From assembly GCA_902528875.1 (NCBI GenBank), contig CABZTX010000002.1, positions 7,828-71,827 on the forward strand: 64,000 nt of DNA, read 5' to 3'. The notes beneath the pieces are model-generated. The model had not been told where the DNA came from and made no database searches. It worked only from the letters and a program-made list of their open reading frames with translations. This DNA is from an uncultured SAR86 cluster bacterium. GTDB taxonomy: Bacteria > Pseudomonadota > Gammaproteobacteria > Magnimaribacterales > D2472. Every line of letters begins with the position of its first letter. The first letter of the stretch is position 1. Both the position numbers and the translations under genes were made by a program. Positions 1 through 64,000 of the stretch are shown here, one piece after another.

Positions 1-24830: not shown

Positions 24831-25295
24831 TTACATGTATTTTCCATCAACGTAAGTCAAAGTTGATATAGTTTTTGCAAAGTTTGCAGCCTCAACTAAA
24901 CCAATAACAATAGTGTGAGTATGATATGAAGAAAGCTTATCAACTTTGCAAAATATATTTGCTTGAGCGTTACTGAGAAAAGGTATGTTATTAGTGTTCC
25001 AATTTTTATTTAAGAATCTTTGATCATGTCTATCTTCATCAGAACAAATATCAGAAAGTTGTTGTTGATCTTTATTTAAAAGATTTATACAAAATTTGGA
25101 ACCAAGAACAATAGAGTCATGAATTTTTGCAGATTTATTAATGCAGATTAATATACTTGGCGGATTCATTGATATGGAGGTTACTGAGGATACAGTTATG
25201 GCGTTGAGGTTATCATCTGAGTCTCTATTAGACATTATACTTACCGAATAAATATATCTCCGCATGGCTAATCTAAAATTATCTTGTATGCTCAT
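24831..25295 (-). CDS. Flavin reductase-like protein (FMN-binding split barrel)
   Basis: 154 aa. Family-typical pattern ...ITVSSVTSISMNPPSILICINKSAKIHD...F.INLL. Confidence 0.6.
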   Translation of the reverse strand: MSIQDNFRLAMRRYIYSVSIMSNRDSDDNLNAITVSSVTSISMNPPSILICINKSAKIHDSIVLGSKFCINLLNKDQQQLSDICSDEDRHDQRFLNKNWNTNNIPFLSNAQANIFCKVDKLSSYHTHTIVIGLVEAANFAKTISTLTYVDGKYM

Positions 25296-25328
25296 AGTAT
25301 GAATTATACTTAAAGAAAATTAATATAG

Positions 25329-25886
25329 ATGAAAAATAGCATAAGAATAACAGGTGGTATTTTAAAAGGAAAAAATATTCTTTTTGATTATAAAAGTTCT
25401 CTCAGGCCAACATCTAGCAAACTTAGAGAAATTTTATTTAATTGGCTTCAGTTTGAAATTTCAAACTACAGTTGTCTTGACCTATTTGCAGGTACAGGAG
25501 CTCTTGGAATAGAGGCACTTTCAAGGGGCGCAAAGAAAGCTGTATTTATAGAAGTAAACAAAAAAAATTATTTAAGTATTAAATCATCACTTAAGGAGCT
25601 TAAATTAGATAATACATCAATGATTTTATTTAAGGACTGTCTGGGTTGGATTAAAAAAAGTGACCTATCTATATTTGATTTAATCTTTTTAGATCCTCCT
25701 TTTAATAAAGATCTTGAAGAAAGAACATTACAAATACTATCTAATAACAAAAGTTTAAGACCGTCGTGTAAAATCTATTTGGAACATAATAAATTCTCAA
25801 CTATTGAAATACCAAGTTCACTGAAAATATTGAAAGAAAAAATTTTAGGAGATGTTAGAGCCATCCTTTTAAGTAATGAAGATTAA
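25329..25886 (+). CDS. rsmD: 16S rRNA (guanine966-N2)-methyltransferase
   Basis: IRITGGILKGKNI..., SAM motif LDLFAGTGALGIEALSRGA, LDPPF motif. 185 aa. Confidence 0.85.
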   Translation: MKNSIRITGGILKGKNILFDYKSSLRPTSSKLREILFNWLQFEISNYSCLDLFAGTGALGIEALSRGAKKAVFIEVNKKNYLSIKSSLKELKLDNTSMILFKDCLGWIKKSDLSIFDLIFLDPPFNKDLEERTLQILSNNKSLRPSCKIYLEHNKFSTIEIPSSLKILKEKILGDVRAILLSNED

Positions 25887-26742
25887 AATAGCATCAAGGA
25901 CTTCCAAATTAGCACTCAGACAAGTTGAATTATTTGTAAAGACTTTTTCCATTGAAAATTATAGCTTGAAAGAAGTCTCAACTCAGGGAGATAAGATGAG
26001 TGCAGATGGCGATGTTTTATTTGATAAATCAAATTTTGTTAGTGATATTGAAACATGTCTTTTAGATGAAACTGCAGATCTTGCAATTCATTCAGCAAAA
26101 GATATGCCTGCGATCAAAACTGATGGATTAGAACATCTTTACTTTATAGAAGGTACATCGAGAAAAATTTCAGATCTATTGATATTTAAAAAAGGTATTG
26201 ACGCTGTATATAAAAAAAATATGAAGCTTGGAACATCTAGCCTAAGAAGAAAGATGCAAGCAAAGCATCATTTGCATTCAAATGATATTTATCCTTTAAA
26301 TGGAAACATTGATACAAGACTTAAAAAATTGAATGACGGTATTTTTGATTGTATTATTTTAGCAGAGGCTGGTTTATTAAGACTTAATTATCTATTAAAG
26401 GATCATAATTTTATAAAGTTAAATCACATAACTTGTTCAGGTCAGGGCGCTTTATCAGTTCAATGGAAAGTTGGAAGTAAAATTGAAGAATTCTTAAAAC
26501 CTTTTTTTGCAATTAATTTATCAGATGATTTAAATCTAGGAATTAATATGGAAAGAGAACTCCTTAGAAAATTAGAGGCAAACTGTAATTCAGCAATTTC
26601 GCTATATGTGTCTAATGGCATTTTAAATGGGGAAATTTATGGAAAAGAGAAATTTATTAAATTCTCAGGCAAAAATGTTAATGAAATATTTAATAATATA
26701 AAAAAAGATGGGGGACTTAGATTATTGCATGAACATTATTGA
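25876..26742 (+). CDS. hemC: Hydroxymethylbilane synthase (porphobilinogen deaminase)
   Basis: IKIASRTSKLALRQVE, HSAKDMP, GNIDTRLKKL, and the cofactor Cys in ERELLRKLEANCNS. Confidence 0.9.
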   Translation: MKIKIASRTSKLALRQVELFVKTFSIENYSLKEVSTQGDKMSADGDVLFDKSNFVSDIETCLLDETADLAIHSAKDMPAIKTDGLEHLYFIEGTSRKISDLLIFKKGIDAVYKKNMKLGTSSLRRKMQAKHHLHSNDIYPLNGNIDTRLKKLNDGIFDCIILAEAGLLRLNYLLKDHNFIKLNHITCSGQGALSVQWKVGSKIEEFLKPFFAINLSDDLNLGINMERELLRKLEANCNSAISLYVSNGILNGEIYGKEKFIKFSGKNVNEIFNNIKKDGGLRLLHEHY

Positions 26743-27379
26743 TACAAGCTCAAATAGTAAAATTTCTTATTCCTCCAACTATATTAAAAATGTGCCTCTT
26801 TTTAAGATCAAACTTTTGAATTATCAAATTCCAGCTGAAAACTTTACTGATGTTATATTTCAGAGCGTTGCATCCGTAGAGAATTTTAAAAATTTTGAAA
26901 TATGTATTGATAAAAATATTTTTTCAATGGGCGAATCAACAAAAAAAGCTTTAGCAGTAAATGATATCATTTCTAGATGTCCTCCCACTCCTGGTTCATC
27001 AGGATTAGCAAAATTAATAGGCAAAAAAATACAAAAACAAAAATTCTTAATAATTAAGGGTAAAGATGGTCTCAGTGATATAGAAAATTTTATAAATGCT
27101 CAAGGATCATTTTGTAAAAAAATTGTTTGTTACGAAAGAAAGGAATTTGATGCATACAACTCAATAAAAAATCAATTCAATTCAGCAGAAGCAGTTATTT
27201 TTACAAGTGTTTTTAGCGCACAAATATTTTTTGACAATATTTATAAGTCGGACAGAAAAATGTCTTTCTTTTGCATCTCAAAAAGAATTAAAGAACAAAT
27301 ATATTTAATGGGTTTTGAAGCAAAAATTATTGACTACTTTTCAGATAACTTATATCACGAAATAGATAAGGCTATTTAG
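26708..27379 (+). CDS. hemD: Uroporphyrinogen-III synthase (divergent, short)
   Basis: Immediately follows and overlaps hemC. Two HemD-like half-domain motifs ([13 protein letters not shown]; [14 protein letters not shown]). The true start may be the Met at 26729. Confidence 0.65.
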
Positions 27380-28649
27380 TTTTCTTTCCATTGCCATTTT
27401 TCATTGAGGAGAAAAACTCATCATTTGTTTTATGAGACTTAATTCTGTCTATTAAGAATTGTATCGCTTGAGCATCTTCCATTTCATCAAGAATTTTTCT
27501 CAAGACCCACATTCTTTGAAGTTCTTCATCAGTTGTTAACAAATCTTCTCTTCTCGTTCCAGATCTTCTTATATTGATAGCAGGATAGGTCCTTTTTTCA
27601 GCAATCTTTCTTTCAAGATGGATTTCCATGTTTCCTGTTCCTTTGAACTCTTCGTAAATAACCTCATCCATTTTAGATCCTGTTTCAACTAAAGCTGTAG
27701 CAATAATTGTAAGACTCCCACCCTCTTCTAAATTCCTTGCTGCACCAAAAAATCTTTTTGGTCTTTCAAGGGCATTTGAATCAACACCGCCACTTAAAAT
27801 CTTTCCAGAAGCAGGCTGAACAGAATTATATGCTCTTCCCAATCTCGTTATAGAATCAAGAAGAATCACAACATCTTTTTTATGTTCGACAAGTCTTTTA
27901 GCTTTTTCAATAACCATATTGGCTACTTGAACATGTCTTGTTGGTGGTTCATCAAAAGTGCTTGCTACTACCTCACCTTTGACTGTTCTTGACATATCCG
28001 TAACTTCCTCAGGCCTTTCATCAATAAGTAAAACGATTAGCTCTACTTCAGGATTATTACTTTTTATTGAATGAGCGATACTCTGTAGCATTAAAGTTTT
28101 ACCAGCTTTTGGTGGTGAAACAATTAGTCCTCTTTGACCTTTACCAATTGGAGCAATTAAATCAATAATTCTTGAAGAAAGATCTTCGTTAGATCCACTA
28201 CCTTGTTCGAGCATTAACCTTTCATTTGGGAAAAGAGGTGTTAAGTTTTCAAATAAGATTTTATTTTTAGTTTTTGAAGGACCCTCACTGTTAATAGTAT
28301 CTACTTGTATAAGTGCGAAATACCTTTCTTTATCTTTTGGTGTTCTTATCTTTCCTTCTAAAGAGTCACCTTTCCTTAGACCAAACTTTCTTATTTGGCT
28401 TGGTGAAACATAAATATCGTCTTCACCGGCACAGTAAGAGCCTTGTGGTGATCTTAAAAAGCCAAAACCATCATTTAAAATTTCTAATACTCCACCACCG
28501 TAAATATCTATGCCCTCGGAAGCTTTATGTTTAAAAATTCTAAAAATTATTTCTTGTTTTTTTAGTCTGCCGAGATCCTCAAGGCCTAATTCAGTAGCGA
28601 TATCGATTAATTCGCTTATTGGCTTATCTTTTACTTCACTTAAATTCAT
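27372..28649 (-). CDS. rho: Transcription termination factor Rho
   Basis: [27 protein letters not shown]-binding domain, Walker A PPKAGKT. 425 aa. Lies downstream of trxA. Confidence 0.97.
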
Positions 28650-28763
28650 ATAAGTTTTTCCAATATATTTAGTATGAAATGATTGAAATTGATAGATTAT
28701 TAAAACTGGATCTGAAAATGATAACTCTTTTTAATTAAGAAGCAAAGTTTAAATATAAAAAAT

Positions 28764-29090
28764 TTAAATCTTTGATATTACAAACTCATCTAATTGTTGT
28801 TTTGTTAATGCTCCAATTTCTGTTCCAATTGGATTTCCTTTTGAAAACAATATTAAGGTAGGTATTGATCTTATATTATATTTTGCAGCTACTTCTCTAA
28901 GCGAATCAACATCGGCTTTACATACTTTAATCTTATCTTTTTGCTCTTCAGCCACTTGTTCAACTAGGGGTGCGAGCTGTTTGCATGGTCCACACCACTC
29001 AGCCCAAAAATCTACTAATACAGGCATATCTGACTTAGTGACATGCTCATCAAATTCCTCGGCATTTTGTATTTCAATCAAATTATTCAT
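28764..29090 (-). CDS. trxA: Thioredoxin
   Basis: WAEWCGPCK active site, 108 aa. trxA-rho synteny. Confidence 0.95.
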   Translation of the reverse strand: MNNLIEIQNAEEFDEHVTKSDMPVLVDFWAEWCGPCKQLAPLVEQVAEEQKDKIKVCKADVDSLREVAAKYNIRSIPTLILFSKGNPIGTEIGALTKQQLDEFVISKI

Positions 29091-30079
29091 TTTCTTAGCT
29101 CCTTAGCTATTTCTTTAGCTGCATACGTTAAAATTGCATCTGCGCCTGACCTTTTTATGCTGAATAAAGATTCTAACATAACAGTTTCATTGAGCCATCC
29201 TTTACTAATTGCATTTTTTAACATGCTGTATTCACCGCTAACTTGATAGGCAAAAGTTGGAATTTTAAAATTTTGCTTAATTCTAGTTATGATATCTAGA
29301 TAAGGCATAGCTGGTTTAATCATAACTATGTCAGCTCCTTCATTTATGTCCATTTCAACCTCATTAAGTGCCTCGTTTATATTCTTATATGACATTTGAT
29401 ATGAAGATTTTGAAGAGTTGCCAAGATTTGATGCGGAGTTAACAGCATCTCTAAATGGGCCATAAAAACTGGAATTATATTTAGCTGCATAAGATAACAA
29501 AATAGTATCTTTAAAATTATTTTTTTCCAGAGCTTCTCTAATTTTTCCAATTCTGCCATCCATCATGTCTGATGGTGCAATTACGTCTGCACCAGCTTCA
29601 GCAAGAATTTGTGATTGCTTAATTAAAACTTCTATTGTCTCATCATTATCAACCTCTTTATTGACTATAATTCCATCATGTCCGTGATCTGTATATGGAT
29701 CTAGGGCTACATCAGCAATTAAAATAATTTCAGGAAATTCATCTTTAATTTTATGAATCACTTGAGAAATAAAATTATTTTTTTTGATAGCCTCACTTCC
29801 TTTGTCATCTTTGTTTATACTTTCAATAACTGGGAAAAGTGCTAATGCTTTTATATTATTTTTTAATACATCTTCAATCTCAAATAGAGCTTTTTCTATT
29901 CCATATCTATATATATCTGGCATAGAATTTATTGGTTCAGCATCATTAAAATTTTCTTTAATGAAAATCGGTTGAATCAAATCTTTAGTCGTGAGATTAG
30001 TTTCAGAAACCAAATCGATAACATTCAGATTTTTTCTGAGTCTTCTTAAACGTGTACTTGGAAAATTTCTGTTTGCCAT
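29087..30079 (-). CDS. hemB: Porphobilinogen synthase (delta-aminolevulinate dehydratase), Asp-rich metal-site type
   Basis: Conserved PBGS blocks. Metal motif DVALDPYTDHGHDG. Schiff-base lysine context (MIKPAMPYLD). Confidence 0.93.
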   Translation of the reverse strand: MANRNFPSTRLRRLRKNLNVIDLVSETNLTTKDLIQPIFIKENFNDAEPINSMPDIYRYGIEKALFEIEDVLKNNIKALALFPVIESINKDDKGSEAIKKNNFISQVIHKIKDEFPEIILIADVALDPYTDHGHDGIIVNKEVDNDETIEVLIKQSQILAEAGADVIAPSDMMDGRIGKIREALEKNNFKDTILLSYAAKYNSSFYGPFRDAVNSASNLGNSSKSSYQMSYKNINEALNEVEMDINEGADIVMIKPAMPYLDIITRIKQNFKIPTFAYQVSGEYSMLKNAISKGWLNETVMLESLFSIKRSGADAILTYAAKEIAKELRK

Positions 30080-30082
30080 TAT

Positions 30083-31741
30083 TTAATCCGTGATTGCACC
30101 AATACTTGCTGATTTAACACTATTTGCATATTTCGAAAGAACTCCTTTTAATGGAGTGCCAACAGGATTAACCCAGTTTTGTTTCCTTTCATCTAGAACA
30201 TCATCATCAACTTTTAGAACTAGCTTATCTTCTTCTGCATCAATTAGTATTTTATCGCCGTTTTCAATGAGGGCTATTAGTCCTCCTTCTGCAGCCTCCG
30301 GTGAAATATGTCCAACTACAAAACCATGGGTTCCACCAGAAAATCTCCCATCTGTAATAAATGCAACTTTGTCACCAAGTCCTAGACCCATAATTGCAGA
30401 GGTTGGTTTAAGCATTTCCCGCATGCCCGGACCTCCTTTAGGTCCCTCATATCTAATAACAATTACATCACCATCCTTTATAGATTTTGATAATATTGCT
30501 TGCATGCCCTCTTCTTCAGAATTAAATACTCTTGCAGTTCCTTCAAAAGATGTTCCCTCTTTTCCAGTAATTTTTGCTACTGCGCCCTCTTTGGCAAGAT
30601 TTCCATAAAGAATTCTTAAGTGACTATTTTTTTTAATAGGGTCTTCAAAGCTTTTAATTATTTCGTCATTATTATAAGGCTTAACATTTCTTAAATTTTC
30701 TCCCATTGTTTTGCCTGTAACAGTAAGACAATTTCCATGAAGTAATTTTTTATCTAAAAGAGTTTTCATTAATGGCTGAATACCTCCACTAGAATTTAAA
30801 TCAGACATAAAATTATTCCCAAAAGGTTTAAGATCTGCTAAAACTGGAACTCTTTTACCAATTACAGTGAAGTCATCTAGTGTGAGATTAACGCCAATCG
30901 AATGAGCAATTGCTAATAAATGAAGCACTGCATTAGTCGATCCACCTAAAGCAATAACAATCGTGATTGCATTTTCAAATGCTTCTTTGGTCATAATATC
31001 TGATGGCTTGATGTCATGTTTTAAAAGATTCATTACTGCGGAGCCTGCATCTATGCAATCTTGCTCTTTAGATTTTGAAACAGCATCTTGACTGCTGCTT
31101 CCGGGCAAACTCATTCCTAAAGCTTCTATTGCAGATGCCATAGTGTTTGCAGTGTACATTCCTCCACATGAACCAGGTCCTTTGACTGAAATTTCTTCAA
31201 AATGAATTAGTTCTTTTTCCGAAATTTTTCCCTTTGAATATTCTCCAACTTTTTCTGATACCGTAACATAGTCAGTATTTTCTTCACTTGGTTTTATCGA
31301 GCCGCCATATATAAATATTGATGGTCTATCCAATCTTGCCATCGATATTAGGCATCCAGGCATATTTTTATCACAACCACCTAAAGTTATAAGTGCGTCA
31401 TATCCCAAACATGCAACAACAGTTTCTATAGAATCTGCAATTACTTCTCTTGATACTAAGGAATATTTCATTCCTTGTGTTCCCATAGATATACCATCAG
31501 ATACAGTTATTGTATTGAATAATATTCCTTTACCGCCCGATGTATTGACTGACTTTTCAACAATTTCAGATAATTCATTAATATGCATATTGCAAGGAGT
31601 AACCTTTGCACCGGTTGATGCAATACCAATAAAAGATTTTGTAAAATCTTCAGTCGTAAAGCCCGCACCACGAAGCATAGCTCTAGATGCAGCTTGGTTA
31701 GGGCCGTCTACAAGTTCTTTTGAATATTTTCTATTAGTCAT
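30083..31741 (-). CDS. ilvD: Dihydroxy-acid dehydratase
   Basis: IlvD/Edd motifs (CDKNMPG, SLVSREVIADS, TDGRFSGGTHG). 552 aa. Confidence 0.95.
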   Translation of the reverse strand: MTNRKYSKELVDGPNQAASRAMLRGAGFTTEDFTKSFIGIASTGAKVTPCNMHINELSEIVEKSVNTSGGKGILFNTITVSDGISMGTQGMKYSLVSREVIADSIETVVACLGYDALITLGGCDKNMPGCLISMARLDRPSIFIYGGSIKPSEENTDYVTVSEKVGEYSKGKISEKELIHFEEISVKGPGSCGGMYTANTMASAIEALGMSLPGSSSQDAVSKSKEQDCIDAGSAVMNLLKHDIKPSDIMTKEAFENAITIVIALGGSTNAVLHLLAIAHSIGVNLTLDDFTVIGKRVPVLADLKPFGNNFMSDLNSSGGIQPLMKTLLDKKLLHGNCLTVTGKTMGENLRNVKPYNNDEIIKSFEDPIKKNSHLRILYGNLAKEGAVAKITGKEGTSFEGTARVFNSEEEGMQAILSKSIKDGDVIVIRYEGPKGGPGMREMLKPTSAIMGLGLGDKVAFITDGRFSGGTHGFVVGHISPEAAEGGLIALIENGDKILIDAEEDKLVLKVDDDVLDERKQNWVNPVGTPLKGVLSKYANSVKSASIGAITD

Positions 31742-31754
31742 ATTTATATATTGC

Positions 31755-33341
31755 TTATTCGGATGCGTATCTTAACGCAGCCGAGAGCAATTTTTTAGTA
31801 TATTCTTGTTTTGGATATGAAAAAACCTCATTTGAGGGACCAAATTCAACAATTTTTCCATTTTTCATCACAAAAATATAGTCAGACATCGATCTAATTA
31901 CCTTTAAGTCATGACTTATAAATAAGTAAGTAAGTTCATACTCTTCCTGAATTTCTTTTAAAAGATTTATTACCTGAATTTGAATTGATCTATCTAATGC
32001 AGAAGTTGGTTCATCTAAGATCATAAATGCAGGATTCATTATAAGAGACCTAGCAATTGCAATCCTCTGACGTTGACCTCCAGAAAATTCATGAGGATAT
32101 TTATTTTTTGCTTCAGTATTTATCCCAACATCATTCAATACTTTATCGATATTCTTATTTATTTCATCTTTTTTTAAATCGAAGTGAACACCCAACCCTT
32201 CGCCAACTATTTCACCAATAGTCATTCTTGGTGAGAGTGAGCCATAAGGATCTTGAAAAATAATTTGAATATCTTTTTTAAGTTTTTTCTTTGATAAAGA
32301 TATATCTGCTCCATCAAAAAATATTTTTCCATCATAATTGACTAGATTAGCAATTGCTTTACCTAATGTTGATTTTCCAGACCCTGATTCACCAACTAAA
32401 CCTATTGTAGTATTTTTAAAGATATTTAGTGATACATCTTTAACTGCATGAAACTTATTTTTTTTGAAGAAGTTTGCTCCCTCAAGTGAATAAAATACAT
32501 TTAGGTCTTTTATCTCTATCAAAGGAGATGATTTCAAATTAATGATAGATTTTGGCATTGGTTCAGCATCCAAAAGTTTTTTTGTATATTGATGTTGAGG
32601 ATTTTCAAAAACTTGTTTCGTATCACCCTGCTCTACTATCTTGCCATTTTGCATCACACAAACTTTATCTGAAAACTCTTTAACTAAGCCCAAATCATGA
32701 GTAATGAATAGAATTGACATCCCAAATTCTTTTTTTAATTTTGTCATTAAATCGAGAATTTGTGCTTGTATAGTTACATCTAAGGCTGTTGTTGGCTCAT
32801 CAGCAATTAAAAGTTTAGGCTTATTAACTAATGCCATTGCAATCATAATTCTTTGTCTTTGTCCTCCGGATAACTCATGTGGATAAGCCAAAAATCTTCT
32901 TTCAACTTCATCAATTTCTACTTGTTGCATAAGGTTAATTGCTTCTTTTTTTGCTTCTGCTTTATTTTTTTTTGAGTGAAGTAATATTGATTCTGTTATC
33001 TGATCTCCAACTCTGTGATATGGATTCAGAGAAGTCATTGGTTCTTGAAATATCATTGAAACTAAATTTCCTCTTATTGATAGAAGGTCAGCGTTTGAGG
33101 CTCCAATAATTTCTTTATCCTCAAAAAAAATTGATGAGTTATCAGTATAGCTAGCTTGGGGTATTGGTAATAATTGCATTAATGACATTGCAGTAACTGA
33201 TTTGCCTGAACCAGATTCACCAACAAGTGCTAGGGTCTTGTTGGTCTCAATATTAAAACTTATTTCATCAACTGCCCTAAATACTCCATTTCTAATGGAA
33301 AAATCAATTGATAAGTTTTTAACTTCTACAATATTTTTCAT
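31755..33341 (-). CDS. ABC transporter ATP-binding protein with two fused Dpp/Opp-type ATPase domains (YejF/GsiA-like)
   Basis: Two Walker A sites (GESGSGKS twice), two LSGGQRQR signatures, and two oligopeptide-type C-terminal tails (PQHQYTKKLLDA; PKQEYTKKLLSA). Confidence 0.85.
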   Translation of the reverse strand: MKNIVEVKNLSIDFSIRNGVFRAVDEISFNIETNKTLALVGESGSGKSVTAMSLMQLLPIPQASYTDNSSIFFEDKEIIGASNADLLSIRGNLVSMIFQEPMTSLNPYHRVGDQITESILLHSKKNKAEAKKEAINLMQQVEIDEVERRFLAYPHELSGGQRQRIMIAMALVNKPKLLIADEPTTALDVTIQAQILDLMTKLKKEFGMSILFITHDLGLVKEFSDKVCVMQNGKIVEQGDTKQVFENPQHQYTKKLLDAEPMPKSIINLKSSPLIEIKDLNVFYSLEGANFFKKNKFHAVKDVSLNIFKNTTIGLVGESGSGKSTLGKAIANLVNYDGKIFFDGADISLSKKKLKKDIQIIFQDPYGSLSPRMTIGEIVGEGLGVHFDLKKDEINKNIDKVLNDVGINTEAKNKYPHEFSGGQRQRIAIARSLIMNPAFMILDEPTSALDRSIQIQVINLLKEIQEEYELTYLFISHDLKVIRSMSDYIFVMKNGKIVEFGPSNEVFSYPKQEYTKKLLSAALRYASE

Positions 33342-34345
33342 AATAGTCTTTTGTACTCGCTCAAAAAATCACAAACTGCTTTATCAGCATTTTTAAGTCT
33401 TGTCATAGAAGCAAAACCATGAAAAAGAGAAGGATAATGAAGTTGCTTCACATTATTATTATTTTTATGAAGTAAATAAGCATATTTTTCTGCTTCATCT
33501 GATAATGGATCAAATCCCGCTGTAACTATTATGGTTGAGGGTAATTTATTTTTTGAGTCAAATAACAATAAATTAAATCTATGATCACTAGAATTGTCTT
33601 TATTATTCATAAATTGTTTCCAAAACCACTTTATTGCATTATTTGTAAGAAAGTAACCTTCCTCAAAAATATTCTGAGATTCTGAATTACATTTAGGATC
33701 ACACATAGGATAAATTAATAATTGACTGTGTACGTTTTTACTTCCACTGACAGACAAGTATTGTGATATTGATGCTGCTAAATGAGCTCCGGCGCTGTCT
33801 CCACATAAACTGATATCTTCAGTATCAATTCCACTTTTATTTAGCCAATGAATTGCTTCAATTCCTTCATTGTGAGCAACAGGAAATTTATTTTCAGGAG
33901 ATTTGCTATAGTCAAGAGAATAAATCTTTGTTCTTAGTTTCTCAGAAAAATACGCAACCGAATTATCATTCGTTTCAATTGAGTTTAATACATAGCCGCC
34001 ACCGTGAAAATACAGAATTACTTTTTTACTATCTGTTTTGTAAGGTACATACTCTCTTAAAATTAACTTCTTTGATTTACCAATCTTATGATCAATTTTT
34101 AATATTCTCTTTTTTGGTAATTTTGATAACCTTAGGTTAGTCCTTCTCTTCTCAATTATTTTCCTAATTTTTGGAACATCCCTTTCTTTTACCTCATGAA
34201 TATTGAAATTTGGTACTAATGACAAAAAAATTTTAGATTGGTGGTCAAATGCATAATTTCTTTCTACCTTATCAAAAGGAGAAATGATCCTTAAAAACCA
34301 TACTGGAATTTTAAAAAGACAATTTATTAAAAAATTTCTAATCAT
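33338..34345 (-). CDS. Alpha/beta-hydrolase esterase/lipase, hormone-sensitive-lipase family (family IV)
   Basis: HGGG oxyanion motif (YFHGGGYVL), nucleophile GDSAGA, DPL...HGF. 4-nt overlap with the ABC ATPase gene. Confidence 0.8.
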   Translation of the reverse strand: MIRNFLINCLFKIPVWFLRIISPFDKVERNYAFDHQSKIFLSLVPNFNIHEVKERDVPKIRKIIEKRRTNLRLSKLPKKRILKIDHKIGKSKKLILREYVPYKTDSKKVILYFHGGGYVLNSIETNDNSVAYFSEKLRTKIYSLDYSKSPENKFPVAHNEGIEAIHWLNKSGIDTEDISLCGDSAGAHLAASISQYLSVSGSKNVHSQLLIYPMCDPKCNSESQNIFEEGYFLTNNAIKWFWKQFMNNKDNSSDHRFNLLLFDSKNKLPSTIIVTAGFDPLSDEAEKYAYLLHKNNNNVKQLHYPSLFHGFASMTRLKNADKAVCDFLSEYKRLL

Positions 34346-34400
34346 TTATTAATTTATCAAAAACAAGGCTTCACTTTAAACATCGAGACGTTTATCCTAC

Positions 34401-34823
34401 ATGAACATGAGAAAAATAATATTATTTACATTAATTTTTTTATTAGTAACTCCAATTAATTCAAGCGATAAAAAAGAATTTTTTAATGCTAAAAATGGAA
34501 TTTTACCTGCAGAGGAGGTTTTTGAAATAAGAGTTTTAAATGATTTGAATACTATCAATGTAAGATGGGCTATTAGAGAAGGCTACTATATGTATTTAGA
34601 TTCTATTAAATTCCAAGATTATGCAAAACCATATAGGATCTTGAATTCGGAAATAAGTTCTTATGAAGATGAATATTTCGGAAAGACAAAAGTAATCAAA
34701 AAAATCTTTGAAATTGAGATTAAAACTGAGGATTTAATAACAGTTGATGGTCTTGTTGTACAATATCAAGGTTGTTCTGAACAAGGATTTTGTTATCCAA
34801 TAAAAAAGCATAAAATCCTTTAA
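34401..34823 (+). CDS. Stand-alone periplasmic DsbD N-terminal (alpha) domain protein
   Basis: Signal peptide, then W.I.EGYYMY, EDEYFGK and YQGCSEQGFCYP, collinear with E. coli nDsbD (YQGCADAGFCYPP). No TM or thioredoxin domain follows; aroQ starts 40 nt later. Confidence 0.8.
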   Translation: MNMRKIILFTLIFLLVTPINSSDKKEFFNAKNGILPAEEVFEIRVLNDLNTINVRWAIREGYYMYLDSIKFQDYAKPYRILNSEISSYEDEYFGKTKVIKKIFEIEIKTEDLITVDGLVVQYQGCSEQGFCYPIKKHKIL

Positions 34824-34863
34824 TATCACATAAATTATGTTAAATTCTGTTAAAATCAAATAA

Positions 34864-35295
34864 ATGAATATCTTAGTACTAAATGGGCCTAATCTAAACC
34901 TTCTAGGAAGTAGAGAATCTGATATATATGGTGATGAATCTTTAAATGAAATTGAAAAAAAACTCTATAAACTTGCTGAAGATAATAGTTTTTCTGTAAA
35001 TTTTTTTCAAAGCAATGCAGAGCATGAACTTATTGATTGTATTCATAATTCCAAAGAAAATAAGATATCAGCTATTATTTTTAATCCTGCTGCATTTACC
35101 CATACAAGCATTGCACTCAGAGATGCCCTTTTGGCTGTAAAAATTCCGTTTTATGAAGTACATATTTCAGATATTAACTCTAGGGAAGAATTTAGAAAGA
35201 AATCATTTTTCTCTGATATTGCAGAAAAAGTATTTACTGGGAAAGGAACGAATGGGTATCTTCTTGCATTAGAAGAAATAATCAAAAATAATTAA
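34864..35295 (+). CDS. aroQ: 3-dehydroquinate dehydratase, type II
   Basis: [21 protein letters not shown] and [18 protein letters not shown]. 143 aa. aroQ-accB-accC synteny. Confidence 0.95.
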
Positions 35296-35303
35296 TAGAT
35301 ACT

Positions 35304-35744
35304 ATGGACATTAGAAAAATAAAAACTTTAATAGAAATGTTGGAAGCGTCCGACCTTAACGAAATAGAAGTAACTCAAGGTGAAGAATCTGTAAGAATTA
35401 AAAAAAGTGTTGGTGATGGTAATACCATTTCAGGTGAAAATTCAATAAATTTAAACAAAAATAAAAATTTATCAGATGATGTTGCAATAAAAGATTCTAA
35501 ATATATTGAAGGCAATGAGATAAAATCTCCAATTGTTGGAACTTTTTATCGTAAACCTAGTCCCGAAAAAGAACCATTTGTTAATGTTGGCGATATAGTT
35601 GCTAAGGGAGACATACTATGTATTATCGAAGCAATGAAAAATATGAATGAAATTAAATCAGATTTTTCAGGTAAAGTAGTTTCAATTGAAGTAGATGATG
35701 CACAACCAGTAGAGTTTGGACAAACAATTATCGTAATTAATTAA
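35304..35744 (+). CDS. accB: Biotin carboxyl carrier protein of acetyl-CoA carboxylase
   Basis: Biotinylation motif [11 protein letters not shown]. 146 aa. Immediately upstream of accC. Confidence 0.93.
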
Positions 35745-37085
35745 ATGTCTTATAAAGTTTTAATTGCCAACAGAGGAGAAATTGCCCTTCGTGCTCTAAG
35801 AGCATGTAGAGAGCTTGGAATTAAGACAGTTAGTGTTTATTCAGATGCTGACAAAGGTCTCAAGCATCTTCGTTTTTCAGATGAAACAGTTTGTATTGGT
35901 CCAGCACAACCATCAGAAAGTTACCTAAATACTGCATCAATTTTGTCTGCAGCTGAGCTTACTGAAGTTGATGCTATTTATCCCGGTTACGGTTTTTTAG
36001 CAGAAAATCCTGAATTTGCAAATCAATGCAATGAGAGTGGATTTAAGTTTATCGGACCCAGCTCAGAAACCATAAAAAAAATGGGAGATAAAATTACTGC
36101 AAAAAATTTTGTAAGCAGTTATGGCATCCCTATAGTACCTGGATATACAGGCGAGATTCCTGAGGACGAATCAAAATTTAAAAATATTGTTAAGGAAATT
36201 GGATATCCAATAATATTGAAAGCAACAGCTGGTGGAGGTGGAAGGGGAATGAGAGTTGTTGAGACAGAGGAGGAATTGATTAACTTTACCGAAATAACTA
36301 TGCAAGAAGCGCAAAACTCTTTTGGAAATAACAAAGTTTATATAGAGAAATATATTCAAAATCCTCGACATATTGAGGTACAAATTATTGGAGATGGAAA
36401 AGGTAATGCGATTCATCTAGGAACAAGAGACTGTAGTACTCAGAGAAGACATCAAAAAATTATAGAAGAAGCTCCAGCAATAAATGTTGAAAATGAGAGT
36501 CTTTCTAAAATTTTGTATTCTTGCACCAATCTATGCAAGGAAATTAGCTACGAAGGAGTTGGTACATTAGAGTTTTTGTATGAAAATGGTAATTTTTATT
36601 TTATAGAAATGAATACAAGAATTCAGGTTGAACATCCTGTGACTGAGATGATAACTGGTTATGACATTGTAAAAGCTCAATTTAGAATAGCACTAGGTAT
36701 GGGCATTGAGCTTAACCAAGATGATATAAAATTTAATGGTCATGCAATTGAATGCAGGATTAATGCAGAGGATCCTGAAACATTTCAGCCATGCCCAGGT
36801 CAAATTACAAAAATGCATACTGCTGGCGGTTTTGGCATTCGCTATGACTCTCATATTTATGGGGGCTATACTGTCCCACCTTTCTACGACTCTTTGCTTG
36901 CAAAGATAATTACTCAAGCAAATACAAGAAAATCCTCTATAAAAAGAATGTTAAGTGCTTTGGATGAATTTTTTGTAGAGGGTATTAAAACAAATCAAAT
37001 GTTGCACCAAAAAATTCTCAATGATGAAACTTTTATTAAAAATGAACATACAATTAATTATTTAGAAAGGGATTTCAATAAATAA
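35745..37085 (+). CDS. accC: Biotin carboxylase subunit of acetyl-CoA carboxylase
   Basis: [16 protein letters not shown]-grasp [24 protein letters not shown]. 446 aa. Confidence 0.97.
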
Positions 37086-37086
37086 T

Positions 37087-39489
37087 ATGATTGATGAATA
37101 TAACCCAAAAATAATTGAAAAAAAAATTCAAGATAAATGGAATAAATCAGATAAATATAAGTCAGTCGTAGATAACAGAGAAAAGTTTTATTGTTTATCG
37201 ATGTTCCCATACCCATCAGGGAAACTGCATATGGGACATGTAAGAAACTATACAATTGGTGATGTAATCTCCAGATTCAAAAGAATGCAAAATTTTAATG
37301 TTTTTCAACCAATGGGTTGGGATGCTTTTGGCCTTCCAGCAGAAAATGCTGCAATTGAAAATGAAGTAAGTCCAAAAGATTGGACTGATCGAAATATAGA
37401 AAATATGAAAAATCAACTACAGTCATTGGGGTTTAGTTATGACTGGTCAATGGAGATAAGGACATGTGATCCAAAATACTACAAATGGGAGCAATTAATA
37501 TTTAAAAAATTTTACGATGCTGGTTTAGTTTATAAAAAGAAGTCGCTAGTAAACTGGGATCCAGTTGATGAGACTGTTTTAGCCAACGAACAGGTTATTG
37601 ATGGAAAGGGTTGGCGTTCTGGTGCTCAAGTTCAAATTAAAGAAATTGATCAATGGTTTATTAAAATAACAGCTTATGCAGACGAATTATTAGATTCACT
37701 TGAAGAACTAGATTGGCCTGAAAATGTAAAATTAATGCAAAAAAATTGGATAGGAAAATCCTATGGTGCTGAAGTTGAATATAAAATGGAGGAAGGTAAC
37801 GATAGTCTTAAAACCTTTTCGACAAGACCTGATACCATTTATGGTGTTACTTTTTTAGCAATCTCACCAAATCATCAATTATCAATAAATCTTTCTGAAA
37901 CAGATGATGACATCAAATTATTTCTTGAAAAATGTAAAGATCTCAAAACTGCCGAAGCTGATATAGCTAAAGCTGAAAAACTTGGAATTGATACTGGTAA
38001 AAAAGTGATTCATCCAATTACAAAAGAAAAATTACCTGTTTGGATCGGTAACTTTGTCTTATTAGACTATGGTACTGGTGTAGTTATGGGTGTCCCTGGA
38101 CACGATGAAAGAGATTTTGAATTCGCAACAAAATATCAAATAGATATTAAACAAGTAATTAAAAATGATAAGGATGATTTGCCAATTCCAGACAAAGGTA
38201 TATTAATAAATTCTGAAAACTTTGATGGTATGACCTCTGAAAATGCATCAAAAGAAATAATTAATAAATTAATAGAGCTTAAATGTGGAAGCAGTTTAAT
38301 TCAGTTTAGATTAAGAGATTGGGGTATTAGCAGACAAAGATATTGGGGTTGTCCAATACCAGTGGTCTATGACGATCATGAACCAATGGTAGTTAATCAA
38401 GAGGAAATGCCAATCCAACTTCCTGAACTTAAAGATAGCGCAAGACCAATACCACTAAGCCAAAATCAAAATTTCATAAATTTAAGCACTAATCAAAAAA
38501 GAGAAACTGATACTTTTGATACTTTTATGGATTCATCTTGGTACTACGCAAGATTTACCTCAGCAGATAATGACGAAGATATTTTTGACTCAAGGACTAA
38601 TTATTGGTTGCCTGTTGATCTTTATATTGGTGGCATTGAACATGCAATTTTACATCTTTTATACTCAAGATTTTTTCATAAGGCAATGCGGGATCTAAAT
38701 CTTGTAGAGGGCGATGAACCTTTTAAAAAATTATTGACACAAGGCATGGTTTTAAAAGATGGCTCAAAAATGTCAAAATCAAAAGGAAATACAGTTGATC
38801 CTCAACAATATATTGATAAATATGGTGCGGACACAATTCGGCTTTATATGATGTTCACATCTCCTCCAGAGCAAAGTCTAGAATGGAGTGAATCTTCTGT
38901 TGAAGGGGCATCAAGGTTTTTAAAAAGAATTTGGAAGCTAACAAGTGGTAGGAAATATAAAGGGTGTGATGATACTTTTGAATTTTCAAAGGAAGAGATT
39001 GAATTAAGAAGAAAGTCTCATTCAACCTTAAAAAAAGTCAGCAATGATTATGAAAATAGATTTGCTTTTAATACTGCAATAGCTTCAATAATGGAACTTT
39101 TAAATTTTATTCCAGAAGAATTTAAAAAAGATAGCTCAACAAATTCACAAAAATTTTGTTTAAATGAAACAATAGTTTTTATTCTCAAAATGCTTGCACC
39201 TATAACTCCTCATATCTGTGAAGATCTATGGAACAAATTTTGTGGTGAAGAAGATATTGAATTATCTTGGCCAGACTTTGATGAAGACATAATTTTAATT
39301 GATGAATTTGAATTAATTATTCAAATAAATGGCAAAGTTAGAGGAAAGCTAAATATTAAAAAAGATACAAATCAAAAGGATATAGAGCTTAAAGCTATCG
39401 AGGTTGAAAATGTAAAAAGTTTTATAAATAATTCAAAGATTAAAAAAACAATTTATGTTAAAGATAAACTCATAAATTTTGTAATATAA
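37087..39489 (+). CDS. leuS: Leucyl-tRNA synthetase
   Basis: HMGH ([15 protein letters not shown]) and KMSKS motifs, CP1 editing domain. 800 aa. Confidence 0.97.
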
Positions 39490-39494
39490 ATTAA

Positions 39495-39956
39495 ATGACA
39501 ATAAAAAATATATTTATAATCCTGCCATTTTTATTAAATTTAGGTTGTTCTTTTAATCAATTAAATTATGACGATATTACAAAAAATAGCTATGAAATTT
39601 TATTTGATGAAGGTATTCCAAAGGACATGCAAAATACTTTAAATTCTATTTTGAAGTCATCACAGGCCGACTCTAATAATTTAGTAAAGGTCGAAATTAA
39701 AAATTTTATGTACAAAGAATATGATATACATGCAGGTGATGCTTTGCGATCCCTAGAAACTGAAGTTAAATCATCAATTGAATTAAGGATAAATGGTAAA
39801 AAAATAATAAATAAGAAGCTTTCATCGATGAAAAGATTCAACTCAAATGAATTAAATCCGCTTGCAGATTCTGAAATGAAAACCTTTATAAAAAGAGAGC
39901 TTTATATGGATTTAATCAATCAATTAGTCGTGGAGGTAGCTTTAATTGATTTGTGA
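39495..39956 (+). CDS. lptE: LPS-assembly lipoprotein LptE (RlpB)
   Basis: Lipobox LNLGCS, 153 aa. Conserved position between leuS and holA. Confidence 0.65.
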   Translation: MTIKNIFIILPFLLNLGCSFNQLNYDDITKNSYEILFDEGIPKDMQNTLNSILKSSQADSNNLVKVEIKNFMYKEYDIHAGDALRSLETEVKSSIELRINGKKIINKKLSSMKRFNSNELNPLADSEMKTFIKRELYMDLINQLVVEVALIDL

Positions 39957-40932
39957 TGCCAACTCTTTATCAAAATATATAGATACATCTCATAATATTT
40001 TCTTTATATTTGGCCCAGAGGTTATTTTAAAAAATAATTCAAGGGACCTAATAAGTGCAAACTTAAAAGAAAAGGGCTTCACTGAAAAAAAAATAATCTT
40101 AGAAAAAGACTTTTCAAATATTGAACAGATAATAAAAGAAAATGCTAGCGGATCATTGTTTGGCTCTAAAACCTTAATAGAAATATTTCATGATAAAGGA
40201 AGATTATCCTCTGATATCCTTGATATTTTAGATATGCCTAATATAGAAAAAATGAGCAACATAGCTATCATAATCAGATCTATTAGTGAAAAAATTAATA
40301 AAACAACAAAATGGGTAAAAAAATTTGATGCTATAGGCCTAATGATAGATTGCAGAAAGCTAAAGGTTTTTGAGGAAAAGGGATGGATCAAAGATCAACT
40401 TTGTTTTATGACAGAAAAAGATGCAAGTGAATATTCTAGAAAAATTAATGACCTATTTAGTGGTAATTTAACAGCACAACAAAATGAAATTAATATTCTT
40501 AAGCTAACATATTCACAAGAAAAAAATGACCCTTACGATGAAAATGATAAAGCTGAATTTTTGCCTTACGAGCTTGAAGATAAAATAATTGAAAAAGATG
40601 CTAACTGTTCGCTTAGGATCGTCAGATCAATAAAAAGAAATGATGATCATTACGGCCCTCTCATAGTCTGGATAATAGGTAGAATAATTAATGTCTCTGT
40701 GGTATCGCTCCAAAATGCGAATTCTAGAAAAAGCTTAGAGTCTGCAGGAATATGGAGTAACAAAATACCAAATTACTTAAATTTTATTAAAAAGATTTCA
40801 CTTAAAGATTTGCTCAATCATCAAAAAAAAATTTATAAACTCGATTTAGCATCCAAAGGACTTGGAGGCATTTCAAAGGATCAGTTTTGGCAAGAAATTG
40901 ACAACTTAATCATCGAATTATGCTCTAACTGA
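39946..40932 (+). CDS. holA: DNA polymerase III delta subunit
   Basis: 328 aa with an IFFIFGPE start typical of HolA. leuS-lptE-holA synteny. Confidence 0.65.
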   Translation: MICDANSLSKYIDTSHNIFFIFGPEVILKNNSRDLISANLKEKGFTEKKIILEKDFSNIEQIIKENASGSLFGSKTLIEIFHDKGRLSSDILDILDMPNIEKMSNIAIIIRSISEKINKTTKWVKKFDAIGLMIDCRKLKVFEEKGWIKDQLCFMTEKDASEYSRKINDLFSGNLTAQQNEINILKLTYSQEKNDPYDENDKAEFLPYELEDKIIEKDANCSLRIVRSIKRNDDHYGPLIVWIIGRIINVSVVSLQNANSRKSLESAGIWSNKIPNYLNFIKKISLKDLLNHQKKIYKLDLASKGLGGISKDQFWQEIDNLIIELCSN

Positions 40933-41752
40933 GAAAGTTATCTCTAAAAATCTTTTCACATTTTTTAAAAATAAAGTTTTCATGATCAAGTTGAATATCA
41001 TAGTCAATAATATCAGTAACTAATGCAAGTCCTTTTGTAGAACTTGTCAACCAAATTGATTTTGACTTTAACAAATTATCCAGTGAATATTTGTCCTCTT
41101 CAACTTTAATACCAGCTTCTTTTAATTTATTAATTAATAAATCTCTGGTAATACCTGGAAGAATATTTGAAGATAATGAAGGTGTATAGACACAATCATT
41201 GTCAGTAAAAAAAACATTTGAAGCTCCGCCTTCAGTAATAATATTATCTTTATGCATGATTACTTCACCACAGCCTTTATCTTTAGCCTGATTCATGCTC
41301 ATTACATTTCCTAAAAGTGATGTAGATTTAATATCACACCTTTGCCATCTTAAATCTTCACTAATCATAACTTTTATTTTTTGTGGGCTAAAAGAATGCT
41401 CGACTACATAACCAAATGTCTCGATAGAAAGTTTTTTATCAAACATATGTGACCTGATAGGATCCACACCTCTTGAGACCTGATAGTAAACATATCCATT
41501 TTCAAAACTAATTTTATTTATTAACTCTAATATCTCATTCTCTATGTAATTTGCATCAATAACAAAAGATAATGCCGCACAACTTTTCTTGAGCCTCTCA
41601 ACATGTTTCTCATACGCTATGATATTAGATTTAAAAAAAGGGATCACTTCGTATACGCTATCTGAAAAAGTGTAAGCTCTACTTAAAGGTGAAATTTTTA
41701 TATTATCGAGAAAATCAAATTTTCCGTTGTAAACAGCCTGAATATTATCCAT
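40925..41752 (-). CDS. Class IV (fold type IV) PLP aminotransferase, D-amino-acid aminotransferase-like
   Basis: RAYTFSDSVYEVIPFF...HVERLKKS N-terminal pattern and ...ITEGGASNVF...LPGITR. Last gene of the cell-wall cluster. Confidence 0.6.
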   Translation of the reverse strand: MDNIQAVYNGKFDFLDNIKISPLSRAYTFSDSVYEVIPFFKSNIIAYEKHVERLKKSCAALSFVIDANYIENEILELINKISFENGYVYYQVSRGVDPIRSHMFDKKLSIETFGYVVEHSFSPQKIKVMISEDLRWQRCDIKSTSLLGNVMSMNQAKDKGCGEVIMHKDNIITEGGASNVFFTDNDCVYTPSLSSNILPGITRDLLINKLKEAGIKVEEDKYSLDNLLKSKSIWLTSSTKGLALVTDIIDYDIQLDHENFIFKKCEKIFRDNFLS

Positions 41753-41756
41753 CTTT

Positions 41757-42896
41757 TTAATTAAAATTGAATAGAGACATTATCCATAAAACAAATTTGG
41801 ACCAAAGTCTGCCAAAAAATCCTTTTGCCTCAATATCTTCAAGTGCAATTAGATCAGAAGTATGGACAATTTGTGAGTTACTTATTATTTCAAGCGTACC
41901 AAGCTTGTCACCTGAATTAATTGGTGCTTGGACATTATTTTTTATATTGTAATTAACCTTAATGTCTTTGAATTCAATTCTAGGCAAAGTTACTGATATA
42001 TCTTTCTCAACTCCAAGGCTAACCTTATCAGATCTTCCACCCCAAATCCTTGACGAAGAGTATTCTGTATTTGCATCAAAGTATTTTTGAGTTGCATAAA
42101 ATCTAAAACCATATTCTAGTAATCTTTGTGTTGATAAAAATCTTTCATTATCAGATACGCTGCCAGCAACAACAGTTATGAGTCTCATATTACCTCTTTC
42201 AGCAGAACCTATAAGACAATAACCAGCTGTTGATGTATGACCAGTTTTTACTCCATCAGAAGACTCATCACGCCATAGAAGTTTATTTCTGTTTAATTGC
42301 TTAATATTGTTATACGTGTATTGCTTTTCCTTATACAAAGAATACATCTCAGGAAAATTTGAAATAAATTTAGACGTTAGTTTTGCTAAATCCCTTGCAG
42401 ATGTAACATGATTATCATCTGGCAAACCTGTAGAGTTACTAAAATATGTATCTTTCATTCCAATAGCTCCTGCATAGGAATTCATTAAATCTACGAAACC
42501 TCTTTCAGTGCCTCCCACATATTCCGCTATTGCCACAGATGCATCATTGCCTGATTGGATTATAATTCCTTTTAATAGATCAAGAATGCTTACTTTTTTT
42601 CCAGCTTCTATGAACATTTTAGATCCTTCCATCTTCCAAGCTTTTTCACTTACTAAGACCATATCATCCTGATTAATAAGTTGATTTTCCATTTGATCAG
42701 CAACAACATAACCTGTCATGACTTTAGTCATGCTCGCAGGTTCAATTAATTCATCAGAGTTAAACTCAGCTATTACAGTATTGGTATTAGGTTCAAGTAA
42801 AATATAACTCTTCAAATTTAGTTCTGGCGCATTTGGAACAAAGCTTTGGCTAAGTAATGAACTAGACACAAAAACCAATAATAATAATCTTTTCAT
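41757..42896 (-). CDS. dacA: D-alanyl-D-alanine carboxypeptidase (PBP5/6 class)
   Basis: SxxK (PASMTKVMT), SGN (IQSGNDAS), KTG (GVKTGHT). Signal peptide. Confidence 0.9.
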   Translation of the reverse strand: MKRLLLLVFVSSSLLSQSFVPNAPELNLKSYILLEPNTNTVIAEFNSDELIEPASMTKVMTGYVVADQMENQLINQDDMVLVSEKAWKMEGSKMFIEAGKKVSILDLLKGIIIQSGNDASVAIAEYVGGTERGFVDLMNSYAGAIGMKDTYFSNSTGLPDDNHVTSARDLAKLTSKFISNFPEMYSLYKEKQYTYNNIKQLNRNKLLWRDESSDGVKTGHTSTAGYCLIGSAERGNMRLITVVAGSVSDNERFLSTQRLLEYGFRFYATQKYFDANTEYSSSRIWGGRSDKVSLGVEKDISVTLPRIEFKDIKVNYNIKNNVQAPINSGDKLGTLEIISNSQIVHTSDLIALEDIEAKGFFGRLWSKFVLWIMSLFNFN

Positions 42897-43783
42897 TTTT
42901 TATACTCTTCTGATAAATAATAAACAGCCATTGCATAGAAATGACTTCTATTATATTTAGTTATCGCTATAAAATTGTCATCCCCAATAAAATATAAATC
43001 ATTTCCTTCCTCATTAAAACTTAATGGTATAAATTTTGAAAGTGAATCTTTAGGTTTGTAAATCTCTCTTACGTTATTTAAATAAACCTCAGAAACAATT
43101 TTTCCATCTCTTTTCCAACCATGAACTTTGAGATAATTTGCAATACTTCCTATGGCATCATCTATAGATGAGAACAAATCGACACTTTTATCACCATCAA
43201 AATCAATAGCATATGCCATATAGCTTGATGATATAAATTGACCGTATCCCATTGCTCCAGCATACGAACCTTTAATCTCAAAAATATCTAAATTATTATT
43301 TCTTGTTAATAAAAAAAACTTTACGAGTTCATCTTTAAAAAACTTTGATCTTCTCGGATAATCAAAACCTAATGTCATTAAGCTATCTATCACTCTATAA
43401 CTACCCATTATCTTTCCATATCTTGTTTCAACACCTAAAATTGCCACAATAATTTCTTTTGGCACTCCAAACTCTTGTTCAGCCTTTTCTAATGTATCAA
43501 TATTATTTCTAATAAATTTTTTACCATTTATGATTCTTTTATCCTCAATAAATAATTTTTTATATCTCTCCCAAGTCCATGTAAATTCTGCAGGAGATGA
43601 AATACTATCTATTATTTTTTGTTGTTTTGTTGCATTTTCAAAAACATCTTTGACATAAGCCGAATCAAATCCATGCACTTCAACCAATTCATCAATAACT
43701 TCGTTTGCATTTGGATGATTGAAATAACTAGCGTGACTATAAAGAGACAATATAAAAAGTATATATGTGATTACATTTTTCAT
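42893..43783 (-). CDS. mltB: Lytic murein transglycosylase B-like
   Basis: VETRYG..., GSYAGAMGYGQFISSSY motif. Position between rodA and dacA. Confidence 0.8.
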   Translation of the reverse strand: MKNVITYILFILSLYSHASYFNHPNANEVIDELVEVHGFDSAYVKDVFENATKQQKIIDSISSPAEFTWTWERYKKLFIEDKRIINGKKFIRNNIDTLEKAEQEFGVPKEIIVAILGVETRYGKIMGSYRVIDSLMTLGFDYPRRSKFFKDELVKFFLLTRNNNLDIFEIKGSYAGAMGYGQFISSSYMAYAIDFDGDKSVDLFSSIDDAIGSIANYLKVHGWKRDGKIVSEVYLNNVREIYKPKDSLSKFIPLSFNEEGNDLYFIGDDNFIAITKYNRSHFYAMAVYYLSEEYKK

Positions 43784-44879
43784 CTTTGCATTAATTTCTT
43801 ATGTGTTGCCATGGAAATAATAATTCCAAAAGATATGTAAAATGATAGCAAAGATGAGCCTCCTTTGCTTATAAAAGGTAATGGCATGCCAACAACAGGT
43901 ATTATTCCAATGACCATTGCCAGATTAATAAAAACTGTTGAAATAAATATTAAGCTAAGTCCTCCAATTGTTAATCTACAAAATCTATCTCTTGCGTTAA
44001 GTGCTAAATATAAACACCTAAACATAATAAAAAAAAATATTAAAAGAACTACACAAACACCAAAAAAACCAAATTCCTCCGCAATCACTGAAAAAATAAA
44101 ATCTGTTTCTGTTTCTGGTAAAAAATCAAGATGCGCTTGTGAGCCCTCTTGATATCCCTTTCCTAGGATACCGCCAGAACCTATTGCTATTTTTGATTGT
44201 GTAATGTTCCATCCAGATCCATACGGATCATTTGTAGGATCAAATAAAGTCAAAATTCTTTGTCTTTGAAAGGGCTCTAAAAAGTTGTTCCATATAAAAG
44301 GAAGTGATAGCAAAAATATTCCTGTCGAAACACCAATAAATCTCCAACTTAAACCTGCTAAGAATAAAATATATAAACCAGCTACTAGGATTACCAAACT
44401 GGTCCCTAAGTCAGGCTGAATTCTAACAAAGTTAGTTAAAATTAGAATTAAAATTATGCAAACTAATGTATTCTTAAAACTTATCGGTAATGGTTTGTCA
44501 TATAAGTAAGCTGCTAAGAAAACAGGTAATGCGATCTTAACTATTTCAGATGATTGTAGAGAAAAGAATCCAAAATTAAGCCATCTTTTTGCGCCATTAA
44601 TCTCATTACCGAAAATAAAAGTGGCAATAATTAAAATTATTGAAGAAACAAGAAAAATTAATGAATTATTTTTATAAAAATCTGGGTCGGGCTGACTCAA
44701 CAAAAACATTAATAAAAGTCCAAATATCACAAAACGAACTGTTTAATTGTTGCATCATGATTACCTTGAGATGCACTAAATAAAAAAACTAAACCCATTA
44801 ATGACAAAAGAGTAATTGAAATAAACAAATATGGATCAAAATATAAATCCTTATTTAATTGCCTTGAATAATTTCTCAT
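43780..44879 (-). CDS. rodA: SEDS peptidoglycan polymerase RodA; reading frame broken by an apparent 1-nt indel near 44730..44746
   Basis: Listed ORF 43780..44730 (GTG start) lacks the first TM segment. A 50-codon ORF (44879..44727, MRNYSRQLNKDLYFDPYLFISITLLSLMGLVFLFSASQGNHDATIKQFVL*) starts with the usual ATGA overlap on the mrdA stop and encodes the missing RodA N-terminus. The total span of 1100 nt is not a multiple of 3. Confidence 0.8.
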
Positions 44880-46714
44880 TTCTTTAATAAGCTATTTAAG
44901 ACTTTTATAGCCACTGGTCCAGCTACAGATCCTCCACTTTCACCATTCTCAATAATTACACTAACAGCATACTTAGGGTTAGGCATAGGACCAAATGCTA
45001 CAATAATTGCGTGATCTCTTTTGCCCTCAACTTCTCTTATTATTTTATAATCTTCTTTTGTATCGGTGCTTACAAGCTCAACAGTTCCTGATTTTGCAGC
45101 AATGATGTAGTTTTTTAAATTTCTAAGCCTTTTTGCAGTTCCTTTAGGATTTTCGATAACTCCTATCATGCTATCGTGAAGCTTTTGCCAGTCTGTATCA
45201 TTTATATTTTTTGATTTAAATGTTTCTACTTTAAGATCAATATTATTTTCAACAAATGAGAGGCTATTTAAATTTCCTTTATTGGCCAAGAAAGAAGCAT
45301 AGTATGCAAGTTGAATTGGCGTTGCACTTAAGTAGCCTTGTCCAACACCAATATTCACAGTGTCTCCTTTAAACCAACCAAAATTAAGATTATTAATTTT
45401 CCATTGTGGATTTGGAAGAAGTCCATTATCTGGAAAAAAACAATCTTTGCAGACATTTCTTCCAAAACCAAAATATGACAGATGCTTAATTAATTCATCG
45501 ATATCTGATTGATATGCAAGAGAAAAGAAAAAAGTATTTGAACTCTCAATAATTGCCTCATTTAGATTTATATTTCCATGGCCTCCTTTTTTCCATCCTC
45601 TATAAACACGCCCATCTTCTGGGAGAACGAAAAATCCTGGATCATCAATTGTGTAATCCCAATCAATAATATTATTTTCAAGACCAAATAATGCGATTGC
45701 TGGTTTTATTGTAGATGCAGGCGAATATCTTCCCTGACCTGCTCTATCAAAGAAAGGTTTATTTTCGTCTTTCAAAAGCCGATCGAATTCAGAAGAGGAT
45801 AATCCATTTGAAATCTTATTAGCAGAAAATGTTGGTGAACTAACATAGGTATTTATTTCACCGGTATCTAAGTCAACAGCTACTACTGCACCCCTTCGGG
45901 AATCAAGCTCATCATATGCAACTTTTTGAGCGTTAATATCAAGGGATGTTTTTAGATCCCTTCCTGGCAAAGGAGCTATAAATTTTAATTCCTTCAAAAG
46001 TTTTCCTTTTGCATCTACCTCGTAAACTTTTTTTCCAAAAGTTCCTCTCAATTCTTTGTCATAAATACTCTCTATACCTGTTTTTCCAAGCAAGAACGCA
46101 TTAGAGTAGTTAAACTGTGTTTCTCTTAGTTTATGATTTTGATCTGAAAGAATCTTTTCTAACTCATCATCATTTGGATTGCCAACAAAGCCAATTGCAT
46201 GAGAGAAAAGATGTGGATATATATGCTGTCTTGAAAACCTCTCGTCAATGAAAACATTTGGAAATTTATGTTTTCTTACTTCAAACCTTGCAATTTCCTC
46301 AGGAGAAAGATTTTTTTTAATTGTAAGTTCTCTATTTAGACTAGCCTTTACCTCAAAGTTTTCAAAAAAGTAAGTTTGCTCTTCACTATTTAAAGAAATT
46401 ACTTGTTGGATATTTTTTAATAATATATCTGGGTTTAGTATTTGTGATGGACTCACGATAAGGTTATAACTAGGTATATTATTTACAAGAATATTATTAT
46501 TTCTGTCGTAAATTATGCCTCTTCTAGGCTGAATTAAAACTTCTCTTGTTTTATTTTTTAATGCTGCAATTTCATAATCTGAAAAACTGGAAACCTGAAG
46601 AGAATATGTTTTAGATAAGAAATAAGTGAATAAAAATCCAAAAAATATATAGATAAATAATAGTCTATTAGAAAAATTTTTCTTTTCTAATCTTCTTTCT
46701 TCAATATCGCTCAT
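44876..46714 (-). CDS. mrdA: Penicillin-binding protein 2 (elongasome transpeptidase)
   Basis: SxxK (ASTIKP), SxN (ESSNTFF), KSGT. 612 aa. rlmH-mrdA-rodA order. Confidence 0.93.
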   Translation of the reverse strand: MSDIEERRLEKKNFSNRLLFIYIFFGFLFTYFLSKTYSLQVSSFSDYEIAALKNKTREVLIQPRRGIIYDRNNNILVNNIPSYNLIVSPSQILNPDILLKNIQQVISLNSEEQTYFFENFEVKASLNRELTIKKNLSPEEIARFEVRKHKFPNVFIDERFSRQHIYPHLFSHAIGFVGNPNDDELEKILSDQNHKLRETQFNYSNAFLLGKTGIESIYDKELRGTFGKKVYEVDAKGKLLKELKFIAPLPGRDLKTSLDINAQKVAYDELDSRRGAVVAVDLDTGEINTYVSSPTFSANKISNGLSSSEFDRLLKDENKPFFDRAGQGRYSPASTIKPAIALFGLENNIIDWDYTIDDPGFFVLPEDGRVYRGWKKGGHGNINLNEAIIESSNTFFFSLAYQSDIDELIKHLSYFGFGRNVCKDCFFPDNGLLPNPQWKINNLNFGWFKGDTVNIGVGQGYLSATPIQLAYYASFLANKGNLNSLSFVENNIDLKVETFKSKNINDTDWQKLHDSMIGVIENPKGTAKRLRNLKNYIIAAKSGTVELVSTDTKEDYKIIREVEGKRDHAIIVAFGPMPNPKYAVSVIIENGESGGSVAGPVAIKVLNSLLKK

Positions 46715-47175
46715 TTATGATAGGGTTTATTGTTTATAATTGAATATGCTCTATAAATTTGCTCCATAAGTAATAATCTAAACAGTCTATGAGGAAAAGT
46801 GAATAGTGATGCTGAAAAAATATCATCAGATTTCTCTAAAATACTTTTAGATAATCCATATGATCCACCTACAATAAAAACAAGTTCTTTTTTTAAAGAA
46901 GCTAACTCTCCAATAAAATTACTAAAATCTCTACTGCTTTTTTGGTTTCCACTCTTGTCCCAAGCAACGATATAAGGATTTTTTTTAATTTTTGAAATAA
47001 TTTGATTCGACTCAGCTTCAATTATTTCTTGTCTTGTTAATTTTGAATTTTGCTGGCTTTTAATATTTACAAATTCTACTTTTAAATTTCTAGGTAATTG
47101 TTTTTTGTAAAATTCAATTCCATCCAATTCCCATGAGTTAGATTTATTACCAATAGTAATAACTTTTATATTCAT
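46711..47175 (-). CDS. rlmH: 23S rRNA (pseudouridine1915-N3)-methyltransferase
   Basis: SPOUT-family protein of 154 aa with ...GGSYGLS... and a C-terminal ...EQIYRAYSI..N.PYHK. Lies between rsfS and mrdA. Confidence 0.88.
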   Translation of the reverse strand: MNIKVITIGNKSNSWELDGIEFYKKQLPRNLKVEFVNIKSQQNSKLTRQEIIEAESNQIISKIKKNPYIVAWDKSGNQKSSRDFSNFIGELASLKKELVFIVGGSYGLSKSILEKSDDIFSASLFTFPHRLFRLLLMEQIYRAYSIINNKPYHK

Positions 47176-47520
47176 TCAGCTGCTCTGTTCTATAACAGAA
47201 TTTTCTCCCCAGAGGCCCTCAAGATCATAAAAATCTCTTTCTTCTTTTTTCATAATATTTATAACTATCTGGCCGCAATCAATCAAAACCCATCCAGAAT
47301 CTATACTACCCTCAATCCCAATTACAAATGTTTTATTATCTTTTAGAGCCTCTACAAGTTTTTCTGATACAGACATACAGTGTCTATTTGAGTTTGCAGT
47401 TGCAATTATAATCTCATCGGCAAATGATGAAATTCCAATAACATTTAAAGAAATGATATTCTCTGCCTTACTTTCAATGAGATTAGATACGCATATTTTT
47501 GAGAGATTTATTTTTGACAA
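47176..47520 (-). CDS. rsfS: Ribosomal silencing factor RsfS (YbeB/iojap)
   Basis: 114 aa. ...ADEIIIATANSNRHCMSV... and ...WVLIDCGQIVINIM..EERDFYDLEGLW. Confidence 0.88.
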   Translation of the reverse strand: MSKINLSKICVSNLIESKAENIISLNVIGISSFADEIIIATANSNRHCMSVSEKLVEALKDNKTFVIGIEGSIDSGWVLIDCGQIVINIMKKEERDFYDLEGLWGENSVIEQSS

Positions 47521-47602
47521 AGTTTTTAAGTTTTATAAGATTTATTAAATAAAATTCTTATTGGTATACTAAATCATAATCATAAAAAAAGGTAAGTAAA
47601 TT

Positions 47603-48028
47603 TTGGAAGTCAGCCTGTTTGAGAATCTTTTCAACATTTTTGAAAGTTATAAAAAATTGATTATTGGATTTGGATCAATATCTCTAATATTATTCATATT
47701 TAGTCTTCTAAGTATTAAATGGCTTGTAGCTTTAATACCTGAGGATTATTTTTTATCAAAAAAAAATAAAAAATTTAAATCAAATTTTCCTTTCTTATGG
47801 ATTTTTATAATGCTTATTAAAAATATCTTTGGATATTCCCTAATTATAGGTGGTATTCTTATGTTAGTTCTCCCAGGTCAAGGTTTGTTTACAATTTTTA
47901 TTGGCCTTATGCTGAGTAATTATCCTGGCAAGTATTATATTGAAAAAAAATTTATTGCTATACCAAGTGTCCTTCGATCAATAAATTGGTTGAGGAGTAG
48001 ATCAAACAAACCCCCGCTAAAAGTTTAG
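47603..48028 (+). CDS. Hypothetical integral membrane protein (PGPGW-like motif)
   Basis: Three to four hydrophobic helices and an LVLPGQGLF motif. TTG start in the ORF track, so the start is uncertain. Confidence 0.45.
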   Translation: MEVSLFENLFNIFESYKKLIIGFGSISLILFIFSLLSIKWLVALIPEDYFLSKKNKKFKSNFPFLWIFIMLIKNIFGYSLIIGGILMLVLPGQGLFTIFIGLMLSNYPGKYYIEKKFIAIPSVLRSINWLRSRSNKPPLKV

Positions 48029-48038
48029 GTTTTAGTTT

Positions 48039-48626
48039 TTAATTTGTAGAAATTTCATCAATATATTTAGATAATATTGCGAATCTTTGTGAGGCATCAA
48101 ATGCTTCTAATAAATTTTGTTTAGATTTAGATGGAATTGGAATAAGTCCAGCTAAATGATATGCAACAGAATCAGCTGAGTTAAAGTCTATGTTTATAGG
48201 CATTTCGCTTATGGAAGGATGCTTAATTATTTGAGACAAAATATTTGCTATCTCAGGAAACTCTGCTAGCAATGCTTGATCATCTACCTCAGGATCTGTA
48301 ACCGCTTCAATTTCTCCAATGTTAAGACCATCTTCAAGTTGAACAAGATTTCCTATAAGAACTTTATTCATACATTTTACAGTTATCCCCAAAAGGCCGT
48401 TAGGCAAGCTATTAAAATCAATAATTTCAACATAGGATCCCTTTTTTGATATTTCAAAATCTTTGTTGGATTCGTTTTTCTGATACACCATTACAAAACC
48501 TTTATTATTCTTCATGCATTCTTTAACCATAGTCACATAACGTGGTTCAAAAATTTGAAGATTTTGTATAGTTCCTGGAAGAGAAACAATCCCTAACGGA
48601 AATACTGGCAAACTACTTGCTTTCAA
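48039..48626 (-). CDS. LON substrate-binding (N-terminal) domain protein
   Basis: LPVFPLGIVSLPGTIQNLQIFEPRYVTMV start typical of stand-alone Lon N-domain proteins. 195 aa. Confidence 0.75.
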   Translation of the reverse strand: MKASSLPVFPLGIVSLPGTIQNLQIFEPRYVTMVKECMKNNKGFVMVYQKNESNKDFEISKKGSYVEIIDFNSLPNGLLGITVKCMNKVLIGNLVQLEDGLNIGEIEAVTDPEVDDQALLAEFPEIANILSQIIKHPSISEMPINIDFNSADSVAYHLAGLIPIPSKSKQNLLEAFDASQRFAILSKYIDEISTN

Positions 48627-49911
48627 GATAACTCATTAATGGATTTGTAAATTTTTGACTGTCTCTGTTTGTCATAATTAAAATAATATCATACTCAATA
48701 ATAGTATCTTTTACATTACCTAGTAAACAATCAAGATTATTAAAAGTGTTATCTTGAGTATAAACATTTTTATGGTCTAAGATAAGCGTTTGATCTAATG
48801 AGGCTAGTGAATTTAGCAAATTTTCCTTATGAAAACCTGAGGACATTGTATTTGAACCCAACTCCAAAATACCTAATATCTTTTTACTAGGATACTTATT
48901 TTTAAGAGCTGAGGTTGATAGTCTTATTGCAGTCGGATGATGAGCAAAATCATCAAATATTTTTATTCCAGAGATTTCAGCAATTTTATCCATTCTTCTC
49001 TTAACTCCTTCAAAAGACATTAGGGCTTTAATTGATGCTTCTATGGAAATATTTTCTAGCCTAGCGGCAACGATTGCGCAAACATAATTCTTAAAATTAT
49101 GCTCGCCTATTAACGGAAGACTATCAAGAGAATAAGTAGTTTCATCATAAATTAACTCCCTTTTAGAAAAATTGGTCACTATCTCATCAGAATTAATTAT
49201 TATGTTGTTGCACCAGATACCATTCTCGATAACTTTAACTGAATTGTGATCATCCTTAAAAGAAATAATATTTCCAGACTTTTTAATAGTTTTAATAAGA
49301 TGATTAAATTGTTTTCTTATATCTTTAATATCATCAAAGATATCTGCATGATCAAACTCGATACAATTAATTATCAGATTTGTAGGGTTGTAGTGAACAA
49401 ACTTAGAACGCTTATCAAAAAAGGCTGAATCATACTCATCAGCTTCTATAACGAAAATTTTATTGGTACCAAGTTTTGCTGGATCAGCAAAATTTTTAGA
49501 AATCCCTCCAATTAGGTACCCTATATCTATTCCAATTTTAGAGAAAATATGTGCGAGCATATATGAAGTAGTTGTTTTTCCATGTGTACCAGAAATTGCA
49601 TAAACTTTTCTATTTTTAAGCTCTCTTCCAAGGATTTCTGGCCCAGATGTATGAGGTAAATTATTTTCTAAAATATACTCTACACAATCATTACCTCTTG
49701 AGATCGCATTACCGATTACGTATAAATCAGCTTTTGGTAGAGAATCTTTATTGTATCCTTTAGAGGTTTTTATATTTAAGCTCTCTAGATAATGTGACAT
49801 AGGTGGATAGAATTGAATGTCAGAACCTGAAACATCATGTCCAGACTCTTTTAAGATTTGAGCAAGTCCAGTCATGAAGGTACCACATATACCTAAGATA
49901 TGTATTCTCAT
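48613..49911 (-). CDS. mpl: UDP-N-acetylmuramate:L-alanyl-gamma-D-glutamyl-meso-diaminopimelate ligase (murein peptide ligase)
   Basis: MRIHILGICGTFMTGLAQILKESGHDVSGSD, Mur-ligase P-loop GTHGKTTT. 432 aa. Confidence 0.88.
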   Translation of the reverse strand: MRIHILGICGTFMTGLAQILKESGHDVSGSDIQFYPPMSHYLESLNIKTSKGYNKDSLPKADLYVIGNAISRGNDCVEYILENNLPHTSGPEILGRELKNRKVYAISGTHGKTTTSYMLAHIFSKIGIDIGYLIGGISKNFADPAKLGTNKIFVIEADEYDSAFFDKRSKFVHYNPTNLIINCIEFDHADIFDDIKDIRKQFNHLIKTIKKSGNIISFKDDHNSVKVIENGIWCNNIIINSDEIVTNFSKRELIYDETTYSLDSLPLIGEHNFKNYVCAIVAARLENISIEASIKALMSFEGVKRRMDKIAEISGIKIFDDFAHHPTAIRLSTSALKNKYPSKKILGILELGSNTMSSGFHKENLLNSLASLDQTLILDHKNVYTQDNTFNNLDCLLGNVKDTIIEYDIILIMTNRDSQKFTNPLMSYLESK

Positions 49912-49963
49912 ATTAGTTATAATACGACAGTTGTATTTTATTCAAAGCATTAGTGGAGAAATA

Positions 49964-51220
49964 ATGAAAAAAAACGCATTTTATGCCCAATCTGGTGGTG
50001 TCACATCTGTAATAAACGCAACTGCCGCAGCTTTAATTTTGGAAACCAAAAAACATAAATCAAACATAGGTAAAGTCTTTGCAGGAAAAAATGGCATTTT
50101 AGGAGCGCTCAGAGAAGAACTTATTGATACTTCAAAGGAAAGTTTATCTGCAATTAAATCACTAAAAAATAGACCAGGTGGTGCTTTTGGATCCTGTAGA
50201 GTTAAATTAAAAAGTTTGGATGAAAATAAAAAAGAGTATCAACGTTTAGTTGAAGTCTTTAAAGCTCATGACATTGGATATTTTTTTTATAATGGAGGAA
50301 ATGATTCTGTAGATACTGCACATAAAGTTTCACAAATTAGTAAAAAATTGGGTTACCCAATAAGTTGTATTGCAATCCCTAAAACAGTTGATAATGATTT
50401 AGCAATAACAGATTGTTGTCCAGGATTTGGTTCAGCTGCAAAATATATTGCAACCTCAACATTAGAAGCATCTTTAGATGTTGCGTCTATGTCGGCAACA
50501 TCAACTAAGGTATTTATATTAGAAGTGATGGGCAGAAATGCTGGCTGGATGGCGGCATCATCAGCTCTTGCTAGATCAAAAAAGAACGATGCTCCTCATA
50601 TAATTTTGTTACCCGAAGTTGTTTTTAATCAAAAAAACTTTTTAAACAGAGTTAAAAAGACTGTTGAGCTCTATGGTTATTGTGTAGTAGTTTCCTCTGA
50701 AGGAGTTAAAAACAATAAGGGAAAATTTCTTGCTGAATCTGAATCAAAAGATGCTTTCGGTCATGTTCAACTAGGAGGTGTTGCACCATATTTAGGATCA
50801 TTAATTTCGAATAAATTAAAATTAAAAAATCATTGGGCAGTTTCTGATTACCTTCAAAGGAGTGCAAGACATATTGCCTCTAAAACAGATCTTCTTCATG
50901 CTGAGGCTGTCGGAATTCATGCAGTAAGGTACGCAATCAAGGGTATGAATGGAGTAATGCCAGTAATTATAAGGGGGGAAGGTCCTAAATATTCCTGGAA
51001 AATAAAGCCAGCGCCTCTATCAAAGATAGCAAATGTAGAAAAAAAATTGCCAAAATCTTTTATATCAAAAAATGGTTTTAATGTAACAAATAAATGTATC
51101 GATTATCTAAAACCTCTTATAGTTGGTGAAGCATACCCAAAATATAGTTTAGGAGTACCCTCTGTAATGGAATTAAAGCTAATTGAAGTTAGAAAAAAGT
51201 TACCTCCCTGGATTATTTAA
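49964..51220 (+). CDS. pfp: 6-phosphofructokinase with the pyrophosphate-dependent residue signature
   Basis: PFK family (YAQSGGVTSVINA, GGNDS, PKTVDNDL, MGRNAGW). Start moved to the ATG at 49964, preceded by GGAGA at 49955..49959. The listed start at 49874 overlaps mpl on the other strand. Confidence 0.75.
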   Translation: MKKNAFYAQSGGVTSVINATAAALILETKKHKSNIGKVFAGKNGILGALREELIDTSKESLSAIKSLKNRPGGAFGSCRVKLKSLDENKKEYQRLVEVFKAHDIGYFFYNGGNDSVDTAHKVSQISKKLGYPISCIAIPKTVDNDLAITDCCPGFGSAAKYIATSTLEASLDVASMSATSTKVFILEVMGRNAGWMAASSALARSKKNDAPHIILLPEVVFNQKNFLNRVKKTVELYGYCVVVSSEGVKNNKGKFLAESESKDAFGHVQLGGVAPYLGSLISNKLKLKNHWAVSDYLQRSARHIASKTDLLHAEAVGIHAVRYAIKGMNGVMPVIIRGEGPKYSWKIKPAPLSKIANVEKKLPKSFISKNGFNVTNKCIDYLKPLIVGEAYPKYSLGVPSVMELKLIEVRKKLPPWII

Positions 51221-51701
51221 AATTTTTTGAATTAAGTTCATCTATGATTTCTCTGACAACATTTTTAAGAAGTACTTTATCGTCATCATTAAGAAAATCT
51301 CCAACAAAGACATTTTCTCCTTTAGATCTAAAACTAAGTTTTAGAGATTTGTTTTTATCTTTTTCTATATTAAATGATGTGAATGTCCTAAATTCTTTCC
51401 ATAAATAGTCTGCTTTATTAAAGCCTTTTTCTATTTTAACAATCTCTTCAGATATATAAATTTTCTCTTTTTTACTGCTCCATCTAAAACTTAAATAGAA
51501 TGCAATAAATAAAATTGTTAATTCAAGACCTGCAAATGGCAATATGAGCGAGGCGCCCAGAAAGAAAAATATAATTCCGATGCCACCACAAATAATTGTG
51601 ATGCTTAATAAAAAAAGTATCCTATACTTCCCCTCCAATGAGCTATTTGGACTTAATAAAATTAAATAGCTTGATTCATTATTTTTTTGAACTGAAACCA
51701 A
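51213..51701 (-). CDS. DUF2244-like integral membrane protein
   Basis: LSPNSSL...two TM helices...LPFAGLELTILFIAFYLSF, followed by a soluble domain. TTG start, boundary uncertain. Confidence 0.5.
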   Translation of the reverse strand: MVSVQKNNESSYLILLSPNSSLEGKYRILFLLSITIICGGIGIIFFFLGASLILPFAGLELTILFIAFYLSFRWSSKKEKIYISEEIVKIEKGFNKADYLWKEFRTFTSFNIEKDKNKSLKLSFRSKGENVFVGDFLNDDDKVLLKNVVREIIDELNSKNFK

Positions 51702-51721
51702 TTTAAAGAGCCTTTTGAATT

Positions 51722-53968
51722 TTAGTTATTATCAGAATTATTAACCACTTCGGTTAATCTCTCAATATTTATTAATTTACCAACTTTTTTACCTCGTTTA
51801 GCTCTTGATAAAATGTATTGTTGCCAGTCTTTTGGTTTTAATGTTATTGATCTTTTTCCTACTTCAATCATTAAAGAGCTATCATCTGAGAGAACTTGCG
51901 CATGAGCCATGAATTCTTCACCTGCTTTTAATTTGTCTTTTGGAATATTTATAATTTTGTTTCCTTTTCCTTTTCCTAAAACTGGTAATTCTTTTAATTC
52001 AAATATTAATAGTTTTCCGATGTTTGAAACTGCTGCAATATAGCTGTGATCTTCTTTTATAGGAATTGCTTTTAACATTTTTGCATTTTCTGGTAATTTC
52101 ATAAAAGCCCTTCCAGTCTTCTTGTTTGAAATCATGTTTTTGTATTCCGAAATGTAGCCATAACCAGCCGTATTCATTATTAAGAATCTACTTTCATCAC
52201 TTCCTATAACAGATGAAATAAATTGAACTCCTGAATCAGCACTCAATCTGCCAGTAATCGGCTCTCCCATTCCTCTTGCTGATGGCAACGAGTGACTTGG
52301 AATAGAATATGCTTTTCCGTTGGAATCTATGAAAACAGTGATTTGATTACTTTTTCCTCTTGCAAAATCTTGTAAAGAATCATCACCTCTGTATGACAAT
52401 GAATTTGGATCTATATCGTGTCCTTTTGCACTTCTTATCCACCCAGCCTTAGAAAGAACAACAGTAATAGATTCAGTGATAATGGTTTCTTCTTCAGAAA
52501 AAATCTTTGCTGCGGAAGATGCAATTATTGGTGACTTTCTATTCTCACCGAAGTTTTCTTTTATTTCATTTAATTCTTTTTTTATAAGGGTCTTTAATCT
52601 TGTTTTTGATTTTAATACCTTTTCAATTTCATTTTGTTCAGTGGTGAGATTTTTCTTTTCATCTTCAAGTTTTATTTGCTCTAGCTTGGCTAATTGTCTA
52701 AGCTTTATCTCTAAAATAGCATTTGCTTGAATTTCTGATAACTTAAAATTTTTAATCAAATCTTTTTTTGGTTCATCAGATTTTCTAATTATTTTTATCA
52801 CTTTATCAATATCAATGAATATTAGTAATAATCCTTCCAGGATATGAAGCCTATCATTTACTTGATCAAGTCTATGTTCTAATTTCCTTTTAACAGTATT
52901 TTTTCGAAATACCAACCACTCTTTCAACAAATCAATTAATGCAAATACCTTAGGTCCGCCTTTCAGTGAAATAAGATTCATATTTGTTCTATAATTTTTT
53001 TGTAGATCAGTGGATGCAAAAAGATGATTCATCAAGTCATCTGCATTCACTCTGTTAGATTTAAGAGTTATTACTAGCCTTACCGGATATTCATGGTCTC
53101 CTTCGTCAGCGAGGTCTACTACCATAGGAAGCTTTTTATTCTGCATTTGTTCTGCAATTTGTTCGAGTATTTTTGATCCAGAGGCTTGATAAGGCAGAGA
53201 ATCAATAATTATTGAATTCTTCTCTTGCTGCCATTTTGCCTGGATCTTAAATCCACCTCTACCAGAAGAATACATTTCCTCAAGCTCTTCACTATTAATT
53301 ATTACTGGAGACTCATTTGAAAAGTCTGGCCCTTTTATTATTTTGAGAATTTCTTTTAGGGATGTTTTAGGTTCTTCAAGAATTTTTATTGTTGCATCAA
53401 TGATTTCATTAATATTGTGAGATGGTATGTCTGTTGCCATACCTACAGCAATTCCTGATGTTCCATTTAATAAAATAGAGGGTATCTTTGATGGGAAAAT
53501 AATTGGTTCTAAAAGAGATCCATCAAAATTAGCTTGCCAGTCAACTGTGCCAAGCTTTAATTCAGAAATTAATAAGTTTGCAAAATTTGTAAGCTTAGAT
53601 TCAGTGTATCTCATAGCTGCAAATGACTTAGGATCATCTTGCGATCCCCAATTGCCTTGTCCATCTACCAAGGGATATTTAAATGAGAAATTTTGCGCCA
53701 TTAAGACCATTGCTTCGTATGCAGCACTATCTCCATGAGGATGGAATTTACCAATTACATCTCCTACTGTTCTTGCAGATTTTTTATATTTTGAAGATGC
53801 ATCTAAGCCTAGCTCCGACATGGCATACAAAATTCTTCTTTGAACTGGCTTAAGTCCATCACCGACGTTAGGCAAAGCTCTATCAAGAATTACATACATC
53901 GCATAGTTTAAGTAGGACTTTTCAGCGTACTTTTTTAAACTTATAGAATTAATTTCTTCTCTAGACAT
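51722..53968 (-). CDS. parC: DNA topoisomerase IV subunit A
   Basis: [32 protein letters not shown], active-site AAMRYTE. 748 aa. Follows parE. Confidence 0.92.
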
Positions 53969-53973
53969 AATTT

Positions 53974-55866
53974 TTATATTCTAACTAATGAGCCTTTCTT
54001 TTCTAACCATTCTTTTCTTGCAGGTGCATTTTTCTTTGACAACAAAAGATCCATCATTGCATTTGCATTATCAGTTGCTGAAATTGATAACCGAACTAAT
54101 TGTCTTGTTTGCGGATCCATAACAGTTTCTCTTAGTTGAGATGGGTTCATTTCGCCAAGTCCTTTAAACCTTTGGATATTAATTTTAGGTTTGCCTTTTT
54201 TAGCTTTGAATTTCTTTACAACATTATCTTTATGTTTTTCATCTAAGGCGTACAAGACCTCCTTACCACAGTCAATTCTATATAATGGCGGCATGGCAAT
54301 AAAAATTCTACCCTCATTAACCAAGGATTTGAAATGCCTTAAAAATAGAGCACAAAGAAGAGTTGCTATATGAAGCCCATCGGAGTCGGCATCGGCAAGA
54401 ATACAAATTTTTCCATACCTTAGTGAGGTAATATCAGAACTCCCAGGCAACACACCTATTGCAGTGGATAAGTTTTTTATTTCTTGAGACTTGATAATTT
54501 CTTGGCTTTCCAAATCCCATGTATTAAGAATTTTTCCTCTTAGTGGCATTATTGCTTGGAAAGATCTTTCACGAGCTTGCTTAGCTGATCCACCAGCAGA
54601 ATCACCTTCAACTAAAAATAGTTCTGTTTCATTTAAATCCTCACTATTACAATCTGAAAGTTTTCCTGGCAAAGCAGGACCCTTGAAAGTTTTCTTTCTT
54701 TCAACAATACTTGAAGCTTTTATTCTTGTTTGAGCAGACATGATTGCCAGCTCAGCAATTTTCTCACCTTCTTCAGTATGTTTATTTAGCCAAATACTCA
54801 AAATATCTTTTGTTGCACTTGAAACAAAGGTCATATGATCTTTAGAGTCAAGACGTTCTTTGGTTTGGCCTGCAAACTGAGGATTTTGCATTTTTGAAGA
54901 AATAACAAATATTGCGTTGCTTATAACGTCATCTGCGTTTAACTTTAATCCTTTTGGTAAAAGGCTTCTGTATTCACAAAATTCTTTTAATGACTCTAGT
55001 AAACCTGATTTAAACCCGTTTAAGTGGGATCCGCCTTGAGGCGTAGGAATTAAATTTACATAGGTTTCTTCTAATTTATTTTTTGAGGGTTTTTCTGACC
55101 AATTTATTACAAATTCAACTTCCTGAGTGTCTGAATTCTTGGATGATAAGATCGACTCCTCTAAAATTAAATCAATGCCTTCAGATACATCATCAAGATA
55201 ACTTTTTAATCCATCTTCATAAAACCATTTTATTTTTTCTTTCTTTTTTTCATAGTGAAAATCGATGGTTAGTCCAGGACAAAGAACAGCTTTTGCTTTC
55301 AACAAATGTTTTAGTTCTTTTACTTTGATTTCGACCGACTCAAAATATTTTTCGTTAGGTTTAAACTTAATAGTCGTGCCAGTATTACGAATTCCAACGT
55401 CGCCTACAATTTTTAGTTCATTTTTTTTGTCGCCATTATTAAATGACATCTCATGGTCTTTTGAATCTCGCTTGATGTTGACTTGAAGATTCTCAGATAA
55501 AGCATTCACAACAGAGACACCTACTCCGTGAAGTCCACCTGAAAAATTATATTCCTCTCCAGAAAATTTAGCACCAGCATGAAGCTTACATAAAATTAAT
55601 TCAACACCGCTTACTTTGTGATCAGGATGAATATCAACTGGCATTCCTCTTCCATCATCTGCAATTTGAATATTTCCATCCTTATAAATTTTAATTTTTA
55701 TATTTGAGCAATGTCCTGCGATTGCCTCATCAATAGAGTTATCAAGAACTTCTTGAATTAAATGATTTGGGCAAGATGTATCAGTGTACATACCTGGTCT
55801 TTTTTTTACAGGATCAAGACCAGAGAGAACCTCTATTGCTTTTGAGTCGTATGTGTTCTTGGCCAA
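53974..55866 (-). CDS. parE: DNA topoisomerase IV subunit B
   Basis: [58 protein letters not shown]. 630 aa (ParE size, with no GyrB insertion). Confidence 0.92.
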
Positions 55867-56076
55867 TTTAGTTTGCCTTATGAATTAATTTATAAAAACC
55901 TTTTTTATTATAATTTTTCATAAAAGTTTTTGTGATAATTATTATTCTACTCCAAACATTAAAAAAAAAGGTGTTATTTAAATTTTTAAACAAAACTTTA
56001 GCTTATGTTTATTGCAAAGTTTATTAAATACTATAATGTAAACACCGCATACATTTAAATAAGATAGAATATACAT

Positions 56077-57411
56077 ATGGATAACAAAATTAATATTCAA
56101 ACTTGCTTAATATTATTTATAAGTATTGCAGTAAATTCTGAAAATATTTTAGATATTTACAATGAAGCACTTGAGAACGATCCAACTTATAGAGCAGCTG
56201 AGTATTCCTATTTAGCAGATAAACAAATCCTTGTTCAAGGAAGGGCAGCATTACTTCCAAGCATAACTTTAAGCGGATCAACAAATTGGAATGAGTATTA
56301 TCAAAATGATGAATTGCAGCAGGAGTACAATTCATTTTCTGCAAACGCAAGAGTTTCTCAACCACTTTTTAGACTTGATACTTGGTTTAACTTTAAAAGG
56401 TCTAAATCTCTAACAAATGCTGCTGAGGCAGACTTTGCTTTCGAGCAACAAAATTTGCTTTTAAGGACAGCTGAACTTTATTTTGGAGTTTTGAGAGCTA
56501 TAGATAATTTAAATGCATCCATTTCAGAGGAAAAAGCTATAAAAAAACAACTTGATCAGGCTCAACAAAGATATGAGGTTGGTCTGTCAGCAATAACTGG
56601 AGTTCAAGAAGCCCAACTTGCATATGACCTCAGCAAAGCTTCAAGAATAAGTAATGAAGGAAATCTATTTTCATCAAGAGAAGCTCTCAATGCTTTAATT
56701 GGGAGAGAGATATTTTCTCTAAACGAATTGGGTGATGAAATAGAAATCTCTGAGCCTTTTCCTAATTCAAAAGAAAAATGGGTGGAAATGGCTTTGAAAA
56801 ACAATTTTCAACTTAAGTCTGCATATCTTCAAAGAGATGCTGCAAAAAGCAATGCAAGAAGTGCTGCATCAAACCACTTACCAAAAATAGATATTGTTGG
56901 CTCCGGTTCTGAGTCTGAAACAAATCAATTTAATTACGAGGGTTTTAGCATTAATGGGCAAGGTATACCAGTGCCAGCTGTTACTGGAAGAAGGAATTAT
57001 TCTATTCAGTTAAGTATGCCTCTTTTTCAGGGTGGAGCAGTGAACTCAAGAAGAAAACAAGCTTATTCTCAGTACAATCAGGCTGATGAAAATACATTGT
57101 TTACTGAGAGAAGAATAATTCAAGAAGTAAGATCTCAATTCTCAAATGTTGTTACTTTGGTAGCAAATGTCACTGCACAAAAACAAGCAGTTGTATCTGC
57201 AACCAGTGCGCTTGAAGCTACTCAAGTTGGATACAAAGTAGGTACTAGAAATATTGTTGACCTTTTACAAGCTGAAAAGAATTTATATAGTGCTGAAAAA
57301 AATCTAGCAAATGCAAAGTATGATTATATTCTTGCTAATCTTAGACTGGCACTTGCTGCTGGAACAATTGAACCAAACGATATTATTGAAATTAATAGCT
57401 TACTCAAATAA
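56077..57411 (+). CDS. tolC: Outer-membrane efflux channel, TolC family
   Basis: Duplicated OEP repeats (IYNEALENDPTYRAAEY...; ...AKYDYILANLRL). 444 aa. Divergent from parE as in enterics. Confidence 0.88.
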   Translation: MDNKINIQTCLILFISIAVNSENILDIYNEALENDPTYRAAEYSYLADKQILVQGRAALLPSITLSGSTNWNEYYQNDELQQEYNSFSANARVSQPLFRLDTWFNFKRSKSLTNAAEADFAFEQQNLLLRTAELYFGVLRAIDNLNASISEEKAIKKQLDQAQQRYEVGLSAITGVQEAQLAYDLSKASRISNEGNLFSSREALNALIGREIFSLNELGDEIEISEPFPNSKEKWVEMALKNNFQLKSAYLQRDAAKSNARSAASNHLPKIDIVGSGSESETNQFNYEGFSINGQGIPVPAVTGRRNYSIQLSMPLFQGGAVNSRRKQAYSQYNQADENTLFTERRIIQEVRSQFSNVVTLVANVTAQKQAVVSATSALEATQVGYKVGTRNIVDLLQAEKNLYSAEKNLANAKYDYILANLRLALAAGTIEPNDIIEINSLLK

Positions 57412-57414
57412 TTC

Positions 57415-58224
57415 ATGCCAGAACTGCCTGAGGTTGAAACAACCGTTAGAGCTATAAAGAGTTTTGAAGGCTCTGATTTAAAAAAAATTATAATTCATAA
57501 TCCTAATCTGAGATGGAAGGTTGATCCCAAGATAGAGAAAGTCTTAAGGGATAAATTCATAAAAACAATTAGCAGGCGTGCCAAGTATATTATTATTACT
57601 TTTGATTCAAAATATCTAATAATACATTTAGGTATGTCTGGTAAGCTAAGGATACAAAAATCAAAAGATAATTTCTTCAAAAAGCATGACCATGCGGAGT
57701 TGATATTAAAAGATTTTAAAATTATATATAACGATCCCAGAAGATTTGGGTCAATTCATTTAATAGATGATATAAATTCACATTTCTTACTATCCTCATT
57801 AGGTGTTGAGCCATTGTCTAGATCTTTTAATAAGGAATATTTACACGGTCTTTCAAAAGATAGTAATTTAAATATAAAAAAATTAATAATGGATCAAAAA
57901 AAAGTTGTTGGAGTTGGAAATATATATGCATCTGAGAGCTTATTCTTGGCAAAAGTAAAACCAACAAAAATATCAAGAAATATTAATCTTGATGAATGTG
58001 CTGCAATAGTAAGCTCTATAAAAAAAATTCTCAAATATGCAATTAAAATGGGAGGAACAACACTTAATGATTTCTATTCAGCTGACGGAAGCGAGGGATA
58101 TTTTAAGTTAAAACTCAAGGTTTATGGAAGAGAAGATAAACCATGCAAGTCCTGCGGTGAGGTGATAAAAAAAATTAATATTGGGCAAAGAGCTACTTAC
58201 TATTGCACAAAGTGTCAATCTTAA
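57415..58224 (+). CDS. mutM: Formamidopyrimidine-DNA glycosylase
   Basis: MPELPEVET N-terminus, H2TH, C-terminal zinc finger CKSCG...YYCTKCQ. 269 aa. Confidence 0.95.
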   Translation: MPELPEVETTVRAIKSFEGSDLKKIIIHNPNLRWKVDPKIEKVLRDKFIKTISRRAKYIIITFDSKYLIIHLGMSGKLRIQKSKDNFFKKHDHAELILKDFKIIYNDPRRFGSIHLIDDINSHFLLSSLGVEPLSRSFNKEYLHGLSKDSNLNIKKLIMDQKKVVGVGNIYASESLFLAKVKPTKISRNINLDECAAIVSSIKKILKYAIKMGGTTLNDFYSADGSEGYFKLKLKVYGREDKPCKSCGEVIKKINIGQRATYYCTKCQS

Positions 58225-58703
58225 GAGCCTAATTTAGCTTTCAAAGCTTTCTCTACAGAGGGATGAACAAATTTAGATATATCACCCTTTAGATCACATA
58301 TCTCTTTAATCAAGCTTGATGATACATATATCAAACTCTCCTTTGGTGTTAAAAAGATACTTTCTATATTTGGAGCTAAAGATCTATTCATTGTAGCTAG
58401 TTGGAATTCATACTCAAAATCTGAAACAGCTCTAAGACCTCTTATTATTGCGCAAGCGTTTTGTTCTTTTGCAACGTCAACAGTTAGTTGCCTTGGGAAT
58501 CCCATTACATCAACTTTCTGATTGTCTTGATATATATTCTTTGTTAACTTGATTCTGTCTTCTAATGAAAATAATGGATTTTTGGTTTCGCTTTTAGCAA
58601 TAGCAATTACAATTTTATCAAAAAGACCAGATGCCCTGTCGATGATATCCATATGACCAAAAGTTATAGGATCAAAGGAACCAGGGTAAATTGCTACTTT
58701 CAT
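58221..58703 (-). CDS. coaD: Phosphopantetheine adenylyltransferase
   Basis: VAIYPGSFDPITFGHMDII. 160 aa. Convergent with mutM as in E. coli. Confidence 0.95.
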   Translation of the reverse strand: MKVAIYPGSFDPITFGHMDIIDRASGLFDKIVIAIAKSETKNPLFSLEDRIKLTKNIYQDNQKVDVMGFPRQLTVDVAKEQNACAIIRGLRAVSDFEYEFQLATMNRSLAPNIESIFLTPKESLIYVSSSLIKEICDLKGDISKFVHPSVEKALKAKLGS

Positions 58704-58789
58704 ATATATTGAATAATACTAAACAAATTCATTTAATCAAAATATATATATTTTTAAAAAAACACCTTTTTCAATATATTTTAGTAAAT

Positions 58790-58817
58790 TTGATACCTTT
58801 TGATATTTTGGTATCAT
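58790..58817 (+). promoter_or_regulatory. Predicted sigma70 promoter of the proteorhodopsin gene with an overlapping 7-bp inverted repeat
   Basis: -35 TTGATA (58790..58795), 16-nt spacer, extended -10 TGgTATCAT (58809..58817). TGATACC (58791..58797) and GGTATCA (58810..58816) form a dyad spanning both elements. Confidence 0.5.
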
Positions 58818-58880
58818 ATATAGTTGTATATTAACGGGGGGGAGTAATTTTACTCCTACTACTTATATAAGGAGTTATAT

Positions 58881-59612
58881 ATGAAATTTTTATTAATGTT
58901 GGCTACTGCTGTTGCTATGCCTGCTTTTGCTCAAGACTTAAGCATGGGTGACATGACCGGAGTGTCATTTTGGTTAGTAACTGCTGCTATGCTTGCTGCG
59001 ACAGTCTTTTTCTTTGTTGAAAGAGATAGAGTTCATGGTAAGTGGAAAACATCTTTATCAGTAGCTGGTTTAGTTACTGGTGTAGCATTCTGGCATTATC
59101 TATATATGAGAGGAGTTTGGGCTGATACTGGCACATCTCCAACTGTCTATAGATATATTGACTGGTTAATCACAGTACCACTTCAAATTATTGAGTTTTA
59201 CTTAATTCTTAAAGTTTGTACAAATGTTGGTGCAGGTCTATTCTGGAAACTATTAAGTGCTTCTGTATTAATGCTTGTATTTGGTTTCGTAGGTGAAACT
59301 GGTGGAGCAGATGCAAATTTAATGGGTGTTCTAGGTGTAATAGCATGGCTATATATTATTTATGAGGTATTCATGGGTGAAGCTGGAAAACTTAACGCTG
59401 CAAGTGGAAACGCTGCCGCTCAAAGTGCTTTCAACTCAATCAGATGGATTGTTACAGTTGGTTGGGCTATCTATCCAATAGGTTATTGGGTAGGTGTCGG
59501 TGCTAGTGCTGATATGGCTGGTGCAAACCAAATTTATAACTATGCTGATTTTATTAATAAAATCGCATTTGGTTTAGCTATATATGTAGCAGCTGTTAGC
59601 GACTCTGAATAA
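58881..59612 (+). CDS. Proteorhodopsin (light-driven proton pump), predicted blue-absorbing variant
   Basis: Signal peptide MKFLLMLATAVAMPAFA. Seven TM helices. FWHY (His75 equivalent). RYIDWLITVPLQIIEFY gives the D-T-E motif with Gln at the tuning position (codon 59184..59186). Schiff-base Lys in YNYADFINKIAFG. Collinear with the SAR86 EBAC31A08 protein recalled from memory. Confidence 0.95.
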   Translation: MKFLLMLATAVAMPAFAQDLSMGDMTGVSFWLVTAAMLAATVFFFVERDRVHGKWKTSLSVAGLVTGVAFWHYLYMRGVWADTGTSPTVYRYIDWLITVPLQIIEFYLILKVCTNVGAGLFWKLLSASVLMLVFGFVGETGGADANLMGVLGVIAWLYIIYEVFMGEAGKLNAASGNAAAQSAFNSIRWIVTVGWAIYPIGYWVGVGASADMAGANQIYNYADFINKIAFGLAIYVAAVSDSE

Positions 59613-59629
59613 TATTAATTTATTATATG

Positions 59630-59656
59630 AAACCCAGCTTTATGCTGGGTTTTTTT
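59630..59656 (+). terminator. Rho-independent terminator of the proteorhodopsin gene
   Basis: AAACCCAGC-TTTAT-GCTGGGTTT, with the T-run continuing to 59656. It starts 18 nt after the stop codon and overlaps the stop of the convergent SDR gene. Confidence 0.8.
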
Positions 59657-60374
59657 ATGGCTGAATTTCTTCACCACTCCAAGATAAGAATTTTCCTGAA
59701 TCATCAGAGCTTAAGTTATTAATAACTTTTAAGAGTTTTTCAGCGCTGTAATCAGGAGAAAACATATTATTTGAGCTCACATTTTTTTGAAATGGCTTAC
59801 TCAAGTTGCTCTTAACCGTTCCTGGTTGTAGACCAACAAAGATTGCATTTAGGTTTGATCTTTTTATTTCAATACTAAAATTTTTGATGATTTGATTAAG
59901 AGCTGTCTTGCTGGATCTGTAAGAGTACCATCCTCCAATCTTATTGTCAGAAATGCTTCCAACTTTAGCACTTAAAAAAGCAAAAACACTTTTATTAGTT
60001 TTTGCTAGATAAGGTATGAAGTGCTTTCCAATGAGCGCGGGTCCAAATGTATTTATATGAAACACCTTTTTTAGCTTCTCTTCAGATAGATCTTTTATAC
60101 TTTTTTCAGGAAAAATATCATCATTATTATGAAGAAATCCAGTAGCGACAAAAATTAAATCAAATTTAGTTTCTTCCGGAATATGTTTAAGTGAATCTAT
60201 TATTGATTCTTCTTTTTCAATATCTATGAAGATATTTTTTTCTTTTTTTGTATCTTCTTTAACTCCAGACCTAGAAAAGTTGTAAACCATTTCAACAGAA
60301 TCATCTCTTGATAGAATTTTAGATATCGAACTTCCTATGGCTCCAGAAGAACCAATTATGGCAACATTTTTCAT
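59655..60374 (-). CDS. Short-chain dehydrogenase/reductase (SDR)
   Basis: Cofactor motif IIGSSGAIGSS, catalytic YSYRSSK (YxxxK). 239 aa. Confidence 0.8.
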   Translation of the reverse strand: MKNVAIIGSSGAIGSSISKILSRDDSVEMVYNFSRSGVKEDTKKEKNIFIDIEKEESIIDSLKHIPEETKFDLIFVATGFLHNNDDIFPEKSIKDLSEEKLKKVFHINTFGPALIGKHFIPYLAKTNKSVFAFLSAKVGSISDNKIGGWYSYRSSKTALNQIIKNFSIEIKRSNLNAIFVGLQPGTVKSNLSKPFQKNVSSNNMFSPDYSAEKLLKVINNLSSDDSGKFLSWSGEEIQP

Positions 60375-60384
60375 ATATTATGTA

Positions 60385-62133
60385 TTATGGTTTTCTAATT
60401 TCATCTACCAATTGGTAGATATCTTCAGGTGGTCTACTATAAAAACTTGAGACAGATAATGCAACAACAAAATTTATTATCATTCCTAAAAAACCGAACC
60501 CCTCAGGAGAAATACCTAAAAACCAAAAATCATTATTGTTCAAAGATGGATTTATAAATTTAAAGTAACTTATATAACTAGAGGTTGCTATCAGGCCACA
60601 TAACATACCAGCAATAGCGCCCTCTTTATTTAATCTTTTATAAAAAATTCCCAAGAATAATACTGGAAATATAGTTGCTGCTGCCAAACCAAATGCAAAG
60701 GCTACAACTTGTGCAACAAATCCTGGAGGATATATTCCAAATAAACCTGCAATAAATATTGCTACTGCTGCAGCACATCTCGCAAAAAATAATTCTTGTT
60801 TATCACTTATATTTGGCATGAGCATATTTTTCATTAAATCATGTGAAATTGATGCTGATATTACTAATAACAATCCAGCCGCTGTAGATAAGGCTGCAGC
60901 TAAAGCGCCAGCAGCTACTAATGCGATAACCCAATTCGGTAACTGTGCAATTTCAGGATTTGCAAGAACCATGATGTCATTGTCAATGTAAATTTCATTC
61001 TCATTTGACCGATCTGGACGATTTGCTACTAACCTTTCACCATGTTGTCCCCTTTCAGATATGTATTTTGGTTTCACTTCTTCAAGAGCGTTTCCATTTG
61101 AATAATTAATAAGCCCATCACCATTTTTATCTTTCCAAGCAATTAATCCAATATTCTCCCAATTTTTAAACCAACTTGGAACAGACTGATATTCAGTTTC
61201 CTGAACTGACTCTATAAAATTTATCTTTGCAAAAGCGGCGACTGCTGGAGCAGTTGTATAAAGAAGAGCTATGAAGACAAGAGCATAACCAGCAGATTTT
61301 CTTGCATCGCTAACTTTTGGAACTGTAAAAAATCTAACAATAACATGAGGGAGTCCTGCTGTACCAAACATTAATGCTGCAGTTATAAAAAATATATCAA
61401 TGTTGCTTTTTGTATTTTCAGTATAAGCATTAAATCCTAGTTCAATTGAAAGTTGGTCGAGTTTATCAAGTAGGTAAACTGAGGAACCAGAAATCTTGTC
61501 ACCAAATCCCAATTGAGGGATTGGATTATTTGTAATCAAAAGTGAAATAAATATGGCTGGAACTAAATATGCAAATATAAGAACACAGTATTGAGCAACT
61601 TGAGTGTAGGTGATGCCTTTCATGCCACCTAGAACGGCATAAAAGAATACAATTAACATTCCTATGATTACTCCAATATTAATATCTACTTCTAAAAATC
61701 TTGAGAATACGATTCCAACTCCGCGCATTTGTCCAGCTACATAGGTGAAAGAGATAAAGATCAAACATACTATTGCAACTAACCTAGCAGTCTTTGAGTA
61801 ATATCTAGTTCCAATAAAATCAGGGACAGTATATTTACCAAACTTCCTTAAATATGGAGCTAGTAAAAGTGCCAATAATACATAACCACCTGTCCAACCC
61901 ATTAAATAAACAGATCCATCTTTACCTAAAAAAGCAATTAAGCCAGCCATTGAAATAAAGGATGCTGCAGACATCCAATCTGCAGCAGTTGCCATTCCAT
62001 TGGCAACAGGACTTACTCCTTTTCCAGCAATATAGAAGTCATTTGTTGATCTTGCTCGTGACCAAATTGCTATTCCTATATATATAGCAAATGATGCACC
62101 AACAAATAAATAAGTTAGTCCTTGAAGTCCCAT
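60385..62133 (-). CDS. Sodium:solute symporter family permease (large subunit of a DUF4212-associated transporter; ActP-like)
   Basis: 582 aa with about 13 or more TM helices and SSF-type motifs. Preceded by, and overlapping by 1 nt, a DUF4212 small-subunit gene. Confidence 0.8.
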   Translation of the reverse strand: MGLQGLTYLFVGASFAIYIGIAIWSRARSTNDFYIAGKGVSPVANGMATAADWMSAASFISMAGLIAFLGKDGSVYLMGWTGGYVLLALLLAPYLRKFGKYTVPDFIGTRYYSKTARLVAIVCLIFISFTYVAGQMRGVGIVFSRFLEVDINIGVIIGMLIVFFYAVLGGMKGITYTQVAQYCVLIFAYLVPAIFISLLITNNPIPQLGFGDKISGSSVYLLDKLDQLSIELGFNAYTENTKSNIDIFFITAALMFGTAGLPHVIVRFFTVPKVSDARKSAGYALVFIALLYTTAPAVAAFAKINFIESVQETEYQSVPSWFKNWENIGLIAWKDKNGDGLINYSNGNALEEVKPKYISERGQHGERLVANRPDRSNENEIYIDNDIMVLANPEIAQLPNWVIALVAAGALAAALSTAAGLLLVISASISHDLMKNMLMPNISDKQELFFARCAAAVAIFIAGLFGIYPPGFVAQVVAFAFGLAAATIFPVLFLGIFYKRLNKEGAIAGMLCGLIATSSYISYFKFINPSLNNNDFWFLGISPEGFGFLGMIINFVVALSVSSFYSRPPEDIYQLVDEIRKP

Positions 62134-62402
62134 TATTCTTTTTCTCTATTGTCTATTTCAGAAGAGCTTGAAAAGAATTTTTTATCTAGTTTATTTAATA
62201 AGTAAACGTATATAAAAATGATCAAAACAAAAAAGTAAATACTGCCCTGTTGAGAAAACCAGAATCCTAGCTTAAATCCACCAATCTTGAAATCATCTAA
62301 TTTATCTGACCAAATGATCCCAAAACCAAATGAGACAATAAACCAAACAACTAGAAGTGAAATTAGAATAATTAGATTAGACTGCCAATAAGAAAATTTC
62401 AT
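62133..62402 (-). CDS. DUF4212 small membrane protein (putative solute:sodium symporter small subunit)
   Basis: 89 aa with two TM helices. GGFKLGFWFSQQGSIYFFVLIIFIYVYLLNKLD matches the family pattern. Confidence 0.75.
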   Translation of the reverse strand: MKFSYWQSNLIILISLLVVWFIVSFGFGIIWSDKLDDFKIGGFKLGFWFSQQGSIYFFVLIIFIYVYLLNKLDKKFFSSSSEIDNREKE

Positions 62403-62424
62403 TGATCAATTATAAATCTAATTA

Positions 62425-62449
62425 AGGGTAATATTTTAGTTATTACCCT
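62425..62449 (-). terminator. Hairpin downstream of the formate dehydrogenase gene (possible terminator)
   Basis: AGGGTAATA-ACTAAAA-TATTACCCT on the minus strand, followed by TTAATTAGATTT (only a moderate T tract). Confidence 0.4.
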
Positions 62450-62465
62450 GTTTAGGATTATTAGA

Positions 62466-63662
62466 TTATTTTTTAAATTTGGCTGCTTCCTCTGAGCCGT
62501 CTGTGGCTGTTCCCTTTGTATAAGAATGTGCTCCCATTCCAGCAAGATCACCATTTTGAACAATTAAATATGGCTCTCTTATTGGTTTATCTTCAAAGAA
62601 ACATTCTAAAATTTCTCTAACTCCTGCTGCATATCTTGCTTGAGCAGATAGAGATGTTCCTGAGGTGTGAGGAGTCATTCCATGATTTGGCATTGATCTC
62701 CAAACATGATCATTGGGTGCTGGCTGTGGAAACCAAACATCTCCAGCATAACCGCTGAGCTGTCCAGATTCTAAAGCTCTTGCAATTGCGTCTTTATCAC
62801 AAATCTTTCCTCTTGCAGTATTAACAATATAGGCACCTCTTTTCATTTTTCCAATCATTTCATCATTAAATAAATGTTCAGTTTTTGGATGAAGTGGGCA
62901 ACTAATGTTTACAACATCACAGACTGAAACTAAAGATTCTACAGAATCATGGTAAGTAAGATTCAAATCAGCCTCTACTTCTTCAGGTAGTCTATGAATG
63001 TCAAAATAATGTAAATGAACATCAAAAGGTTTCATTTTTCTAAGCATATCAATACCAATTCTTCCAGCAGCAACTGTTCCGACATGCATTCCTTCAACAT
63101 CATAGGATCTTTGAACAGCATCAGCTATATTCCACCCACCATCTAACACAATTCTATGTTGGTTATGATAATCTCTAACCATTGATAGAATCATCATGAC
63201 TATGTGCTCAGCAACTGATCTGGAATTACAATATGTTACCTCTACAACATCTACTTTATTATCCATTGCAGCTTGTAAATCTACATGATCTGAACCAATA
63301 CCAGCTGTAATCGCCATTTTAAGATTTGGAGCAGATTCCATCTTATCTCTTGTAAGGTAATATGGAAAAAAAGGTTGTGATATGACTATGTCAGCATCAA
63401 CTAACTCTTTATCAGCAGTACAACCGTCTCCATCCTTGTCAGACGTTACAACTAAAGTATGACCAAGATCCTCCAAAAACTTTCTTAAGCCTAACTCTCC
63501 AGAAACACAACCTAATAATTGTCCAGGAGTGAAATCTATATTTGAGGGACTTGGTAAGGACATTCCGTCAGGATATTTATCAAGTTTAGGCAAATCATCT
63601 CTAGCATAACTCTCAGGCATTCCTGAAACAGGATCATCGTATAAAATACATAAAATTTTCAT
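62466..63662 (-). CDS. fdh: NAD-dependent formate dehydrogenase (D-2-hydroxyacid dehydrogenase superfamily)
   Basis: Near-collinear with Pseudomonas sp. 101 FDH recalled from memory: KILCILYDDPV...YARDDLPK...IDFTPGQLLG.VSGELGLRKFLE..GHTLVVTSDKDG, GTVAAGRIG, PQPAP.DH.WR.MP..GMTPH.SG, C-terminal GSEEAAKFKK. Confidence 0.93.
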   Translation of the reverse strand: MKILCILYDDPVSGMPESYARDDLPKLDKYPDGMSLPSPSNIDFTPGQLLGCVSGELGLRKFLEDLGHTLVVTSDKDGDGCTADKELVDADIVISQPFFPYYLTRDKMESAPNLKMAITAGIGSDHVDLQAAMDNKVDVVEVTYCNSRSVAEHIVMMILSMVRDYHNQHRIVLDGGWNIADAVQRSYDVEGMHVGTVAAGRIGIDMLRKMKPFDVHLHYFDIHRLPEEVEADLNLTYHDSVESLVSVCDVVNISCPLHPKTEHLFNDEMIGKMKRGAYIVNTARGKICDKDAIARALESGQLSGYAGDVWFPQPAPNDHVWRSMPNHGMTPHTSGTSLSAQARYAAGVREILECFFEDKPIREPYLIVQNGDLAGMGAHSYTKGTATDGSEEAAKFKK

Positions 63663-63847
63663 TTAAGCTCCCAAATAAATGTTTGAATGTTCATGTTAAA
63701 ACAAAAAAATTTAAAAACAACAAATAAATTACATATTTAACATAAGTACAAAAATACCTAACCTAGGGATAAATATCTAACTAATAGCTTACAAAAACTT
63801 AAAATAACAATTATTATTAAGATTTTTATACAATTTTAAAAAATTTA

Positions 63848-63938
63848 ATGAGTACAAATGTAAAAAATGTGGTAATATGAGTACAAAATTATTAATTTAA
63901 ATAAAAATATTTACTAAATGGGTACAATATGGGTACAA
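63848..63938 (+). repeat. Four direct copies of ATGRGTACAA (plus a fifth GTACAA at 63746)
   Basis: ATGAGTACAA at 63848 and 63877; ATGGGTACAA at 63918 and 63929. GTACAA occurs five times within about 190 nt of AT-rich intergenic DNA. Confidence 0.7.
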
Positions 63939-64000
63939 AAATTGACAAATACTTAGTATTAAGGGGAAAAAATAAAGATATATATTTTATTCAAAAAAGA
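63929..64000 (+). CDS. Possible 5' end of a gene running off the window (integrase-like N-terminus; very tentative)
   Basis: ATG at 63929 opens 24 codons to the window edge: MGTKIDKYLVLRGKNKDIYFIQKR. The pattern YLV.RG...Y(Y/F)..R resembles the N-terminal arm-binding segment of some tyrosine recombinases. Confidence 0.25.
   Translation, partial: MGTKIDKYLVLRGKNKDIYFIQKR

Follow-up and report, generated by a model that had tools for sequence, protein, structure and literature searches.

The stretch of DNA analysed here, 64,000 nucleotides from a SAR86 genome and referred to below as the window, very probably encodes a blue-tuned, retinal-binding proteorhodopsin (PR) that would act as a proton pump. 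The gene would be expressed as a monocistronic unit from a conserved chromosomal slot, and its product would use a chromophore that is either scavenged or supplied by an unknown route. This reading draws on the homology of the protein to PRs of solved structure, on the placement of its functional residues, on the conservation of the locus among SAR86 genomes and on the gene content of the window.

Identification of the proteorhodopsin gene

The PR coding sequence is an ATG-initiated open reading frame on the plus strand (58881..59612) that comprises 243 codons plus a stop. The Pfam family Bac_rhodopsin (PF01036) covers residues 26–237 with an E value of 1.1e-42, and the PR alignments obtained in a search of the PDB span residues 2/19–243 of the query, which is its full length. 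The best solved relative is the blue PR (BPR) Med12 (4jq6), with an E value of 3.9e-89. Mutants of the HOT75 blue PR gave 6.8e-85 (4kly) and about 1e-84 (4knf), while the green PR (GPR) structures 8cqc, 7b03 and 2l6x gave values of 1e-81 to 1e-83, with 8cqc at 1e-83. In pairwise comparison the window PR is 64% identical to Med12 BPR, 58% identical to GPR and 58% identical to HOT75 BPR.

A hydropathy scan of the protein showed seven hydrophobic segments, ahead of which lies an N-terminal hydrophobic leader (residues 1–17, ending ...AFA|QD). The leader is predicted to be a signal peptide, MKFLLMLATAVAMPAFA, encoded at 58881..58931 on the plus strand and probably cleaved between AFA and QD. It is absent from the deposited PR chains 4jq6, 7b03, 8cnk and 2l6x, and the alignment to these begins at query residue 18–19. 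An earlier reading of the same DNA, referred to here as the first-pass annotation, had described the product as a seven-helix retinal protein, and the family match, the full-length PDB matches and the seven segments after the leader all agree with this description. By its sequence the gene is an intact and ordinary SAR86 PR gene.

The GC content of the PR gene is 38%, compared with 31–35% in its neighbours. A recent horizontal transfer of the gene was considered and rejected, as its GC3 is only 23% and its chromosomal slot is conserved.

Gene organisation and expression signals

The PR gene lies between two genes on the opposite strand. Upstream and divergent is coaD (phosphopantetheine adenylyltransferase; 58221..58703, minus strand), which was identified by the Pfam family CTP_transf_like and is 86–98% identical in syntenic SAR86 loci. 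Downstream and convergent is a gene for a short-chain dehydrogenase/reductase (SDR) of 239 amino acids (59655..60374, minus strand; Pfam adh_short). The best NCBIfam model for this protein is PRK09009, a generic SDR model, with a score under the curated cut-off. Beyond the SDR lies a two-subunit VC_2705-type Na+/solute symporter. With coaD divergent and the SDR convergent, PR stands alone between them, as had been described in the first-pass annotation. A tblastn search with the flanking proteins showed that SAR86A and more than 12 single-cell genomes (SAGs) share the gene order parE-tolC-fpg-coaD-PR-SDR(-symporter/SSF)-2-hydroxyacid dehydrogenase. The flanking proteins are 61–99% identical in these collinear loci, and the SDR adjoins PR in all syntenic SAR86 loci.

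The highest-scoring promoter candidate in the 177-nt intergenic region upstream of PR is a sigma-70-type site, TTGATA-16 nt-TATCAT with an upstream TG (extended -10), at 58790..58817 on the plus strand, which matches at 10 of 12 positions in addition to the TG. The scanned region held 11 promoter-like sites where 10.8 were expected, which is no excess over chance, and the argument for the promoter is therefore its conservation across orthologous loci rather than its scan score. The hexamers are kept as TTG(A/C)TA...TG(G/T)TAT(C/G/T)AT in 15 syntenic SAR86 loci, and the sequence further upstream has diverged. The proposal that PR has its own promoter is upheld in part by these results, in that the candidate is conserved in the 15 orthologous loci but the scan hits are at chance level. 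A GATACC...GGTATC inverted repeat that overlaps the -35 and -10 hexamers was considered as an operator and dropped, as it is not consistently kept in the other loci. A Shine-Dalgarno sequence, AGGAGU, is located at 58870..58875 on the plus strand; its GGAG core ends 6 nt before the ATG, and the sequence does not vary among the aligned syntenic loci.

An intrinsic terminator follows the PR gene at 59629..59656 on the plus strand. It consists of a 10-bp GC-rich hairpin, GAAACCCAGC / GCUGGGUUUU, followed by a U-run, for which RNA folding gave -17.4 kcal/mol and z = -4.09, and the hairpin is conserved in 15 of 15 syntenic loci. A consensus terminator scan of positions 58100–60500 returned no site. 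We set this negative aside since folding and cross-species conservation both show the hairpin, and the clean terminator that had been proposed for PR is well founded despite the empty scan. With the PR and SDR genes converging, the hairpin falls between their stop codons, and it may be active in both directions. PR is monocistronic, and its promoter, leader and terminator have been kept across SAR86 species.

Retinal supply

To form a pigment the apoprotein would need retinal, and the first-pass annotation had stated that no crtEIBY or blh genes occur in the 64 kb. Among the open reading frames of the window of at least 90 amino acids, Pfam detected no member of the polyprenyl_synt, SQS_PSY, Amino_oxidase, lycopene cyclase, BCD (Blh) or RPE65 families. 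Most of the window was scanned directly, while the region 48039..55866 was covered through the precomputed Pfam table of a Tara scaffold that is 99–100% identical to it. The families that Pfam did assign belong to housekeeping, the envelope, transport and the biosynthesis of amino acids or haem. Three open reading frames have no confident family: one of 128 amino acids at 260–646, one of 153 amino acids after leuS, and one with a weak match to DNA polymerase III delta. The position after leuS is the usual place of lptE. As a positive control we applied the same Pfam method to a Porticoccaceae locus (L056), where it detected polyprenyl-synthase and amine-oxidase genes (crtE- and crtI-type) directly after PR. 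With the scans negative and the control detected, the statement about crtEIBY and blh is accurate for the window.

Dupont et al. 2012 reported that four SAR86 assemblies, together with SAR86 BACs and fosmids, were without all five retinal-pathway genes, that an SDR with a possible activity on retinoids lies beside the SAR86 PRs, and that chromophore scavenging is possibly necessary for SAR86. The absence of crt and blh genes from the window matches this reported genome-wide trait of SAR86, as does the flanking SDR. Since SAR86 genomes are reported to be without the retinal pathway, the host would have to scavenge its chromophore or produce it in some unknown way, although the 64 kb analysed leave room for a distant blh/crt cluster in the present strain.

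In a homologue search with the SDR, aimed at distant relatives beside PR in other lineages, the 120 proteins listed are all SAR86 relatives, 68–98% identical to it. Outside the SAR86 slot, among the loci that were fetched, only Porticoccaceae carry a comparable SDR, which is 39–42% identical and lies about 3 kb from PR. A functional coupling of PR and SDR based on these Porticoccaceae loci was rejected as having too little evidence, and within SAR86 the adjacency of the two genes coincides with the general synteny of the region. We also considered whether retinal enzymes are encoded by the extra gene that SAR86A-type loci carry between coaD and PR, or by the neighbours of PR elsewhere in SAR86. 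This was rejected as well, as these genes encode a CoA-transferase III, a DUF4149 membrane protein and a SnoaL-like protein instead.

A gene for a retinal protein in a genome that makes no retinal could be a relic, or could work only sporadically, with the apoprotein usually non-functional. Such a situation would fit the window, where no retinal-synthesis genes were found, and the SAR86 genomes, reported by Dupont et al. 2012 to be missing all five of them; it would also fit the case of an actinobacterium without blh that pumped only after retinal was added. However, another bacterium without blh makes retinal by an unknown route, and the reading frame in the window is intact, with functional residues that have been kept in dozens of SAR86 species at 75–95% PR identity. 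The promoter, leader, Shine-Dalgarno sequence and terminator have been conserved too. The literature also reports that PR transcript counts per cell in SAR86 are very high and rank among the highest, and that SAR86 respiration differs between day and night, being higher at night. With this in mind we consider a non-functional apoprotein to be improbable, and a working pigment remains the preferred reading.

Functional residues and predicted proton transport

The residues that define a PR were located in a MAFFT alignment of 84 sequences, made up of the window PR, three PDB sequences and 80 related loci. In this alignment H72, R91, D94, T98, Q102, E105, D223 and K227 of the window PR correspond to H75, R94, D97, T101, position 105, E108, D227 and K231 of GPR. 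H72 is found within the motif FWHY, while D94, T98, Q102 and E105 are all found within the helix C motif RYIDWLITVPLQIIEFY. K227 is within ADFINKIAFG, which matches the surroundings of K231 in GPR (ADFVNKILFG). The corresponding codons on the plus strand are 59160-59162 for D94, 59184..59186 (CAA) for Q102, 59193-59195 for E105 and 59559-59561 for the Schiff-base lysine K227.

The functional columns are invariant throughout the 80 related loci, where position 105 alone varies and is either L or Q, and the K231 column is invariant in 84 of 84 aligned sequences. The structures of HOT75 mutants provide a cross-check of the numbering. The Asn that replaces D97 in both 4kly and 4knf is opposite D94 of the window PR, and the Leu that replaces Q105 in 4knf is opposite Q102, with which Q105 of HOT75 likewise aligns. 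The first-pass annotation had placed an Asp, Thr and Glu at D97/T101/E108, a His in FWHY, the Schiff-base Lys in ADFINKIAFG and a Gln, with codon CAA at 59184..59186, at the equivalent of position 105. Each of these assignments is confirmed, the coordinates of the Gln codon are exact, and in the alignment to characterised PRs the Lys and the Asp and Glu do fall at retinal-pocket positions.

From the established knowledge of GPR and BPR we infer the following mechanism for the window PR. All-trans retinal would form a Schiff base with Lys227 (K231), and on illumination it would isomerise, with the Schiff-base proton passing to Asp94 (D97). Asp94 would be held by Thr98 (T101), His72 (H75), Arg91 and Asp223, while Glu105 (E108) would reprotonate the Schiff base from the cytoplasmic side. 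The net outward transport of protons would supplement the proton-motive force. Pigment formation and pumping by the window PR are probable by analogy with its relatives MED49C08 and GPR, the closest characterised pigment compared by sequence being 64% identical to it.

Not all members of the Bac_rhodopsin family are proton pumps. The family includes sensors and pumps for other ions, and chloride- and sodium-pumping rhodopsins were also returned by the PDB search, with weak E values of 1e-9 to 1e-4. It is established for the family that NDQ is the motif of sodium pumps and NTQ that of chloride pumps. The window PR has neither of these and instead has DTE, together with H75, a hallmark of PRs. 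Proton-pumping PRs match it about 80 orders of magnitude better in the PDB search, and no transducer or signalling gene adjoins it. It is therefore very improbable that the gene encodes a sensory rhodopsin or a pump for Na+ or Cl-, and outward proton pumping is the function that we assign to the putative pigment.

Spectral tuning and photocycle

The residue at position 105 is known to set the tuning of PRs, with Q giving blue absorption and L, M or I as the alternatives. On this basis the window PR probably belongs to the blue-absorbing subclass, and Gln102 should put its absorption maximum near 490 nm, a value read from one residue.

The first-pass annotation had also associated Gln at position 105 with a slow photocycle. 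This association is not general. Sabehi et al. 2005 reported fast photocycles both for MED49C08, a blue PR of SAR86, and for other Mediterranean blue PRs, while HOT75 alone had a slow photocycle, slower by an order of magnitude. As the claim derives from HOT75 alone, a slow photocycle should not be predicted for the window PR. The SAR86A pigment was described as green-tuned by Dupont et al. 2012, but the PR copy on the SAR86A scaffold has Gln at position 105 in our MAFFT alignment, a discrepancy that counts against the blue-tuned reading.

Comparison with known proteorhodopsin loci

The GPR of the SAR86 BAC EBAC31A08 (PDB 2L6X, 7B03 and 8CQC) resembles the window PR in family, in host lineage and in having the DTE residues, H75 and K231, and it was likewise found on a fragment bearing SAR86 rRNA genes. 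The two proteins are only 58% identical, and GPR has Leu at position 105 (green) where the window PR has Gln (blue). PRs that are 91–94% identical to the original GPR (L032, L034 and L044; Leu105) occupy the same coaD-PR-SDR slot as the window gene. Judged from sequence and gene order, the window gene is the positional equivalent of the locus at which PR was discovered, with a different PR allele lineage.

Among the blue PRs, Med12 (4JQ6) has Gln at position 105 and a helix C motif, RYIDWLITVPLQIIEFY, identical to that of the window PR. However, the Med12-type PRs of SAR86 SAGs (98–99%; L030 and L031) have a genomic context that differs from the window slot. HOT75 (4KLY and 4KNF) shares Gln105 and the DTE triad with the window PR, with its crystal constructs carrying Asn at D97, and a PR 87% identical to HOT75 (L038; Gln105) lies in the same slot as the window PR. 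HOT75 itself differs in being 58% identical to the window PR and in having a photocycle that is an order of magnitude slower. The nearest functional precedent is MED49C08, from a Mediterranean SAR86 BAC, which is blue, has a fast photocycle and pumps protons in E. coli (Sabehi et al. 2005). MED66A03, RED17H08 and the Porticoccaceae locus L056 encode pigments of the same family in which PR is linked to the retinal pathway, whereas the window PR adjoins the SDR instead.

When genomes of the window type are compared with those of the GPR and HOT75 types, PR is 58–59% identical, fpg 61% and the SDR 53–56%. PR is no more diverged than fpg and the SDR, which are both fast-evolving, and so no transfer event needs to be invoked to account for the different PRs found in this slot. 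The literature describes divergent PRs as being harboured by different SAR86 subgroups, and the pattern seen for the window fits this description.

Linkage to the rRNA operon and host assignment

The window also contains a complete rRNA operon at 9984..14772 on the minus strand, in which Rfam identified the 5S (9984-10099), 23S (10165-13052) and 16S (13239-14772) genes. The distance from the operon to PR is about 44 kb. The presence of PR on the same molecule as a complete 16S-23S-5S operon had been pointed out in the first-pass annotation and was reproduced here with all three genes. The 16S gene had been placed at 13239..14771; its start is correct, but its end is at 14772 according to Rfam. 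No tRNA genes were found in the 64-kb window, including the 186-nt 16S-23S spacer.

Several features identify the host. The target of the SAR86-1245 probe, the 17-mer TTAGCGTCCGTCTGTAT, is found as an exact match at 13519-13535, inside the 16S gene, where none would be expected by chance; this is a clade-specific FISH probe whose sequence is given in PMC8701031. In a comparison with GTDB contigs, with one genome per species, the closest PRs were those of a marine gammaproteobacterial MAG (95%), of SAR86 SAGs (85–87%) and of SAR86A (81%), and the genomes that come nearest are SAGs and MAGs of SAR86, with 75–95% PR identity. An identical PR with the same neighbours is present on a Tara Oceans scaffold. 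Outside the rRNA genes the GC content of the window is about 31%, with a uniform range of 27–35%, and SAR86 assemblies have a GC content of 30–33% (Dupont et al. 2012). On the strength of the probe site in the 16S gene, the nearest PRs, the synteny with SAR86A and SAGs and the GC content, the host is assigned to SAR86 (Magnimaribacterales), as a gammaproteobacterium whose genome is streamlined and low in GC.

Metagenome assemblies are often mis-joined at ribosomal RNA operons, and the independent Tara scaffold with the identical PR, at about 14 kb, falls short of the operon. A chimera of two organisms is nevertheless hardly credible here: the probe site at one end and the synteny with SAGs at the PR end point to SAR86 independently, the composition outside the rRNA genes is uniform, and SAR86 BAC clones have already shown rRNA genes and PR together on a single piece of DNA.

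The linkage of PR to rRNA genes and the absence of pigment-synthesis genes have been known for SAR86 since 2000–2012. Later papers credit Beja et al. 2000 with the discovery of PR, made on an rRNA-bearing SAR86 BAC; the diversity of PRs in SAR86 was described in 2004–2005, while the SDR neighbour and the lack of a retinal pathway followed in 2012. The first-pass annotation had itself called the gene not novel, and this is right, the PR-rRNA linkage in SAR86 being the original discovery. The window is a clean further example, and its value is one of annotation, as a predicted blue-tuned PR with the DTE motif from a SAR86 species, rather than of discovery.

A conserved motif and possible control element in the 5' leader

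The only possibly new element of the locus is a motif in the 5' leader of PR that recurs across SAR86 clades. The element extends over 58836..58860 on the plus strand and consists of a run of seven G that includes the motif GGGGGAG (58838-58844), followed by a 7-bp hairpin in which 58840-58846 pair with 58851-58857.

GGGGGAG occurs as a single copy in the 64-kb window. Across 40 SAR86 loci, totalling 718 kb, it occurs 43 times when both strands are counted, compared with about 12 occurrences expected from base composition, and 26 of the 43 are within 70 nt upstream of a PR start. Of the 40 loci, 26 have the motif ahead of PR, where it starts 36–46 nt before the ATG. These 26 loci come from four or more PR clades and genomic contexts. 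It is seen in leaders of the window, GPR and HOT75 types, and also in two further groups that have other genomic contexts and leaders that are otherwise dissimilar. A hairpin usually follows the motif, with the exception of one group (L018, and L019, which has the same leader).

A search of Rfam at permissive thresholds found no match in 58650-59000, and the 79-nt leader folds no better than shuffled sequences (z = -0.64). The stem is almost invariant among the aligned leaders and shows no informative covariation. We suggest only tentatively that SAR86 PR mRNAs carry an undescribed, PR-specific control element in the 5' leader, an idea to which we give distinctly less than even weight. GGGGGAG may be an element that affects translation or stability, or a protein-binding site, or it may be merely the conserved 5' end of the transcript. 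If the element is real, a transcript that ranks among the most abundant in a dominant ocean bacterium would have its translation or stability set by it. The motif could bear on the control of PR expression.

In the window the 3' arm of the hairpin, ACUCCU (58852-58857), is complementary to the Shine-Dalgarno sequence AGGAGU at 58870-58875, with which it could pair as an alternative to forming the hairpin. As a separate observation, the leader has two GGA-containing sites, one at about -40 and the other at the Shine-Dalgarno sequence, an arrangement that resembles leaders bound by CsrA-type translational regulators.

Genomic context of the proteorhodopsin gene

The gene content on either side of the proteorhodopsin (PR) gene and the short-chain dehydrogenase/reductase (SDR) gene that follows it (58881–59612 and 59655–60374) differs among the related PR-bearing loci compared here (numbered from L001 upwards). 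Between the SDR gene and a 2-hydroxyacid dehydrogenase gene, the window encodes a two-subunit Na+/solute symporter of the VC_2705 family (60385–62402), and this symporter lies beside the SDR gene in some syntenic SAR86 genomes while being missing from others (comparison sets L002–L006 and L016 versus L001, L007, L010, L012–L015 and L043). It is a presence/absence polymorphism directly adjoining the PR–SDR pair. On the other side, coaD and PR are separated in SAR86A-type genomes (L007, which is SAR86A, L013, L014 and L043) by an inserted gene for a 411-aa member of CoA-transferase family III (8595–9830 in L007), which the window does not have.

The closest genome is the MAG SP266 (L001), with flanking proteins that are 97–99% identical to those of the window, against 95% for PR and 92% for Fpg. 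These identities show that divergence is locally in excess around the PR locus. PRs with 75–80% identity to that of the window are found in different genomic contexts in SAR86 single amplified genomes (L008, L009, L011 and L017–L022), so this PR lineage has at least two chromosomal homes in SAR86. In L009, for example, the gene order is htpG, a DUF4149 membrane protein, PR and a SnoaL-like protein, and both coaD and the SDR gene are missing.

In the Porticoccaceae, a different gammaproteobacterial family from that of SAR86, three loci (L049, L056 and L058) also carry an SDR gene approximately 3 kb upstream of PR, encoding a protein 39–42% identical to the SAR86 PR-flanking SDR. crtE- and crtI-type genes come after PR in these loci.

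Spectral tuning and leader sequence

The SAR86A pigment was described as green-tuned (Dupont et al. 2012), however in our alignment position 105 of its PR (L007 10001–10729, scaffold JH611157) is Gln, the blue type.

In many SAR86 PR loci the start codon is preceded at 36–46 nt by the heptamer GGGGGAG, usually with a hairpin after it (58836–58860 in the window). Of the 43 copies of GGGGGAG in the 718 kb that the SAR86 loci span, 26 are this PR-upstream motif, and the window contains a single copy; the other loci with the motif upstream of PR are L001–L020, L022, L032, L034, L038 and L042–L044. The Shine-Dalgarno sequence of the window is complementary to the 3′ arm of the hairpin. No Rfam family was found to match the leader element.

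TonB-dependent receptor and rRNA operon

An 853-aa TonB-dependent receptor is encoded near the left end (711–3272), in agreement with reports that SAR86 has many receptors of this kind.

The 16S–23S spacer (13053–13238) is short, at 186 nt, and AT-rich, and no tRNA genes were found in it or across the whole 64-kb window. GAM42a is a general probe for Gammaproteobacteria that targets the 23S rRNA. Its target in the window (12021–12037) has one mismatch, GCCTTCCCACATTGTTT versus ...ATCGTTT, and the probe may under-detect SAR86 cells of this type.
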